A stretch of DNA of 62,079 nucleotides, counting the filler. It is 3 parts of 3 records of this genome, joined end to end, with 100 filler letters (N's around TTAATTAATTAA, not from the genome) between each part and the next. Parts side by side here need not be neighbours in the genome. Positions count along the whole stretch, not along the records: positions 1 to 24,480 come from DRR723986_845; 2 more parts are not named here. The stretch is one strand, 5' to 3'. The translations under genes were made by a program, and so were the position numbers. How positions within the stretch are numbered: the first letter of the stretch is position 1; the number at the start of each line of letters is the position of its first letter. The notes beneath the pieces were generated by a model that worked only from the letters and a program-made list of their open reading frames with translations, was not told the origin of the DNA and did not search any database. Below are positions 1 through 62,079 of the stretch, piece after piece.

Positions 1-71
1 TGATCTAGCTCTGCCATCGCCTCTTCAAAAGATAACTTATCTACGGCATCAGCCCCGCCCGCTTCGCTCAT
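1..71 (-). CDS. xseB: Exodeoxyribonuclease VII small subunit, N-terminal part (runs off the window edge)
   Basis: Manual translation of the minus strand from ATG at 71 gives MSEAGGADAVDKLSFEEAMAELD; SFEEAMAEL is the XseB N-terminal motif. Confidence 0.8.
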   Translation of the reverse strand, partial: MSEAGGADAVDKLSFEEAMAELD

Positions 72-159
72 ATTCTATCCTGACACAGCCTTCAAAATAT
101 AATTACGTAATTAACTTTATAAGATGCGAAACATCAGGACGCAAAGACTAAGTGCTATC

Positions 160-1350
160 TCATGAGAAGAAATCTTCAATATCTCTCAACATAATACCCG
201 GCTGCGCGTTCACCGCCTTAAGCACATCTTTTTGTTGAAAAGTACCGCATGATTTAAAACTGTATACTTCACCGTCAAATGAGCGCTCAACAAGTGCCAT
301 AGACTCAAGTAAATGCAAATGAGCCACCGCTTCGCCCAGTGCTAGATAAAAGTCCATACCTTCAATTTTTCGCCGGTAAAGCGCGCGGAAGGTTTTCACG
401 ACAGTGCGAGGCTCCAAACACCAATCATGCAATTTTGCGAGTTTTTCCAGGTGGCCATTAATCAAGGCATCAAGCCGCGCATGCAGACCAAAAAACGCCC
501 GCCCATGTGATGGCAAAACCAGCGGATTACCTGGCAGGGCCTTCATTCGATTAAGGCTAGAAAGCCAGTGTGCAAGCGGATTGCCCATTGGTTCACGTGC
601 ATAAACCGAAACATTAGAGGTTATTGCAGGTAGAACTTGGTCCCCGCCAATGAATAGAGGTTCATCAAGACAATAAAGGCAGGCGTGTTCCGGTGAATGA
701 CCGCGACCAATAACAACGCGCCATTTGCGGCCACCAAGGTCAAACTCCGACCCATCTTCAAGGCGCAAGTAGCTAGGCGGCAAAGCGTATACGCCTTTTT
801 TGTAGTTACCGTATCCAGCAGCCCTGATCATAGGTTCAAATGAACGATCAACGCCTGAACGAAAAAGATACGTCAGCTCATTTTCGGGAAACTCTGCGCC
901 CGCACTGTGCCATAAAGTACTGGCAAGCATATATTCGGTCTGAGTTGTCCAAAAATCCGCCTGGTGGCGTTCAACCAACCACCCCGCCAAACCTAAATGG
1001 TCCGGGTGCATATGCGTTGCAATAACGCGTTTTATTGGCTTACCAGCCAACGCGGTATCTTCAAAAGCAATCCAGGCGTCTATGCCCGTTTTACCGTTAG
1101 CGCCCGTGTCAATAACGGTCCAGCCTTCGCCTTCGTCGAACAAGTAAACATTGATATGGTCTAGCGACCAAGGCAGAGGAATTCGCGCCCAGAATATATC
1201 CTCGGCCACTTTAATTACATTCACACCGTCCGGCACTGCTTCACCGTATGGGTATGTTAGGCCATCATCGCTAGGTGATGCTGAACTCAGTCGATGGTCC
1301 ATTGTTAGACTATCAACAATTTTAACTTCATTTACTTTTGGTGCACCCAC
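160..1350 (-). CDS. MBL-fold metallo-hydrolase
   Basis: THMHPDHLG (HxHxDH), GHSPEH and PSHG motifs; follows an acyl-CoA dehydrogenase in the same orientation. Confidence 0.88.
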   Translation of the reverse strand: MGAPKVNEVKIVDSLTMDHRLSSASPSDDGLTYPYGEAVPDGVNVIKVAEDIFWARIPLPWSLDHINVYLFDEGEGWTVIDTGANGKTGIDAWIAFEDTALAGKPIKRVIATHMHPDHLGLAGWLVERHQADFWTTQTEYMLASTLWHSAGAEFPENELTYLFRSGVDRSFEPMIRAAGYGNYKKGVYALPPSYLRLEDGSEFDLGGRKWRVVIGRGHSPEHACLYCLDEPLFIGGDQVLPAITSNVSVYAREPMGNPLAHWLSSLNRMKALPGNPLVLPSHGRAFFGLHARLDALINGHLEKLAKLHDWCLEPRTVVKTFRALYRRKIEGMDFYLALGEAVAHLHLLESMALVERSFDGEVYSFKSCGTFQQKDVLKAVNAQPGIMLRDIEDFFS

Positions 1351-1352
1351 AA

Positions 1353-3146
1353 CTAGGCCCTCTCAAAATCAGCTGTTTCCATTGCTGTTAGACTACCCGC
1401 CCCGGCTTTAACCGGCCCAACCAAAGCGGTTGCGGAAGGCAAAATTTGCTCAATGTAAAATTGTGCAATGGCAATTTTACTTTTCAGGAACGATGGATTT
1501 CCTTCATTTGATGCCAAACGCCGTTCGGCTTCAACAGCTTGTTGTGCTAGTAGGTGCGCCCCCAATACAGTACCAAACAACCGCAAATACGGTGTGGCAG
1601 CACCGGCTGTGTCAACAATCCGCTCAAAACCATTCGCAAATAAAGTACTGGCCGCATCTTCAAGCGCATCAATACCTTCTTCGAGAACAGGCTTGGCTGG
1701 TTGCATTGAACGATCAAGGCCGGAAGCAAACCCGCGCATTTCTGCAATCAAGGCACGCCAATGCGCGCCACCATCTGCATTGAGTTTGCGGCCCGCCAAA
1801 TCAAGCGCCTGTATGCCGTTTGTGCCTTCATAAATTGGGGCGATACGTGCATCACGGTAATATTGCGCCACGCCGGTTTCTTCAACAAACCCCATACCAC
1901 CATGAACCTGAACCGCCAGAGAGGCAGCTTCGACACCAATATCTGTCGCATAGGCTTTGGAAATGGGCGTCAAAAGATCAGCCTCGCCCAAGGCTTGCTT
2001 GCGTTCAGCGGAATCAGATGTAGTGTGCGCCCGATCAATTGCCCAGATATTTCGGTAGACAATTGCGCGCGATGCCTCCGCCGTTGCCCGCATAGTCAAA
2101 AGCATCCGCCTCACATCTGGATGGTTGATTATTGTAACCGATTCCGGCGTTTTTGCTCCAATCGCTGCTGACTGAACCCGGTCTTTAGCAAAGGCAACCG
2201 AATGCTGGTAAGCGCGCTCCGCAAGTGCTACGCCCTGCAGCCCAACGCCGATACGCGCGTGGTTCATCATTGTGAACATATTGCGCATACCAAAGTTTTC
2301 TTCCCCAACCAGATAGCCGACACAGCCATTATTTTCGCCGAAAGCCATGGTGCAGGTTGGGCTACCATGAATACCTAGTTTATGTTCAGTGCTAACACAG
2401 GTCACATCGTTGCGCTCGCCGAGGCTACCGTCTTCATTGACCAAATATTTAGGTACAATAAACATTGATATGCCCTTTGTACCTGCCGGAGAACCCGGCA
2501 AACGTGCCAACACCAAATGAATGATGTTTTCGCACAAATCGTGCTCACCCCAGGTTATGTATATTTTCTGGCCTGAAATTCTGTATGTGCCGTCTGGCTG
2601 TTTTTCTGCTTTTGCTCGCAGGGCCCCCACATCAGAACCAGCGCTTGGCTCAGTAAGGTTCATCGCACCCGACCATTCGCCCGAAATCATTTTAGGCAGA
2701 TAGGTCATACGCAATTGTTCACTACCGTGCGCATTAATGGCCTGAATGGCGCCGCTGGTAAGCAAAGGAAGCAGGCTATATGCCATATTGGCTGAGGTAA
2801 CCATTTCGGTAACGGCTATCTCCAGGGTTGCCGGAAGTCCCTGCCCGCCAAGGTTAGGGTCAGCAGCCAGTGTCGACCAACCGCCTTCAACAAATTGTTG
2901 GTGCATCGGTTTAAACGCATCTGGCGTTTTTACCTTGCCGTCTTTGGCGACTGAGCCTTGCTCGTCACCAATTTGATTGGTCGGCGCAATGACGTCATTG
3001 GCAAGTTTCGCTGCTTCTTCAAGAACGGCTTGCACAAGGTCTTCCCCGGCTTCTTCAAAACCCGATATGGCAGACCAGTCTCGCATTTTGGCGATTGTTT
3101 CCAAGGTGAAACTAATTTCCTCTAGCGGCGCGCGGTAATAACTCAT
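1353..3146 (-). CDS. Acyl-CoA dehydrogenase (long, DmdC/FadE5-like with C-terminal extension)
   Basis: MNLTEPSAGSD, GQKIYITWGEHD, EHKLGIHGSPT and IYEGTNGIQALD motifs; likely start MSYYRAP at 3146. Confidence 0.92.
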   Translation of the reverse strand: MSYYRAPLEEISFTLETIAKMRDWSAISGFEEAGEDLVQAVLEEAAKLANDVIAPTNQIGDEQGSVAKDGKVKTPDAFKPMHQQFVEGGWSTLAADPNLGGQGLPATLEIAVTEMVTSANMAYSLLPLLTSGAIQAINAHGSEQLRMTYLPKMISGEWSGAMNLTEPSAGSDVGALRAKAEKQPDGTYRISGQKIYITWGEHDLCENIIHLVLARLPGSPAGTKGISMFIVPKYLVNEDGSLGERNDVTCVSTEHKLGIHGSPTCTMAFGENNGCVGYLVGEENFGMRNMFTMMNHARIGVGLQGVALAERAYQHSVAFAKDRVQSAAIGAKTPESVTIINHPDVRRMLLTMRATAEASRAIVYRNIWAIDRAHTTSDSAERKQALGEADLLTPISKAYATDIGVEAASLAVQVHGGMGFVEETGVAQYYRDARIAPIYEGTNGIQALDLAGRKLNADGGAHWRALIAEMRGFASGLDRSMQPAKPVLEEGIDALEDAASTLFANGFERIVDTAGAATPYLRLFGTVLGAHLLAQQAVEAERRLASNEGNPSFLKSKIAIAQFYIEQILPSATALVGPVKAGAGSLTAMETADFERA

Positions 3147-3275
3147 TCGTAAAACTTCCAATTTATTTGGCTTTAACAAGCCCTAACGCTATCAAACCAT
3201 TCCTTTTCTCAACGGCTATGTATATAAACTGATTGAGATATAACAATGATATAAACCAATCTGGCTTGTTTAATA

Positions 3276-4256
3276 ATGCCCAAAAAAACATCAATGGTTT
3301 CTGCCTCACAAGATGGAGCGATTGCGCTTGCTGTCGAGAAATTATTATTGGGCGAGGTAATCGGCTTACCAACCGAAACAGTATATGGTTTGGCCGCCGA
3401 CGCGCTTAACGAACACGCCGTGAATAACATATACACAATAAAAGGTCGCCCCAGCTTTAACCCCTTGATTTGCCACGTTACCGGGTGCCAAATGGCCGCA
3501 CGGTATGTTGAGGTGTCACCAACCGCAGAAAAACTAATGGCACGGTTTTGGCCGGGGCCGCTAACCATTGTTTGCCCTATAAAACCGAACTCACAAATTT
3601 CAGCGCCTGTGTCAGCCGGCTTGGACACACTTGCTGTGCGCTGCCCCGCACACGATGTAACCCGCGCAATAATTGAAGCGCTCGACCACCCCATCGCCGC
3701 GCCAAGCGCTAATCCTTCGGGGAGATTATCACCCACGACAGCCGATAGCGTTGTAAACGGGCTTGATGGTAAAATTCCATTAGTCATTGATGGCGGCCAA
3801 ACGCGGGTTGGTATCGAATCCACAATTATCTCAGTAATCGACGATAAAATTACATTGCTGCGTCCCGGGTCGATAACTGCTGATGTTATAAGTAAGGCGG
3901 CAGGTTTGCCTGTTTATGATCGAGACACAATGCTCATTACAGCACCTGGTCAATTAGCAAGCCATTATGCACCGAATGCAGCTGTTGTGCTGAATTGTAA
4001 CAAACCCGACAAAGGCACATTCATTGGCTTTGCAGACATTGAAAGGGAAAAAGACCTGAATTTGAGCCCAAGCGGTGACCTTGCAGAGGCGGCCCATAAC
4101 CTTTTTGAATTTCTTCGAAAAGCCGACGCCCGTTCTACTGGTTCGATCTTTGTTGCGCCCATACCAAACACCGGTGTTGGCATTGCCATAAATGACAGGC
4201 TGGAAAGGTCCGCAGCCCCAAGAAATGATGAAGCGGAAAGCACCCAGAATGATTGA
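3276..4256 (+). CDS. sua5: L-threonylcarbamoyladenylate synthase (Sua5 type)
   Basis: PTETVYGL, KGRPSFNPLI, APSANPSG and the Sua5 C-terminal linker APGQLASHYAP. Confidence 0.93.
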   Translation: MPKKTSMVSASQDGAIALAVEKLLLGEVIGLPTETVYGLAADALNEHAVNNIYTIKGRPSFNPLICHVTGCQMAARYVEVSPTAEKLMARFWPGPLTIVCPIKPNSQISAPVSAGLDTLAVRCPAHDVTRAIIEALDHPIAAPSANPSGRLSPTTADSVVNGLDGKIPLVIDGGQTRVGIESTIISVIDDKITLLRPGSITADVISKAAGLPVYDRDTMLITAPGQLASHYAPNAAVVLNCNKPDKGTFIGFADIEREKDLNLSPSGDLAEAAHNLFEFLRKADARSTGSIFVAPIPNTGVGIAINDRLERSAAPRNDEAESTQND

Positions 4257-5667
4257 CGCCCAACACATTGCTGCCTTGAGCGAATTGGTTGACCCGAAGG
4301 GCGTAATAACAGAGCCTGAAGACCTACAGCCCTTCGTTACCGAATGGCGCGATAAATTTGTTGGCCATACACCGTTAATGCTCGCGCCGAAAAGTACACA
4401 GGAAGCCGCTTCAATCATCCGCTACTGTAGTACCCATAAAATACCGCTAGTCCCACAAGGCGGTAACACTGGCCTAGTGGGGGGCGGTATACCGGGGCTT
4501 GAAAACGCGCATGAAATTCTGCTGAGCACCCGCAGAATGAACGGAGAGCCGGAAGTAAACCCTGTGGACTTCACGCTGGTTGCTGAGGCTGGCTGCACAG
4601 TATCTGCAATGCAGGAAGCGGCGGCCAGGCAGCAACGGCTGTTCGGTTTGGCCCTTGCGTCTGAAGGAAGTTGCACTGCCGGTGGCATTGCCGCCACGAA
4701 TGCAGGCGGTGTTCACGTAATACGTTACGGCACAACGCGGTCCATGATTATTGGTGTTGAAGCTGTTTTATCTGACGGCACGATTATTGACGAGCTATCT
4801 GGCCTTCGCAAAAACAACACGGGCTACCCTCTTTCGCAATTGTTAATTGGGGCGGAAGGAACGCTGGGTTTCATCACAAAAGTCTGTTTCAAGTTATTTC
4901 CACAAGAACTATCGCGCGCAACAGCTTGGCTTGCTGTCGCTACACCAGACGCTGCATTAAAGCTGTTAAGCAGAGCCAGAGAGATTAGCGAAGACCAAGT
5001 TAGTGTTTTTGAACTAATGAACAGGTCTGCGCTTGAATTTAGCTATAGGCATATTCCCGGCACCCGCGACCCCCTTGCTGATATCAGTCCATGGTATGTG
5101 CTTTTAGAAACGGCATCTAGCGCCAAAAACAGTGCTGTTGATGACCGTATGCAAACATTGCTTGAAGACAGCCTTGAGGATGGCCTTATTACCGACGGCG
5201 CTGTTGCGCAATCGCTTGATCAGCGCGCGCTATTTTGGCGTAACCGCGAAAGCATTTCAGAAGCCCAAAAGCTTGAAGGCGGCAGTATCAAACATGATGT
5301 ATCCGTACCACTCGGCAAAATTGCTGCTTTTATAACCTCAACCACTGATGCACTGGTGCAAACATTCCCCGGCGTGCGCGTAACACCGTTTGGTCATTTA
5401 GGAGACGGCAATCTGCATTTTAACGTTATGCAGCCTGAAAACGGCGATAAAAACGCGTTTCTTGACCAATGGGAGGCCATGAATAAGCTCGTGCATGACC
5501 ATGTAATTACCTTTGGTGGTTCTATTTCAGCCGAACACGGCATTGGCGTGCTTAAAAAGGCCGAACTGCTACGAACCAAACCACCTGCTGAAATTTCAGC
5601 GATGAAAGCCATCAAAAACGCGTTTGACCCTCATAATATTATGAATCCGCGTTGCCTTTTTGACTAA
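4249..5667 (+). CDS. FAD-linked oxidase (D-2-hydroxyacid dehydrogenase, GlcD/D2HGDH family)
   Basis: PQGGNTGLVGG, ATNAGG, FGHLGDGNLH and SAEHGIG motifs; start at 4249 overlaps the sua5 stop. Confidence 0.9.
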   Translation: MIDAQHIAALSELVDPKGVITEPEDLQPFVTEWRDKFVGHTPLMLAPKSTQEAASIIRYCSTHKIPLVPQGGNTGLVGGGIPGLENAHEILLSTRRMNGEPEVNPVDFTLVAEAGCTVSAMQEAAARQQRLFGLALASEGSCTAGGIAATNAGGVHVIRYGTTRSMIIGVEAVLSDGTIIDELSGLRKNNTGYPLSQLLIGAEGTLGFITKVCFKLFPQELSRATAWLAVATPDAALKLLSRAREISEDQVSVFELMNRSALEFSYRHIPGTRDPLADISPWYVLLETASSAKNSAVDDRMQTLLEDSLEDGLITDGAVAQSLDQRALFWRNRESISEAQKLEGGSIKHDVSVPLGKIAAFITSTTDALVQTFPGVRVTPFGHLGDGNLHFNVMQPENGDKNAFLDQWEAMNKLVHDHVITFGGSISAEHGIGVLKKAELLRTKPPAEISAMKAIKNAFDPHNIMNPRCLFD

Positions 5668-5719
5668 ACCGTCCAGTGATTGAAGTAGAAGCTGTTCAAG
5701 ATGTGATGGAACCAATGGG

Positions 5720-6301
5720 TTACTTGGGTTGGCCCAGGCCCCTCTTTCCAGCGTAGTAAAGTTTAATTTTTTCAATGTCGGCATTTCTATCGTTAGTTGG
5801 GTAGAAAACTTCCCCGAAACCCAATTCACGCTTGTCTGCATCCAGATATGCCAGAACGATCGGCACATTTGCATCGAAAGCAATGCGATGAAATCCTGAT
5901 TTCCATTTCGTGACCTTGGAACGCGTACCTTCCGGCGCAATAGCCAAAATCAGTTCACTTTCGGTTTTAAACAGGTCTACAGCCACATCGACCAAAGCCG
6001 CAGCGTTCCTCGTGTCCCTTACAACGGGAATACCACCTAACCAGTAAAACAACTTGCCCGAAAATCCCTTAAATAAGGTGTCTTTTGCCAAATAGCGAAC
6101 GCGAATACCGCAATATCCAACCAAAGCCATAAAGATGGGAAAGTCCCAATTACTAGTGTGCGGCGCAGCGATAACAACATATTTACCTATGTCTGGTGGC
6201 GGTCCAACCACGCGCCAACCAATAAGCTTCAGGTAAAGGCGACCAAGGAAGTTCAATACGGGCCGAAAAATAGAACTGTCATAAATTAAAGCGCGCATCA
6301 T
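5720..6301 (-). CDS. PlsC-like lysophospholipid acyltransferase
   Basis: HTSNWD (HxxxxD) and PEGTRS motifs. Confidence 0.88.
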   Translation of the reverse strand: MMRALIYDSSIFRPVLNFLGRLYLKLIGWRVVGPPPDIGKYVVIAAPHTSNWDFPIFMALVGYCGIRVRYLAKDTLFKGFSGKLFYWLGGIPVVRDTRNAAALVDVAVDLFKTESELILAIAPEGTRSKVTKWKSGFHRIAFDANVPIVLAYLDADKRELGFGEVFYPTNDRNADIEKIKLYYAGKRGLGQPK

Positions 6302-6352
6302 ACCCCCGGAACCAGTCTACTATATGTTGCACTGGTTAATTGAAGGTACTTA

Positions 6353-6479
6353 GAAAGTAAAAATGACGGACAAGCAATGCTCATCCGTCATTTATTTTAC
6401 CATTTCCCGCTCAGGCAAAACAGGAAGGTGGTTTTTAGCTCATGTTCAAGGTGCCTCAGGCAAAAGCATTCTTGAACAG
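6353..6479 (-). ncRNA. Candidate sigma54-dependent small RNA: two hairpins with identical UUUUGCCUGAG loops plus an intrinsic terminator
   Basis: Intergenic. The 11-mer CTCAGGCAAAA (plus strand) occurs at 6410-6420 and 6455-6465, each inside a stem. The hairpin at 6361-6393 pairs fully (with G.U) only on the minus strand and is followed by UUUUUACUUU. A sigma54 motif lies about 12 nt upstream of the first stem. Confidence 0.7.
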
Positions 6480-6489
6480 TGTAAGAGTA

Positions 6490-6504
6490 GCAAAGGCGAT
6501 GCCA
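6490..6504 (-). promoter_or_regulatory. sigma54 (-24/-12) promoter
   Basis: Minus strand reads TGGCATCGCCTTTGC, with GG and GC separated by the canonical 10 nt; predicted +1 is about 6478. Confidence 0.7.
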
Positions 6505-6627
6505 ATAACTTTATATAGCATTTTCAAATGGTTATAAATTTATACAGGTAAATGTTTCAAAAAGACACAGAATATGTGTGCCTTATTGATACAAGTCTTT
6601 AATTGATACAGTGACTTACGAATAGCT

Positions 6628-7590
6628 TCAGAACACCAAACGCTCATAAGATATCAGTAACACGCCAATGACAGGTTTTGAAAAACCGATGTTATCGAGC
6701 AAGCGCGCCAATATTTTCTTGTCGCGTTTTACGATCAACTCCTGAATTTTCTCATAAGGTTGTTTCAGCATAACCGCCAATGATGCTGTAAATAACCGGA
6801 GGTTATTGTTCTGCAAATACGTCAGCAGTACATCTGAGCCCAAACTTTGACGCGCATGCAGCTGCGATAAATAATTGTGAATTTCAGGTTGAGGTGACAC
6901 CTCAAGCGTACGAGAAAACACTTGGCGATTAGCCAGTGAAACCAGATAGGAAGAATAGTCATGCGATATACCGAACTTGCTAATCAGCAATTCGCCGTAT
7001 TGCTTGGATATTTTGAAAACTAACTTTTCAATCATTTCCACGGGCAAGTCCGCCCTGAAAGCCAACGCTTCCATCAGACTAGTGTCTTCCGGGAACCTAT
7101 CAATCACTCTGCCAAAACTACGTTCGGACATTTTTGCCGTTTCGTTTGCGGAAAGTGCTTTAACTGCTTCAGGGGTGCCAACATCTGAAATAGCGAAACT
7201 TACTGCCTCACATAGCCCTTTACGCATGGCAATGCCTTCTTGGTGCCCCCCACTGCAGCTACGCACAATATCTTCAAGAAACTCATCGTCCATAGCCTTT
7301 GAAGCTACCAAAAAAGGGACTGAGACCTGTGCAATGTCTTTCGCGACAATCAACACCAGATCTTTGGGCAGGAAAATGCAGGAACTAAGTTCTTTTGCAA
7401 GCACCTTCCGAACACTGGCAGCCACATCTTCTGCCAAGACTTTTGCCAATTCATATGCAGCCTGACGCTCTGTAGTGTCATCAGAAGACGACAGAATCCG
7501 CGCCGCTTTTCGCGCAACATCTGCACGTGCGTCAAGTTCAAGGCCAGTTACATCTTGTACTTCTGTCACTCCGAAAACTCTTCTTTCCAA
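6628..7590 (-). CDS. DUF2336 domain-containing protein
   Basis: Helical alphaproteobacterial pattern (LAEDVAASVR..LA.EL, DIAQVSVPFL.AS, ALSANETA, LAFRADLP). Confidence 0.75.
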   Translation of the reverse strand: MERRVFGVTEVQDVTGLELDARADVARKAARILSSSDDTTERQAAYELAKVLAEDVAASVRKVLAKELSSCIFLPKDLVLIVAKDIAQVSVPFLVASKAMDDEFLEDIVRSCSGGHQEGIAMRKGLCEAVSFAISDVGTPEAVKALSANETAKMSERSFGRVIDRFPEDTSLMEALAFRADLPVEMIEKLVFKISKQYGELLISKFGISHDYSSYLVSLANRQVFSRTLEVSPQPEIHNYLSQLHARQSLGSDVLLTYLQNNNLRLFTASLAVMLKQPYEKIQELIVKRDKKILARLLDNIGFSKPVIGVLLISYERLVF

Positions 7591-7739
7591 TTCACGGCCT
7601 TGTATAACGGCGCAAAGCTTGAATTAATTTCAAAACAAACAGTTGCGATGAGATTAATCCATAATCTTTAACAAATTCTTGTGATAGATTATTAGTGTGC
7701 CAAGACAGTGCCTTCGGGTGTTAAGCAAAGGAATCGTCA

Positions 7740-9722
7740 TTGCCATTCAAACCTGAACCACCAAAAATCTCATGGCGAGGGACTGTGCCGCTATCCACTC
7801 AATTTGACGATTTATATTATTCAGATAGCGACGGTGAGGCAGAGAGCATATTTGTTTTTCTTGATAGCGCTCAGGTCATTAAAAATGCCGAAAAGAAAAC
7901 CAACTTTGTCATCGGCGAAACAGGTTTTGGAACAGGATTGAACTTTCTAACCACTTGGCGCGCATGGCAGAAGAAAAAAACCAAAAGCCGCCTAACCTTT
8001 ATATCCGCAGAAGCCTTTCCTATGCAGGCAGCGGATATGGAAAAAGCCCATCAAGCGTTTCCAAGCCTGCAGCCCTTTTCAAAACAACTGTTATCAGTTT
8101 GGCCGCCGGCAGCATCAGGTACACACATACGCAATTTCGACAACGGGAATGTCTCCCTAATGCTGCTATTCGGCGATGCATATGAGGCGTTTCAGCAATT
8201 ACATGCAAAAATAGACGCATGGTATTTGGACGGGTTCGCGCCAGCAAAAAACCCAGCCATGTGGACAGATAGCTTGTTTAAAAGAATGGCTGACTTATCC
8301 AATAATGAAGCAACGCTTGCCACTTTTACCGCGGCTGGTTTAGTAAGGCGCGGGCTTGAAGCGCACGGTTTTGAAATGACAAAACATCCCGGATACGGGT
8401 TAAAACGAGAACGCATGGTTGGCATCTTTCGGCAGGGTGAAGATGGAAAGAGTAAAAATCAAAGCGTTTCCGGCGGCCAGCACGAAAAACCAATCGAATG
8501 GGCCGCCATACCAAAAGCAAATACAGAAAAAATTGCCATTGTCGGCGACGGCGTTGCAGGCGCCAGTGTTGCTTATGCACTCGCTAAACGCGGTTTATCA
8601 CCTGTTTTGGTCGCGCCAAGCTCTGATGAATTGAAAGCATCCAAATTGCCCGCTGCCATACTGGCGCCGCAATTAATGCTTGAAGACACAATCGAAAAGT
8701 CGTTCTTCTATGCTGCTTTTTCCTATGCTGTTTGTCACCCTGCATACATTAATGCCTTCAGCCCTACGCGCGGTACCAAATATGTACCAACGACACCTTT
8801 AGAAGGTAAAAAATATAAAGATATTTTGCGGTCATTCAATTGGAACATTGATTGGCTTAATGGCATTAACAATGGGCTCGTGTTACCAAAAGGCGGAACC
8901 ATTGACCCCAAAAAAATACTTGGAAAACTTAGTCACAACATTAAACGGGCCCACAATACTTTAGCCAAATTGGAACGATGCTCTAACGGTTGGCGCTTAC
9001 TTGATGATAAGGGCAGTATAATCATGGAAGCGCCTACCGTTGTTATTGCAACCGGCGCCCACACTGCAAACCTGCTAAAAACCTCTGGCCTTGCTGGTGA
9101 TACAAACACCAATAGGCACCCGACTATACGCCTAAGGCTTGGGCAATTAGAGTGTGTTCAGGCTGATGCTATTTCAAACGTAGATGATTATACATACACT
9201 TATGGTGGCTATATATCATCTTCACTATCCAATAATGATGGTGGAGAAATGCGTACCATTGGGTCGACATTTGAAAAGATATCCAATCTGCCCCAATCGC
9301 CCATAAAACCAAGTGATCAGGCTCAGAAAGCCAACCTCGAGACCTGTAAAATGCATACCGATGCTCGCATTGAAACAACAGCAGATATTACGTCTTGGGT
9401 GGGTATTCGCGCGACAACACCAGATCATATGCCCTATGCAGGCCCAATACCGGATTGGGTTGATGTACAAAAAGCCTGTAGCAGCATGGCCATTGATCGT
9501 AATTTGCCGCTTATGCGAACACCCAATATGGAGGCCGGTCTTTATTGTCTGGCCGGGCTTGGATCAAAAGGCTTTCAATATGGACCACTACTCGGCGAAT
9601 ATATTGCAGCAATAATTTGCGACGAACCAAGCCCCTTGCCTACCGCACTTCATGCAAAACTACACCCTGCAAGGGGCTTTATCAAAGACATCATTCGCGG
9701 CAACGAAACAGCCAGCCAATAA
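7740..9722 (+). CDS. mnmC: Bifunctional tRNA mnm5s2U biosynthesis protein MnmC
   Basis: FDDLYYS, ETGFGTGLNFL and WYLDGFAPAKNP methyltransferase motifs plus a C-terminal FAD oxidoreductase (GDGVAG, RATTPDHMP, GLGSKG). Confidence 0.93.
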   Translation: MPFKPEPPKISWRGTVPLSTQFDDLYYSDSDGEAESIFVFLDSAQVIKNAEKKTNFVIGETGFGTGLNFLTTWRAWQKKKTKSRLTFISAEAFPMQAADMEKAHQAFPSLQPFSKQLLSVWPPAASGTHIRNFDNGNVSLMLLFGDAYEAFQQLHAKIDAWYLDGFAPAKNPAMWTDSLFKRMADLSNNEATLATFTAAGLVRRGLEAHGFEMTKHPGYGLKRERMVGIFRQGEDGKSKNQSVSGGQHEKPIEWAAIPKANTEKIAIVGDGVAGASVAYALAKRGLSPVLVAPSSDELKASKLPAAILAPQLMLEDTIEKSFFYAAFSYAVCHPAYINAFSPTRGTKYVPTTPLEGKKYKDILRSFNWNIDWLNGINNGLVLPKGGTIDPKKILGKLSHNIKRAHNTLAKLERCSNGWRLLDDKGSIIMEAPTVVIATGAHTANLLKTSGLAGDTNTNRHPTIRLRLGQLECVQADAISNVDDYTYTYGGYISSSLSNNDGGEMRTIGSTFEKISNLPQSPIKPSDQAQKANLETCKMHTDARIETTADITSWVGIRATTPDHMPYAGPIPDWVDVQKACSSMAIDRNLPLMRTPNMEAGLYCLAGLGSKGFQYGPLLGEYIAAIICDEPSPLPTALHAKLHPARGFIKDIIRGNETASQ

Positions 9723-9723
9723 G

Positions 9724-9764
9724 ATAAGAGCCGCGCTTGGGGAGAAGCGCAGCTCTTATTTTTT
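9724..9764. terminator. Intrinsic terminator between convergent mnmC and the TPR gene
   Basis: ATAAGAGCCGCGCTT-loop-AAGCGCAGCTCTTAT followed by a T run. Confidence 0.7.
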
Positions 9765-9798
9765 GCCATCTGTTAGATAGCAGTTCTTACTTAAAATA

Positions 9799-10278
9799 TT
9801 ACTGAGACACCTCAGCCAACAGAGTTTGTTTTGGCTTTTCAAGGCTCGCCAATGCTTCCTGAGCCAAGCGGCTATTTGGCTTCAACTTAACAGCTTTTTC
9901 AAAATCAGCACGCGCAGCATCCAATTTGCCCAAAGCCACACGAACATTGCCGCGGTTAACATAAGCACGCCAGTAGCGACGGTCTTCACCAATTGCCGCA
10001 GAGCATACCTTTTCGGCGTTTTCCAAGTTGTTGATGGCATATTCAACAGCGCAGTAATTGTTAAGCGCTGGGATGAGCCGCTCTGAGCCTAAGTTGGCTT
10101 TGACAGCGCGCTTAAAATTCAAAGATGCGGCCTCAAGGTCTCCTGCCATCATGGCACTATTCGCCCGAGCCAAATTGGTATTTTCATGGCCGTAAATCAC
10201 TTGCGCCTGGCCGGCGGCTGAAACCGTGAATATCACGCTGGCAGCAACCGCAATATTTTTTACAAAATGTAACATCAT
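9799..10278 (-). CDS. Exported tetratricopeptide-repeat protein
   Basis: Signal peptide (..AAGQA); TPR pattern AYVNRGNVRVALGKLDAARADFEKAVKLKP. Confidence 0.8.
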   Translation of the reverse strand: MMLHFVKNIAVAASVIFTVSAAGQAQVIYGHENTNLARANSAMMAGDLEAASLNFKRAVKANLGSERLIPALNNYCAVEYAINNLENAEKVCSAAIGEDRRYWRAYVNRGNVRVALGKLDAARADFEKAVKLKPNSRLAQEALASLEKPKQTLLAEVSQ

Positions 10279-10450
10279 TAAGCTCCTCGCATGGAACGGA
10301 AAGTCACGATGGCTTTCCTTAATTCTACGACACCGACAAAAGTTGTGGTGGCGATGAATTGAATGTGGTGCAACATTTTCATATGGTAATTGTGAATTAT
10401 TGCATCTATATTATACAAATATGAATACATGAAGATACGAAGGATGTAGC

Positions 10451-11350
10451 ATGTTCAACTGGGACGACTTAAAATATTTCCTGGCAATGGCAGATGAAGG
10501 CAGCCTTTCCGCCGCAGCTAGAAAGCTTAATGTAAGCCAACCCACTCTTTCCCGCAGGCTGACAACCCTTGAAGAACAAGTGGGATCTGACCTTTTTGCC
10601 CGCACAAGGACCGGCCTTGAAATGACAGCTATCGGCGAGCAACTTATTGATCATGCTCGTCACATGCGCGACGATGTCTACTCTATCGAACGCATGATAA
10701 CTGGCCATGACAGTAGCCTTCAGGGCAATGTCGTTATCTCATGCATTGAAATTTTGGGCGCAGACTGGCTTGTGCGACACACGCGCCCTTTCCGCGAGCA
10801 ATTTCCCGGTATTACAGTAGAATTTAAAATTGAAAATGTCGCATCAGACTTGCTGCGCCGTGAAGCAGATATTGCTATTCGAATGTTCAGGCCCGTTCAA
10901 AATGACCTGATCGCCAAACGTACCGGCACCATGAAATACGGCTATTACGCCAGCAAACAATATATAGAAAAACACGGCATGCCAGAAAGCACCGATGACC
11001 TCTCTGGCCATGAGTTTATTTTACCGCATGATGAAATTTTGGCGCACACAAATAAATTCAATAAGCGGCCATTTCACCCGCGCGGCAATATCGCGTTTAG
11101 GTCAAATAACCTGATTTCATTGTCTTCTGCAGTTCGTGAAGGCTTTGGTATTGGGGCATACAGCTGCATTATGGCTGACAAAGACCCTAATTTGGTTCGT
11201 TTATTTGGTGATTTAGTTGTCTTTAGCTCTGATATTTGGCTGGTAAGCCATGCTGAGCTGCGCCGAAGTGCTCGCATTCGCGCCATGTTTGACTTCCTTA
11301 GTGAATTGTTTACTGAACATGCCGCTGCATTTGAAGGCACCCCGCCTTAA
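10451..11350 (+). CDS. LysR family transcriptional regulator
   Basis: N-terminal HTH (WDDLKYFL..GSLSAAARKLNVSQPTLSRR) followed by a substrate-binding domain. Confidence 0.93.
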   Translation: MFNWDDLKYFLAMADEGSLSAAARKLNVSQPTLSRRLTTLEEQVGSDLFARTRTGLEMTAIGEQLIDHARHMRDDVYSIERMITGHDSSLQGNVVISCIEILGADWLVRHTRPFREQFPGITVEFKIENVASDLLRREADIAIRMFRPVQNDLIAKRTGTMKYGYYASKQYIEKHGMPESTDDLSGHEFILPHDEILAHTNKFNKRPFHPRGNIAFRSNNLISLSSAVREGFGIGAYSCIMADKDPNLVRLFGDLVVFSSDIWLVSHAELRRSARIRAMFDFLSELFTEHAAAFEGTPP

Positions 11351-11377
11351 ATATTTTCGGCGAACACAACGTGTTAG

Positions 11378-13519
11378 CTACAGCGTGAATACTGCTTCAA
11401 CATCGTTGCCACAGCCTGTGTATGTCAGTCGCGTGAAGCAGCCTTTTGCCATTGTTATGCCCCGACCATGTTTTTTCTCGTGTCCTTGTTCGTCTGCCAA
11501 ATAGGAATCAAAATCAAAGCCCTTGCCGGGGTCTTTAACACGAAAAACAATTTCAGTTTTGCCTCTGCACACTTCAACCGAAGCATATCTGTGGCGATAA
11601 GTTGCAGAATTTCGGCGGCGGGTCACTTCATCGCTTAGCCGACCCGCTTCTATCAATTGGCCTTTTTCGTCATGGCCAATTTCAAGACAGCCATGCTCAA
11701 TAGCGTTAAAAAATAATTCAGATAAACCAATAGCGAGAGGCATAGGGTCCAGACTGACATGTGAAAATACTGTCGCCAGCTTTTGTGCTTCGCGTCGAGA
11801 TGCAAATCGATACACACCGTCAACTATCGCCTCTTTATCAGGTTCATCTTGGGCCAATGCACGCCTTAAGGAGGAAACTCTGATATAGTCATTGGCTTCT
11901 TCAGCAAGAAACCGCCGAAGTTTATCAACCCCCTTCGACGCATCAAAATACCGAACTCTATCGATTGACAGAATTGGGTCGTCTGCATCGGGCTCCCCGT
12001 CAAGCGTGACAATGACAGGGCCGTTTCCTTCTACAAAGGCCTGATCAATGAAAGCTATTTTTTCCTTCACAAAATCTGGGCCGCTCGTTCCGTCTATCAG
12101 GATTGCTGCGACAACAAGATGGCCATAGTCATCTGAATAAGTCGCAGAATTTATCGCGGCAGAACGCTGAACAGCCAAACCAGGCGCTGCAAGTTCAGAA
12201 TACTTAGCATCAAAGGGGCTGGTCTCAGGCGATATTACAAAAACTGATGGCACCGTCTTTTGCTGCTTTTCTGTCATCTCATCGGCAGACAGTTCATTAA
12301 CCGCATGCCGGTGAATAGCCACAGCCGTTAGATCATCAGCCAACTGTTCATCTTGCGATCGAAAGAACTGATCCAATAGCCTTGCAACAACAGTGGCGCG
12401 CTCGCCTGTCTGACAAGATGTTTCAATCCAGCCGATCAGGCCCTCTTCCCCCAAAATAGAGCCGTCAGCTTGCTCCGCTTCAATTAACACGTCCGAGTAA
12501 CAGAACAGGCTTTCACCCGGATTAAGCTGGTCTGTCAGGTTTTCATAAGTGGCCGACTTAACAACCGCAATTGGCAAGCCTGAACTATCTAGTGTACGGC
12601 TTTTATGGCCATCAAATATAATTGGCCTCGGGGCACCTGCCCCTGCATAGGTTAACTCATGGGTTTCACAGTCAAGCACACCGTAAAACATAGTAGCAAA
12701 ACGTCCCAACTGGAAGGCACCGATAAGAGAACGATTTAGGCTTGTCAAAAAGGCAGCTGGGTCATGTTTTTTGTCTTCAAAACGCGCCATTGTTGCATGC
12801 AGGCTGAATGTATTCAGTGCCGCCCCCACACCGTGCCCGGTAACATCCAGGACATAAATACCAATTTTATTGTCACCAAGCGGCCATGTTCCCCATAAAT
12901 CACCGCCCAATTCGGAGGAAGCTTTATAAAATGCTTCAATAGAAGCCCGGCCAGCCCGTTCTACTGCATCAATTGCCTCTGTTTCAGGCAAAAGCGAGTG
13001 CTGCATTTCCCGAGCCATGTTCAGCTCGCTTTGCATCCGTTCCTGAAAACCACTTAAATTATGGATCAGGAACCGATTTTCCAGATGCATACACACGCGA
13101 GCCAATAGCTCAGGGTGGTTAATCGGTTTCGAAACAAAGTCAGTAGCCCCTACCGCAAAAACTTCGACGCGTTCTTCCGCAGTTTCAGATGCAGACTGTA
13201 CTAATATTGGCAAGGTCGTCGTCGCCGGGTCCGCCCGTAATTTTTTACAAACATCATACCCAGAAAGACGCGGCATATTGATGTCCAGAATGACCAAGTC
13301 TGGCATAGATAAGGCAATTTGCTTTAGCGCATCATCTCCGTCTTCCGCGTAGCTTACATTTTCAAAACCACCGCGATTTAGGCACACACCAATCATTCGC
13401 CTCATCAACGGCATATCGTCGACAACGAGAATTTGCGCGCTACTAACGCCCTCTGGCAAAGCTGCATTGCGACCTGGGACGGGTGTTTTTTCTTTAGAAG
13501 ATGATTTTTTCACGGGCAC
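11378..13519 (-). CDS. Hybrid response regulator: REC + PP2C/SpoIIE phosphatase + C-terminal HATPase (anti-sigma kinase-like)
   Basis: REC (ILVVDD, LDINMP, FVSKP), PP2C (GGDLW, DVTGHG, YSD, DDLT) and HATPase (ELFFNAIEHG, DPGKGFD, GRGI) motifs. Confidence 0.85.
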   Translation of the reverse strand: MPVKKSSSKEKTPVPGRNAALPEGVSSAQILVVDDMPLMRRMIGVCLNRGGFENVSYAEDGDDALKQIALSMPDLVILDINMPRLSGYDVCKKLRADPATTTLPILVQSASETAEERVEVFAVGATDFVSKPINHPELLARVCMHLENRFLIHNLSGFQERMQSELNMAREMQHSLLPETEAIDAVERAGRASIEAFYKASSELGGDLWGTWPLGDNKIGIYVLDVTGHGVGAALNTFSLHATMARFEDKKHDPAAFLTSLNRSLIGAFQLGRFATMFYGVLDCETHELTYAGAGAPRPIIFDGHKSRTLDSSGLPIAVVKSATYENLTDQLNPGESLFCYSDVLIEAEQADGSILGEEGLIGWIETSCQTGERATVVARLLDQFFRSQDEQLADDLTAVAIHRHAVNELSADEMTEKQQKTVPSVFVISPETSPFDAKYSELAAPGLAVQRSAAINSATYSDDYGHLVVAAILIDGTSGPDFVKEKIAFIDQAFVEGNGPVIVTLDGEPDADDPILSIDRVRYFDASKGVDKLRRFLAEEANDYIRVSSLRRALAQDEPDKEAIVDGVYRFASRREAQKLATVFSHVSLDPMPLAIGLSELFFNAIEHGCLEIGHDEKGQLIEAGRLSDEVTRRRNSATYRHRYASVEVCRGKTEIVFRVKDPGKGFDFDSYLADEQGHEKKHGRGITMAKGCFTRLTYTGCGNDVEAVFTL

Positions 13520-13543
13520 CCAAAAGCGAAACTATTATCGCAC

Positions 13544-13843
13544 TTAACCTGCTAAAAGGTCGGATAGCTTGGTCAATTTTAACATACTGGCAACATGGCC
13601 TTGCGCACCGGTAACACTGAGCTTCCACCCTGCCGTATCGGCTTGTTCTTTAGCGATAAGGAACATACCAAGACCAGCAGAATCAACCATGCCCACTTCG
13701 GTCAGGTCAAAAACACAGGTTTCAACATCGCTATCAGCCAATTCTTTCAATATATGGCGAAAACTAACATTCTCTGAAAAGGTGATATCACCTTTAAATA
13801 TAACCTGTGTGTGGTCTTCGTCCGTTTCAATACGGTATTCCAT
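13544..13843 (-). CDS. STAS-domain anti-sigma factor antagonist
   Basis: 99 aa from MEYRIE; FDLTEVGMVDSAGLGMF contains the phosphorylatable Ser. Confidence 0.88.
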   Translation of the reverse strand: MEYRIETDEDHTQVIFKGDITFSENVSFRHILKELADSDVETCVFDLTEVGMVDSAGLGMFLIAKEQADTAGWKLSVTGAQGHVASMLKLTKLSDLLAG

Positions 13844-14012
13844 GGTAATTCCCTTAATTTGGCACCTAATAAAAAATTCTTGATTCAACGATAATACATT
13901 GATCCCGGAGTACCAAGCATTGTTCGTGGCTAAACCTTTAATCCAATACAAATTTAGGCTTTAAACCTTAAACTAATTTTAAAATTACCCGAATATGATC
14001 ATCAAACTGAAC

Positions 14013-15251
14013 TTAAACCTGAACAGCTTTTTCTTGTGTGTGAAGCTGTCGGGTTAGCCTAATAAACAATATGAGTAGGAATATAACCAACACACCCCCT
14101 GCTACAAACGGTACAGTCTGATGAAAGTCATACATTAGGCCAGCCACCATTGGTCCAATCGACCGGCCCAACGCTTGCATCGATTGCACCACCCCCAGCA
14201 CTGCGCCCTTTTCGTGTTCTTCGGCTTCATGCGAGGCTAAAGACATGCTGGATGCGTTGAACAAAGCAGTTCCGACAAAGATGAAAATCACGCTCACATA
14301 AAGAATAATCTCTGATGCCAGAAAGCCTAATAACAGGAGTCCCATTGCCGTGAGCAATAAGCCGAGCAGCACTAACTTTCGCTCGCCCAGCCATCTGGCC
14401 AAAGGCCCAATGAGCCCGCCTTGCACCAACACAAGTATAAAACCGACAAAAATATAAACATTCCGAAGTTCTGGCGGCCCCCACGTAAACTGGTCTTTAA
14501 CAAAAATGGGAACAACCGGTTCAAACAACGCCAAACAAAATGTAAAAGCCAAAATAAGAAAACTAAGTTTTAACAAAGCTGGATGACGTGCAATTTTCTT
14601 AAAGGCATCTAACCTACCGGGTGTTGTCATTTCATCTAGAGCATCAACATGTTTGTCCATTGCGGCGACGTCATCACCCCCATTATTTGCCATACTTGGC
14701 AAAGACTTGGTTTCTTGGAAAAAGAATAAAACCACTAAAGAACCAATGAAACAGGCAACGAATGACATAAATGCAGGCGCGACAATTGTTGCAGTTTCAG
14801 CGGTAGTTCCTGAAATCGAACCACCAACCGCCGTGCCAAAAATAAAAGCCAAGCCAATCGATGCCCCAACTAACCCCATGCCCTTGGTACGCGTTTGTAT
14901 AGTTGTAAGGTCTGAAACTGCCGCAACGATTACCGCCAGCGTGCCGGCGCATGCGCCCGCCCAAACCATGGTAAGAAACAACAAAATAACATTATCAGCA
15001 AAAAGAGACATGCAAAGATAGGCTAAACTGCCCATAAACATAGCCGTAAATAGCACTTTCTTCCGGCCAATTTGATCAGATAAGCGACCCCACTGCGGTC
15101 CTGCAATAAACTGCGCCAAACTATAGGCTGCCAGAATGGGTGTTGAAAGGCTTGGGCTCAAGCCCATGTTACCCAAAACATAGAGGATACCTGGCAGCAA
15201 CATGGCAAAGCTGCCCATGACAACAAAAACTGAGCCAAACAATATCGGCAC
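14013..15251 (-). CDS. MFS transporter (TetA/DHA1-like)
   Basis: About 12 hydrophobic segments; MFS motif A (GRLSDQIGRKKV). Confidence 0.88.
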   Translation of the reverse strand: MPILFGSVFVVMGSFAMLLPGILYVLGNMGLSPSLSTPILAAYSLAQFIAGPQWGRLSDQIGRKKVLFTAMFMGSLAYLCMSLFADNVILLFLTMVWAGACAGTLAVIVAAVSDLTTIQTRTKGMGLVGASIGLAFIFGTAVGGSISGTTAETATIVAPAFMSFVACFIGSLVVLFFFQETKSLPSMANNGGDDVAAMDKHVDALDEMTTPGRLDAFKKIARHPALLKLSFLILAFTFCLALFEPVVPIFVKDQFTWGPPELRNVYIFVGFILVLVQGGLIGPLARWLGERKLVLLGLLLTAMGLLLLGFLASEIILYVSVIFIFVGTALFNASSMSLASHEAEEHEKGAVLGVVQSMQALGRSIGPMVAGLMYDFHQTVPFVAGGVLVIFLLILFIRLTRQLHTQEKAVQV

Positions 15252-15350
15252 TAAAAAACTACCTTTCGCAAAAGAACTACACTGTGATCTAAATCACAGG
15301 CGCTACAATCTGACAAGCAAGTCGAGTTATATTTAGTGAGTTAAAAACAC

Positions 15351-15372
15351 AAATGGGGCCAAAGGCCCCATT
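15351..15372 (-). terminator. Intrinsic terminator after the DUF1476 gene
   Basis: AATGGGGCC-AAA-GGCCCCATT perfect hairpin. Confidence 0.6.
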
Positions 15373-15397
15373 CAATAATTGCACATTTTAGTGTGGG

Positions 15398-15721
15398 CTA
15401 AATTTCAGAAACAATCTGCCGACGCGCGTCGTCCATAAATGACAACAACTTGGCCTCTAACTGTTCACGTGAATAGTCTGCGCTGCTTGCTTCAACGTCC
15501 GTTAGAACCTTACGGATAACGTCGTCATCACCTTCTTCTTCAAGGTCAGCGGTAATAACCGACCCAGCATACTCCTTAATAGCATCGCCGGTCATACCCA
15601 TTTCACCAGCCAGCCATTCGCCGAACAAGCGGTTGCGGCGAGCTCGCGCTTTAAAAGTTAAATTTTCGTCATGTGCAAATTTTTCTTCGAAGGCTTTTTC
15701 GCGGCTGTCAAATGTCGTCAT
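15398..15721 (-). CDS. DUF1476 / F1Fo-ATPase inhibitor zeta subunit
   Basis: MTTFDSREKAFEEKFAHD..FKARARRNRL signature; divergent from purC as is usual in Alphaproteobacteria. Confidence 0.9.
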   Translation of the reverse strand: MTTFDSREKAFEEKFAHDENLTFKARARRNRLFGEWLAGEMGMTGDAIKEYAGSVITADLEEEGDDDVIRKVLTDVEASSADYSREQLEAKLLSFMDDARRQIVSEI

Positions 15722-15948
15722 GGGTAATTTCCTTTCGCCCGATTCTATAACTGAAATGGATAAAAACATTCCGATTTTCAAGTCGATTTAATGTTTATTC
15801 GCCTCATTTGGCTTCAAATTCAACCGTAAATAAAAATTATTGCATATTCATGGCCACAAACATTGTAGCGAACGACGAGTTCGGCTATGGTCCGCGCAAA
15901 ATTTGATGTCAACTTCTGCTGAAATAAGCCAATCAGGGAAACACACCA

Positions 15949-16725
15949 ATGTCCCGAAAAAACAAGTTGTACGAAGGCAAGGCAAAAGTCTTGTTCGAGG
16001 GTCCAGAGCCCGGCACAATCATCCAGTATTTTAAAGACGATGCCACAGCGTTTAACGCTCAGAAAAAAGGCACTCTCTCTGGTAAAGGGGTTGTGAACAA
16101 CCATATCTCTGAATATCTATTTACTGCCCTCACCGAGATTGGCATTCCCAATCATTTCATAGAACGCACTTCCATGCGCGAACAATTGGTAAAAGCCGTA
16201 GAAATTATTCCGGTCGAAATTATTGTTCGCAACATCGCCGCTGGCAGCTTATCCAAACGCCTTGGCATTGAAGAAGGTACGCCGCTACCAAACCCTCTTG
16301 TAGAATTTTGCTACAAGTCTGATGAGTTGGGCGACCCTGTTATTGCAGAAGAACATATCCTTACATTTGGCTGGGCCGAGGAACAGGAAATTGATGAGAT
16401 GATGTTCTACGCCTTGCGCGTAAATGATTTCCTTTCCGGTATGTTTGCCGGCATAGGCATCAAGCTTGTAGACTTCAAATTAGAGTTTGGCCGTTTTTAT
16501 GACGGTGATGATTGCATCACCATTCTGGCCGATGAAATCAGCCCTGATGGTTGCCGCCTTTGGGACCTTAAGACCGGTGAAAAGCTAGATAAAGACCGTT
16601 TCCGCCGAGACTTGGGCGGCGAAATGGATGCCTATATTGAAGTTGCCCGCCGACTTGGCATATTGCCCTCGGCTGATGTAACTGAGATTGCCGACCACAA
16701 GAATAAAAAGCCAAAAAAGAAATAA
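15949..16725 (+). CDS. purC: Phosphoribosylaminoimidazolesuccinocarboxamide synthase
   Basis: [25 protein letters not shown] and LADEISPD motifs. Confidence 0.97.
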
Positions 16726-16764
16726 CGAACCCTTACCGTACACCCTTGTTAGAGGAAACCCGCG

Positions 16765-17004
16765 ATGAAAGCCCGCATCCATGTAACACTTAAAAACGGG
16801 GTTCTGGACCCGCAAGGTAAAGCCATTGAACATGCGCTTGGAAATATGGGGTTTAGTGGGGTTGACGGCGCACGTCAGGGCAAACTTATTGAATTGGATT
16901 TAAGCGAAACGAACCGCGACGCTGCTATGGCCAACGTAGAAGAGATGTGCCGAAAGTTGCTGGCTAATACAGTAATTGAAAACTACAGCATAGAGCTGGA
17001 GTAA
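16765..17004 (+). CDS. purS: FGAM synthase subunit PurS
   Basis: [12 protein letters not shown] and [10 protein letters not shown] motifs. Confidence 0.97.
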
Positions 17005-17006
17005 CG

Positions 17007-17672
17007 TTGATGAAATCCGCTGTTATCGTATTCCCCGGCTCAAACTGCGACCGGGATATGGCCGTTGCACTAGAAAAAATCACTGGTAACAAACCCCTAA
17101 TGGTTTGGCACCAAGAACATGACTTTGACGCTGTTGATTTCATCGCCCTGCCCGGCGGTTTTTCTTACGGCGACTATCTCCGCTGCGGGGCCATGAGCGC
17201 GCGCAGCAATGTGATGAAAGAAGTTGTAAAGCGCGCCGAAAATGGTGTGCCAACTCTTGGTATCTGCAACGGCTTTCAGGTACTAACAGAAACCGGCCTG
17301 CTGCCCGGCGCCCTCATGCGTAATGCAGGACTGCATTTTGTCTGCCGCGACGTGACCCTGTCGGTGGAAAATGCTGATACGCTGTTCACCGCCGACTATA
17401 TGGAAGGCGAGGAAATTCTGGTGCCGGTTGCCCACCACGACGGTAATTATTTCGCTGATGATGACACACTTGATGCGTTGGAAGGTGACGGCCAAGTGGC
17501 ATTTCGCTACTGCGATGATGTTAACGGTTCTCAGCGCGGCATTGCAGGCATTACCAATGCCAAGGGCAACATTCTCGGCATGATGCCGCATCCGGAGCGC
17601 ATGATCGAACCAGCACTGGGCGGCAGTCACGGGCGCAAGCTTTTCACCTCTATCATGAACCGGCTCGGGTAA
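17007..17672 (+). CDS. purQ: FGAM synthase glutaminase subunit PurQ
   Basis: [25 protein letters not shown] and MMPHPER motifs. Confidence 0.97.
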
Positions 17673-17683
17673 AGGCGCATACC

Positions 17684-19897
17684 ATGCAAAATGTAAATGA
17701 CATCAAAATCACGCCCGAGATTGTTAAAGAACACGGCCTGACCACGGAAGAGTATGACCGCATCGTTGGTGCCATGGGCCGCGAGCCTAACTATACCGAA
17801 CTGGGCATATATTCGGTTATGTGGTCCGAGCATTGCAGCTATAAATCATCGCGCTTTCACTTGAAAAAGCTGCCAACCGAAGCGCCTTGGGTTATTTGTG
17901 GCCCCGGTGAAAATGCCGGTGTTATTGACATCGGTGATGGCCAGGCGGTTATTTTCAAAATGGAAAGCCACAACCACCCAAGTTACATTGAACCCTACCA
18001 AGGGGCTGCAACCGGTGTTGGTGGAATTTTGCGCGATGTGTTCACCATGGGTGCGCGGCCTGTTGCCAATATGAATGCTCTGCGCTTCGGAGAACCGGGC
18101 CACCCAAAAACCAAACACCTGCTTGCAGGCGTGGTTGAAGGCATTGGCGGTTACGGCAACTGTGTGGGCGTGCCAACTGTAGGCGGTGAAACCAATTTCG
18201 ACCCGTCCTACAACGGCAACATTCTCGTAAACGCCATGACTGTTGGCCTCGCTGATCAAGATAAAATTTTTTATTGCGCCGCTGCAGGCGTTGGCAACCC
18301 TGTTGTCTATGTCGGCAGCAAAACGGGCCGCGACGGCATTCATGGTGCCACCATGGCATCCGCTGAGTTTACCGAAGACAGTGAAGAAAAGCGCCCAACG
18401 GTTCAAGTGGGTGACCCATTCACTGAAAAACTTCTCATCGAAGCCTGCCTTGAATTGATGGCCACCGACGCCATCATCGCCATTCAGGACATGGGGGCGG
18501 CCGGCCTTACCAGTTCAAGCGTTGAAATGGCCTCCAAGGGCGGTGTTGGCTTTGAGTTGAACCTTGATAAGGTGCCGCAGCGCGAAGAAAACATGACACC
18601 GTATGAGATGTGCCTGTCGGAAAGCCAGGAACGCATGTTGATGGTGTTGAAGCCGGGCCGTGAAGCCATGGCACAGGCCATCTTTGAGAAATGGGAGCTG
18701 GACTTTGCCGTGATCGGTGAAATTACTGATACCGGCAAACTTACCCTCACCTTCGGCGGCGAAGTTGTGGGTGACATGCCCATTGATAGTCTCGTGGAAG
18801 ACGCCCCAGAGTACGAACGCCCCTATGTTGCCACACCGAAGCGGGAAGTTGCGGATGTGCCAGCGGCAAATGATCTGAACAAAACTGTGCTCGATCTTAT
18901 TGGCGGCCCCCACTTGTGCTCGCGCCGCTGGATCTGGGAGCAATATGACCATATGGTTATGGGCGATACCATCCAGCGACCCGGCGGTGACGCCGCTGTT
19001 GTACGCGTGCACGGCACTGACAAAGCACTGGCTATTTCAACCGATGTAACCCCGCGTTATTGCTATGCTGACCCCGTTCAGGGCGGTCGTCAGGCTGTGG
19101 CCGAGACATGGCGCAATATAACGGCGGTGGGCGCAAAGCCACTGGCGATTACCAATTGCCTGAACTTCGGCAACCCGGAACGCACGGATATAATGGGCCA
19201 ATTCGTTGGTTGCCTTGAGGGCATGGGTGAAGCTTGCCGTGCGCTGGATTACCCTATCGTATCGGGCAATGTGAGCCTCTATAACGAAACCAACGGTTCT
19301 GGCATTCTCCCAACCCCCGCCATTGGCGGCGTGGGTGTCATGGCTGACAGCAGCAAAATGGCGACCATCGACTTCAAGCGAGACGGCGATGTTATTGTGT
19401 TGATCGGCGAAACCAAAGATGAATTGGGTTCCAGCCTGTATGAACGCGAAATATTGGGCAACAACACCGATAGCCCGAGCGCTCCGCCACATGTGGACTT
19501 AGCCCTTGAGCGCCGCAACGGTGACTTTGTCCGTGGGTTCATAGAAAGCGGCCAGATTGATACCTGCCATGACATCTCAGACGGTGGTCTGGTTGCCGCC
19601 CTCGCCGATATGGTGATTGCTGGCGGCATGGGCGCGACGGTGAAACTGGACAGCGACTTGCCCTTGCACTCCGCCTTGTTCAGCGAAACGCAAGCGCGCT
19701 ATCTGCTCGCAGTCGGCAAAGAAACTGCCGAAGGGATCACCGAGAAAGCCAACAATGCTGGCATTCCTGTACAAGTGATTGGTACCGCAGGCGGAAAACG
19801 CTTGAGCGTTGACGATGGTGCTGTTGATGTCGCAATGCGCGACCTAACTGCTGCGCACAACAACTGGATGCCAAACTTCATGGCAAAAGCCACCTAA
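17684..19897 (+). CDS. purL: FGAM synthase subunit PurL (small type)
   Basis: [25 protein letters not shown] and GNVSLYN motifs. Confidence 0.97.
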
Positions 19898-20013
19898 AAC
19901 AAACCATTGATAGGAAAATACTATCAATTGACCGCCAAAATAGAATCATTTGCTTAATAAAAATCATGTATTATGGTTGCAGTTGAAACTGGTTAGAGTT
20001 TTGGAGAAGCGAA

Positions 20014-20247
20014 ATGAAATCTGTACTTATTGCCGCCGCTTTGGGTTTGGCTATTGCCCCTGTTGCTTTTGCTGATCAGCAGAAAAGTACCACCAAGACA
20101 GACGCGAAACTGAAACAAGAGCTTGCTGCAAAACAGTGTGACACTGGCACACCTATGCTTAAGCAAGAGACAAAAACTGTTATGAAAACCGTTGCGGGCC
20201 GCATGATTCCGACAGCCGTTCGCACAACCAAAGTTGTTTGCGGTTAG
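20014..20247 (+). CDS. Small exported hypothetical protein (two Cys)
   Basis: GGAG RBS, signal peptide ending AFA, downstream terminator. Confidence 0.7.
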   Translation: MKSVLIAAALGLAIAPVAFADQQKSTTKTDAKLKQELAAKQCDTGTPMLKQETKTVMKTVAGRMIPTAVRTTKVVCG

Positions 20248-20289
20248 CTATATCCCCATATTCCGCCGCACGAACGACTGATAAGATAG

Positions 20290-20321
20290 AAAAGGCACCA
20301 TAACCCGGTGCCTTTTCTTTT
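20290..20321 (+). terminator. Intrinsic terminator
   Basis: AAAAGGCACC-loop-GGTGCCTTTT followed by CTTTT. Confidence 0.7.
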
Positions 20322-20430
20322 GCCTTTACTCAAAAAACCACATGAAAACGACATTGGTCTATGATGCCGCCACAATTGTGCTACAACTTTCGCTTAAGCA
20401 TGGGGGTGCAGTTATTATTTGGAGACGACC

Positions 20431-20871
20431 ATGAACAACTTAGTAAAAATTACCGCGCTATCAAGCGCACTTGCGCTTGCTTCATGCGGCAGCGACGAGA
20501 ACAACCAAACAGCAAACGATACAGGTGATGCAGCCCCAGCAGCAAAAGAAAGCATGATGGAGAAGGCTGAAGGCGCAATGGAAAAGGCCGCTGAGATTGC
20601 CGAGGCGCTTAAGCTTGATACCAGTTCACTAGACAGCTTCAAATCAAGCCTGTCTGCTATGAAAAGTTCACTGTCTGGTGATCAAACCAGTCAACTGACC
20701 AGCGCCCTAAGCAGTTTAGCAAAGGACGCCGTTAAAGAAGAAAAAGGCGGCTTGATAAGTGCTGCTAAAGACTTGGCCAAAGGCAAATCAATGGAAGAAA
20801 CCCTATACGAAAAGTTAGGCGACACCCTTGACGGCATGACCTTTGATGACATCCTAAAACTTGCCAACTAA
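20431..20871 (+). CDS. Hypothetical lipoprotein (DUF6694-like)
   Basis: Lipobox LASC; LDTSSLDSFKSSL...LDGMTFDDILKLA pattern. Confidence 0.7.
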   Translation: MNNLVKITALSSALALASCGSDENNQTANDTGDAAPAAKESMMEKAEGAMEKAAEIAEALKLDTSSLDSFKSSLSAMKSSLSGDQTSQLTSALSSLAKDAVKEEKGGLISAAKDLAKGKSMEETLYEKLGDTLDGMTFDDILKLAN

Positions 20872-20888
20872 CATTCTGAAAAAGACGT

Positions 20889-20916
20889 AAAAAGGCGCTA
20901 ATTACAGCGCCTTTTT
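20889..20916. terminator. Bidirectional intrinsic terminator
   Basis: AAAAAGGCGCT-AATTAC-AGCGCCTTTTT between convergent genes. Confidence 0.75.
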
Positions 20917-20932
20917 ATTAGCAAAAAGTAAA

Positions 20933-21400
20933 TCAGGCATTGTGGCCACTGATATAATTCATGATGCTGGCGATCAACATCACAACCATGCCGCCAAGAA
21001 AAACATAGCCGCCAGTTTCAAAATCAAAGAAGTTGGAAAACAACTTACCGCCTATTTCCTCTGCCGCCCGTTGAATTGGGTCCGCCGCCGCTTTAGTAAT
21101 TTTACCAAGCAGTCCATCGCTGTCGCTGCTGCCGCCACTCATACGCTTCAAAACAGGCCACAACAACACTAGCCAAGCACCAATTGCGGCAAATAAGCTG
21201 AATTTGCGCTTGCCTATTATCACAAGAACCGAGGCCACGACAGCAAGAGCCACCAACAGGTATGCCTGCTCGCCAGCAGCGTCCACATAGCTCATTTTAT
21301 TAATGCGCGCTAAATCAATCATTGGCAGAAAGGCACCGATCGCCACCATTAGCGAACCGGCTATTGTCAGATAGTCATTTCTTGCAAGTGAAACACTCAT
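20933..21400 (-). CDS. Hypothetical membrane protein (about 4 TM segments)
   Basis: Four hydrophobic stretches; no family recognised. Confidence 0.7.
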   Translation of the reverse strand: MSVSLARNDYLTIAGSLMVAIGAFLPMIDLARINKMSYVDAAGEQAYLLVALAVVASVLVIIGKRKFSLFAAIGAWLVLLWPVLKRMSGGSSDSDGLLGKITKAAADPIQRAAEEIGGKLFSNFFDFETGGYVFLGGMVVMLIASIMNYISGHNA

Positions 21401-21448
21401 TATTCGTCCCCTTTATAATCCCCAAAAGACTATATCAGGGAAGTGAGC

Positions 21449-22369
21449 TCAAGGTAAAGTTTGGGCAAAACCGCCCTTCAAAATCGGTGAGAGATATAGC
21501 TTTTTCTCTTCCAAATCAAAAGCATAGCGATAATTACTGAGAAAGCCAGTGCCCAAAACACCGTCGGCTTGAAACGCGCCCTTGGAGACAATCAACGCGC
21601 GTTGATCGAGGGCAGGCAAGCCAGCAAGCTGAAGTTTACCAGACACAAACATTGCAGCGGGCAATGTTTCAGCCGGTGCGGTTAGTTCGGTTGCATTCAA
21701 CTGCTCCAATTCAGCCGCGTCAGCAAACATCAACACACCGGAAAAACCGGTATCAATAATCATCAATTTCTCTAACGTTTCGCCTGTATCAAACCGGGTG
21801 TAGGTCATTGGCACGGCAATAAGCGGGTTTAGATCAACAATATCAATTGACGTTTTGTACCGCGCCGATAGATTCTCACCGCTTTTGTATAGCTTTACCC
21901 TACCCTTGCGTGGATCTATGGCCACCGCAAAATTGATAAAAACATCGCGCCCAGCAATAACGTCATAGTTAGGTTCCGTGCGGCCCGGAAACAAGCCCGT
22001 CTGCTTCCAAGGGCCGTATACCCAATTGTTACTGGTAAAAGTATGCTTGCCAAAATTAAGGGTAAACCAATCAATTAACTTGTAATCAATAAAACGGTCG
22101 GTGAACGGAAAATAAACCACATGATTCCGCCCCAGGTCTGGCGACACAGCATTCGTTCCATGATGGTTAAACAATATTGAATTTGCCGCTGCCGTATCAA
22201 AAACGACACGCAGGGGAACACCGTCCCCAGAACGGGTGCGCACCTTCAACGGGCCGCGATCATCCTTCATCAACCGCATTGAGACAATCGGCTCAGGTGA
22301 CGCAAGCGCAAGAACAGGCGCACCAAACACCGTAACAAATATAACAGCAATAAAGGCCTTTAGCGTCAT
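21449..22369 (-). CDS. Exported two-domain retropepsin-like aspartyl protease
   Basis: Signal peptide; two catalytic-like motifs FDTAA and IDTGF, each followed by a psi-loop-like motif (DVIAGRD, DGVLG). Confidence 0.7.
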   Translation of the reverse strand: MTLKAFIAVIFVTVFGAPVLALASPEPIVSMRLMKDDRGPLKVRTRSGDGVPLRVVFDTAAANSILFNHHGTNAVSPDLGRNHVVYFPFTDRFIDYKLIDWFTLNFGKHTFTSNNWVYGPWKQTGLFPGRTEPNYDVIAGRDVFINFAVAIDPRKGRVKLYKSGENLSARYKTSIDIVDLNPLIAVPMTYTRFDTGETLEKLMIIDTGFSGVLMFADAAELEQLNATELTAPAETLPAAMFVSGKLQLAGLPALDQRALIVSKGAFQADGVLGTGFLSNYRYAFDLEEKKLYLSPILKGGFAQTLP

Positions 22370-22538
22370 ATTGGCTCCCTACTCATTCAACAGACTACGA
22401 TGGTTTTGCCCTATGTGCAATTCACCTATCGTTCAGAGACATATTAATCTCTGCATCACGTTTTTCTCATTGGGAAATTACCCCAAGCTGAATTAGAGTG
22501 GCTAAGAATTTGGGCATTATATTATTGGGAGAGGGTCG

Positions 22539-23954
22539 ATGATAAAATATGGACTTAAATTGAGTGTTTTGGCTGGGCTGGCCGCCGCATATTTACCGGC
22601 GGAGGCCCAGGAAAATGAAGCCACTGTCATGGCCTATGCTGCAGGCTATAAAGCGGCTTTTACCTGCAGCGCCACTTTCAACGCTCAAAAAGGCCCTGAT
22701 GCCATCGAAAAGCATGAGCTAACCGGCATATACAGCCTGGTACAAAACAAAGTAAACGCCTTAAAGGCGGATATAGACATCCAAACCAAAAGCGTACGTG
22801 TAAAATATAGCGATTCCATGCCACCACGTATCGCGCAGTGGCGACCCCATATGGGTTGCGTCCAGTTACCTGTTGGCACAGTAAACTACAACCCTGATGA
22901 CTTACCCGCCCCTGAAGGCCTTGCCAAAGTTAATCCACACATTGATACCGGCGCGCCTTGGACTGATCGAAACGGTCTAAACACAAAAACTGGAAATGCA
23001 GGCCTAGATGCCGCAATTGCGAAAGCCTTTATAAACGGTGAGTATGGTAGCCACGCGCGCACCTCTGCCGTTTTTATTGCAACACCGGACCGCATCATCG
23101 CGGAACATTACATTGACGGCTTCACCCCCACCACGTCGCAGCGCACTTGGTCCGTTGCCAAAAGCATAGCCGCTTCTGTTATCGGCGCAGCGGTCGAGCA
23201 AAACATACTTGATGTGAAGGCAAACACTCTGATGCCTGAATGGAATCGCCCGCTTGACCCACGCCGCAATATAACACTGGAAAACATACTGCAGATGGCC
23301 TCTGGCCTTGACAGTAACCGCGCCGGCAACCGCACCGATCGGCTATATATTGGTGGCGGATTGGTGACTGATACATCAAGCCGAACAGCGGTTGAAGCAC
23401 TACCGGGCAGCCGATGGAAATATGCTAACAATGACACACTGCTTGCCGTTAGGTCCTTGCGCGCCGCCTTAGATAATGATGCGGCTTATATGGCTTTTCC
23501 ATTTAAAGCCCTGCTTCATAAAATTGGCATGACCCACACCTACCTCGAAAGCGACTGGGAAGGAAACTTTATCCTTTCAAGCCAAGTATGGACCACAGCA
23601 CGAGACCTAGCGCGCCTTGGGCTTTTGCACCTGAATGATGGCATATGGGAAGGCGAGCGTATTTTACCACAAGGCTGGGCCAATTATGTTTCCACCCCTG
23701 CCCCGTCTCAGCCGCCAAAAGCTGCGGATGGTCGCCCAACAAGAGGCTACGGTGCACAGTGGTGGCTATATCAAGACTTCCCCGGCTTACCTTCAGACAC
23801 CTATGCTGCCCTTGGTAACCGCGGTCAAATTTTGATGATTATCCCATCAAAAAATTTGCTGCTTGTGCGGCGTGGTTATGACCTTGCTGGCGGGCCTGGT
23901 TTTCAAATGCATGAATTTGCCGCTGATGTCCTCAAAGCAATGAACACCAACTAA
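22539..23954 (+). CDS. Exported serine hydrolase, beta-lactamase/AmpC superfamily
   Basis: SxxK (SVAK), YxN (YANN), TARDLARLG and ALGNRGQ motifs. Confidence 0.88.
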   Translation: MIKYGLKLSVLAGLAAAYLPAEAQENEATVMAYAAGYKAAFTCSATFNAQKGPDAIEKHELTGIYSLVQNKVNALKADIDIQTKSVRVKYSDSMPPRIAQWRPHMGCVQLPVGTVNYNPDDLPAPEGLAKVNPHIDTGAPWTDRNGLNTKTGNAGLDAAIAKAFINGEYGSHARTSAVFIATPDRIIAEHYIDGFTPTTSQRTWSVAKSIAASVIGAAVEQNILDVKANTLMPEWNRPLDPRRNITLENILQMASGLDSNRAGNRTDRLYIGGGLVTDTSSRTAVEALPGSRWKYANNDTLLAVRSLRAALDNDAAYMAFPFKALLHKIGMTHTYLESDWEGNFILSSQVWTTARDLARLGLLHLNDGIWEGERILPQGWANYVSTPAPSQPPKAADGRPTRGYGAQWWLYQDFPGLPSDTYAALGNRGQILMIIPSKNLLLVRRGYDLAGGPGFQMHEFAADVLKAMNTN

Positions 23955-23962
23955 GCAGGCTT

Positions 23963-24480
23963 CTAATCTTGTATCCATTCAGCTAGGGCTGCAACCACAC
24001 CGCCCGGTTGCCTGCCCCAGTTGATGTGCCCAAGGTATTCCCCCTGAACCTTGGCGCCTAGCTTTACGCGGGTTACAGGCGCTGATATAAATTGGCCAAT
24101 AGAACGATCAATAGCCGCATCTGGTGCTAATAAATCCTGTTCAAAACCTAAAGAAACAACCTTTTTGTCGTAAGTAGCCATTGCTGTATTGCTGCCGGGA
24201 AATATATCATTTTCATACTGGCCGCTTTTTGCCCATAGCCGCCAGTCCATCATCAAACCCGAATATTCACGACCTCCAAAACCTAGTCTATTCCCGGGGA
24301 AATACCCTGGAAATTTTGCAAAAAGCGGAATCATCATAATCATTAGTTTTATGAAAGAAGAACGGGGTTGCGGGAAATCCTTATAAAAAGGAAAACCGCA
24401 CGCAAGGCGCGCAATACCTGCATATAAATCAGGCTTAAGCACACCCGCCAAAGACGCCATGTGTCCACCGAGGCTATGCC
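23963..24480 (-). CDS. Alpha/beta hydrolase, 5' end truncated by the contig end
   Basis: Frame is open to the N run; GHSLGGH nucleophile elbow at the contig edge, plus D (EQDLLAP) and H (LGHINW). Confidence 0.8.
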
Positions 24481-24580
24481 NNNNNNNNNNNNNNNNNNNN
24501 NNNNNNNNNNNNNNNNNNNNNNNNTTAATTAATTAANNNNNNNNNNNNNNNNNNNNNNNNNNNNNNNNNNNNNNNNNNNN
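24481..24580. other. Artificial contig-joining spacer (N44-TTAATTAATTAA-N44)
   Basis: Six-frame stop linker flanked by Ns; base composition changes sharply across it. Confidence 0.98.
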
Positions 24581-25696
24581 CTGGATCTCGCTGGTGCCAT
24601 CCCAGATCCGTTCCACGCGGGCGTCGCGCCAGAAGCGTTCGATGGGGAAGTCGTCCATCAAACCCATGCCACCGAAGATCTGCAGTGTCGTGTCGGTGAC
24701 GTGCGCCAGCATTTCGGTCGCGTAAACCTTGGCGCTCGCAATCTCGCGGTTGGCGGGCAAACCCTGGTCGAGACGCCAGGCTCCGGCAAGCGTCAGCCAG
24801 TCGGCAGCATCGATCTCGGTGATCATGTCGGCGACCTGGAAGCTGACGCCCTGGAACTTGGCGATCGCCTGGCCGAACTGCTTGCGCTCGGCGGCATAGT
24901 TCACCGCATAGTCGAAACAGCGGCGGGCCCGGCCAACGCTCATGGTGGCAACCGTCAGACGGGTGGCATAAAGCCATTCGTTCATCACCTCAAAGCCACC
25001 GTCGACTTCGCCGAGCACCTGGCTGTCCGGCAGGCGGCAATTGTCGAAGTAGAGAATGCAGTTTTTGTAGCCCCGATGACTGACGGAGCGATAGCCGTCG
25101 CGCACCTCGAAGCCGGGTGTGCCCCGGTCGACCAGAAAACAGGTGATGCGCTTCTTGGGGCCTTTTGGTGTTTCGTCAACGCCGGTCGCCACAAACACGA
25201 TGAAGAAATCCGCGTGTTCGGCGCCGGAGATGAAATGCTTGGAGCCGGAGACCACCCAGTCTCCTCCGTCGCGCACCGCCTGGCATTTCATGCCGCGCAC
25301 ATCCGAGCCGGCATCGGGTTCGGTCATGGCCAGCGCGTCCATCTTCTCGCCGCGCACGGCCGGCAGAAGGTAGCGCTCGATCTGCTCGCCCTTGCAGGCC
25401 ATCAGGATGTTCTGGGGGCGGCCGAAAAAGTGGTTCAACGCCATCGATCCGCGCCCCAGTTCCCGTTCCACCAGGGTGAAATCAAGATGGCTCAGGCCGG
25501 CGCCGCCCACTTCTTCCGGGAAGTTACAGGCGTAGAAGCCGAGATCGATACATTTGCGCTTGATCTCCTCGCCGAGTTCGGCGGGCACCTGGCCCGTCTT
25601 CTCGACAAGTTCCTCATGCGGGTAAATCTCGTTTTCAACGAAGGACCGGACCGTGGAGACGATCATCTCCTGTTCTTCGCTCAGCCCAAAATGCAT
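24581..25696 (-). CDS. Acyl-CoA dehydrogenase, 3' end truncated by the contig end
   Basis: AMTEPDAGSD, GSKHFIS, RKQFGQAI and IWDGTSEIQ motifs. Confidence 0.92.
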
Positions 25697-25773
25697 CGGA
25701 ATCTCCTCTTGCCTCAGGCCGACGAGAGTGAGACAAACGGGCTTGCTCCATTGTGCAATTTTGGTTTGAAATC

Positions 25774-26721
25774 ATGCCGATTTCACAAAAATCGAATTCG
25801 GTTCGAAAAATCTGCGTGCTGTTGTTCGAAAGCTTTTCGAACCACTGCCTCGCGAATGCGATCGAGCCGTTCCGGGCAGCAAACACGATTGCCCAAAAGC
25901 AGCTCTATTCCTGGCAGCACGTGAGCCTTGCCGGAGGGACTGTCACATCGTCCAGCGGTCTGCCGGTGGCGACGTCTGCCTGGTCGGAGGCAAAGCCTGG
26001 TGGCGATTATCTCTTCATCATGCCGAGCTACGGTTTCGAGGCTTTTGCGGGTCCGTCAACCGTGCGCGCCTTGAAGGCCGCAAGGCAACGGTTCGGCACT
26101 TTGGTCGGCATGGATACCGGCGCATGGCTGTTGGCGGCCGCCGGATTGCTGGAGGGACGCAAGGCGACGATCCACTGGGATGAATTGACGGGATTTGCCG
26201 AAAGATTTCCGGATGTCGATGCAGTGGAGGACCGTTTTGTGCTTGATGGCAACATCTGTACCTGCGGCGGGGCGTCGACAACGTTCGAACTGGCACTGGA
26301 GCTGATCAAGCGGCATCACAGCCCGATGTTCGCGCTCGAGGTGGCAGCCCTGTTCATGTATGGCGACAAGCTGGACATGCACGATCCGCACAAGCGCCTG
26401 TCGGCGGATGCCCTGGTGCGCAGCGCGACTGCGCTGATGCGGCGGACCATCGAGGCACCGATGCCGATTGAAGATCTTGCCCGACAGCTGAAGGTGGAGC
26501 AGCGTACCCTGGAGCAACGGTTCCAGAGGGAAATGTCGATGACGCCACTGGGTGTCTACAAGGCGATCCGCCTGCGCGAGGCGCGCCGGCTTGTGGAATT
26601 GACCATGCTTGGGATTGCGGAAATTGCAGAGCGTTGCGGCTATCGCAACGCGAGTGCAATGACCCGAGCCTACCGGCAGGAATTCGGCCAGTCGCCGCGC
26701 GAGCACCGGCGACGCAGGTAG
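25774..26721 (+). CDS. GlxA-family (DJ-1 + AraC) transcriptional regulator
   Basis: AIEPFRAAN and ATIHW motifs plus a C-terminal AraC HTH (IAERCGY..FGQSPRE). Confidence 0.9.
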   Translation: MPISQKSNSVRKICVLLFESFSNHCLANAIEPFRAANTIAQKQLYSWQHVSLAGGTVTSSSGLPVATSAWSEAKPGGDYLFIMPSYGFEAFAGPSTVRALKAARQRFGTLVGMDTGAWLLAAAGLLEGRKATIHWDELTGFAERFPDVDAVEDRFVLDGNICTCGGASTTFELALELIKRHHSPMFALEVAALFMYGDKLDMHDPHKRLSADALVRSATALMRRTIEAPMPIEDLARQLKVEQRTLEQRFQREMSMTPLGVYKAIRLREARRLVELTMLGIAEIAERCGYRNASAMTRAYRQEFGQSPREHRRRR

Positions 26722-26738
26722 TCCCGGCTGATAAACGA

Positions 26739-26768
26739 GAAAGGCCGCGCTAGACGCGCGGCCCTTTC
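26739..26768. terminator. Terminator-like hairpin between convergent genes
   Basis: GAAAGGCCGCGC-TAGAC-GCGCGGCCCTTTC. Confidence 0.6.
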
Positions 26769-26788
26769 TTGGAAGGTTTGAAAAGACC

Positions 26789-27151
26789 TTACTTGTGCGG
26801 GAAACCGGCTTTTGCTGTACCGTTCCAGTCGCCCTGGAAAGGCAGGATATGCAGCGGCTTCTTCGCCCTGGCACCCTGTACCCTTGCATCGGCGACCTGC
26901 TGCTGGGCAATCGTCAGCCGTTCTTCGCCATTGTAACTGCCGACAACCGGCAGGATCAGCAGATTGCCACTGCGCGCTTCAGCCAGAGCCTTTGCGTTGA
27001 CGGTCTGCTGGATGCGGACGGAAACAGGCTTGTCGCCATTGAGATCACCGCGGGTGTCGTCCGGGTCGATGGCGAAGGCGTTGCCGGCCAGCGCGCCGGA
27101 TACAAAGGCTGCGGTCAGCAGGGTCGACAGAATTTTCTTAGAGGTACGCAT
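26789..27151 (-). CDS. Exported hypothetical protein with a duplicated LxILPxxGxxNG motif
   Basis: GGAG RBS; signal peptide ending AFA; motifs LLILPVVGSYNG and LHILPFQGDWNG. Confidence 0.7.
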   Translation of the reverse strand: MRTSKKILSTLLTAAFVSGALAGNAFAIDPDDTRGDLNGDKPVSVRIQQTVNAKALAEARSGNLLILPVVGSYNGEERLTIAQQQVADARVQGARAKKPLHILPFQGDWNGTAKAGFPHK

Positions 27152-27525
27152 GATCTTGCTCCATGTGTCTGTTTAAACTCATGAATGACTGCAGAGCGCT
27201 GTTTGCCCCGCAGGCTGTTCATGCCGGGAACAACGACACGAATGCTGATCGGTTGCGGCGGTGGCGGTAATAAGATCAACACAAAAACATGAGGCCCCGT
27301 GAGAGGGTTCAAGCCTTGCGAGGTGCGTGTTTTCACTCCACGCACGCGTTCATCATGATCATTCGGCAAGCGGTGCCCGGCTCACCGACCCGTGAAAGGC
27401 GCGGGAGCTGGAGAGGCCGTTTTGCATCTGTTTTTCAAACCGCGATGACAAGGTCTTGAGCGCGCTTCTGCCAACACCGTCACGTCTTACATCTCGTTCA
27501 GAAACAGCAGAACAGGAATGTCACG

Positions 27526-28008
27526 ATGGCCTGCACCAAGGACGACTTCACCAGAGATCTTCAGAGCGAAATCCCGCATCTGCGCAGATACGCCCGCTCT
27601 CTTACGCGAAACCCTGAAGCCGGCGATGATCTGATGCAGACCTCGCTGGAAAAGGCGCTGCGGCATCACGCCAGCTTCCACTGCGGTACTCAGCTGCGCC
27701 GCTGGCTGTTCACGATTGCCCGCAATGCCTATCGCGACGAAAGAAAATGGCTTGCCCGGCGGGGTGACCACCTGCCCATCGAGGACTGGCTTCAGGAAAC
27801 CCAGGCAGCGCCCGCTCAGGAAAAGCATCTGGAGCTGGAAGACGTTGCCAGGGGCATCGCCGGACTTCGGCCAGAAGACAGGGATGCTCTCGAATTGCGG
27901 GTGTTTTCGGGCCTGTCCACCGGGCAAATTGCCAAGCAGACGGGTGTGGCCGTCGGAACGGTGAAAAGCCGGCTCTCCAGGGCGCGGCACCTGCTTGCTG
28001 CCGTCTGA
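27526..28008 (+). CDS. ECF RNA polymerase sigma factor
   Basis: Region 2 (LRRYARSL..DDLMQ..WLFTIARN) and region 4 (GTVKSRLSRAR). Confidence 0.9.
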   Translation: MACTKDDFTRDLQSEIPHLRRYARSLTRNPEAGDDLMQTSLEKALRHHASFHCGTQLRRWLFTIARNAYRDERKWLARRGDHLPIEDWLQETQAAPAQEKHLELEDVARGIAGLRPEDRDALELRVFSGLSTGQIAKQTGVAVGTVKSRLSRARHLLAAV

Positions 28009-28041
28009 CCACCGGCAAGCGCTTCGCCTTGCCTTTCGGCG

Positions 28042-28377
28042 TCAAGCCGCGACCCTGGCGGTGACACCGGCAAGCCGGGCGGTCAGACGTTCGGTTCGAT
28101 AGTCCGACCAGTTTTCCGCGGTTTCCTCATCGTCTTCCCCGATCTCGGGGAAGGCGGCGGACAGGACTGCGCTGGTGATGTCGTTGCACCAGCCTTCCGC
28201 GGGATTGAATTCCAGAACCGCCTGAACCTTCTCGAGTTGCCCGGCCTGAAGATCCTCGATGATCCTGTGCAGGCTCATGTCTGCCAGATCGGTTTCCGGC
28301 GTATAGAAGCAGTTTCCGAGTTCGCAAATCACTGAATAGAACGACATGTCGAGGTTCAAAGCCAAAAAAGCCTCCAT
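28042..28377 (-). CDS. Hypothetical acidic protein in the early-left prophage slot
   Basis: Lies downstream of a TTGACA-N17-TACGCT promoter overlapped by operators; the ETD...GQ...FNPAEGW pattern resembles alphaproteobacterial prophage proteins (recollection). Start uncertain (28347-28377). Confidence 0.6.
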   Translation of the reverse strand: MEAFLALNLDMSFYSVICELGNCFYTPETDLADMSLHRIIEDLQAGQLEKVQAVLEFNPAEGWCNDITSAVLSAAFPEIGEDDEETAENWSDYRTERLTARLAGVTARVAA

Positions 28378-28383
28378 CTAAAA

Positions 28384-28454
28384 TACGTTGAAAGCGTATA
28401 CGTAAATTGCGTACATGTCAAATCTTCGTTAATCGGCTATATGACAAAAGCGTA
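28384..28454 (-). promoter_or_regulatory. P_L-like promoter with left operator array
   Basis: TACG-N7-CGTA at 28384-28398 and 28399-28413, TATG-N7-CGTA at 28440-28454; minus-strand TTGACA (28421-28416), 17 nt, TACGCT (28398-28393). Confidence 0.75.
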
Positions 28455-28581
28455 TGACCGCCCCGAAGTGTTGGCGTCGCGTCAAGACGTGATCGGTCGC
28501 AGTAGACCGGTTGCGAGAAATGCGCGAGGGGGGGCGGGCCGAATTTCGGCCTGAGAAGAAGTGGAGGCGGGGTCGGCGGCG

Positions 28582-29316
28582 CTAGACGACCTGCCGGATG
28601 ACGCTCAATACCTTGGCTATGATGCGGACTTCCGTTGCTTCTTCATCGTGCTCGTTGAAGATCACTGGCTCCTGAAAGCGCGGGTCGTTGGATTCCGGTT
28701 GCAGTTCTATCTGGCCGTTCCGGCGAATGATCCGCTTGGCGGTGCGTTCGATGGTATGGCCACCATCTCTGGTCCGCTCCACGACGGCAAGGTCTCCCGA
28801 CTTGATCTCGATGCCGGCTTCCAGGTAGTCGACGCACAGGATCAAATCGCCGCTCCAGGCGATCCGGTTGAGGCTTTCGCCATTGATTTGCAAAAGATAT
28901 TGGCTTTCGCTCGGAAAGCGAAGGTCTCCCGCGAAACTGGTTTTCTTGGTGGCGTCCGTCTCGAACAGTCCGGACTCCATCCAGAGGCCGGCAGCCACCT
29001 GGCCCTTGATCTCCAGAGGTGTGGCGGCTCTTGAGGGTGCGCTGGAGGCATCCAGATCGGTGATGGAATCGGGGGCGAGCGCAAGAATGTCTTCCCGGGT
29101 GATCGGTTGCTCGCCCTTGCCCAGGAGGACAGGGAGAAGCTTCGCCACGAAATCCGACGGCAGTGCAGGTTTCAGGTAGTCGGCGCTGAAGTAGCGCTGG
29201 ATGGAAGAGGCGTTCTGATAGCCCATGGCCCGTGCGATGGCGCGGATCGACAGGCCACTGCGGTCCTTCAGGTCCACAAGCTGGCGGGAGACTGCAGATT
29301 GTTCGTCCATATCCAT
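28582..29316 (-). CDS. CI/LexA-like phage repressor (HTH + S24 peptidase)
   Basis: N-terminal HTH (GLSIRAIARAMGY..SSIQRYF), Ala-Gly cleavage site (VAAG), catalytic Ser (NGESL) and Lys (RTAKR). Confidence 0.9.
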   Translation of the reverse strand: MDMDEQSAVSRQLVDLKDRSGLSIRAIARAMGYQNASSIQRYFSADYLKPALPSDFVAKLLPVLLGKGEQPITREDILALAPDSITDLDASSAPSRAATPLEIKGQVAAGLWMESGLFETDATKKTSFAGDLRFPSESQYLLQINGESLNRIAWSGDLILCVDYLEAGIEIKSGDLAVVERTRDGGHTIERTAKRIIRRNGQIELQPESNDPRFQEPVIFNEHDEEATEVRIIAKVLSVIRQVV

Positions 29317-29332
29317 AATTCGGTCACCAGGT

Positions 29333-29416
29333 CACGTAAGATGCATACGTGTTAGCAGTAAAAGCGTACGGAGTCCAGTTGACATACGTACGCAATAAGC
29401 GTACGAAATTTGAGTC
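29333..29416 (+). promoter_or_regulatory. P_R-like promoter with right operator array
   Basis: TTGACA at 29379-29384; perfect TACG-N7-CGTA at 29389-29403; degenerate copies at 29333-29347 and 29402-29416. Confidence 0.72.
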
Positions 29417-29488
29417 ATCAAGTGAATGCGTGGGAGTGACGATGGAAGCTCAGACAATCCTTCGACAAATGGCAGAGGAGACCGGCCG

Positions 29489-29836
29489 ATGAGGGACCTG
29501 AAGGACGAAATTGAGGAAGCGCAGGCAAAGGTCGCGCATCTGAGGATCAGGGCGGAACGACCGAGTGCCCGGCTGGAAGACGAGTTCGCGTTGGAAAAAG
29601 CGCGCAACAGGTTGCTGACTCTGGAGTTGCGGAACCTGAAGCAGGGCAGGGACGTGCGCGGCAGTTCCAGCCCGAAGGGCAATCCGGGTGTTGTCGGGAG
29701 CAGGCAGCACATGAGGCAGGCGCCCTTCGTAAAAAGAACAAATAGTGAACATTTGCCGCGTACGGCCAGGGAAAAGGCGGAAGCGGCTTTTGCAGCGGTG
29801 CAAGGTATCGCGGCGGAAAAGAAAGGTCGGGTCTGA
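29489..29836 (+). CDS. Hypothetical basic/coiled-coil prophage protein
   Basis: GAGGAG RBS before MRDLKDEIEE; the stop overlaps the next start (TGATG). Confidence 0.55.
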   Translation: MRDLKDEIEEAQAKVAHLRIRAERPSARLEDEFALEKARNRLLTLELRNLKQGRDVRGSSSPKGNPGVVGSRQHMRQAPFVKRTNSEHLPRTAREKAEAAFAAVQGIAAEKKGRV

Positions 29837-30252
29837 TGGCTTCGGGAGGACTGGTCGACAGGATCGCTGCCGAGTATGGCGTTCATTTCATCAGCCACAC
29901 CAGACGGGTGCAAGGTCGGCACCAGTCGAAGGCCCGCAGAACTTGCCAGACCCTGCTGACGAAACACGGGGCGGAACATCTGCGCCTCGTCTTCGGTCTG
30001 ATCAACACCGCGGAGAACCGGGGGAACTGGTCTGCGCCATGCTTTACTGCCGTTTCCTGGCTTGTCTTGAACAAGCCGGACTGGGTGGAACGGCGAGGTT
30101 TTCTGGACCAGTTCGACAGGATCGATCTGGAGGCGTTGCTTGGCAGTGCAAGGCATATAAACCCGTCCGCTCCGACCCTTACGCTCGCTGTTCTGCTCTC
30201 CTACGAACTTGACAAACTCCTGGAAACGGGCCGGGAGGGGATCGCTGCATGA
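29836..30252 (+). CDS. Hypothetical prophage protein
   Basis: Translationally coupled to the upstream ORF; globular-looking 138 aa. Confidence 0.65.
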   Translation: MASGGLVDRIAAEYGVHFISHTRRVQGRHQSKARRTCQTLLTKHGAEHLRLVFGLINTAENRGNWSAPCFTAVSWLVLNKPDWVERRGFLDQFDRIDLEALLGSARHINPSAPTLTLAVLLSYELDKLLETGREGIAA

Positions 30253-30407
30253 GTACTATTGTCAGTTGGTGTCGGTTGATTACACTGCGGCCGTCAATCA
30301 TCGGCTGTATTGAGTCGCTCAGGGATTGCACGCTTGGCTTGCCGCGCTCGGGGGAGGCGGCGCCGGACGGATCTTTCACCGGTATTTTGAGAGAGGGGGG
30401 TTTGAAC

Positions 30408-30572
30408 ATGAACGGTTACCTGACGAAGGCGCAGATTTTTGCCTTTGAACGCGGAGCGACCGCGTGCCGGGAAGGCAAGTCCCGTGAGGACAATCCTTAT
30501 CCGCCGAAGGCCGATTACTTCGGTTTGTGGGAAGAGGGCTACCAGAAAGAGCGTGAGGGCCAGGGCAAATAA
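30408..30572 (+). CDS. Rmf/CrpP-like small protein (54 aa)
   Basis: G-rich RBS; AFERGATA..GKSREDNPY....WEEGY matches the RMF pattern A..RG..A..G.S.E.CPY...W..GW. Confidence 0.65.
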   Translation: MNGYLTKAQIFAFERGATACREGKSREDNPYPPKADYFGLWEEGYQKEREGQGK

Positions 30573-30658
30573 CCGCCTCAGGCCTGCATCTTTGCTGCCG
30601 CGGGGCCGTTTAAGCGGCCGCGCGGTTCTGTGCCCACTACAGTTTCAAGAGAGACGAT

Positions 30659-31042
30659 ATGGAAACAAGCGTACCTGACCAGATCCTGGCCCGGTTGACG
30701 GAGGCTGTCGAAGTGATTGCGGTGACCGGCAAGGGTGATGGACCGCGGGCGGTTCTGGCAAGCTGGCCCGAATGCCAGGGCAAGATCGCCCGGCGTCGTC
30801 GCACCTACCCGCCCCGGGCGATCAGCCGGGCTGAAGAGGCGATCACCTGGTTCTCCCTGATCGAGGACCTGGATGCGCGCCGCGCCCTGCAGTTCGAAGT
30901 GATGTGCAAGGCGGGCGGCGGCAAGTTCTCCCGGATCTGCGAAAAATACGGCTGGAAACGCTCGACGGTTACCAGCCGCAACAAGGCCGTTCTGCGCCGG
31001 CTGGCGAAAAGGCTTGGTGAGGAAAGCCCCGTCGATCACTGA
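30659..31042 (+). CDS. DUF6362-like phage HTH protein (putative late regulator slot)
   Basis: RLTEAVEV..WP..PPRAISRAEEAITW plus a C-terminal HTH (FSRICEKYGWKRSTV). Confidence 0.65.
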   Translation: METSVPDQILARLTEAVEVIAVTGKGDGPRAVLASWPECQGKIARRRRTYPPRAISRAEEAITWFSLIEDLDARRALQFEVMCKAGGGKFSRICEKYGWKRSTVTSRNKAVLRRLAKRLGEESPVDH

Positions 31043-31307
31043 ACGGTGCGACGCCGGACCGGAGGCGGGCTGGTGTCTTGCTGATCCGGGAATTGGCTTT
31101 TGAAAGAAGATGTCATCCCTCCTGCGTTGCTCCAATGCAGGAGGGATGCACGACTTGAAAGAGGGGCTTCGCCCTTGTTCTCAAAAGGTTTGCAGCAGGT
31201 TTTGCAATCGCCCCTTTACGGTTGTTGGATGTTTGAACTACAACTTTTTAATTGCTCGTCCCCCGCGTCGACACCGGGACATTTGGACAGATGGTTTGGA
31301 GAAATTG

Positions 31308-31601
31308 ATGACCGACTTGAAGACACTGACCCTTCACGACTTTGAAAAGCTGCTGGATCAGGTATTCGAGGTCAGGTCGGTTCCGGCTGAAATCCAGTTG
31401 TCCCTCGTGGAGGTCAAATTGATGGGCTCCGGCGAGCGGCAGGGAGGGGCTTTTTCCACGTTGTGGCAAGGTCCGCGGGAGCCATTGCTGGAGCAATCCA
31501 TCTACAGGCTCTATCGGCCGGATTTCGGCGAGCAGGACGTGTTTCTGGTTCCGGTCGCGCAAAAAGAAGCCGGCATTCAGTATGAAGCCGTGTTCACCTG
31601 A
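31308..31601 (+). CDS. DUF6916-like protein associated with tail-collar clusters
   Basis: GGAG RBS; F..LLDQVF, LSLVEV, FSTLWQGP..L.QSIY.L, VFLVPV and YEAVF at the C-terminus. Confidence 0.75.
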   Translation: MTDLKTLTLHDFEKLLDQVFEVRSVPAEIQLSLVEVKLMGSGERQGGAFSTLWQGPREPLLEQSIYRLYRPDFGEQDVFLVPVAQKEAGIQYEAVFT

Positions 31602-31658
31602 TCGCATACTGTCTGACAGGCTGGTGGCCGCCGCAGTCTGGTGGCTGGGCTCGGTTCT

Positions 31659-32207
31659 TCAGGTTTGGCAGGGGTGTTCCATGAGATCATAGACGCCCTT
31701 TTCTTCCCGCTTTTCGAAACCGAGGCGGTGATAGAGCCGCATGGCAGGATTTTCCTTTTCGACATGAATGGAAAGCGCTTTGCCAACTTCTTGCGCCTCT
31801 TCCATCAGATCCTGCAAGACGGCGCTGCCAAGGCCTTGTCCCTGTACTTCGGGTATCAAGGCGATGTCGATAATCCGGTGTTCGCGGGTCCAGCGTTCCA
31901 GGTAAAGCCTGCCAACAGGTCTGGCGTCTCGTTCTATCACCAGCCAGAGGGCATCAGGATAATGCTCCTGATAATGTCTGTGCTGGGCCTCGAATTGCAT
32001 CGCGATAAAGGCCTGCTTTTCGGCTTCCGTCCATGGAGTGCGCGCAAGCTCTGCCTCGCGCGTCGAACGGTATAGGCTTGCCAGAAACGGAAGATCGCCC
32101 GAATGCAAGGCCCGGTAGGTGATGCCCCGGGCCGCCGCGCGTGCGCGCGGGGCCAGGGACATGTCAGTCTGCGGCATCGGCAGATCGATCGCAAACGCGG
32201 TCGTCAT
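31659..32207 (-). CDS. GNAT N-acetyltransferase of tail-collar clusters
   Basis: LYRSTREAEL..QFEAQHRHY, QGQGLGS and NPAMRLYHRLGF motifs. Confidence 0.9.
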   Translation of the reverse strand: MTTAFAIDLPMPQTDMSLAPRARAAARGITYRALHSGDLPFLASLYRSTREAELARTPWTEAEKQAFIAMQFEAQHRHYQEHYPDALWLVIERDARPVGRLYLERWTREHRIIDIALIPEVQGQGLGSAVLQDLMEEAQEVGKALSIHVEKENPAMRLYHRLGFEKREEKGVYDLMEHPCQT

Positions 32208-33427
32208 TCGGTGTTCGGCGTGACGTCCCGGGTCAGTGCGCTTACGGAAAGCGGTCCGCCCATGGAAGTCCAGGTTGCCGACCAGTGATCAAGCGATATC
32301 TGCGGCAGGTAGGAAGCCGTGTTTGACGCCGGATCGAGGGCGAAAAGGCTCAGGAGCGTATTGGCGTTCGGCTGAAGTTTGAGCGTGCTGCCACCATCCG
32401 TATGGGCGATGACCCGTGGAGCCGTCCAGGAGGTTTCCACGGAACTGGTCTGGTAGCTCGCGTAGACCGGACTGTCGGATCCTGAGACAGTCAGCGCAAC
32501 CAGATAAATTCCTCCGTTGGAGGAGTTGGAAGCGGCCATGCTGCCGACAGGCGCACCAAACGTTGCAAACAGTGCCCAGTCGGAGAAGTCGAGTGAACTG
32601 ACTTCGTCCTGAGCTTTCATGTAAATATTGTTTCCGATGCGGGCAAAGATGTGAACGAGCGCATTGCCGTCCATGCAAAGGACAAGCTGTTCGAAGCCGG
32701 TCAGGCCGCCGCTGATATCTTGCCAACCTTCCCAGCCCTCCGGCAGAAGCGGCCTGTCGTTGGACTGGAAGTTCAGATAAGGCACGCCGTCCGAATTGAT
32801 GCCGGTGAGAATGATGCGGCCATCGGCGTTCTGGGTTGCAGCGAGGCTCCGCAGCGCCCCGGCCATTTGTTGCCAGTCCGCCCAGGGCTGGCTCGGCGGA
32901 ATTTCGACGGGTACCGTAACTTCAATTGGTGTCGTCGTGCCTGGCGGGACTACCGTGATGGTTTCCATCTGTACGTTGTTGTTGTTCTGGAAACGCCACC
33001 AGATGGCGTTGTCCGTCGCCGAACTTGTGACGAAAATGTTCTGCCGACCGGTGACGCCGTTGATCAGCAACGTATCATTGAAACCTGGAACACCGGCAGG
33101 TTTGCCGAGGTCAAGCGGGTCAGCAAAACGCTGTGGCGCGTTTTCGTCCCGGTTTTCCCGGATATAGGCCAGGTTTCCGGACCCGCTGTCTTCCGCAAGC
33201 AGGGCGACATAGCCTTCCTGGGTCACGGATGCGTTGAGCCGTTCGGTGGCAAAGCTTGAATTCGTTAGCTGAGTAAAGGAGGCGCTGAAAGCGCCGTTCT
33301 CAGACGTCTGATCCTTGTACTCAAGTGCCCCGTTCGGTGTGACTGCGGCAAAGAAAATCCGGAAATAGACCGGATCGGCCGTCACGTTCCCTTCAAATTC
33401 CTCGGGAACTGCTTCTTCGACTGACAT
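32204..33427 (-). CDS. Hypothetical protein, putative PLL/fucose-lectin-like beta-propeller
   Basis: GAGG RBS; repeated W..W..(L/I/M).G blades (PWADWQQMAG, GWEGWQDISGG, WSATWTSMGG); no signal peptide; overlaps the GNAT start. Confidence 0.55.
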   Translation of the reverse strand: MSVEEAVPEEFEGNVTADPVYFRIFFAAVTPNGALEYKDQTSENGAFSASFTQLTNSSFATERLNASVTQEGYVALLAEDSGSGNLAYIRENRDENAPQRFADPLDLGKPAGVPGFNDTLLINGVTGRQNIFVTSSATDNAIWWRFQNNNNVQMETITVVPPGTTTPIEVTVPVEIPPSQPWADWQQMAGALRSLAATQNADGRIILTGINSDGVPYLNFQSNDRPLLPEGWEGWQDISGGLTGFEQLVLCMDGNALVHIFARIGNNIYMKAQDEVSSLDFSDWALFATFGAPVGSMAASNSSNGGIYLVALTVSGSDSPVYASYQTSSVETSWTAPRVIAHTDGGSTLKLQPNANTLLSLFALDPASNTASYLPQISLDHWSATWTSMGGPLSVSALTRDVTPNTE

Positions 33428-33491
33428 GATGCGTTTCCTCTTGCTGATCTGAAGCCGGCGGCCTGGCCTGTCCGGCAACGTCCTGCATTGG

Positions 33492-34019
33492 TTAGCCGCG
33501 GGAGGGGTAAAGCCCCTGGAGCGCAATAATGAAGTTCAGCGTCAGATACGGCTGAACATTGTCGTGTGACTGGCCGCCGCCGGTGGCGGACAGTGTTTCC
33601 ATGGCCATGTCGACCTGGTCCGTCTGAGTGTCCGTGTGGTAAAGCGAATCCAGGCCGGAGCTGGAAAAGGAAGTCGATGACGAGGGGCCGGGAACGCCGC
33701 CGCTGCCACTGGTTGCTCGTACCGTATGAGAATGTGAGGGGATCTGCGCTTCTGTCAGGGTGACGGTCGTAACACCAACCTTTTCCCCCAGCCTGCGGGA
33801 CGTGAGGCCAGGGCCTCTGCCTGGATGCATCGGGGCGCGGCCCTGCAGATCCGGCAGACCCATGGTGCTGCGTCCATCGCCGCCGTAGGTCGTTCCAATA
33901 AGCGAGAACAACGCCGTGTTCTGGGAGATGGGAAGGAGCTGGCCGTCACAAAAGGCCCAGCTTCGAGGGGCGAAATTGCCTGCGAAAATTCGGATTTCAG
34001 CGATAAAGGGTTCCGACAT
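33492..34019 (-). CDS. Phage tail-collar domain protein 3 (MdpB/RhiB-like)
   Basis: MSEPFIAEIRIFAGNFAPRSWAFCDGQLL..LFSLIGTTYGGDG..LPDLQGR; C-terminal FIIALQGLYPSR. Confidence 0.92.
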   Translation of the reverse strand: MSEPFIAEIRIFAGNFAPRSWAFCDGQLLPISQNTALFSLIGTTYGGDGRSTMGLPDLQGRAPMHPGRGPGLTSRRLGEKVGVTTVTLTEAQIPSHSHTVRATSGSGGVPGPSSSTSFSSSGLDSLYHTDTQTDQVDMAMETLSATGGGQSHDNVQPYLTLNFIIALQGLYPSRG

Positions 34020-34029
34020 GGTTCGCCTC

Positions 34030-34548
34030 CTAATGCCTGCTGGGGTAAACGCCGTAGAGCGCAATGATGAAATGCACGCATATTGTCGGCATCAGGTTCG
34101 TGTGCGACTGGGAGCCGCCAGCGTTTGAAATCATGTCTTGCCCCATGGAAATGTCCTGACTGGCATCGGCGTAGAAGCTCACGCCAGCGCCGGCTGCCGG
34201 AACATGCGTCGCCGGCGACGTCTGGTCGGCCAGGCCAGTGTTGGCATTGAAGCCATGCGAGTGACTGGCAAGCTGGTTGACCGTGAGCGTTTCCTTTTCC
34301 GACCCGCTTTTGGAGCCGAGCCGCCGCGGGCTGAGGCCGGGGCCGGTGCCCGCGTGCAGCGGAATTCGTCCGCGCATGTCCGGCAGACCGAATGTGGTTC
34401 GGCCATCTCCGCCGTAGATGGTTCCAAGGAGTGAAAACAGGGCATCGTTCTGGGAAACTGCCAGCAGCTGACCGTCGCAGTAGGCCCAGCCGCGCGGTGC
34501 GAAATTACCCGCAAACATGCGGATTTCACCGACGAAAGGTTCAGACAT
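34030..34548 (-). CDS. Phage tail-collar domain protein 2 (MdpB/RhiB-like)
   Basis: MSEPFVGEIRMFAGNFAPRGWAYCDGQ..LPDMRGR; C-terminal FIIALYGVYPSR. Confidence 0.92.
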   Translation of the reverse strand: MSEPFVGEIRMFAGNFAPRGWAYCDGQLLAVSQNDALFSLLGTIYGGDGRTTFGLPDMRGRIPLHAGTGPGLSPRRLGSKSGSEKETLTVNQLASHSHGFNANTGLADQTSPATHVPAAGAGVSFYADASQDISMGQDMISNAGGSQSHTNLMPTICVHFIIALYGVYPSRH

Positions 34549-34566
34549 TCTATGTCCTTTCGGAGA

Positions 34567-35079
34567 TTAGTTGCGTGACGGAAACAGGCCTTGAAGGGCG
34601 ATGCAGAAATTGAGCGTCAGGTAGGGCTGCATGTTGTTGTGCGCCTGCCCGCCACCTGCGTTGGTCACGGTTCCTGATCTCATCTGTGTCATCGTGCCAA
34701 CTTCGTAAGGCCGATAGGCCTTGTCCGGTGCGATTTCGGATCCAAACAGGGCCATGTTGGGCGTTCTGCTGTTTCCTGCGGTGGAGACCGCTTTCACCGG
34801 GTGGGAATGTTCCGGGATTTCAGCTGCCGTAAGTGTGACGGTTTCCGCTCCCCCCTTCTGGCCGAGCTGATATCCGGCGCCCTCGTGGATCGGCGTCCGG
34901 CTGCGCAGGTCGGGCAGGGCGAATGTCGTCCGCCCATCTCCTCCATAGGTCGTGCCCAACAGCGAATAGAGCGACTGGTTCTGATTGATCGGCAAAATCT
35001 GTCCGTCGGTAAAAGCCCAGCCGCGTGGCGCGAAATTGAAGCCGACAATCCGTATTTCGGCGAGAAATGGTTCTGACAT
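34567..35079 (-). CDS. Phage tail-collar domain protein 1 (MdpB/RhiB-like)
   Basis: MSEPFLAEIRIVGFNFAPRGWAFTDGQ..LPDLRSR; C-terminal FCIALQGLFPSR; GGAGG RBS. Confidence 0.92.
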   Translation of the reverse strand: MSEPFLAEIRIVGFNFAPRGWAFTDGQILPINQNQSLYSLLGTTYGGDGRTTFALPDLRSRTPIHEGAGYQLGQKGGAETVTLTAAEIPEHSHPVKAVSTAGNSRTPNMALFGSEIAPDKAYRPYEVGTMTQMRSGTVTNAGGGQAHNNMQPYLTLNFCIALQGLFPSRN

Positions 35080-35338
35080 GTTTCCTCCCGTTGCTTCCGA
35101 AGGAAGTTTCGGTCTTGCAGATGTTGTCTGGATTTCCTGCTCTTGCGAATCACAGGTTGTATGAAAGAGAAATTGGACTCAAATTACATTGCAACCTTCA
35201 CATACATATATTTCAAAATGCAATTAGAAAATTCCAAAATCAGTTCCTGAATTATTGAGTGTTCGTTACTGGAAATAGTGTTAAAGATCGCCAAATTATG
35301 CAATTTTTAAGGGAATTATTCTCCTCAAAGAGGAAGAA

Positions 35339-35391
35339 ATTCAATTCTGACCAAATCTTTCAACCATAGTTAGAATTTGTCAGAATTGAAT
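35339..35391. promoter_or_regulatory. Long inverted repeat in the AT-rich divergent promoter region
   Basis: ATTCAATTCTGAC (35339-35351) and its exact reverse complement GTCAGAATTGAAT (35379-35391), with further inner symmetry. Confidence 0.55.
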
Positions 35392-35565
35392 CCTTTTTCC
35401 TGACGCAGATGTGGTCAGTCAAAAATGTGATCGGATTTGCGCTTGAATTCTATTTAAGTTTGAGCGTAGTAGAATTTAAACCAAAGATTGTTTTGATAAA
35501 AATCACGTTATAGTTGTGTTTGACAGCTAACAAAAACCGGGCCTTCGGGCCTTGGCTCTTTCTTT

Positions 35566-38500
35566 TTGGGGTGCAGCGACCGTGGTTCGCTCTGTGGTGA
35601 TTTGATGATTTGTGACGTATGGGGAGCAAGGCTCAGCAAAGCTGCGCGCGCAGGCGTCTTGTTGCGCTTCGTACAGCTGGCGTTTCTGATACTTTTTCTG
35701 GGAGCCCTGCCTGACGACGCGAAGGCGGCCTACACAGACTGTCCAAGCAATTCTGTCCCGCTCGATCCTCTCGTGTTGAACCTCACGCTGGATGAATGCA
35801 CGCGGGAAAGTGGCATCGGACCTACGACGGCGGACGACGACTGGATATTGATCCAGGATCAGGGTTCTGGAAGCAGCCTCACCAATTTCGATATCAACAA
35901 CGGTCCAAACGACCCGGGGAATGTACTCTCGTATTCCGTTACCAATGGGACGGATACCATCAACGTAACGTCGCCTGGTATTCAGACGATCGATTGTACC
36001 ACGACATGCACAATCACCGGATCCTACGGTGCTACAGGCATTAATTTCACCTATCTTGATGCCGGTTCCAGCGGCGAAGTTACTCCACCGACGACACCTC
36101 CAACATTCACCCAGGCATTTGCCCCCAGTACGATCGTGGCAAACGGCACCTCGACCGTCACATTCACGATCAACAACTCTGCGAACGGTGTGGACGCGAC
36201 ATCTCTCGATTTCACCGACAACTTGCCTTCGGGAGTGACCGTTGCCTCTCCGTCGAACGCTGCCACGACGTGTACCGGTGGCACACTTACGGCGACCAGC
36301 GGATCGGGTGTAATCAGTTACACTGGCGGAACCGCTGCGGCGGGTGCGACTTGTACCGTCAGTGCCGATGTGACGTCTGCAAGTGACGGAAGTTACGTCA
36401 ACACCACAGGTGATCTCACATCATCGCTGGGAAATTCCGGGACGTCATCTGCCACGCTGACGGTTGCCTCACCTGAAATCAACGTACAGGGCAACGGGGT
36501 AAGCATTGCCAGTGGGGATACGACCCCTTCGGCGGCAGATGATACCGAATTCGGCAGCGTCTCTGTTTCGAGCGGTACAAATCCAAATACCTTCACAATC
36601 CAGAACACGGGTAATGGTACGCTCTCACTGACCAGTGTGACATCCTCTGACAACGCACAATTCGCGGTGTCGGGGACAACGGCCGGTTCGATACCGTCTT
36701 CGGGATCTGTGACCTTCACGGTCACCTTCGATCCGTCCGCGACGGGCTTGCAAACGTCAACGATTACGATCGTCTCGAGCGACGCGGATGAGAGTCCCTA
36801 TACGTTCAGTGTTCAAGGAACAGGCATTGCACCCGAGATCGACGTCCAGGGAAACGGCGTCAGTATTGCCAGCGGGGATACGTCTCCGAGTGCGGCAGAT
36901 GATACCGACTTCGGGAGTGTTGCGGTTTCGAGCGGATCTGTGGCTAATACGTTCACCATCGAGAACACAGGAACCGACACGCTGACGCTTACAAGTGTAA
37001 CGTCGTCGGACAACACCCAGTTCGCCATTTCCGGTACGACAAGCGGATCGATCGCAACTTTGGGGTCTTCGACCTTTACCGTCACTTTTGATCCCAACGC
37101 CGGTGGGAACCAGACTGCGACGATCACCATCGTTTCCGATGACATCGATGAAGGGACTTACACGTTCACGGTACAAGGGACTGGTATCGCGCCAGAGATC
37201 AACGTTCAGGGGAACGGGACAAGTATCGTCAGTGGCGATACGACGCCGTCCGCAGCGGATGATACCGACTTCGGCAACGTTTCGGTTGCGAGCGGATCCA
37301 ACGCAAATACGTTCACGATCCAGAACACCGGAACAGATGCACTGACGCTGACGAGCGTGACATCTTCCGACAACACACAATTCGCATTATCCGGCACGAC
37401 CAGCGGCTCGATCGCCGCCTTGGGGTCTGTGACCTTCACGGTCACTTTTGATCCCAATGCGCTGGGAACGCAGACGTCGACAATCACGATTGAATCCAAC
37501 GATCCCGACGAAGGAACATACACATTCAGGGTACAGGGCACAGGTGTGGCACCGGAGATCAACGTCCAGGGGAACGGCACTAGTATCGCCAGTGGTGATA
37601 TAACGCCGTCGGCTGCGGACGACACCGACTTCGGTAGTGTTTCAGTGTCCAGCGGAACCAATGCGAATGTCTTCACGATCCAGAACACGGGTACGGACAC
37701 GCTGACGCTGACGAGCGTGACATCCTCGGACAATACGCAATTTGCGGTGTCGGGCACGACGAGCGGTTCGATCGCCGCCCTGGGGTCGGTGACGTTCACG
37801 GTCACTTTTGATCCCAATGCGCTTGGAACCCAAACGTCGACGATCACGATTGACTCCAACGATGCCGACGAGGGAACCTACACATTCAGGGTACAGGGCA
37901 CGGGAACGTCCACGCCGAGTTTCACGCAGTCCTTTGCTCCAGCGACCATTCTGTCAGGTGGAACCTCGACGGTTTCCTTCGTCATCAACAACTCCGCCAA
38001 CGCGGTCGCCGCGACCTCGCTGGATTTCACCGACAATCTCCCCGCAGGATTGACAGTTGCCTCGCCTGCAAACGCCTCAACCACCTGCACCGGGGGAACG
38101 ATAACGGCGACGACAGGTTCTAGTGTGATTTCCTACACGGGAGGCACCGTTGCGGCCGGGGGCAGCTGTTCCTTGAGCGCGGACGTTACCGGCTCCACAG
38201 ATGGTTCCTTCGCGAACACAACTGGGGACCTGACCTCCAGCCTTGGAAACTCCGGAACGTCTTCAAGCACTCTGACTGTTGCTACTCCCGAAATCGACGT
38301 GCAGCGTCCCGCAGGAAACTCTATTGCGGATAACGGAACGGATGCTCAGGGAACAGTAAACGTGGGAGACCAGCAAACACTGGTCTACACGATCGAAAAC
38401 ACGGGTACCGCGACGCTTACCCTGACCGGAACGCCAACCAGTGCCTCGGCAGGCAATGTTTCGGTCGATTCAATCTCCGCGCCGGGGCTCACAACGCTCG

Positions 38501-40572
38501 CGGGTGGTGCATCGACCACCTTCACTGTTCTCTACACGCCTACTGCAATTGGCAATTTTTCGTTCGAACTCGATATTCTCAGCGATGACGCCGACGAACC
38601 CACGTATGACATCCTGGTGAGCGGTACTGCGATTGGCAGTCCGGAAATCGAGGTTTCATCGTCGACAGGCAATGCCGTATCGGACGGGGGGACAGACACC
38701 GTTCCCGGAATTGTCATGCCGGGAACAACGTCAACCATCACTTACACGATCACGAACACCGGGTCGGCTGTCCTCAACCTCACAACTCCAACGGTTGGTG
38801 CGAATGTTACCGGCACAAGCAACGTCACAGTCAACAGCTTCACATTGAGTTCCAACACCGTAAGCAGCGGTGGCGGAACGGCGACGCTGGCTGTGGCCTA
38901 TACGCCAACAGCGCCTGGAGCGTTCGGGTTCGACTTCAACTTCGCCAATGACGATGCGGACGAAAACCCCTTCAACGTATCGGTGAGCGGGACGGCAAGC
39001 GGGGCGGCGGCGGCGCTGTCGGTCGTGTCGGGGTCCGGGCAAAGTTCCGGAGTCGGAACCCGGTTCGAGGCAGTTCTCGTCGCGAGAGCGACAGACGTCA
39101 ACAACAACGCTGCTGCAGGTGTCAGTGTAACATTCACTGCACCGGCCGGTGGCGCGTCACTGACATTTGCGAGCACGGGAACCAACACGGAAACGGTGAC
39201 CACGGCTGCGGACGGAACGGCGATCAGTTCCGTCATGACCGCAAACGCGGTTGCCTCGTCCTATAACGGCGGTGGTGCTCTCACGCCATATTCGGTGACG
39301 GCGAGTGCCACGGGGCTGAGCAGCGTCAGCTTCTCTCTCACCAATGACCGGGATGCATCGGCCGATATCCAGAAAACGAAGGAAGTGATTGCCTCCTTCG
39401 TGACAAGCCGGGCCAATGCGATCGTGTCCGGACAGCCTGATATCGTCTCGCGCCTGACCAGCGGCCCCTTTGGGCGGCAGCGTGGGCGCAACGGATTCAA
39501 TTTCGACGTTACGCCCACCTCGCAGTCCGGAAACTTCCAGTTCTCCCTGCGCGCCTTTGCCAATTCTCTTCAACAAGGTGGTGGCACTGGAAACAATGCG
39601 GCAATGGCAGGAGCCGGGAGCGGCGTTCGCGCGGCGAATGCCGAGCCGGAACGGTACGCGGTCTTTGACAATTTCACCTCCTCCGGCACGATGAGTTACA
39701 CGGCCGTTGGTCCGCAGGTGATGCAGGATGATACCCTCGCGATCCTGAGCGGCACCAACGGAGATGCATCTTCAGGCGGCGAGGGCAGTGCCGAGTGGCA
39801 GTCGGGATGGGACTTCTGGGCCCAGGGAACGTATGCAATTACCGACAACAACAGCAGCAACAGCAAGACCGGGCTGTTTTTTGCCGGGGTCGACTATCGC
39901 TACAAGGACCGGGCCGTCCTGGGCTTGTTGGGGCAGCTCGACCTGACCGAGGAAAGAAACGGTGCCGCCGATACCTCCGCCGACGGCGTCGGCTGGATGG
40001 CTGGCCCTTATGCTGTTCTCCGGGTTCATCAGAATTTCTACCTGGATGGTCTGGCGACGTATGGCCAGTCCTACAACACCGTGAACGCGCTTGGACTTTT
40101 CGAAGATGATTTCAGAACCCAGCGGTTTCTGTTGCAGGGCGGTTTGACTGGCGACTTCAAGCTCAGTGAAACGACCAGGGTCAGTCCATTTGCCCGCATC
40201 ACCTATTACTACGAAGAACAGGAAAGCTACACGGACACATTGGGGCGGCTGATCCCGTCACAGGATTTCGATCTGGGGCGGCTCGAGTTCGGACCAAAGG
40301 TCTCCTGGGACCTGCAGTTGAACGAGCTGCTGTTCTCGCCGTTCCTGTCGCTCTCCGGGATCTACGACTTCAACAAGTTGCAGGACGATACCCCGACGGA
40401 TGCGACGCTTGCCTCTTCCGATGAAGATCTGCGGGCACGTGTGGAAGCTGGCGCGGGTCTGCTGGTGCCTGGCCGTAACATCCAGATTTCCGGGGAGGGC
40501 TTTTACGACGGGATCGGGACGTCCGACTTCCGCTCGTATGGTGCAACGCTTAACGTCACCATTCCGTTCTGA
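35566..40572 (+). CDS. Large autotransporter adhesin with Ig-like (choice-of-anchor D-like) repeats
   Basis: Signal peptide (..DDAKA), Thr/Ser-rich beta-sandwich repeats and a C-terminal beta-barrel ending in an aromatic residue (LNVTIPF). Start codon uncertain. Confidence 0.88.
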   Translation: MGCSDRGSLCGDLMICDVWGARLSKAARAGVLLRFVQLAFLILFLGALPDDAKAAYTDCPSNSVPLDPLVLNLTLDECTRESGIGPTTADDDWILIQDQGSGSSLTNFDINNGPNDPGNVLSYSVTNGTDTINVTSPGIQTIDCTTTCTITGSYGATGINFTYLDAGSSGEVTPPTTPPTFTQAFAPSTIVANGTSTVTFTINNSANGVDATSLDFTDNLPSGVTVASPSNAATTCTGGTLTATSGSGVISYTGGTAAAGATCTVSADVTSASDGSYVNTTGDLTSSLGNSGTSSATLTVASPEINVQGNGVSIASGDTTPSAADDTEFGSVSVSSGTNPNTFTIQNTGNGTLSLTSVTSSDNAQFAVSGTTAGSIPSSGSVTFTVTFDPSATGLQTSTITIVSSDADESPYTFSVQGTGIAPEIDVQGNGVSIASGDTSPSAADDTDFGSVAVSSGSVANTFTIENTGTDTLTLTSVTSSDNTQFAISGTTSGSIATLGSSTFTVTFDPNAGGNQTATITIVSDDIDEGTYTFTVQGTGIAPEINVQGNGTSIVSGDTTPSAADDTDFGNVSVASGSNANTFTIQNTGTDALTLTSVTSSDNTQFALSGTTSGSIAALGSVTFTVTFDPNALGTQTSTITIESNDPDEGTYTFRVQGTGVAPEINVQGNGTSIASGDITPSAADDTDFGSVSVSSGTNANVFTIQNTGTDTLTLTSVTSSDNTQFAVSGTTSGSIAALGSVTFTVTFDPNALGTQTSTITIDSNDADEGTYTFRVQGTGTSTPSFTQSFAPATILSGGTSTVSFVINNSANAVAATSLDFTDNLPAGLTVASPANASTTCTGGTITATTGSSVISYTGGTVAAGGSCSLSADVTGSTDGSFANTTGDLTSSLGNSGTSSSTLTVATPEIDVQRPAGNSIADNGTDAQGTVNVGDQQTLVYTIENTGTATLTLTGTPTSASAGNVSVDSISAPGLTTLAGGASTTFTVLYTPTAIGNFSFELDILSDDADEPTYDILVSGTAIGSPEIEVSSSTGNAVSDGGTDTVPGIVMPGTTSTITYTITNTGSAVLNLTTPTVGANVTGTSNVTVNSFTLSSNTVSSGGGTATLAVAYTPTAPGAFGFDFNFANDDADENPFNVSVSGTASGAAAALSVVSGSGQSSGVGTRFEAVLVARATDVNNNAAAGVSVTFTAPAGGASLTFASTGTNTETVTTAADGTAISSVMTANAVASSYNGGGALTPYSVTASATGLSSVSFSLTNDRDASADIQKTKEVIASFVTSRANAIVSGQPDIVSRLTSGPFGRQRGRNGFNFDVTPTSQSGNFQFSLRAFANSLQQGGGTGNNAAMAGAGSGVRAANAEPERYAVFDNFTSSGTMSYTAVGPQVMQDDTLAILSGTNGDASSGGEGSAEWQSGWDFWAQGTYAITDNNSSNSKTGLFFAGVDYRYKDRAVLGLLGQLDLTEERNGAADTSADGVGWMAGPYAVLRVHQNFYLDGLATYGQSYNTVNALGLFEDDFRTQRFLLQGGLTGDFKLSETTRVSPFARITYYYEEQESYTDTLGRLIPSQDFDLGRLEFGPKVSWDLQLNELLFSPFLSLSGIYDFNKLQDDTPTDATLASSDEDLRARVEAGAGLLVPGRNIQISGEGFYDGIGTSDFRSYGATLNVTIPF
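36472..37911 (+). repeat. Four tandem 360-bp (120-aa) intragenic repeats
   Basis: Units starting PEI(N/D)VQGNG at 36472, 36832, 37192 and 37552. Two further divergent copies at about 38287-38994; a second repeat type (FTQ.FAP.TI..) at about 36100 and 37915. Confidence 0.92.
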
Positions 40573-40574
40573 TG

Positions 40575-40618
40575 AGAACAGACCAGCCTCCGGCAGTTGC
40601 CGGAGGCTGGTCTGTTCT
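40575..40618. terminator. 21-bp perfect inverted repeat between convergent genes (terminator or REP-like)
   Basis: AGAACAGACCAGCCTCCGGCA-GT-TGCCGGAGGCTGGTCTGTTCT. Confidence 0.7.
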
Positions 40619-40628
40619 GGTTGAAGGT

Positions 40629-41381
40629 TCAGGCTGCCTGGCCGGAAACGCCGGTGATCATGGAGACGATTTCGTTCTTGTCTGTCTCGCTGGTCTTGCG
40701 AACGCCGATCTGCTGACCACGGCGCAGGACGCAGATGCGGTCGGAGAGGCGGAAGACCTGATCCAGACTGTGGCTGATGATCAGGATGGCGAGGTTCTTT
40801 TCCTTCAGCGATGCGACCAGCTGTTCGACCTTGGCCGTTTCCGCGACGCCGAGGGCGGCCGTCGGTTCGTCCAGCAGAACCAGCTTGCTGGCCCAGTGGG
40901 TGGCTCGCGCGATGGCAATGCCCTGCCGCTGGCCGCCACTGAGGTCTCGAATGACAGAGCCGGCGGAGGGGATGCGGACATCGAGTTCGTCGACCAGCTC
41001 CTGGCATTCCCGGCGCATGCGCTTCTTGTCGAGCAGCCCGAAGGGCGGCTTGGTCAGTTCGCGGCCGAGGAACATGTTCATGTAGACCGGCTGCTGGTCG
41101 GCAAGGGCGAGGTCCTGGTAGACGACCTCGATGCCGAGACTGCGGGCCGAGCTGGCGTCTGAGAAAGATGCCGGCGTGCCGTCCAGCAGGATGTCACCCG
41201 AGGTTGGCTTATGGACGCCGGAGATGATCTTGACCAGCGTTGACTTGCCGGCGCCGTTGTCGCCGACAAGAGCAACGATCTCTCCCGCGTGAAGGTCGAG
41301 TGAGAAGTTCTCGATGGCGACCACGCCACCGAACGCCTTGTGGATGTTCTTCAGGGACAGAACGGGATTGTCGGCGGTCAT
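40629..41381 (-). CDS. Sugar ABC transporter ATP-binding protein (single domain)
   Basis: GDNGAGKST, LSGGQRQ, LLDEPT and ISH motifs. Confidence 0.93.
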   Translation of the reverse strand: MTADNPVLSLKNIHKAFGGVVAIENFSLDLHAGEIVALVGDNGAGKSTLVKIISGVHKPTSGDILLDGTPASFSDASSARSLGIEVVYQDLALADQQPVYMNMFLGRELTKPPFGLLDKKRMRRECQELVDELDVRIPSAGSVIRDLSGGQRQGIAIARATHWASKLVLLDEPTAALGVAETAKVEQLVASLKEKNLAILIISHSLDQVFRLSDRICVLRRGQQIGVRKTSETDKNEIVSMITGVSGQAA

Positions 41382-42589
41382 TGCTGGAACGCTCCCGGCC
41401 AGGAGACGGCATCTCCGAAGCCATTTTCGATTGTGGTGACGGCAGGCGTGCCTGTGCTGACGCCGGAAATGCCGACGACAAGCGCCCGTGTGACGAAGGC
41501 CTGACCGCGGAAGCCGAAGACCACCGTGTCACCGGCGCGCACGGGTTTGGGCGAGGTGGCGTCGATCATCGCGTAATAGTCGATGGCGGAATAGTCGGGT
41601 ATTTCGACCTCAAGCAGATCAGACTGGCGGGAAGTCGGCTCCGAGGAGACGAGGGCCTTGACCGGGTACTTCGGGAAGACCGGATCGATGTACAGGCCAC
41701 CACCGAAGCAGTAGGCCTTGCCACCGTGGTGGTGAGAGACTTCCGAGAGATAGAGCACGGCAGGATCTTCCGGCAGGTCTTCCACAGCATGAAGAGGTGT
41801 CGTGCCGTGGAGACCGTTGCCCGGTTCGCACTGGGTGGCACCGGCCTCGGCAAGGGCGCCGAGCACTGCGGAGGACGTGGTGCCAGGAGCGTTGATCTCG
41901 ATACGGCCGCGACCTGCAGCTGCCAGTGCTTCGGCGGCGCGGGCGAGGGTCGACAGGTTCGGCGTCGGCTTGACCTTGCGCGTTTCAAGATCGAAAAGCA
42001 GCGCGGGGAAGGTGGTGATGCCAGCGAAGGCTCCACCTTCCAGGGCATCAAGCTGTTCTGCCACGGCGACAATGTCTTGCGCGTCGAAGCCGCCTTCATG
42101 GCCACGATAGAACGTGTCGCCCTCTGTCTGGATCCGGGCGAGAAGATTCTGTGTCCTGCCGGCGGACTTGGCGGCAGCGGCAGCTTCCTGTGCTTTCTCA
42201 GCCGAGAAGACCGTCCAGTAATCCGGTTGCAGCTTCGCAGCGGCAAAAGCGGCTTCCTGCCTCGGAACCTGGACCAGGTGGCCGAGATGCCCGGTCTTGA
42301 GGCCGGCACGGTCGCAGGCGAGAGCGCAGGCCATGTCGACCGCAACGGATCTTTCGATGCCGCCGCGCATGACCGCCTGGCAGAAACCGGAATGGCGTCC
42401 GACCTGCTTGGTCATGGCGAAGGTTTTCAGGCCGTGCTTGTCGGCCTCTCCCTTGAAAAGGCGAGCGTTGCGTTCGACCGCGTCCAGATCGAGAACATAG
42501 GCATTGGCAGGGATCTTGCCGGCCTGATGCAGCGCCATGGCGGCTTCGATGAAGGCCGGATTGCGGCGCATGAGAACGTCGAGAAACAT
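41378..42589 (-). CDS. YhfX-like PLP-dependent enzyme (alanine racemase fold III)
   Basis: AMTKQVGR (PLP Lys), GHLGHLVQ, GHEGGF, EPGNGLHGTTP and LSEVSH motifs. Confidence 0.82.
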   Translation of the reverse strand: MFLDVLMRRNPAFIEAAMALHQAGKIPANAYVLDLDAVERNARLFKGEADKHGLKTFAMTKQVGRHSGFCQAVMRGGIERSVAVDMACALACDRAGLKTGHLGHLVQVPRQEAAFAAAKLQPDYWTVFSAEKAQEAAAAAKSAGRTQNLLARIQTEGDTFYRGHEGGFDAQDIVAVAEQLDALEGGAFAGITTFPALLFDLETRKVKPTPNLSTLARAAEALAAAGRGRIEINAPGTTSSAVLGALAEAGATQCEPGNGLHGTTPLHAVEDLPEDPAVLYLSEVSHHHGGKAYCFGGGLYIDPVFPKYPVKALVSSEPTSRQSDLLEVEIPDYSAIDYYAMIDATSPKPVRAGDTVVFGFRGQAFVTRALVVGISGVSTGTPAVTTIENGFGDAVSWPGAFQQ

Positions 42590-42603
42590 CGTGGTCCTCC
42601 AGG

Positions 42604-43557
42604 TTACCGACTGGTGTCGCGCAGGGAGACGGCGACTGCGACGAGAATGATGAGACCGCGGACGATCATCTGGTCGGAGACATCAAGCCCCATCAGGATC
42701 AGTCCGTTGTTGAGCATGCCCATCAGCAGTGAGCCGAGCAGGGCGCCGATGACGGAGCCCTTGCCGCCATTGAGGGCGGTGCCGCCGACGATGACGGCGG
42801 CGATGACCGTCATCAGGTCGCTTTCGCCGAGCGTGTATTTGGCAGCCTGAAGGCGACCGGCGTAGAGCAGGCCGGCAAGCCCGGCCATGGCGCCGCACAG
42901 CGTCAGCACGCTGAGGCGGATGCGCGGAACCTTGATGCCGGAAACCTGGGCGGCCCGGGGATTGTCGCCCGTTGCCACCACATGGGCGCCAAAGCGGGTG
43001 TTGCGGTAGACGATATGGCCGATGACGACGGCAGCGATGGTCCAGATGACCAGCGAGGGGATGGAGAACAGGCTGCCGGAGCCGAAGATGCCTGCGAAGG
43101 TGTCGTTGAGGACCGGGATCGAGCGCAGGTCCGTCATGGAGCGGGCGATACCGGCGAAGAGGCCCATGGTGGCCAGCGTCACCAGGAAGGACGGCAGGCG
43201 GAGATAGGCGACAAGGACGCCGTTCATGGCGCCGATCAGAGCTCCGGCGCCGATGCCGGCGATGACGCCGACGACCAGCGGGTAGCTTTGCAGTGCAAGC
43301 GCTGCGGCGAGAGCCGAGACAGCAACGACTGAGCCAAAGCTGAGGTCGATTTCCCCGGCGGACAGCGCGAAGACCAGACCTATGGCCATGATCGTTGCCG
43401 GTGCGGTCTGCAGAACGATGTTGGTCAGGTTGCGGGGCGACAGGAAGCCGACGTCGTGAAGGGTGAGAGCAAAGAAAAGAAAGATTCCGAGAAACCCGAA
43501 ATAGATCACGCCTTGCTTGTAATCGAGTTGTCTTAGTCTCGAAACCGCCTGGGTCAT
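42604..43557 (-). CDS. Sugar ABC transporter permease (RbsC family)
   Basis: GEIDLSFGS, PSFLVTLA and IAAVIVGGT motifs; start MTQAVSR at 43557. Confidence 0.92.
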   Translation of the reverse strand: MTQAVSRLRQLDYKQGVIYFGFLGIFLFFALTLHDVGFLSPRNLTNIVLQTAPATIMAIGLVFALSAGEIDLSFGSVVAVSALAAALALQSYPLVVGVIAGIGAGALIGAMNGVLVAYLRLPSFLVTLATMGLFAGIARSMTDLRSIPVLNDTFAGIFGSGSLFSIPSLVIWTIAAVVIGHIVYRNTRFGAHVVATGDNPRAAQVSGIKVPRIRLSVLTLCGAMAGLAGLLYAGRLQAAKYTLGESDLMTVIAAVIVGGTALNGGKGSVIGALLGSLLMGMLNNGLILMGLDVSDQMIVRGLIILVAVAVSLRDTSR

Positions 43558-43624
43558 GGATTGCCTCAAGTTCGAAGAGGTAGGTGACGGCAGGCCGCAA
43601 GGCGCGGCCTGCACGGAAAGGGAT

Positions 43625-44692
43625 TTACTTGGCTGCTTCGGCAACGCTTTCGGGCGGATCCATCTTCATGGACTTGTTCCAGCCTTCGGTGACATTATCC
43701 GTACCAACCGTGATGGCGTCGACCACCAGGAACGGATCGACGGACTTGCCGAGAAGGCTGGCCGCAGCGGACCGGGCGGCGTAGACGCCGATGCTGTAGG
43801 CTTCGTCCGCGATGATTGCCGCGGTGTTGCCGCCCTTCAACATGTCGAGGGCAACCGGCTCGTTGAGGTCGATGGTGACCACCCTGGTGGTGTCGTTGCC
43901 CTGCTGGCGCAGAACTGAGAGGACGCCAAGGGCAGGTTCCGCCCACGGCGTATAGATGCCGCCGAGATCCGGGTTCCGTGACAACATCGCCCGGGCGATG
44001 TCTTCGGCGTTTGCGGGATCGGTCATGCCGGACTCGATGGCGATTTCCATGTTCGGAAACTCGTTTTCAATGGTCCATTTGAACGCCTGGTCACGCTGGT
44101 TGGTGACCGGGAAATCCGCATCGTGGAACATGTAGCCGACCGTACCCGTCTCGCCCATGGACGCAGCGAGTGCCCGGGCGGCCTTTTCGCCGATCTGCAC
44201 CAGGTCGGCGGAGACGACGGTGACATAGTCCTTGCCATGGGTGAAGCCGTCGACGGCGTTGTCGACGAAGACAAGCTTCACGCCGGCATCGCGGGCAATG
44301 CCATAGACGGTCTGTGCTGTGGTCGGGTCGATCGGCAGGGATACGATGATCGACGGCTGGTTGGCCATGATCGTCTCGACGTCGGACTTCTGGCGAGCTG
44401 AGTCAAAGCCGGCGTCGGTCTCGGCAACGACCTTGATGCCGAGCCGTTCGAACTCGTCCTTGGCGCCGCGTGCGACCGCGTTGGACCAATCGTAGAGCTC
44501 GTGCCAGGCAAAGGCGGCCGTGTAGTTACCTTCGGCCACTTTCGCGACTTCGGCATCGGTCAGTTCGAGCGTTGCGACCGGCGTCGGGGCTTCGCCCTTC
44601 GGGCCAACCGTTTGCGGGCGGTCAGCAGCCGAGGCCAAGGCGGTCATGCCGACCAGCAGTGTCGACGCCAGGAGTGTCTGTAACTTGAACAT
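43625..44692 (-). CDS. Sugar ABC substrate-binding protein 2
   Basis: Signal peptide; periplasmic binding protein type 1; TNQRDQAF motif. Confidence 0.9.
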   Translation of the reverse strand: MFKLQTLLASTLLVGMTALASAADRPQTVGPKGEAPTPVATLELTDAEVAKVAEGNYTAAFAWHELYDWSNAVARGAKDEFERLGIKVVAETDAGFDSARQKSDVETIMANQPSIIVSLPIDPTTAQTVYGIARDAGVKLVFVDNAVDGFTHGKDYVTVVSADLVQIGEKAARALAASMGETGTVGYMFHDADFPVTNQRDQAFKWTIENEFPNMEIAIESGMTDPANAEDIARAMLSRNPDLGGIYTPWAEPALGVLSVLRQQGNDTTRVVTIDLNEPVALDMLKGGNTAAIIADEAYSIGVYAARSAAASLLGKSVDPFLVVDAITVGTDNVTEGWNKSMKMDPPESVAEAAK

Positions 44693-44829
44693 GCGACTTC
44701 TCCGTAAGGTTCGGTATTAACCGTCGGAAAGACGGTGTTGCTTCTCGGAGGTCCGTGCGGGTTTTTAGAATTGTTGTGAGGACCTGTTGGCCGGCAGGCT
44801 GTGATGGGGCAGCCTGCCGGAATGCCGGG

Positions 44830-45885
44830 TCAATTCGCGGAGGTAACGCTTGCCGGCGGGTCGATGTTGAGGGACTTCTTCCAGCCCTCGGCAACATTGT
44901 CTGCAGTCACGGTGATGGCCGGTGCCGCGATGAAGGGCGGAACGTCCTTGTCGACGAGGCGCAGAGCTGCGGCAGCTGCCATGGCGCGGCCGAGTTCATA
45001 GGCTTCGTCCGCAACAATGGCTGCGACGTTGCCGCCGCGGACCATGTCGAGAGCTACCGGCTCGGACAGATCGAGCGTGACGATCTTGGTGTCCTTGTTG
45101 CCGTTGGCACGCAGAGCTGCGAGCACACCTTCGGCCGGGCCGGCCCAGGTCACATAGATGCCGCCGAGATCCGGGTTCTTGAGCAGCATGGCGTTGGCGA
45201 TTTCCTCAGCTCGAGCCGGGTCGCTGATACCTTGTTCCGCAACGATCTTGATGTCCGGATAGTCGTTTTCGATGGTCGACTTGAAGGCGTTGTCACGCTG
45301 GTTGGTCACGTAATAGTCGGCGTCGTGGAAAATCCAGCCGACGGTGCCCTTGCCGCCCATGGCGCTGGCGAGCGCGTCGGCAGCCTGTTTGCCCATCTGG
45401 TAGAGATCATCGGTCACGATGGCCGCATAATCGCGCGGGTGCTCATAATCGGCGGGCAGGTTGGACAGGAAAACCAGGGAAACACCGGCATCGCGGGCTT
45501 CCTTGAAAGCGGCGGCGGATGTGACCGGGTCAAGCGGTAGCGACAGAATGATGTTGGGTTCCTTGGCCATGGCCGTTTCAACGTCGCTGCGCTGCTTGGC
45601 GGCGTCAAAGCCGGCGCTGGTGGTTGCGACAACCTCGATGCCGAGGCGCTTGAACTCGTCCGTTGCACCGGCTGAGACCGCATTCACGAAATCGGACTGG
45701 TCGTGCCAGAGCAGGGCGGCCTTGTACTTTGCATCCTTGATGGCGGCGACGGCATCGTCGGGGACCGTCACTTCGGCGGAAAGCGTTGCCGCTTCGCCCT
45801 TGGGGCCGACCGTCTGGGCCATGGCGGAGACGGACATCAGCCCGAGAAGGGCGGATGTCGCCAGATGTTTGACTAGCAGTTTCAT
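44830..45885 (-). CDS. Sugar ABC substrate-binding protein 1
   Basis: Signal peptide; paralogue of the neighbour (QTVGPKGEA, TNQRDNAF, DLSEPVALDM). Confidence 0.9.
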   Translation of the reverse strand: MKLLVKHLATSALLGLMSVSAMAQTVGPKGEAATLSAEVTVPDDAVAAIKDAKYKAALLWHDQSDFVNAVSAGATDEFKRLGIEVVATTSAGFDAAKQRSDVETAMAKEPNIILSLPLDPVTSAAAFKEARDAGVSLVFLSNLPADYEHPRDYAAIVTDDLYQMGKQAADALASAMGGKGTVGWIFHDADYYVTNQRDNAFKSTIENDYPDIKIVAEQGISDPARAEEIANAMLLKNPDLGGIYVTWAGPAEGVLAALRANGNKDTKIVTLDLSEPVALDMVRGGNVAAIVADEAYELGRAMAAAAALRLVDKDVPPFIAAPAITVTADNVAEGWKKSLNIDPPASVTSAN

Positions 45886-45909
45886 TTCTAACCCTCTGTT
45901 ATGTTTGGT

Positions 45910-47190
45910 TCAGTCTGCTTCTTCTTCCAGGCCGCAATAGTCGGCCACGAACAGCGCGAAAGCCCTGACGGCTGCCAGATAGCTTTCCACCTCGATGCGC
46001 TCTTCGAATGTGTGTGCCACGCTGATGTCCCCAGGTGCGCAGTAGACCGCGGGACACCCGATCTCGTTGACAAGAAAGGGAGATTCCGACCAGTAAGGCG
46101 CACCGCCGATGGCGCCGCCGGATAGGTTCTGGCCGTTCGTGGCAACCTCGACGCAGCGGGACAGCTGCAGAGCGGCGGGGGTTTCGCGGGAGATCTCGAC
46201 GGGTGAGCCACCGAAGCGGTGATCACGGCCGGCGGGGTACGCAATCCCGATGCCGATGCCGTCGGCCACTGGCGCCGACCGGACGACCGCTTCAAAGGCG
46301 GCGACCGCCTCATCCAGGTTCTCGCCGGGGCGGAGCTTGCGGATCAGGGAGAGCTTGCACTCGCCCGGAACGGCAATATAGCCGCCGCCATTGATATGCG
46401 TGACGAGGATGGAGGAAGCGCCGACCAGATCGTGCTTCGGTCCTGCTGCCAGTTCCGCCTCATGTTGCCAGAGGTTGCCCAGAATTGCGTGGGTTGCCTT
46501 CAGGGCATCGACGCCGAGCTCCGGCGTGCCGAAATAGGCGGATTTGCCGGTTATGGTGATATCGGCAATGAAGAAACCGATCTGGGCGGTGTAGACATCC
46601 AGCCTGGTCGGTTCGACATAGACTGCGAAATCCGGCTTTGCGATGGTGCCGTCCTTGACCCTTTTGACGAGATCGTGTGCGCCGGCGCTGACGCCGGTGC
46701 CCGGTTCGCCGCTTTCCTCATCGCCGATGAAAGCGAAGGAGAGGCCGCCGGCGGGACGGTAGCCCGCCTTCTGCAATAGCCTGAGGCCGCCAAGTGCGGC
46801 GCAGATGCCGCCCTTGAGATCGCAGGCGCCGCGGCCCCAGAGCTCACCGTCTATCAAGGCGCCGCCGAAGGGGCTTTCCTGCGGCTTGCCCTGCCAGGCT
46901 TCCTGCCAGCCGCGCACATGCACGGTGTCGGTGTGGCCGACGAAGAGGAGGCGGGGGGCATCTTCGCCGGTGACCGACTGGTGCTGGCCCCAGACGTTGA
47001 GGCGACCGGGCAGGAATTCGCCGGAGCCGGTTTCAAGACCGAGCGTATCCATCTGCGACTTCAGGAAGGTGGCAAAGCCGGTTTCGTTGCCGGTTACGCT
47101 GTCAATCGACAGTGCGCCGCGAAGCAGGTCGATGTCGGCGTCCCGCTCCTGCGCGGCCAGCAGCTTTTCATGCAGGTTTGAGGAAGCCAT
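45910..47190 (-). CDS. M20 metallo-amidohydrolase (ArgE/DapE family)
   Basis: GHTDTV, GRGACDLKGG, DEESG, EPT and AHTFEE motifs. Confidence 0.9.
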   Translation of the reverse strand: MASSNLHEKLLAAQERDADIDLLRGALSIDSVTGNETGFATFLKSQMDTLGLETGSGEFLPGRLNVWGQHQSVTGEDAPRLLFVGHTDTVHVRGWQEAWQGKPQESPFGGALIDGELWGRGACDLKGGICAALGGLRLLQKAGYRPAGGLSFAFIGDEESGEPGTGVSAGAHDLVKRVKDGTIAKPDFAVYVEPTRLDVYTAQIGFFIADITITGKSAYFGTPELGVDALKATHAILGNLWQHEAELAAGPKHDLVGASSILVTHINGGGYIAVPGECKLSLIRKLRPGENLDEAVAAFEAVVRSAPVADGIGIGIAYPAGRDHRFGGSPVEISRETPAALQLSRCVEVATNGQNLSGGAIGGAPYWSESPFLVNEIGCPAVYCAPGDISVAHTFEERIEVESYLAAVRAFALFVADYCGLEEEAD

Positions 47191-48404
47191 CAGGCCGCTC
47201 CCTTCTTGAAGGTTTCGATGGACGGCGGCGGAACGGCAATTTCAACGCCCTTGAGGCCCTCGGTGAAGAGAGACAGGTGCAGGCGGGAGAGGGCGACGGA
47301 GGCACCGCCGGCAAGGGCTGCGTGATTGCCGAGGGTCGACTTCTCGATCAGGACAGGGCGGGGGAAGCATCTGGAGACGAACTTGCGAACATTGCCAAAA
47401 AGCTCGTCCCGTGTGCCGATGGAACCGCCGATGACGATGCAGGACGGGTCCATGACCGCTGCCAGCGCTGCCATGACGCGGGCGACCTGGCGGGCGATTT
47501 CTTCCAGTGTTTCAGTGGCGGCAGTGTCGCCTGTGTTTGCGGCGTCGAAGATGTCCGGGACGTCCAGTGTTCTGCCGGTCTTGCTTTTGTAGAGATCGGT
47601 GATGGCGTGGGTGGCGGCGACACGTTCCAGGGCACCGACCTCAAGGCTTTCCGGTTCGAACGGGTCGGCGCCAAAGGGAAGGTAGCCGATTTCACCGGCA
47701 GCGCCGTTCATGCCCCGGTGGAGCTGGCCGCCGATGACGATGCCTGCACCGATACCGGTGCCGATGGAGACGTAGATCAGGTCGTCCTTGTCGCCGCGTT
47801 TGGTGAGCCAGTGTTCACCCAGGGCAGCAAGGTTGACGTCGTTTTCGATAAAGACCTCGATGCCGAGGATCTCCCGCCAAAGACCGGGGGCGTCGATGTC
47901 GCCGATGCCGGGGATGTTCGGGGCCATGCGGATGTGGCCGGTAGCCGGGTCCGGAGCGCCTGGTACGCCAATGACGGCGACACGAGGCAGCTTGAGCGAG
48001 GGGCTGGCTTCGGTCGCTGCCCGGCGGATGAGGTCCGCGACCTGATTGACGACGGCAATGCCGCCCTGCCTGTCGGTCGGCTCCACCAGCTCCGAGACGA
48101 CGGCCCCGGTGAGGTTGCAGATGGCAACACGGATCTTGGTGCCGCCGAGATCGACGCTGGCAACGGATGCCGCATCCGGCACGATTTCATAAACCACGGC
48201 ACGGCGGCCGATATGGCCTTCGGTCTGGCCAACCGTGCGCACCCAGCCTTCTTCTTCCAGATTGCCGACGATTTCCGAAACCGTCTGTTTCGACAGGCCG
48301 GTGATCTTGGAGACGCTCGCCCGGGAGATCGGGCTGTAGCTGGCAATCGCCTGGACGATGGCACTCAAGGACATGCGTCTGGAGATGTTTGAGGGGTCTG
48401 CCAA
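47190..48404 (-). CDS. ROK family transcriptional regulator
   Basis: N-terminal wHTH (ISRASVSKITGLSKQTVS); DLGGT, ENDVN, GTGIGAG and GEIG motifs. Confidence 0.92.
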   Translation of the reverse strand: MADPSNISRRMSLSAIVQAIASYSPISRASVSKITGLSKQTVSEIVGNLEEEGWVRTVGQTEGHIGRRAVVYEIVPDAASVASVDLGGTKIRVAICNLTGAVVSELVEPTDRQGGIAVVNQVADLIRRAATEASPSLKLPRVAVIGVPGAPDPATGHIRMAPNIPGIGDIDAPGLWREILGIEVFIENDVNLAALGEHWLTKRGDKDDLIYVSIGTGIGAGIVIGGQLHRGMNGAAGEIGYLPFGADPFEPESLEVGALERVAATHAITDLYKSKTGRTLDVPDIFDAANTGDTAATETLEEIARQVARVMAALAAVMDPSCIVIGGSIGTRDELFGNVRKFVSRCFPRPVLIEKSTLGNHAALAGGASVALSRLHLSLFTEGLKGVEIAVPPPSIETFKKGAA

Positions 48405-48415
48405 GGCTACGCTCC

Positions 48416-48442
48416 ATTAGTTCGTTCTGTCACCGAACTAAT
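48416..48442. promoter_or_regulatory. ROK (XylR-type) operator palindrome
   Basis: ATTAGTTCG-N9-CGAACTAAT directly upstream of the ROK gene and operon. Confidence 0.72.
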
Positions 48443-48921
48443 TAGATTTTGAGACACGAGTCAAGCGGTGCATTGAAAAATCGGGAGAGATTGAAAGCAG
48501 GTTGAGGAGGGCGGCGAGAGAAAAACGATGTCTGAGTAATCGAAAAGGCAAGCGAGTGAAGGCAGTTGCAAGTGGGGCGGGAAGGGCCGAAAAAAATGTT
48601 CCGATGCGCACAACGGAGGCTGTCACCAAGTTCCTGTTTGCAAGGGTGCTTTTAAAAAATGCGGTCTAAACAGTGGCTTCAGACATTGGGGCGACGTGGA
48701 CAGCTTCGACAAAACCGGGCAAAAAGGGGCTTCCTTATTTTACCGTGGATCAGTGTGCCCAAGGGGCCTGGTACCGGTTTTACGCTTCTTCCCAAAACCA
48801 AAGACAATTTCAGCAAGGCGCAGGCTTTTGCATCTGGTGCTTCGAGCGCCGGGGCCAAGGACCGGCGATGGGGAAGCTGCGGACCGTGTCTTGAACTGAC
48901 CTCCAGACGACTTGCAGGAAA

Positions 48922-49413
48922 GTGCGACCCATGACTTTGCCAGAAGGGGGCGGCAGCGCGCTGAAGTGGCCGACAGCCAGAGCGCGCCGGAAGGTGTGCG
49001 CGGAGTTTTGCGCGCATATTGCCGCCGGATATTCGATCGACAGTTTTCCGGACGCCGACCGCCGGACGATCCGCTATTACGCCGAACAGTTTCCCGAGGA
49101 CTTTCCGCCCGCGAGGCTGGAAGAAGCCGCCCGGCGCGGCCTTCTGGAGTGGGAGCGGATCGGCAAGGACGGCGCAAGGGGAGAGCTGGCGAAATTCAAC
49201 GCCAGTGCCTGGACCTTTGCCATGAAGAACCGTGCCGGCTGGCGGGACCGGACGGAGCCGGAAGCATGGCCGGTCTGGAGCGGGCCGGAAGACAGCCAGA
49301 CACTCGAGACACTGAAACCGCGCAGCTCGGAGGAAATTGCTCTGGGCGTGATGGCATTGCTGACCGGAAAGGATATGCCAAAGGATGGCGACGGCCCTCG
49401 AAACGCTGATTGA
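48922..49413 (+). CDS. Phage terminase small subunit-like protein
   Basis: HIAAGYSIDSF, WERIG and FNASAWTFAMKNRAGWRD pattern; overlaps the terL start. Confidence 0.72.
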   Translation: MRPMTLPEGGGSALKWPTARARRKVCAEFCAHIAAGYSIDSFPDADRRTIRYYAEQFPEDFPPARLEEAARRGLLEWERIGKDGARGELAKFNASAWTFAMKNRAGWRDRTEPEAWPVWSGPEDSQTLETLKPRSSEEIALGVMALLTGKDMPKDGDGPRNAD

Positions 49414-50965
49414 CCACATCGACCAGATGCCCGCGGACGAGCGGGTTGCCTTGCAGAAACAACTGGATGAGGCGGGGGTGCTGGACCAGTTTTCCGTCTG
49501 GCGGCCTCAACCCGGACCTCAAACGGAAGGCTATTTCTCAAAAGCCGATCTGACGCTTTACGGCGGCGCGGCGGGCGGCGGCAAGACGGACCTGATTGCC
49601 GGGCTGGCGCTGTTTGCCCACCACAAGGCGGCGATCTTCCGCCAGTCGCTCAAGTCCCTGAAGGGCTTGAGCGAACGCATGAACGCGCTGATGCGCCAGG
49701 CGGGCATGGGCAAGATTTCCGGCAATCCGCCAAGGTGGACCGGGCCCGACGAGCGGCTGATCGAATTTGGCCACCTGGGGCTGCCGGGGGCGGAAGAGGA
49801 CTGGCAGGGGCGCGACCATGACCTGAAGGCCTTCGACGAGGGCGCGCAGATGGACCCGCGCAAGATCATCTTCGTGCTCGGCTGGCTGCGCACGACACGG
49901 AAGGGCCAGCGTTGCCGCGGTTTGATCGCCACCAATCCGCCGCTGGGCGGGCAGGGGGACTACCTGAGCGACTGGTTCGCGCCCTGGCTCGATCCGCTGC
50001 ATCCGCTTTACGGCAAGGTGCAGCCGGGCGAGATCCTGTGGGCGGTGTTCATTGACGACGGCGATGCCATTCGCACGGTGTGGGTGGACGGGCCGGAGCC
50101 GGTGGAGATCGAAGGCGAAGTCCGCACACCAAAGAGCCGGACCTTTATTCCGGCGCGGCGGCAGGACAACCGCTTTCTGGGAACGGACTACGATGCCCAG
50201 CTCGACCAGATGCCCGAGCCGATGCGCACGGCGCTGAAGACCGGAGACTTTCTGGCGGCTCGGCAGGACCACGAGTGGCAGGTGATTCCGTCCGACTGGG
50301 TGGACCTTGCCTTCGAGCGATACGACCAGGGCATCGATCGGGACGAACCGATGACAGTGCTGGCGGTGGATGTTGCCCAGGGCGGCAAGGACCGGACGGT
50401 GCTGCAGCCGCTGCATGGCCGGCGCTTTGAAACCAACATCGTGCGCAAGGGCACCGACACGAAGGATGGTGCGGATGTCGGTTCGCTGATCATCCGCGAG
50501 CGGCGCGACAATGCAATGATCGTGGTGGACTGCACAGGCGGCTGGGGCGGGGACACGGTTGGCTTCCTGAAGCGGGAAAACAACATTCCGGCGGAAAAAT
50601 GCGTCTTCTCCGCCCAGTCGGGCGAGAGTGCGAAGGACAGCAGGATCCCGTTCTACAACTTGCGCGCCGAACTTTACTGGCGCTTGCGCGAGGCCTTGCA
50701 CCCCAAGAGCGGGCTTGGGCTGGCAATCCGGCGGTCGGCGACGGTGAAAGCGCAGTTGACCGCGCATCGCTGGAAGATGCGAAACGGGAAAATCCTGATT
50801 GAGAGCAAGGAAGAGATCAAGGAACGGCTGGGCTCTTCCCCGGACGAGGCGGATGCGATTGTCGAGGCATTGGGATGGAAGCAGAAAGCGGAGCTGAAGA
50901 AGGTTCTGAGAACCGGGGTCGAAAGCCGGATGGCGCCACTGGGCGACCCGCTGGACGGTTTCTGA
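49385..50965 (+). CDS. terL: Phage terminase large subunit
   Basis: Q motif (PQPGPQ), Walker A (GGAAGGGKT), Walker B (AFDEGAQ), coupling motif ATNP, and RNase H-like nuclease residues (VDVAQGGKD, VVD, SPDEADA). Confidence 0.9.
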   Translation: MATALETLIDHIDQMPADERVALQKQLDEAGVLDQFSVWRPQPGPQTEGYFSKADLTLYGGAAGGGKTDLIAGLALFAHHKAAIFRQSLKSLKGLSERMNALMRQAGMGKISGNPPRWTGPDERLIEFGHLGLPGAEEDWQGRDHDLKAFDEGAQMDPRKIIFVLGWLRTTRKGQRCRGLIATNPPLGGQGDYLSDWFAPWLDPLHPLYGKVQPGEILWAVFIDDGDAIRTVWVDGPEPVEIEGEVRTPKSRTFIPARRQDNRFLGTDYDAQLDQMPEPMRTALKTGDFLAARQDHEWQVIPSDWVDLAFERYDQGIDRDEPMTVLAVDVAQGGKDRTVLQPLHGRRFETNIVRKGTDTKDGADVGSLIIRERRDNAMIVVDCTGGWGGDTVGFLKRENNIPAEKCVFSAQSGESAKDSRIPFYNLRAELYWRLREALHPKSGLGLAIRRSATVKAQLTAHRWKMRNGKILIESKEEIKERLGSSPDEADAIVEALGWKQKAELKKVLRTGVESRMAPLGDPLDGF

Positions 50966-51441
50966 TCCGCGACCTTTGCCTGCGGGACGCCAGCTTCATA
51001 GCTGGCAACATGCGCGATCAGGACGTGCGCGAGATCGCCTGTCTGTGGAAGGAATGGGACACGCGCGCGCTGGCGGCCTGCGCGTTGCAGACAGCGGTGC
51101 CGGGCATGGTGTGGTCGCTCTGGTACGACGGCCAGCCGGCGGCGGCCTATGGCTTCAGCCGGGCGTCCGCCTTCGATCCGGACCACTGGCAGGCCTGGGC
51201 CTTCGGCACGGACCGATTCCGCCGATGTGTGCCGGCGATCACACGGCACTTGCTGGATATCCGGCAGATTGTGGAACGGGACTGCCGGCGGCTGCAGGTG
51301 ATTACGCTGGAAAATCATGACATTGCCCATGGCTGGATCGAGGCGCTGGGCGCAACACGGGAAAGGCGGCTGAGAGCCTATGGCCGGGGCGGCGAGGACT
51401 TTTATGTCTATGCCTGGGCAAGGGGGGACAAGCGGCCATGA
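50875..51441 (+). CDS. Phage acetyltransferase-like protein (T7 gp13/internal-virion-protein-A-like); start uncertain
   Basis: NMRDQDVRE, WAFGTD, H..AHGWIEALGA and YGRGGEDF motifs resemble GNAT-fold podophage virion-assembly proteins. Confidence 0.6.
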   Translation: MEAESGAEEGSENRGRKPDGATGRPAGRFLIRDLCLRDASFIAGNMRDQDVREIACLWKEWDTRALAACALQTAVPGMVWSLWYDGQPAAAYGFSRASAFDPDHWQAWAFGTDRFRRCVPAITRHLLDIRQIVERDCRRLQVITLENHDIAHGWIEALGATRERRLRAYGRGGEDFYVYAWARGDKRP

Positions 51442-51515
51442 GCGTTGTTCGAAACCGGGAAGGCTGGTAGCGTCCGGCCATTGCTATTTTGACGTTTTTA
51501 TCTGGAGGCTCAGCC

Positions 51516-52133
51516 TTGTCTTCATCCAAGGATGATCTGCCCGTCGGGCAGATGACGAAACATTTCGCAGGCAATATCTCTCAACTGAATGCCATCGTTC
51601 TGTCCGACTATCGCAGGACCGAGGAAAACATCGGTTATCACAAGGGCCGCCTGGACCAGGGTTTCAAGCTGCTGGTCCTCAAGCACTTGCCGCTGCCGGA
51701 AGTGTTCGAGTTTCAGGGCACGACCTTGCGATCAGGCGGGCGGTATGGCCTGCCGGAGGAAACGCAGGAGGCGGACAGGCGGCGCGCAACCGTGCATGAC
51801 GGCATTCTGGCGGACCGCGGCGCTGCGGGATACCGCGATCTGCAGACCCGCGCCCTGAGCCTTGCAACTGTGACCGGGCCGAAGCGGCTGGTAAAGGTCC
51901 TGCCCACGATCCGGCATGACGAGCATATGGCCCCGCGCGATCAATATCCGATGGGCGGCGGTTTTCTGCAGTGGGACCTGAAGAAGCCCGGCTTGCCGTT
52001 TTTCTGCGCGGCGCATTTCAAACCGGGCGGCACGGTAGTGACCGTGGACGGCATGTTTCAGGTGAACTCGGACAACTTTCTGGCCGATTATCCGCAGCGC
52101 GAGAAGCTGCAGAAGTATCTGCAGACAGTCTAG
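51516..52133 (+). CDS. Hypothetical protein (possible toxin or defence effector)
   Basis: GGAGG at 51504-51508 then TTG start; motifs GYHKGRL, RLVKVLP and QYPMGGGFLQWDL. Confidence 0.6.
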   Translation: MSSSKDDLPVGQMTKHFAGNISQLNAIVLSDYRRTEENIGYHKGRLDQGFKLLVLKHLPLPEVFEFQGTTLRSGGRYGLPEETQEADRRRATVHDGILADRGAAGYRDLQTRALSLATVTGPKRLVKVLPTIRHDEHMAPRDQYPMGGGFLQWDLKKPGLPFFCAAHFKPGGTVVTVDGMFQVNSDNFLADYPQREKLQKYLQTV

Positions 52134-52147
52134 ATTTCATACCACAT

Positions 52148-53170
52148 TTAGACAGTGCGAGCAGCGAATCGGATACGGTAGTCGGTCGGGCGCAGGCCGA
52201 GTTTCTTGCGGAAGTGGTGGCGGAGCGCGTGGGCGCTGCCGAAACCGACGCGGGCCGCGATTGTTTCCATGTCGTCGTCGCCCCGGCTGAGGATCTCCTT
52301 GGCGGCTTCCAGACGCTCCTGAACCAGCCACTCGCCCGGTGTCAGCCCCGTTGCTTCGGTGAAGCGGCGCTGGAAGGTGCGCGGGCTGAGGCGGCAGAGG
52401 GCTGCCATGGTTTCAATGGTCCAGGCTGTCTGCAGCGCCTGCCTGACCCGCTCCAGAACCGGTGCGATTTCGCTGCCCTCGCGATGAGCGACGGGGCGTT
52501 CCAGGAACTGAGCCTGGTCACCGGTGCGGTGGGCGGGAACGACGAGGCGGCGCGCAACGGAGTTGGCCTTGTCTGCCCCGTAATCCTGGCGGATGATCTC
52601 GATCATCAGATCGATGCCGGCGGCGCTGCCCGCAGACGTGTAGATCCGGTTTTCCTGACGGTAGAGCGAGGCCTCGTCGACGGTGACGGCGGAGTGCCGC
52701 TCGCGCAGCTTTTCCGCGTAGCGCCAATGGGTGGTGGCGGAGCGACCGTCGAGCAGACCGGTGGCTGCCAGCACGAACGCACCGGAACAGATGGACACGA
52801 GCCGCGCGCCCCGGCTGTGGGCCTCGCAAAGCCGTTCGGCAAGCGCTTGGGGAACCGGGCAATTCGCCCCTTTCCAGCCGGGTACGACGATGATGTCCGC
52901 CTCGGCTATGCGTTCCGGACCATGGTCTGGCACGAGTGTCAGACCGCCATGGGCGCGTAAGGGGCCTTCCTCGACCGGGCAACTGGCGAAGCGGTACCAG
53001 TCGGCGCCGAATTCGGGGCGGGCCAGACCGAATATCTCGGCGACGATACCGAACTCGAACGTGCAGAGCCCGTCGTAGAGAAGGGCGACGACAAGCGGGC
53101 CTTCCGGGGCGGAGGGGGCCGTGGTTTGAGGGGACGTATTTTTTGTCATGATGTTTACGTATATAGTCAA
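52148..53170 (-). CDS. ftrA: FtrA-type GlxA/AraC transcriptional regulator
   Basis: YDGLCTFEFGI..E.FGL.RPE, SICSG, TTHW and an AraC HTH; divergent from a rhodanese gene. Confidence 0.8.
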   Translation of the reverse strand: MTIYVNIMTKNTSPQTTAPSAPEGPLVVALLYDGLCTFEFGIVAEIFGLARPEFGADWYRFASCPVEEGPLRAHGGLTLVPDHGPERIAEADIIVVPGWKGANCPVPQALAERLCEAHSRGARLVSICSGAFVLAATGLLDGRSATTHWRYAEKLRERHSAVTVDEASLYRQENRIYTSAGSAAGIDLMIEIIRQDYGADKANSVARRLVVPAHRTGDQAQFLERPVAHREGSEIAPVLERVRQALQTAWTIETMAALCRLSPRTFQRRFTEATGLTPGEWLVQERLEAAKEILSRGDDDMETIAARVGFGSAHALRHHFRKKLGLRPTDYRIRFAARTV

Positions 53171-53228
53171 TCACGCCAATTGCCAATCGGCGTTCAGACG
53201 GCGACAAACAGCGGGAAAGGAGACCTTC

Positions 53229-53627
53229 ATGACCAACAATGTCACCGCTGTTCCGGCCGCCCCGAGCGATCTCGCCAGGGAACATTTTGCCGCTGAATTT
53301 ACCTTTGAGGCCGATTGCTGGGATGTGCACGACGCCCTTCAGGGCGAGCCTGGCTTTGTGTTGCTGGATGTGCGCAGTCCGGCGCTGTTCGAAAAAGGCC
53401 ATGTGCCTGGCGCGATCAACCTTCCCCACGGCAAGATCATCCGTTCCAAGATGGCCAGGTGGCCGGAGGAGACACTGTTCGTGACTTATTGCGCCGGCCC
53501 GCATTGCAACGGTGCCGCACGGGGGGCGTTGCGGCTTGCGGAATTGGGCCGCCCGGTGAAGATCATGGCAGGTGGCGTTACCGGCTGGATCGACGAAGGT
53601 TTTGAGCTGGCAACCGGTAATCCATGA
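53229..53627 (+). CDS. Rhodanese-like domain protein
   Basis: LLDVRS, GHVPGA, YCAGPHCNGA and GGVTGW motifs; AGGAG RBS. Confidence 0.9.
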   Translation: MTNNVTAVPAAPSDLAREHFAAEFTFEADCWDVHDALQGEPGFVLLDVRSPALFEKGHVPGAINLPHGKIIRSKMARWPEETLFVTYCAGPHCNGAARGALRLAELGRPVKIMAGGVTGWIDEGFELATGNP

Positions 53628-53888
53628 GCTGAGCCGCAGCAAGAGCCCCTGCCTGCCTGACCCTGCCTGCTTTGGCCGGTCAGGCGAGGGCATTACCAGG
53701 AGCGTCGGTCGAAGAGAAACGATAGCCAGGGCCGCGGCAAGGGAAGCCTTCAGGAAAGCTCCAGCGGCGGGTTGCAAAAATCCAATGGATCAACCACAAT
53801 CCCGACAGGAACAAAGAATGAACATTTTTTAGGGGCTTTGGACACAGGACCCATGGCGGATTTTGAAGACATTACCGGCTGGCGGGAA

Positions 53889-53988
53889 NNNNNNNNNNNN
53901 NNNNNNNNNNNNNNNNNNNNNNNNNNNNNNNNTTAATTAATTAANNNNNNNNNNNNNNNNNNNNNNNNNNNNNNNNNNNNNNNNNNNN
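53889..53988. other. Artificial contig-joining spacer (N44-TTAATTAATTAA-N44)
   Basis: Identical to the linker at 24481-24580. Confidence 0.98.
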
Positions 53989-54857
53989 GCATTGTGGGCG
54001 AAAGCGGTTCGGGCAAAACCACCGCCGCAATGGCGGCGATCCGGCTGGTTGCGGCCTCGTCCGGGCAGGTGTTGTTTCAGGGCGAAGATCTGCTTGGCTT
54101 GTCCGAAGCCGAAATGCGCGCCCGGCGCCGCGATGTGCAGCTGATCTTCCAAGACCCTTACTCCAGCCTAAACCCCCGCGCCCGTGTGGCCGATATTGTG
54201 CGCGAGCCGATGGATCTGATGGGCATCGGCACCCCCGACGAACGGCACGCCCGCGTCGAAGAGCTGTTCAAACTGGTGGGCCTGCGCCCCGACCAGCTGA
54301 ACCTGTTTCCGCATCAGTTTTCCGGCGGCCAGCGCCAGCGCATTTCGATTGCCCGCGCACTGACCACAAACCCGCGGCTTTTGGTCTGCGACGAGCCAGT
54401 ATCGGCGCTGGATGTGGCCATTCAGGCGCAAATCCTGAACCTATTGGCCAAGCTGAAAACCGAGCTGGGGCTATCATATCTCTTCATCAGCCACGACCTG
54501 GGCGTTGTGCGCCATGTCTGCGATGATGTGGCGGTGATGTATCTGGGCAAAATCGTGGAAATCGGGGATCGCACCCAGTTGTTTGACGCCCCCCAGCACC
54601 CCTATACCCAGGCGCTGTTGGCCGCAGCCCCCAGCCTGGCGCGGCGCAAATCGCGCGGCTATGTGCGGCCCTTGAAAATCAGCGGCGACCCGCCCAGCCC
54701 CATCAACCCACCCAAGGGCTGTGCCTTTGCCGATCGCTGCCCCAAGGCGCAACAGATCTGCCGCAGCACCCAGCCCAGCCTGGCGGGCAGCGGCGGGCAC
54801 CAGGTGGCCTGCCATTTCCCCGGCCCCGCAACCGAGGCCACAGCGGCCCAGATGTAA
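53989..54857 (+). CDS. Oligopeptide/dipeptide ABC ATP-binding protein, 5' truncated
   Basis: GESGSGKT, FSGGQRQR, CDEPVSALD, HPYT and the C-terminal Cys-containing oligo_HPY domain. Confidence 0.92.
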
Positions 54858-54867
54858 CAAGGCGCGT

Positions 54868-55758
54868 CTACAGCGCGCCCACGGCCTGTGCAATCTGGCC
54901 CCGCAGCCAGCGATGCATCGGGGCGTGGTGGGTGCGCGCTGTCCAGTATAGGTCAATAGCAAATGCTGAGGGAAAGGGGCATGGCAGAACCTTTACGCCC
55001 GGGCCATAGGCCTGCGCCACCCGGCGCGGCACGGTGCCCAGCAGATCGGTGCCCATGATCAGTTGGGGCAGGTTGGCGGGGCTTGGCACCTCGACCGCGA
55101 CGTTCGGGGCCAGGCCCTGCGCATCCATTTCCACCAGATAGGACGAGCGCCAATTCCCCCCGTAGGTCACCACAACCTGTGGTGTGGCGGCAAAAATTTC
55201 GGCGCTCAGCGTGGCATCGGCCAGCGGGTTTTGCGCATCGATCACGCAAACATAATGATCTTCCAGCAGGCGCCGGCCATAAAACCCGCTTTCCTTTATG
55301 CGGATGGGCCCCACCAACAAATCGCTTTCGCCGCGGCTAAGCTGCTGTTTGCCCTGCACGCTAGAGGCGATGATATTCAGCCGCAAGCCCGGGGCGCTGC
55401 GGCGCAAATTGCGGATCAGATGCGGCACCATCGTGGCGCGCTCGTAATAATTACAGCTGAGCGTCACTTCGGCCCTTGCATGGGCCGGATCAAAGGCGCG
55501 CGGCTCGGCCAGGGCCAAGAATTGATCCAGCAGCTGCCCGGCCTCGGCCACGATTTCCAAACAGCGCTCGGTTGGCACGGTGCCCGTGCCCTGGCGCACA
55601 AAAAGCGGGTCATCAAAGGCGCGGCGCAGGCGATCTATGGTGTAGCTGACCGCGCTTTGCGTGCTGCCCAGCGCCTCGGCCGCGCGGGTGAACGAGCCAT
55701 GCGCATGCACCATACGCAGCACCCGCAAGGCGGCAAAATCGACCGAATGCACATCCAT
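54868..55758 (-). CDS. LysR regulator (NahR/NagR/DntR-like)
   Basis: HTH followed by FDDPLFVR and AFDPA motifs; C-terminal HRWLR. Confidence 0.9.
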   Translation of the reverse strand: MDVHSVDFAALRVLRMVHAHGSFTRAAEALGSTQSAVSYTIDRLRRAFDDPLFVRQGTGTVPTERCLEIVAEAGQLLDQFLALAEPRAFDPAHARAEVTLSCNYYERATMVPHLIRNLRRSAPGLRLNIIASSVQGKQQLSRGESDLLVGPIRIKESGFYGRRLLEDHYVCVIDAQNPLADATLSAEIFAATPQVVVTYGGNWRSSYLVEMDAQGLAPNVAVEVPSPANLPQLIMGTDLLGTVPRRVAQAYGPGVKVLPCPFPSAFAIDLYWTARTHHAPMHRWLRGQIAQAVGAL

Positions 55759-55769
55759 CCTGGACCTCT

Positions 55770-55784
55770 ATCAAATTTCCTGAT
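55770..55784. promoter_or_regulatory. LysR recognition site
   Basis: ATCA-N7-TGAT (T-N11-A dyad) between the divergent LysR and P450 genes. Confidence 0.65.
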
Positions 55785-55867
55785 GCATATTATAAAATTA
55801 ATCGGATTGCCAGATACACCACCCAGCCCTAGTCTTTGCTCCGCATCCAGTGTTCAGGGAGGGACCA

Positions 55868-57052
55868 TTGGCCAGCATACCCGCCGCCCCGGTTGATGAA
55901 ACAATCACCATCGCACAGCTTACGCGCGATCCTTACAGCGTTTATGCCCGCCTGCGCCGCGAGGCGCCGGTGCTGCGCGTCAAGGCGCTGGGGCGCACAT
56001 TGCTGACGCGCGCGGCAGATACAAAGGCGGTAAAAGACAATCCGGCGGTGTTTTCAGCAAACGATCCAAACACCCCGATGCAGCGTGCCTTTCGCGCCCA
56101 TACATTGATGCGCAAGGATGGCGAGGAACACGCCGCCGAACGCGGCGCCATGGCACCGGCCTTTAGCGGCCGGTCGATCACCCAATGCTGGACGCCCATT
56201 TACACGAAAATCGCCGAAGACTATGTCGCACGCCTGCCCCGGGGTGAAACGGTCGAGCTGTTTCACGGCCTGGCCGGCCCTTTCGCCGCGCGCTGCCTGA
56301 CCCATCTTTTGGGCATCCCCGAGGCCAGCGATGACGATATGCAACGCTGGAGCCAGATTTTGATCGATGGCGCCGGCAATTTTGGGTGGGCGCCCGAGCT
56401 CTTTGCCGAATGTGACCGCGCCAATGACGAGATGGATGCGCTGTTTCGCGCCGCCGCCGCGCGGTATCGGGAAACCCCAGATCAAAGCGCGCTATCGGTG
56501 ATGGTGAATGCCGAAAACCCGATCCCCGAAAGCCAAATTCATTCCAATATCAAGATCGCCATTGGTGGCGGCATCAACGAGCCACGCGATGCGCTGCTGA
56601 CCATCCTTTACGGCTTGCTCAGCAATCCCGATCAATGCGCCGCCGCCAAACGCGATGGGTTGTGGACCGAAGCCTTTGAAGAGGGCGTGCGCTGGGTGGC
56701 GCCGATCCAGGTATCGTCGCGCGTGGCCAAAGAAGATATCGAGCTGGGCGGCTACCTGATCGCCAAGGGCGACACGGTGATGACCTCGCAAGCCAGCGCC
56801 AACTGGGACGAAGATCTGTTTGAGGATCCGCATCTGTTCAACATCTTCCGCCCCCGCACCCCACATCAGGCCTTTGGCAATGGCCCGCATTTCTGCCAGG
56901 GCACCCATATTGCCCGGCGTATGCTGGCCAATATCATGCTGCCCATGCTGTTTGACCGCTTTCCCAATATGCAACTGGCCGACAAAGACAGTGTGCAGTT
57001 TTGGGGGTTTGGCTTTCGCGGGCCGCGCAGTTTACACGTAACCTTGAATTAA
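55868..57052 (+). CDS. Cytochrome P450, CYP104/VirH2(PinF2)-like
   Basis: Heme motif FGNGPHFCQG, ExxR (EGVR), I-helix IAIGGGINEPRDA and WGFGFRGP; TTG start after GGAGG. Confidence 0.85.
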   Translation: MASIPAAPVDETITIAQLTRDPYSVYARLRREAPVLRVKALGRTLLTRAADTKAVKDNPAVFSANDPNTPMQRAFRAHTLMRKDGEEHAAERGAMAPAFSGRSITQCWTPIYTKIAEDYVARLPRGETVELFHGLAGPFAARCLTHLLGIPEASDDDMQRWSQILIDGAGNFGWAPELFAECDRANDEMDALFRAAAARYRETPDQSALSVMVNAENPIPESQIHSNIKIAIGGGINEPRDALLTILYGLLSNPDQCAAAKRDGLWTEAFEEGVRWVAPIQVSSRVAKEDIELGGYLIAKGDTVMTSQASANWDEDLFEDPHLFNIFRPRTPHQAFGNGPHFCQGTHIARRMLANIMLPMLFDRFPNMQLADKDSVQFWGFGFRGPRSLHVTLN

Positions 57053-57142
57053 GGGCAAAAAGCCCCAGATTTGGCCAGCCCGGGTACGCCTGGGTTATGC
57101 GCCGGAACCGGCCACCTCAAGGCCAACCCTAGGGAGGAAGTT

Positions 57143-58180
57143 ATGAAACGACGTATCGCTTTAAAAACCGTGGCCGCCGCAGCGCTGGCGCTGGGCCTGG
57201 CGCCTGGCATCGCCGCTGCGCAAGATGTCACCTTGCGCTTGCACCAGTTCTTGCCACCGCCTGCCACGGTGCCAAAACATATTCTGAAACCTTGGGCTGC
57301 CCGCGTGGAAGAGCGCGCCGGCGGCGCGCTGAAGATCGAGCATTTCGATGCCATGGCGCTGGGGGGCCGCCCCTCGGATCTGATGGATCAGGCCATGGAT
57401 GGCGTGGCCGATATCGTCATGACCGTTGTGGGCTATACCCCGGGCCGCTTCCCCAAAACCGAAGTGTTCGAACTGCCCTTTATGATGACCGATCCAATCG
57501 CCACCGCCAAAGCCTTTCAAGAGCTGGTCGAAACCGATCTGCAGGCGGGCGAATATAAGGACGTGAAAGTGCTGGGCGCATGGGTGCACGGCCCCGGCGT
57601 GGTGCACACCAAAGATCCTGTGACAAAGCTGGAAGATCTAGAGGGCAAAAAGCTGCGTGGCCCAACCCGCGTGATTTCTGATCTTTTGGGCGAATTGGGG
57701 GCCACCCCTGTGGGCATGCCCCTGCCCGCCATCCCCGAAGCCCTGTCAAAAGGCGTGGTGGATGGCACCGTGATCCCGTGGGAGGTAACGCCCGCAATCA
57801 AGCTGACGGAACTGGTGGGCAACCACGCAGAATTCGGCGGCGACGAGGCGCTTTATACCGCCACGATCATCATGGTGATGAACAAGGCCAAATACGACAG
57901 CCTGCCCGCCGATATCCGCGCGGCCATTGATGCAGAATCAGGAATGGCACTGGCCGAGTTTGCCGCGCAGGTCATGTATGACTACGACAAACCCGGCCGT
58001 GATATTGCCGAAAAGAATGGCAATACCATCACCAAGCTGGATGCGGCCGAAGTGGCCCGCTGGAAAGCCAAATCGCAACCCGTTATCGATCGTTGGGTGG
58101 CGGATATGAACAGCAAAGGCATCGATGGTGCCGCGCTGATCGAACAGGCCAAAAGCCTGATCAAAAAGCACGGCGGCTAA
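57143..58180 (+). CDS. TRAP transporter substrate-binding protein (DctP family)
   Basis: Signal peptide; LHQFLPP, YTPGRFP, DLEGKKLR and LGATPVGMP motifs. Confidence 0.92.
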   Translation: MKRRIALKTVAAAALALGLAPGIAAAQDVTLRLHQFLPPPATVPKHILKPWAARVEERAGGALKIEHFDAMALGGRPSDLMDQAMDGVADIVMTVVGYTPGRFPKTEVFELPFMMTDPIATAKAFQELVETDLQAGEYKDVKVLGAWVHGPGVVHTKDPVTKLEDLEGKKLRGPTRVISDLLGELGATPVGMPLPAIPEALSKGVVDGTVIPWEVTPAIKLTELVGNHAEFGGDEALYTATIIMVMNKAKYDSLPADIRAAIDAESGMALAEFAAQVMYDYDKPGRDIAEKNGNTITKLDAAEVARWKAKSQPVIDRWVADMNSKGIDGAALIEQAKSLIKKHGG

Positions 58181-58191
58181 GCCCGCTTTCC

Positions 58192-58224
58192 GGCCGCCAG
58201 CCCTGCGCTGGCGGCCTTTTTTTT
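58192..58224 (+). terminator. Intrinsic terminator after the TRAP SBP gene
   Basis: GGCCGCCAGC-loop-GCTGGCGGCC followed by T8. Confidence 0.8.
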
Positions 58225-58248
58225 ATCCGCTGCAAGCAGGGCCACACC

Positions 58249-58731
58249 ATGCCAGATACCGCAACCGCCCATTTGGCCCCACCCCCGCTGAACCATGTGT
58301 GCGATCTGTTCGTCGATCTCGACCCGATCCGCGAGATGGGCCATGGCCGGGCCGGCCAAAGGCGGATCATTCCCATCATCGGCGGGCAGGTGCGCGGGCC
58401 GATGTTGAATGGGCGCATCATGAATTTGGGGGCGGATTGGCAAACCATATGGGCCAATGACGTGGCCGAGCTGGATACACGCTATGCCATGGAAACCGAC
58501 GATGGCGCAGTGATTGAAATTCGCAACTATGGCTATCGCCATGGCCCAGCCGATGTTTTAAAGGCCGTGGCGCAGGGCCAGGATGTGAGCCCTAATAGCT
58601 ATTACATGCGCACACATGCGCGGCTGGAATGCGGCGATCCGCGCTATGAATGGGTGAACCGCACCCTGTTTGTGGGGCGCGGTGCACGGCTGCAACAGCA
58701 GGTGGTTGTGTCGCTTTATGCGCTAGGCTAA
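58249..58731 (+). CDS. DUF3237 (UPF0311) protein
   Basis: RRIIPIIGG, GADWQ, LDTRY..TDDGAVI and YEWVNRTLFVG motifs. Confidence 0.88.
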   Translation: MPDTATAHLAPPPLNHVCDLFVDLDPIREMGHGRAGQRRIIPIIGGQVRGPMLNGRIMNLGADWQTIWANDVAELDTRYAMETDDGAVIEIRNYGYRHGPADVLKAVAQGQDVSPNSYYMRTHARLECGDPRYEWVNRTLFVGRGARLQQQVVVSLYALG

Positions 58732-59933
58732 CGCGCCGCCCGCGTTTCGCGCGATACCGCCCCCTCGAGCCCGGTGCTGCCATAAAGCCATTCGATCTGA
58801 TCATACCAATCCTGGGGCCCGCGGGCGCGCATCACGGCGTTGCGCAGCGCCGCATGCGCACCGGCGGGGTGATAGACATGTTCGCCAATGGCGCGCGATT
58901 GCAGCTGCACCCGCGCCGTGCGCAGCTGGCGCATATTTTGATACGCGTTCAGCGCGGCCTCGACATCGTCGATATGCGACAGGCAATGCGACAGCGCCAC
59001 CGCATCCTCCATCGCCATACAGGCACCTTGGGCGAAATATTGCAGCATCGGGTGGGCGGCATCGCCCAACAGCGCCACGCGCCCGTCGACCCAGTTCATC
59101 ACCGGATCGCGGTCGCATAGCACCCATAGCTTCCAATCCTTGCCCTTATCGATGATCTGTTGCGCGCGGGGGGCGATATGTTCGAACCCGCGGCGCACCT
59201 CGTCATGCGAAACAGCCTTGCCAGCCACAGGTTCGGGCGCATCATTGTGATAGGTTACAACCAGATTGAACGCTTTCCAGCCCTGCAACGGGTAATGCAC
59301 GATATGGCATTTGGGCCCCGCCCATAGGGTGGCTGCGTTCCAGCGCAGATCTTCGGGCATGTCTTCGGTCGGGATCACGCTGCGATAGGTGGTGTGGCCC
59401 GATACGCGCGGCGCCCCGTCGCCCACCAACTGCTGGCGAATATTCGACCACAGCCCATCGGCCCCGATCAACACGCTGCCAGTTTCAACCTGGCCATCGG
59501 CCAGCTGCACACGCACTTCGGCCCCCTCTTGGCTGTAGCTTTGCACCGCCGCATTGGTGCGCAGATCGACCAGCGGGCTTTCAAGGCAGGCCTTTAGGAA
59601 GACCCCATGCAAATCGCCCCGATGCACCACGGCATAGGGGTTGCCAAACCGCGTGCGAAACCCCTCGTCCAGCGGAATAGAGGTGATTTCGCTGCCATCC
59701 AGCGCATCCATCAGCCGCAAACTATCGATATACACCGCCATCGCGCGGGCGGTATCGCCGACGCCCAGATAATCAAAGGCGTGAAAGGCATTGGGCCCCA
59801 GCTGAATGCCCGCCCCGATTTCCCCCAGCTGGGGCGCTTTTTCCAAAACCAGGCTGCGAATGCCACGCTGGGCCAGGCCGATAGCGGCCGCCAGCCCACC
59901 AATACCACCGCCAGCAATCAGAACACGGGTCAT
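58728..59933 (-). CDS. 3-hydroxybenzoate 6-monooxygenase (FAD-dependent)
   Basis: GGGIGG, EIGAGIQLGPNA, HRGDLH, HIVHYPL and GDAAHPMLQYFAQGACMA motifs. Confidence 0.88.
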   Translation of the reverse strand: MTRVLIAGGGIGGLAAAIGLAQRGIRSLVLEKAPQLGEIGAGIQLGPNAFHAFDYLGVGDTARAMAVYIDSLRLMDALDGSEITSIPLDEGFRTRFGNPYAVVHRGDLHGVFLKACLESPLVDLRTNAAVQSYSQEGAEVRVQLADGQVETGSVLIGADGLWSNIRQQLVGDGAPRVSGHTTYRSVIPTEDMPEDLRWNAATLWAGPKCHIVHYPLQGWKAFNLVVTYHNDAPEPVAGKAVSHDEVRRGFEHIAPRAQQIIDKGKDWKLWVLCDRDPVMNWVDGRVALLGDAAHPMLQYFAQGACMAMEDAVALSHCLSHIDDVEAALNAYQNMRQLRTARVQLQSRAIGEHVYHPAGAHAALRNAVMRARGPQDWYDQIEWLYGSTGLEGAVSRETRAAR

Positions 59934-59955
59934 AGGGTTTCCCTTTCGCTTTTTA

Positions 59956-59969
59956 ATACGCATACGTAT
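59956..59969. promoter_or_regulatory. Putative MarR operator
   Basis: ATACG-CATA-CGTAT palindrome between the divergent monooxygenase and MarR genes. Confidence 0.55.
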
Positions 59970-60038
59970 CATTAGCGTGCGTGTAAATACTTTTCTTATG
60001 TCACCGCCCCGGCTAGACTGTGGTGAACGGAGGCACTG

Positions 60039-60473
60039 ATGCACGATATCCATAAAATGCCCGGCCATCTGGCCCGGCGCTTGCAGCAAATTTCGGTCGC
60101 CATATTCAACGAGCATATGCGCCGCGCCGGGTTTGATCTGACCCCGGTGCAATTTGCAGCCCTATCCGCGGCGGCGGCAACGCCCGGCATGGATCAGGCG
60201 CAATTGGCGCGCCAAATTGCCTATGATCCCGTCACCTTAAGCGGTGTGATCGACCGGCTGTGCAAAAAGGGTTTGGTCAGCCGAAATATCAGCCCAACAG
60301 ACCGCCGCGCGCGGGTGATTGCCCTAACCGCGGCGGGCCATACCCTGCTGGCCCAGGCAAGCCCACAGGTGGCCGCGCTGCAAGCCGATATCTTGGCGCC
60401 GCTTGAACAGGAAGAACAGGCGCAATTGCTGCGCCTGCTGGAAAAAATCACGGGCGCTGCACCCAATGCCTAG
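60039..60473 (+). CDS. MarR family regulator (GenR/PcaV-like)
   Basis: PGHLARRLQQ, LTPVQFAAL, DQAQLA and DRRAR motifs. Confidence 0.9.
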   Translation: MHDIHKMPGHLARRLQQISVAIFNEHMRRAGFDLTPVQFAALSAAAATPGMDQAQLARQIAYDPVTLSGVIDRLCKKGLVSRNISPTDRRARVIALTAAGHTLLAQASPQVAALQADILAPLEQEEQAQLLRLLEKITGAAPNA

Positions 60474-60970
60474 CGCGTATTGCCGCCCAGCCGCATGCGG
60501 GCCATCAGGTTGTCTTTCAGCACGAATTGGTGAAACAGCGCAGCCCCCACATGGCCCGCCACCAAAATCAGCGCCAAATTGACCATGATTTCGTGCACAT
60601 CCCCCGCGCCCGCGATGCCTGCGCCCCAAGCCGCCATGCCCGACAAAGGCACAGCCAGCAACACCGCATAAAGCGCCAGATGCCCCCAATGCGCCAGCCG
60701 GTTCATCAGCGCGGGCCCCGCGGGCAGCGCCGGCGCACCCAGCCACCACCGCAGGCCAATACGCAACACCATCAGCGCCAAAATCGCCACGCCCACAGGC
60801 GGGTGCACAAGGGCTGCAAATTGATCGGGCACCCCACCCTGCAGCTTGATGCGCAGGGCACGCCCCATATCATCTGAAATCAGAAAATTCGTGGCAAAAA
60901 GAGCAGCAATCAGCCAGTGCAGCAGAATTTGCACTGTGCCATAGCGGGATTGAGTGGCAGAAACAGACAT
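60470..60970 (-). CDS. Cytochrome b561 family protein
   Basis: Four TM segments with heme-ligand His (LHW, VHP, VHE, GHV) and LFHQFVLKD. Confidence 0.85.
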   Translation of the reverse strand: MSVSATQSRYGTVQILLHWLIAALFATNFLISDDMGRALRIKLQGGVPDQFAALVHPPVGVAILALMVLRIGLRWWLGAPALPAGPALMNRLAHWGHLALYAVLLAVPLSGMAAWGAGIAGAGDVHEIMVNLALILVAGHVGAALFHQFVLKDNLMARMRLGGNTR

Positions 60971-61062
60971 AAACGCTTTCCTTTAAAATCAGCCCAGCGG
61001 GCACACAAATACCATACGTTTATGCCAGATTTTTCCGTCGCTGAAACAGCAATGACAGATCG

Positions 61063-61716
61063 CTATGACAGGCCGACAATTTTGGGCAAATCGGCAAAAT
61101 CAGAAAACACATGCTGGTGCGGCAGGGCCGCGATATCGGTTTTGCGATAGCCTTCGGTGAAAAGCGCAAAACTGATGCCCGCGCGCTGCGCGGTTTCCGC
61201 GTCTACCTCGCTATCGCCCACAAACAGCACATCGCCCGCGCAAAGGCCCAGCTGGGCCACAGCCGCCAACAGCGGCGCCGGGTCGGGCTTGCGTATGGGC
61301 AGGCTGTCGCCGCCAATCACCACAGGAAACATCTGCTGCATCTGGAAATGCGCCAAAACCGTTTGCGTGGGCACCAGCGGCTTGTTGGTGCAAATGGCCA
61401 GGCCCAGCCCCGCCTGCTGCAAGCGGTGCAAACTGTCGGGCACATTGGGGTAAAGCCGCGTCAGCCCATGGGCGGTTTCGTAATGATGCTCGAAACGCGC
61501 AATCATGGCGGGTTTGGCCGGGTGATCGGGGCTGTGGCCCAAATGCTGCAGCGCCGAGGCCAGCAGATGCGCCACCCCGCGCCCAATAAAGCCGCGGATT
61601 GTGGCAAAATCGAGCGGCTGAAAGCCCGCCTCGACCAACACAGAATTGGCCGCGGCATGGATATCTGGCGCGCTGTCAATCAGCGTGCCATCCAGATCGA
61701 AAATAACCGCCCGCAT
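61063..61716 (-). CDS. gph: Phosphoglycolate phosphatase (HAD family)
   Basis: FDLDGTLIDS, TNKP, KPDPAP and VGDS..D motifs. Confidence 0.88.
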   Translation of the reverse strand: MRAVIFDLDGTLIDSAPDIHAAANSVLVEAGFQPLDFATIRGFIGRGVAHLLASALQHLGHSPDHPAKPAMIARFEHHYETAHGLTRLYPNVPDSLHRLQQAGLGLAICTNKPLVPTQTVLAHFQMQQMFPVVIGGDSLPIRKPDPAPLLAAVAQLGLCAGDVLFVGDSEVDAETAQRAGISFALFTEGYRKTDIAALPHQHVFSDFADLPKIVGLS

Positions 61717-62079
61717 CAGGCGCGCCGCACCAATACCGAGCCCACAGAATACCCCGCCCCAAACGAGCAGATCACCCCAATATCGCCCACCCCCAGATCG
61801 GCGCTGTGTTTTGCAAAGGCAATGATCGAGCCCGCAGACGAGGTATTGGCATAATCTTGCAAGATATTTGGCTGCTCATCCGGGCTGGGCTCGCGGCCCA
61901 GCACTTTGCGGCCCACAAAATCATTCATGGTTTTATTGGCCTGATGCAGCCACATGCGCCGCAGCTGCTGGGGGTCGATGCCCTGATCGCCCAAATGCGC
62001 CAGGATATGGGCCGAAACCATCGGCACCACCTCTTTAAACACCTTGCGGCCATTTTGCATGAACTGCATATCGCGGCGG
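61716..62079 (-). CDS. Beta-ketoacyl-ACP synthase III family, C-terminal part
   Basis: LHQAN, ANTSSAG and SFGAG motifs; runs off the window edge. Confidence 0.85.
   Translation of the reverse strand, partial: RRDMQFMQNGRKVFKEVVPMVSAHILAHLGDQGIDPQQLRRMWLHQANKTMNDFVGRKVLGREPSPDEQPNILQDYANTSSAGSIIAFAKHSADLGVGDIGVICSFGAGYSVGSVLVRRA

Follow-up and report, generated by a model that had tools for sequence, protein, structure and literature searches.

A conserved locus for a predicted sigma-54-type small RNA with twin loops complementary to the glycine riboswitch core

An ORF-free gap in a 62,079-nucleotide stretch of DNA (the window: the whole stretch that was analysed, filler included) carries, on its minus strand, the same 11-nt loop at the tips of two hairpins with unrelated stems. 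The locus lies between a DUF2336/SpbR-family gene (6628-7590) and a gene for a PlsC-like acyltransferase (Pfam PF01553; 5720-6301, minus strand). It raises two questions: whether the gap holds a gene for a small RNA, and what a loop presented twice would recognize. A sequence-only reading had proposed a new sRNA family of about 125 nt under enhancer-binding-protein control, acting as a dual-seed regulator, RNA sponge or protein decoy. Here the anatomy of the locus, its conservation in relatives and the complementarity of its loops to a known RNA are described, and the possible modes of action are weighed.

Anatomy and conservation of the locus

The promoter element TGGCATCGCCTTTGC (6504-6490, minus strand; TGGCAT-N5-TTGC) has the GG at -24 and the GC at -12 of the sigma-54 consensus (TGGCAC-N5-TTGC), and is the only exact TGGCAY-N5-TTGC match in the window, in agreement with the -24/-12 motif noted from the sequence alone. 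Its predicted start site, near 6478, coincides with the beginning of hairpin 1 (6443-6478), which displays UUUUGCCUGAG at its apex (6465-6455). An A-rich linker, UGAGCUAAAA (6433-6442), is single-stranded in the predicted fold and leads into hairpin 2 (6399-6432), with the same apex at 6420-6410 on a stem unrelated to the first. At the DNA level the 11-mer TTTTGCCTGAG is found at these two minus-strand positions and nowhere else in the window. In the predicted fold three weak pairs (U.G, U-A and U.G) close each 11-nt apex, leaving UGCCU as a pentaloop. The third hairpin was called by a terminator scan as an intrinsic terminator (6353-6393), with a 15-pair stem (6393-6361) followed by the U-rich tail TTACTTTCTA. 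A short AUGAG motif, spanning the junction between hairpin 1 and the linker, is also found in the other lineage described below, where the linker is predicted to fold into a small extra hairpin. The acyltransferase gene lies downstream on the same strand, starts about 52 nt past the U-tail, and may be reached through terminator read-through.

The minimum-energy fold of 6478-6353 consists of the three hairpins (-48.8 kcal/mol, z = -6.9) and was equalled by none of 200 shuffled sequences. The plus strand folds less well (-36.6 kcal/mol, z = -3.5), so that the fold favours the minus strand. Each single motif is within chance for a stretch of this length: for the exact sigma-54 motif, 0.67 occurrences are expected per window and 52 of 100 shuffles contained at least one, and with the N runs set aside the window has two pairs of identical 11-mers spaced 12-80 nt apart, where shuffles average 0.96. 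The locus rises above chance through its fold z-score and its conservation in orthologous loci.

No open reading frame is common to the two lineages compared; the small ORFs of the window and of the related locus L031 are unrelated, and none is conserved between lineages. With a GC-rich stem and a U run on the transcribed strand and no conserved ORF, the unit has the features by which Rho-independent sRNA genes are recognized. Searching the whole window with Rfam 15 (4227 models) returned no match at the gathering score, and relaxing the threshold to E values up to 10 over 6250-6650 gave four chance-level hits only (a plant miRNA, a snoRNA, SpF25 and a CRISPR repeat). Within these 62 kb the locus does not behave as a dispersed, REP-like repeat: a search of the window with covariance model R1 gave no further copy at an E value below 0.01.

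The window itself is uneven in composition. G+C is 46-49% over 1-24 kb, the part that contains the sRNA locus, and 56-63% over 24-62 kb; the change coincides with the first of two 88-N runs (24481-24568 and 53889-53976), and the stretch may accordingly join contigs that differ in composition or origin. Farther along, a 1668-aa ORF with choice-of-anchor D domains contains a 360-nt unit repeated four times in tandem (36470-37901; 76% matches).

Relatives were sought in metagenomes with a pattern demanding both loops 20-50 nt apart, which matched at least 119 loci. Among those listed, three are orthologous copies (L012, L031 and L045) and the other 116 are non-members; most of the non-members viewed are coding or non-coding tandem repeats that chance to carry the 11-mer. 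These include GC-rich contigs with tandem repeats of about 57-68 nt (L006, about 2430-2570; L094, about 300-545), in which the 11-mer tips an 8-10 bp hairpin (GATCATGC.../...GCATGATC) without a sigma-54 motif. They also include several related contigs bearing arrays of 41-nt direct repeats (L005, L010, L022 and similar), each repeat of which contains the imperfect palindrome TTTTGCCTGAGGCAA. Viral contigs yielded four loci with the double-loop pattern and no relative in an acyltransferase search. A tblastn search of plasmids with the acyltransferase gave identities of 42% or less and no orthologues, and a search of genome contigs with the DUF2336 protein recovered one unrelated Cytophagales locus.

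The three orthologues, of which L012 is cut by a contig end, each carry two hairpins with stems unlike those of the window, and a terminator. All three have an identical promoter element, TGGCACACCCCTTGC, whose distance to loop 1 is 38 nt, as against 39 nt in the window. Terminators of 11-15 pairs plus a U run were called on the same strand in all three complete copies (window, L031 and L045). The neighbours of L031 and L045 are alike, with a GlcD-like FAD oxidase and an acyltransferase, the latter 54% identical in L031 to that of the window. In both loci an inserted gene for a class-V aminotransferase (L031, 2707-3846; L045, 2708-3847), which has only weak matches in NCBIfam, separates the sRNA from the DUF2336 gene. 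Comparison of L031 with L045 shows 94% identity in the sRNA and 100% in the promoter, compared with 58-71% in the flanks.

The four copies were aligned with a covariance model, so that the alignment is one fitted to structure; in it, 97.8% of cells pair and 11 of the 37 pairs are changed on both sides. Control alignments with the 3' partner slid by 1-3 columns contained 0-2 such changes. Hairpin 1 (helices 1 and 2) accounts for compensatory change in 7 of its 13 pairs, and in the terminator a U.G pair is changed to C-G between L031 and L045, with pairing kept. All of the compensatory changes separate the window from the other lineage and thus represent one deep comparison, between effectively two lineages. 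The invariance of the loops is partly built in, since the search pattern demanded both of them; the promoter, its spacing, the terminator, synteny and covariation were not imposed by that pattern. Stem covariation, the -24/-12 motif and its spacing, both loops and the terminator are thus all found again in the relatives. We conclude that the locus is a real, conserved and uncatalogued sigma-54-type gene, predicted to specify a small RNA of about 125 nt.

Promoter and candidate upstream sites

Two tandem 17-bp candidate enhancer (UAS) sites are located upstream of the promoter on the minus strand: site 1, TGTATCAATTAAAGACT (6610-6594), is 106 bp and site 2, TGTATCAATAAGGCACA (6593-6577), is 89 bp upstream of TGGCA. 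Sites of this form (WGTWTCA-N3-TGRNACA) are present about 90-110 bp upstream in all four copies, in L012 only as half-sites. The half-site TGTWTCA is at -106 and -89 in the window and at -109 and -92 in L031 and L045, while L012 has half-sites at -92 and -82 only. In L031 and L045 the sites begin at the stop codon of the aminotransferase gene. The best example, two adjacent sites of 7-3-7 form, is TGTATCATTTTGATACA in L045. A possible third site, TGTGTCTTTTTGAAACA (6569-6553, minus strand), has two mismatches to TGTWTCANNNTGWWACA and is weak, since the window contains four such matches in total and shuffles average 1.28. A GGCACA-N7-TGTGTC element with TTTTT after it (6559-6582, minus strand), just past the DUF2336 gene, has by eye the look of a weak terminator; it overlaps sites 2 and 3 and received no call in the terminator scan.

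Tandem candidate sites at matching upstream distances in four copies make control of the sRNA by an enhancer-binding protein plausible. The candidate sites share the 7-3-7 geometry of the E. coli NtrC consensus given in PMC8743547, TGCACCAnnnTGGTGCA, and agree with it at 5 of 7 letters per half-site. This NtrC-like geometry makes a nitrogen signal our leading guess. GcsR, the glycine-responsive activator of Pseudomonas, is described in PMC4894688 as using three tandem 18-bp sites of 7-4-7 form; for boxes of this GcsR/TyrR type, agreement with the 17-bp sites is poorer than for the NtrC geometry. No activator gene was recognized among the ORFs scanned. A sigma-70-like match (TTGGCA-16-TACACT, 9/12) overlaps the promoter of the window; the sigma-70 reading was rejected because no such promoter was called in L031 or L045.

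Complementarity of the loops to the glycine riboswitch core

Taken as its complement, the loop reads CUCAGGCAAAA, which is identical to positions 68-78 of the Rfam RF00504 (glycine riboswitch) consensus; this run forms the 3' strand of P3 and the first part of J3/1. The consensus reads CuCUCAGGCAaaaGGAC or, as seen in alignments of real hits, AAuCuCUCAGGCAaaaGGACcGag. A scan with RF00504 of 151 genomes from the phylum of the Cytophagales genome gave no match, and the consensus was viewed in hits from viral contigs and plasmid records. This match was noticed after the fact. In a full-text literature search for the 11-mer or its complement, the tandem glycine riboswitch was the only bacterial RNA context among the matches listed, and CUCAGGCAAAA appears in aptamer 2 of the V. 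cholerae construct described in PMC13648278.

Alphaproteobacterial glycine riboswitches were sampled as eight loci (L164-L171) picked from a plasmid collection by BLAST with one riboswitch query, a sample that is biased because the query contains the 11-mer motif. Several of these "plasmid" records are of chromosome size (e.g., Shinella, 4.6 Mb). RF00504 was hit in seven of the eight loci, and the exact 11-mer is in aptamer 1 of six of these seven, with the Sphingomonas riboswitch matching at 10 of 11 nt. Aptamer 2, located downstream by eye, matches at only 7-8 of 11 nt in all seven, which gives no support there to a scheme with one loop for each aptamer. At the gathering score, the scan of these loci reports aptamer 1 only, and aptamer 2 diverges after CUCAGGC/U. 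The riboswitches precede gcvT (L166 and L167) or a D-amino acid dehydrogenase gene (L168 and L171).

A count over both strands gave a single copy of the 11-mer in the Shinella record (4.6 Mb) and another in Pseudorhodobacter (1.58 Mb); a Sinorhizobium replicon of 2.64 Mb has none. Both occurrences in these 8.8 Mb fall within glycine aptamer 1, so a seed of this sequence would find almost no other site in such genomes. Complementarity to these aptamers extends over 13 bp for hairpin 1 and 11 bp for hairpin 2 of the window, and over 13 bp and 15-16 bp, respectively, in the other lineage; the pairing beyond 11 bp is modestly above chance. The 11-mer duplex is computed at -15.7 kcal/mol, against a cost of about 5 kcal/mol to open each apex. 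Unrestricted RNAduplex runs of the sRNA with the riboswitches are uninformative, since random controls average -42.5 kcal/mol.

We consider an enhancer-dependent, trans-acting sRNA of about 125 nt that pairs with glycine riboswitch aptamer cores to be the best reading of the locus, and would put its chances at about even. From the sequence we infer transcription of the RNA, its activator, its host target and the outcome for that target, as follows. An activator bound at the tandem 17-bp sites would fire the sigma-54 promoter near 6478, and transcription would end at the intrinsic terminator to give the RNA of about 125 nt. With UUUUGCCUGAG displayed on two hairpins, it would pair with CUCAGGCAAAA in the ligand-binding core of aptamers upstream of gcvT and similar genes. 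The open UGCCU pentaloop would nucleate on AGGCA of the aptamer, and pairing would then spread through the three weak closing pairs, over CUC and AAAA. The aptamer's own P3 5' strand would be displaced and P3 and the glycine pocket unzipped, such that glycine would no longer be sensed and a second signal would be imposed on glycine catabolism. The outcome could go either way, with an ON-switch locked off despite glycine or a sequestered ribosome site freed. In Neisseria, the 3' core of the aptamer is argued in PMC13104608 to sequester the ribosome site when free of ligand.

This more specific proposal, a trans-acting "anti-riboswitch" in which the two loops invade the core (P3 3' strand and J3/1), override sensing and link a second signal, probably nitrogen, to glycine catabolism, falls in our judgment just short of an even chance. 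It is the best-supported specific mechanism, with the balance for and against it close to level. Counting against loop invasion, aptamer cores are compact and fold during transcription. Full-text literature searches retrieved no described case of an sRNA targeting an aptamer core. RF00504 has no hit in the window at the gathering score. The 4.6-Mb Shinella record, the sole alphaproteobacterial record of chromosome size searched, has the riboswitch without a copy of the sRNA, and the pairing of sRNA with riboswitch is therefore not universal.

The strongest competitor keeps the sigma-54-dependent dual-seed sRNA and gives it ordinary mRNA targets, such as translation-initiation regions containing part of CUCAGGCAAAA, with the riboswitch match being coincidental. 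The anatomy and conservation of the locus fit this account equally well; loop-borne seeds are usual in alphaproteobacterial sRNAs (AbcR1/2, NfeR1), and the poor match of aptamer 2 in the riboswitches examined also speaks for it. It requires, though, that an exact match of 11 nt to the best-conserved segment of a widespread riboswitch, in both loops and in both lineages, arose by chance. We estimate such a coincidence at less than 1 in 1,000 after allowing for all conserved RNA motifs. The confinement of the 11-mer to that aptamer in 8.8 Mb of alphaproteobacterial DNA also weighs against it, and the window has no complementary site apart from the locus itself. We regard ordinary mRNA targets as possible, if on the whole unlikely.

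Alternatively, the RNA could be the 5' leader of the acyltransferase gene, with the sigma-54 promoter driving that gene, the terminator serving as a gate, and the loops binding a read-through factor, either protein or RNA. In the window, L031 and L045 alike, the RNA is directly upstream of the acyltransferase on the same strand. No sigma-70-like promoter was called between terminator and gene at these three loci, although the consensus promoter scan is crude and may miss alphaproteobacterial promoters. The terminators, however, are strong (11-15 pairs and a U run), and inspection revealed no conserved alternative antiterminator pairing. Between L031 and L045, moreover, the spacer from terminator to gene is 58% identical, as against 94% for the RNA. 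A leader function would in any case be compatible with a trans role for the terminated RNA. As a rival explanation it appears distinctly improbable.

More doubtful still is a protein-binding decoy, in which the two identical apices would be recognized by an RNA-binding protein that the RNA titrates. Identical apices with identical weak closing pairs on unrelated stems do have the look of a structure-specific protein site; the weak pairs need no such site, because they arise automatically in any antisense to CUC...AAAA. Only two sites are present, whereas known titrators (CsrB, RsmY/Z, CrcZ) carry many; the loops are without GGA and without A-rich Hfq/Crc motifs, and the locus has no linked gene for a candidate protein. 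Of the roles first suggested, base pairing has thus gained a specific candidate target, the glycine riboswitch core, and the protein decoy has gained no support. Finally, that the locus yields no functional RNA, being a conserved untranscribed intergenic structure or a relic, is scarcely credible: each single motif is within chance for a 62-kb window, but the fold (z = -6.9), the 11 compensatory pairs, conservation far above the flanks, and an architecture kept beside neighbour proteins only 54% identical all speak against it.

Riboswitches are usually viewed as self-contained sensors, and in the known cases of dual control it is the ribosome site or the coding region that the sRNA targets. 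If the pairing with the aptamer core is real, seeds antisense to a ligand pocket would constitute a new layer of control, in which one RNA regulator disables or re-programs another. On the glycine cleavage system, which releases ammonia, the glycine signal would be merged with a global one, conveyed by sigma-54 with an enhancer protein and plausibly reflecting nitrogen status. Even if the proposed target is wrong, the locus would define a new family of sigma-54-dependent sRNAs with covarying stems and fixed twin loops. Its host lineage is poorly sampled and apparently alphaproteobacterial; the DUF2336 protein is placed by the protein atlas to phylum level only, in the Pseudomonadota.

Comparison with known regulatory RNAs

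Titrators of the CsrB/RsmZ type have multiple GGA motifs in their hairpin loops, unlike the UUUUGCCUGAG loops found here, which have none. Substrates of ANTAR proteins consist of two adjacent hairpins, the second overlapping a terminator, with hexaloops whose first and fourth residues are A and G; here the predicted loop is a UGCCU pentaloop (11 nt if the weak pairs open), and hairpin 2 is clear of the terminator. Enhancer-dependent sigma-54 promoters drive other sRNAs (Qrr1-5, GlmY and CrcZ), and the alphaproteobacterial AbcR1/2 and NfeR1 repeat the same seed on several hairpin loops. The loops of these sigma-54 and multi-loop sRNAs are of the anti-SD CCUCC type, GGA or CA-rich, unlike those of this locus; the RNAs are members of other families, and to our knowledge none of Qrr1-5, GlmY, CrcZ, AbcR1/2 or NfeR1 has been reported as antisense to a riboswitch core.

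Read on its plus strand, the locus contains two copies of the most conserved 11 nt of the glycine riboswitch, 45 nt apart. The locus is not itself a glycine riboswitch, as neither strand has an RF00504 hit at E values up to 10, and of the conserved segments of the riboswitch (GGAGA, GCCGAAGG..GCAA and CUCAGGCAAAAGGAC among them) it has the 11-mer alone.

NrsZ of Pseudomonas aeruginosa is the closest known RNA in design. As described in PMC4253122, it is induced via NtrB/C and RpoN and consists of repeated stem-loops with one identical loop sequence, for which a kissing complex that melts a structured 5' UTR has been proposed. It thus shares with the present locus identical loops on repeated hairpins, and its NtrC/RpoN dependence parallels the control suggested here. 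NrsZ has three modules with the loop motif ACAGGCAG, is processed to short units and targets rhlA (PMC4253122), compared with two hairpins bearing UUUUGCCUGAG in the window. There is no sequence likeness between the two, and the target proposed here is a riboswitch aptamer.

In biology, the closest system is gcvT of Neisseria gonorrhoeae, where a tandem glycine riboswitch and the trans-acting sibling sRNAs NgncR_162/163 act on one glycine-cleavage mRNA and a second signal is thereby integrated (PMC13104608). According to that account, NgncR_162/163 pair with the ribosome-binding site (-6 to -14), which belongs to the expression platform, and not with the ligand core. In what it reports of them they are not described as sigma-54-dependent, and they are without twin loops antisense to the aptamer. 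The same source calls dual control by sRNA and riboswitch scarce, naming only btuB/OmrA and rpfA. At E. coli btuB, OmrA and the AdoCbl riboswitch act on one mRNA, as would the sRNA and riboswitch proposed here. OmrA, by that description, binds the coding region, recruits Hfq and acts independently of the riboswitch (PMC13104608), whereas the twin loops of the present RNA would pair with the aptamer itself.

Follow-up and report, generated by a model that had tools for sequence, protein, structure and literature searches.

What function do three small phage tail-collar proteins serve when they are encoded in tandem in bacterial DNA, next to a giant autotransporter? The window analysed here (the whole stretch of 62,079 nucleotides, from a marine alphaproteobacterium) contains a minus-strand operon with the order collar A, collar B, collar C, PLL-type propeller and GNAT acetyltransferase, with a DUF6916 gene convergent on it and an autotransporter gene divergent from it across a shared AT-rich spacer, about 0.5 kb off. 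An initial annotation had proposed that these genes form an undescribed surface-fibre or adhesin system; ORF calls and Pfam searches recover all of its elements in their places, and the word 'undescribed' holds, as no description of the cassette was found in the literature searched. The cassette is widespread and cellular (non-viral), and the window contains its local copy, a conclusion that we hold with near certainty; as judged from sequence and a predicted structure, this copy is an alphaproteobacterial subtype with an added lectin-type propeller.

Successive genes from collar A to the propeller are separated by 18, 10 and 64 nt, and the GNAT gene was correctly predicted to overlap the propeller gene by 4 bp. 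The spacer from which the collar operon and the autotransporter gene diverge (35080..35604) has 38% G+C and is AT-rich as had been claimed (36–38% G+C vs 58–59% in the flanking genes). Five promoter-like sites, which are consensus matches only, are present in 31000–35700 vs 1.8 expected, and three of the five lie inside the spacer. RNA-library contigs from two studies also end inside the spacer, at 35142 and 35153 (a weak hint). The cassette is covered by such contigs at 95–99% identity in 4/4 runs examined, from four studies, and a single contig runs from 31251 to 35153; these contigs are a record of presence in RNA libraries, short of proof of transcription.

The three collar genes, all on the minus strand, encode paralogue A (operon gene 1; 34567..35079; 170 aa; PF07484 E 3.6e-27), paralogue B (34030..34548; 172 aa; E 7.6e-30) and paralogue C (33492..34019; 175 aa; E 5.4e-28), with PF07484 scores of 94.5, 103.1 and 97.2 bits (cut-off 24). 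Collar C is taken to start at the MSEPF ATG rather than at the upstream TTG of a 190-aa ORF. As first described, the paralogues share an MSEPF..EIR N-terminus, a tail-collar domain and an IAL.G..PSR C-terminus, and an alignment of the three places the divergent middle at about residues 100–140; the other two are 46% and 56% identical to collar A. Collar A, a 'collar + head' fibre-tip protein, also matches Gp10_C (E 3.8e-06) and PHROG tail families, and the best PDB sequence match of a collar protein is the long tail fibre 8kec_A (E 1.1e-06). T4 gp12, the gp10 C-terminal domain and the gp37 tip likewise have a collar domain and, after it, a head segment bearing an HxH motif, but the window proteins correspond to the tip alone (~170 aa), without the shaft or baseplate-attachment part, and are three diverged paralogues outside any virion gene set. 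The motif reads HSH in all three window paralogues (H91-S92-H93 in collar A, 34801..34809, minus strand; H96/H98 in both collar B and collar C), is invariant in 29/29 orthologues of each, and presumably resembles the metal-binding HxH of the gp12 and gp37 tips. Conservation among orthologues falls to 0.43–0.45 at residues 96–140 vs 0.69–0.82 elsewhere; from sequence, this hypervariable patch has the appearance of a surface exposed to diversifying pressure.

The collar proteins match only phage tail families in PHROG, minor tail proteins of Microbacterium phages are homologues at 37–39% identity, and multi-copy collar arrays occur in 9 of 78 IMG/VR loci, all of which would suit the decayed remnant of a prophage, tailocin or contractile injection system in which nothing except the fibre genes is left. 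Such an origin is nonetheless highly improbable. Pfam scans of 57 further ORFs picked from the window found no tube, sheath, baseplate, spike, capsid or terminase family, in keeping with the earlier view of the locus; in 69 of the 78 viral loci a lone collar domain forms one part of a larger protein; the propeller and DUF6916 have no PHROG match; and the unit is conserved across several alphaproteobacterial families, with purifying conservation. An anti-phage role was also searched for, and 0 PADLOC-DB 2.0.0 families were matched at E <= 0.01 by the six cassette proteins (6/6).

In 34/34 species-level genomes encoding a propeller homologue the three collar genes lie directly upstream, in A-B-C order by best match in 33/34, and these loci include a GNAT gene (33/34) and a convergent DUF6916 gene (32/34). 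Among 401 genomes sampled across the phylum, DUF6916 is present in 42, Collar in 90 and both in 41 (Fisher p 1.4e-29), and 42 of 46 DUF6916 matches are within 5 kb of a listed collar match, as read from coordinate tables. Three or six collar matches are present in 28 of the 41 genomes with both families, and eight genomes of the sample have three collar matches without a DUF6916 match. GNAT is found in 14 of 20 loci sampled by DUF6916. This neighbourhood survey supports the view that the module is not of phage type, has been kept together as a unit and is linked in the genome to a giant surface protein, and that, as far as conserved linkage goes, the collar genes have GNAT and DUF6916 as dedicated partners.

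A quick tree search of the collar paralogues yields ancient, position-specific clades (9 label changes vs a shuffled mean of 72, with 0/200 shuffles as low). Collar A falls in the position-1 clade, collar C in the position-3 clades, and collar B in the starred (96) position-2 clade, which takes in 45 of the 49 position-2 rows. Exactly three PF07484 matches, constituting the triplet and representing one per ancient clade, are present in 5/5 genomes checked. We propose that paralogues A, B and C, each equivalent to a phage 'collar + head' tip, would assemble into one 1:1:1 heterotrimeric head, and that the six histidines of the three HxH motifs would clamp it around a metal ion. By sequence and by analogy we consider this fairly probable, the heterotrimer being likely because a virophage collar triplet forms one. 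In virophage DSLV2, three consecutive PF07484 proteins co-purify as a complex of ~55 kDa (theoretical heterotrimer 58.3 kDa) that binds Synechococcus cells and LPS (PMC12724248). The tripartite tail of the DSLV2 / Aquatic Virophage 1 lineage resembles the window triplet in its three consecutive, similar-sized, small PF07484 genes; the DSLV2 genes are viral and beside capsid genes, with capsid-attached products (PMC12724248), whereas the window is without viral genes, and the likeness between the two is one of domain and layout. The window triplet also has partners unlike those of DSLV2, namely the PLL-type propeller, GNAT, DUF6916 and the giant autotransporter.

Alternatively, each paralogue could form a separate homotrimer, giving small lectin-like heads with their own specificities that act as a recognition set instead of a mixed complex. 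Phage fibre tips of this fold (T4 gp12 and gp37) are homotrimers, and the tree includes a lineage-specific collar triplication (locus L079). One or two collar genes are present instead of three in 7 of the 20 cassettes sampled by DUF6916; a heterotrimer therefore cannot be universal, and a lone collar protein can function with DUF6916. Where there is a triplet, homotrimers are unlikely in view of its fixed order, its single copy per ancient clade in the genomes checked and its 10–18 nt spacing, and the sole collar triplet known to have been studied co-purifies as a heterotrimer (PMC12724248).

The 407-aa protein (32204..33427, minus strand) is predicted to be a seven-bladed PLL-type lectin-like beta-propeller (AF2 pLDDT 90.5), of which residues 1–18 are disordered in the model and contain no signal peptide. 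The best Foldseek matches of the model are PLL5/PLL3/PLL2/PHL (E 2.2e-15, probability 1.00, TM 0.82 on target), and a profile of 26 propeller homologues finds PLL5 (E 1.6e-19) and PLL3 (E 3.7e-19) among PDB sequences; by both routes the suspected lectin-type propeller proves to be a true relative of the Photorhabdus PLL lectins. Precomputed PF26607 matches are available for 36 of 51 homologues, and the Pfam copy used has no PF26607 row for the window propeller alone. The blades are Trp-rich, with ten invariant Trp residues in the family alignment. With Photorhabdus PLL, PLL2-5 and PHL (8q83, 6t96, 6rg2, 5mxh) the window protein shares the fold, detectable sequence homology, Trp-rich blades and a disordered non-signal N-terminal tail; it differs from them in identity (18–20%), in length (407 aa vs about 340–370) and in the position of its gene inside a collar-triplet operon. 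We put at slightly better than even the odds that the hypervariable middle loops of the head would form a glycan- or LPS-binding face, to which the seven-bladed propeller would add multivalent sugar binding.

The GNAT acetyltransferase (31659..32207, minus strand; 182 aa; PF00583 E 1.6e-14) reaches no NCBIfam equivalog cut-off, the best being RimI (TIGR01575; 47.1 bits vs 86.4), and its score against NF007025 is 25.3 bits (cut-off 173). As both equivalog cut-offs were missed, the protein is classed as a GNAT in general and not as a RimI-type N-terminal acetyltransferase. The DUF6916 gene (31308..31601, plus strand; 97 aa; PF21880 E 1.5e-24) converges on the GNAT gene, as noted at the outset, with a 57-nt gap, and probably starts at ATG 31308, as in 17/17 close orthologues. 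Its product is modelled as a small six-stranded beta-barrel (AF2 pLDDT 92.6) with no informative structural relative, the best Z of 7.5 being the tool's own background level. DUF6916 is sometimes fused to an alpha/beta hydrolase or a methyltransferase (four proteins). GNAT and DUF6916 could work as an accessory pair by which the head is modified or escorted; the linkage is observed, and this role, like the part in maturation or assembly first proposed for the two, is a doubtful guess. The shortfall of GNAT at the equivalog cut-offs and the structural isolation of DUF6916 are both counted against our best explanation.

The divergent gene encodes a protein of 1668 aa if the ORF is read from its opening TTG (35566–40572, plus strand), but the probable start is ATG 35605, giving 1655 aa (35605..40572) and followed, as read from the translation, by a Sec-type signal ending AKA/AY. 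Its passenger contains two DUF7933 and five or six choice-of-anchor-D/ASH-type Ig-like repeats, and its C-terminus is ..NVTIPF. An Autotransporter beta-domain (PF03797; 39814..40458, plus strand; E 2.9e-21, 76.8 bits, cut-off 26) was matched when the last 339 residues were scanned alone and is absent from the whole-protein scan list. With its Sec signal, repeat passenger and PF03797 barrel (Pfam/NCBIfam and translation), the protein is a classical (type Va) autotransporter, as had been surmised. Orthologues are transcribed divergently from the collar genes in loci L001–L017 and in Ruegeria sp. TM1040. Within the propeller subtype, a divergent autotransporter is present in 17/17 Roseibium, Rhodobacterales and Woodsholea loci, and a same-strand frame of >2600 aa lies upstream in 15/17 Mesorhizobium and Stappia loci. 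A giant surface-protein gene adjoins 16 of the 20 cassettes sampled by DUF6916, and frames of at least 1500 aa occur in the central 10 kb of 15/20 cassette loci vs 4/38 control regions from the same genomes (p 1.3e-6). The giant neighbours belong to at least four unrelated families, and no similarity links the window autotransporter to the others at E <= 1e-5; the partners being unrelated across lineages, no common docking domain is therefore visible. The initial idea that the trimer is displayed on the autotransporter, or exchanges as its tip, finds no support in this comparison.

These counts bear on whether the collar-lectin complex is instead a free agent, similar to a bacteriocin or symbiosis factor, that is released by lysis or in vesicles and binds foreign cells or host glycans with no involvement of the autotransporter, with the giant neighbour reflecting a shared accessory island only. 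No giant gene lies next to four of the 20 cassettes, the giants that do occur come from unrelated families, the cassette occurs on plasmids and chromids too, and RhiB has a collar domain with no giant partner mentioned in the parts of the report at hand (PMC13133039). However, giant-gene adjacency is far above the same-genome background, and some giant frames overlap (by 4 bp in L074) or nearly abut (8 nt apart in L071) cassette genes in operon-like fashion, and we regard release as a free agent as improbable.

No N-terminal hydrophobic signal was seen on inspection of the collar, propeller, GNAT and DUF6916 proteins, as had been stated for all but the last; the window DUF6916 in particular shows neither an RR motif nor a hydrophobic region and has no signal of the Tat or Sec type. 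The lack of a Sec/Tat signal on the cassette proteins, and of a secretion system beside the cassette in the window, also counts against our best explanation. Export of a folded trimer could be served by DUF6916 paralogues with a Tat signal; of the 20 sampled loci, just two (L074 and L075) have such a paralogue, and the genome of a close relative (G001) has one DUF6916 match only, and none with a Tat signal. The PLL lectins are reported to have an N-terminal tail that does not register as a signal peptide, and PLL2 and PLL3 were nevertheless detected in an extracellular fraction (PMC12203525). We tentatively suggest, by analogy, that the complex may exit the cell without a classical signal, as reported for PLL lectins, and that it could then act together with the giant surface protein to recognise, or adhere to, the surface sugars of a partner, candidates being an algal, coral or plant host, or other bacteria.

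The same absence of export signals raises the possibility that the cassette works intracellularly and is never displayed, its target being the giant protein (which it might, for example, modify, hold prior to export or sense) or the production of that protein. A core member is an acetyl-CoA-dependent enzyme bound to work in the cytoplasm, modifying enzymes (Asp/Asn beta-hydroxylase and sulfotransferases) recur beside related cassettes, and the DUF6916 fusions are to enzymes as well. This is quite unlikely, as fibre-tip heads and PLL lectins, wherever they have been studied, bind sugars outside the cell, the hypervariable patch resembles a surface under diversifying pressure, and a DUF6916 paralogue has a Tat signal in some lineages.

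The cassette probably builds a sugar-recognising surface device, and the best overall explanation, to which we assign a probability of roughly 0.45, is a non-viral cassette in which a heterotrimeric head and a lectin act with a giant surface protein. A more specific and unlikely form of this proposal is that a domesticated phage tip has become a three-subunit, metal-clamped head whose variable loops set glycan specificity and which docks on unrelated giant adhesins; the PLL lectin would accompany the head, arrival at the surface would be signal-less, and GNAT and DUF6916 would be a loading or maturation pair. If true, it would offer a general modular route to exchangeable recognition tips on giant surface fibres, and the MdpB/RhiB family would at last gain a function. 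To our knowledge, COG4675 MdpB and Rhizobium RhiB have gone for decades without a function being assigned to them.

RhiB, MdpB and Microcystis MrpB are, like the window proteins, small collar-domain proteins that are cellular and stand-alone. The rhizosphere-expressed rhiABC(D) operon influences nodulation, and RhiB carries the Pfam collar domain; it is the one collar gene there, flanked by quorum-sensing genes, and a triplet, GNAT, DUF6916 and giant are unreported in the sections available (PMC13133039). Pfam scans of the window found no autoinducer synthase or LuxR families. A PilV-collar fusion at a shufflon pilus locus, in which a phage collar domain is the presumed LPS-binding tip, is an earlier case of cells re-using the domain on a fibre; there it is covalently fused and varied by DNA inversion (PMC9881135), whereas the window collar proteins are separate, and no DNA inversion system was seen in the window Pfam scans. 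The locus sets stand-alone collar proteins in a precise, conserved and testable context, comprising three non-redundant paralogues, a lectin-type propeller, a dedicated acetyltransferase, DUF6916 (hardly ever found without collars) and a giant adhesin, and shows cells re-using phage receptor-binding modules in a setting other than tailocins and injection systems.

Roseibium and Mesorhizobium, both of which have the propeller subtype, are host-associated. The cassette may therefore bear on how such bacteria recognise algal, coral or plant surfaces. Ruegeria sp. TM1040, which has the same arrangement as the window, is culturable and completely sequenced.

The best-supported picture of this locus is that of a non-viral recognition module, the core of which would be a fibre-tip head made of three different chains, with a sugar-binding face that varies. 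In the propeller subtype (cassettes encoding a homologue of the 407-aa protein) a PLL-type multivalent lectin would join this head, a GNAT–DUF6916 accessory pair would be encoded with the module, and the module may be functionally coupled to a giant surface protein. All of the genes described in the initial annotation were recovered in place by ORF calling and Pfam searches. The three collar genes, each with PF07484, lie in tandem on the minus strand as A (34567–35079; 170 aa), B (34030–34548; 172 aa), and C (33492–34019; 175 aa counted from the MSEPF ATG), and are followed downstream on the same strand by the gene for the 407-aa protein (32204–33427) and a GNAT gene (31659–32207) that overlaps it by 4 bp; the gaps along the series from collar A to the 407-aa gene are 18, 10, and 64 nt. 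A DUF6916 gene (97 aa) converges on the GNAT gene with a 57-nt gap, and its likely start, the ATG at 31308, is the same in 17 of 17 close orthologues. The spacer between the collar operon and the divergent autotransporter gene is 36–38% G+C, compared with 58–59% for the flanking genes.

This arrangement is strongly conserved. Homologues of the 407-aa protein (51 in a large protein collection) are present in Roseibium/Labrenzia, Rhodobacterales, Woodsholea, Pseudovibrio, and Mesorhizobium, and a scan of one genome per species yielded 34 loci encoding it, with three collar genes directly upstream in all 34. The best matches to A, B, and C fall in that order in 33 of these, the second slot of the other (L034) matching A marginally better. 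The GNAT is present in 33 of 34 loci, the exception (L028) stopping at a contig edge, and the convergent DUF6916 gene in 32, the exceptions being the truncated L028 and L020, which has no match even at E 1e-3. Five propeller-subtype genomes have exactly three PF07484 matches each, and these are the triplet. The same arrangement is present and annotated on the Ruegeria sp. TM1040 megaplasmid, as a choice-of-anchor D protein, three ‘tail fiber proteins’, a hypothetical protein, a GNAT, and a second hypothetical protein. No homologue of TM1040_RS01880, the gene that adjoins DUF6916 in Ruegeria, was found in the window or at the other loci, which places it outside the cassette.

The survey of collar–DUF6916 linkage suggested in the initial annotation bears the association out: in a phylum sample of 401 genomes DUF6916 is present in 42 and Collar in 90, with Collar in 41 of the 42 DUF6916 genomes versus 49 of the 359 others (Fisher p 1.4e-29). 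As read from coordinate tables, 42 of 46 DUF6916 matches are no more than 5 kb from a listed collar match, the exceptions being those in genomes G089 (45 kb away), G083 (on another contig), and G121 (no collar), and a second copy in G223. Regions of 20 kb were fetched around 20 DUF6916 matches, and the collar genes in these form a triplet in 13 loci, a doublet in one, and a single longer gene in six. A GNAT was seen among the ORFs scanned in 14 of the 20, where it adjoins DUF6916 by coordinates other than in L073 (0.7-kb gap) and L081 (DUF6916 ORF not scanned). Plasmid or chromid records of Deinococcus, Paenibacillus, Comamonas, Aminobacter, and Sinorhizobium have three collar places per record, and that of Fulvitalea has two.

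A rival explanation is that the locus is a phage remnant. The collar proteins have the Pfam matches Collar plus Gp10_C and, as their top PDB sequence match, the long tail fibre 8kec. The non-phage setting originally proposed is upheld by the 57 further picked ORFs of the window, which are housekeeping, transport, and regulatory genes with no Pfam matches to phage structural families. Collar homologues in phage records are less than 40% identical and are single ‘minor tail proteins’, and 69 of 78 IMG/VR loci have one collar domain inside a larger protein, the other nine being multi-copy arrays, four of them also with a GNAT. A PADLOC search of the cassette proteins gave no matches. We retain the non-viral recognition module as the preferred reading. 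Two short IMG/VR contigs labelled viral (L091 and L094) contain nine and six tandem full-length collar genes, corresponding to three and two successive triplets, and four others (L088, L089, L092, and L093) have collar triplets or pairs with a GNAT; such arrays may represent cellular cassettes classified as viral, or else copies that viruses have acquired.

The shared features attributed to the collar proteins are all present, with each having the MSEPF..EIR start, the PF07484 domain (E 3.6e-27 to 7.6e-30), and the IAL.G..PSR end, and the middles are indeed divergent, the paralogues differing mainly at about residues 100–140 and the other two having identities of 46% and 56% with the first. 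In matches to PHROG tail families, they align with internal or C-terminal segments of far longer proteins, and by these comparisons each collar protein equates to just the tip of a phage fibre, collar plus head. Every one of the 29 orthologues of each paralogue has an H-x-H motif and, further on, a GG.Q.H.N..P motif; in the T4 gp12 and gp37 tips the H-x-H motif is the metal site on the three-fold axis. Conservation among orthologues is 0.43–0.45 at residues 96–140, compared with 0.76–0.80 in the N-terminal part and 0.69–0.82 in the C-terminal part, as would be expected of a specificity-determining face; sugars would be the predicted class of ligand.

A tree of 152 collar proteins, built by a quick search, sorts them by operon position, the starred clade (96) containing 45 of 49 position-2 proteins plus two from order-swapped loci (positions 1 and 2 are swapped in L071 and L074). 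The position labels need nine changes on this tree, versus a mean of 72 when shuffled, with none of 200 shuffles that low. This grouping by position indicates that the triplication is older than the spread of the cassette and that each paralogue has been kept. The collar genes of L079 (9597–11581) form their own clade with support 100, and so reflect a lineage-specific triplication rather than the ancient A/B/C set. Among collar triplets, only the one from virophage DSLV2 has been studied: it co-purifies as a ~55 kDa complex, makes 16-nm fibres, and binds both LPS and Synechococcus cells (PMC12724248). The paralogues may alternatively form three separate homotrimers; set against this are the keeping of all three paralogues and the co-purification of the DSLV2 triplet, and we favour a heterotrimer.

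The model of the 407-aa protein has a pLDDT of 90.5, with residues 1–18 disordered, and matches the Photorhabdus lectins PLL5, PLL3, PLL2, and PHL (E 2e-15, TM 0.82); a profile of the family also finds PLL5 and PLL3 by sequence (E 1.6e-19). The lectin-like propeller first proposed is thus confirmed as a homologue of PLL lectins by both structure and profile. In PMC12203525 the PLL lectins are described as having N-terminal tails that are not recognised as signal peptides, with PLL2 and PLL3 present in an extracellular fraction. These two set a precedent for lectins reaching the outside of the cell with no signal, and the export route of the cassette proteins may be similar. The competing possibility is an intracellular role for the cassette. 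A DUF6916 paralogue with a twin-arginine signal is present in two of the 20 sampled loci (L074 and L075), but export through the Tat pathway alongside such a paralogue is excluded at this locus, as the only DUF6916 of the window has no signal.

The divergent 1668-aa ORF has a probable start at ATG 35605 followed by a Sec-type signal (read from the translation), two DUF7933 domains, and five or six choice-of-anchor-D/ASH-type Ig-like repeats, and its last 339 residues scanned alone match the Autotransporter beta-domain (E 2.9e-21). The signal, repeats, and C-terminal beta-domain together make this a classical autotransporter, as first supposed. Of the 20 sampled loci, 16 have a gene for a giant repeat-rich surface protein directly beside the cassette when stop-to-stop frames are used (13 of 20 with GC3-filtered ORF picks, which omit L079, L083, and L084). 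Stop-to-stop frames of at least 1500 aa lie in the central 10 kb of 15 of 20 cassette loci versus 4 of 38 control regions from the same contigs, mostly ~60 kb away and 25–35 kb on short contigs (Fisher p 1.3e-6), and the giant gene beside the cassette is not there by chance. Spacing between the two can be operon-like: they overlap by 4 bp in L074 and are 8 nt apart in L071. The autotransporter is divergent in 17 of 17 propeller-subtype loci from Roseibium, Rhodobacterales, and Woodsholea (L001–L017), and in 15 of the 17 from Mesorhizobium and Stappia (L018–L034) a frame longer than 2600 aa on the same strand stops 70–360 nt upstream of collar A.

At least four unrelated groups can be told apart among the giants: choice-of-anchor-D autotransporters; He_PIG proteins with either an autotransporter domain or IPTL-CTERM at the end; DUF4347/Big_12/cadherin proteins encoded next to HlyD-type genes; and a Pfam-less Mesorhizobium/Stappia type. 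In all-against-all BLASTP at E <= 1e-5 the window autotransporter matches only its own group, and no docking domain common to the giants was found. A collar–lectin complex acting as an independent released factor is a rival to coupling, against which stand the recurrent giant neighbours; we prefer coupling, in which the module might physically contact the autotransporter. Giant DUF4347/Big_12 proteins adjoin the single-collar cassettes of L077, L078, L080, and L081, accompanied in the last three by an Asp/Asn beta-hydroxylase. The HlyD-type genes there comprise a full set in L078 and L080 (260 aa, 439 aa, and a 697-aa M50-HlyD fusion), two in L077, and in L081 the 439-aa one, the only one scanned. 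Asparagine-synthase-like, sulfotransferase, HPr-kinase-like, and NTP_transf_5 genes flank the cassettes of L065, L068, L069, L076, and L084, recurring where the cassette has no giant gene or lies apart from one, and as a set resemble lasso-peptide or other peptide-modification clusters.

DUF6916 is modelled as a small six-stranded barrel (pLDDT 92.6) with a conserved extreme C-terminus, YEAVF(N/T). Foldseek comparison with PDB and a search of BFVD gave no match at E <= 0.001, in a wide VIA-align search the highest Z was 7.5 (to split barrels of the MrkH and YcgR-N type), inside the tool's stated background, and the ESM Atlas gave DUF6916 clusters only, with no model; in these searches the predicted fold has no informative structural relative. 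Four rare proteins of 289–375 aa (P0053–P0056) join DUF6916 to an alpha/beta hydrolase or methyltransferase, and these candidate fusions weakly hint that DUF6916 may partner modifying enzymes. The GNAT reaches no equivalog cut-off and matches generic GNATs alone among PDB sequences (E 3e-06 and weaker); any substrates would be putative. In L070 (8703–9845; a Mesorhizobium genome) and L073 (8779–9573), DUF6916 has a SapC-family gene as its neighbour, and the giant protein of L073 is of the same Pfam-less type as in L070.

Logan contigs from RNA libraries of four studies, which carry no strand, level, or transcript ends, cover the cassette at 95–99% identity in four of four runs, and show its presence in RNA libraries and nothing beyond. 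Stretches that run X1 leaves uncovered carry no weight. One contig (31251–35153) is just the cassette, and in two studies contigs terminate at 35142 and 35153, ~65–75 nt before collar A, which hints weakly at a 5′ end.

Full-text searches, with subscription journals and supplements outside their scope, found no paper on the cassette, including TM1040_3285 to TM1040_3290, and none on the tail collar domain that mentions DUF6916. On this basis we regard the locus as a lectin-bearing variant, partnered by an autotransporter, that is new but assembled from parts of known kinds (phage fibre tip, lectin, adhesin).

Directly upstream of the DUF6916 gene and on the same strand is a DUF6362 gene (30659–31042, plus strand; E 3.1e-08, above the cut-off), preceded by an RMF-like ORF (30249–30572, plus strand); both are kept with the cassette only in close Roseibium relatives, and a 185-aa ORF opposite DUF6362 (30578–31135) is probably spurious. 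An ECF sigma factor with a PhyR-type sigma2 domain (27526–28008, plus strand) and an S24 (LexA/CI-like) peptidase-domain protein with an N-terminal HTH-like part (28582–29316, minus strand) are encoded 2–4 kb from the cassette, and are possible local regulators; the S24 gene also adjoins the cassette in L001–L003, at 80–84% identity. A sharp break in composition is evident at ~24.5 kb, with 48% G+C to the left (1–24530) and 60% to the right (24580–62079), and synteny with the Roseibium loci L002 and L003 ends at 24581. PurL in the left part is 61% identical to its counterpart in Roseibium genome G001, compared with 89% for a right-part protein, and the left 24.5 kb (housekeeping genes) may come from a different organism, in which case the window would be a chimeric join or a concatenation.
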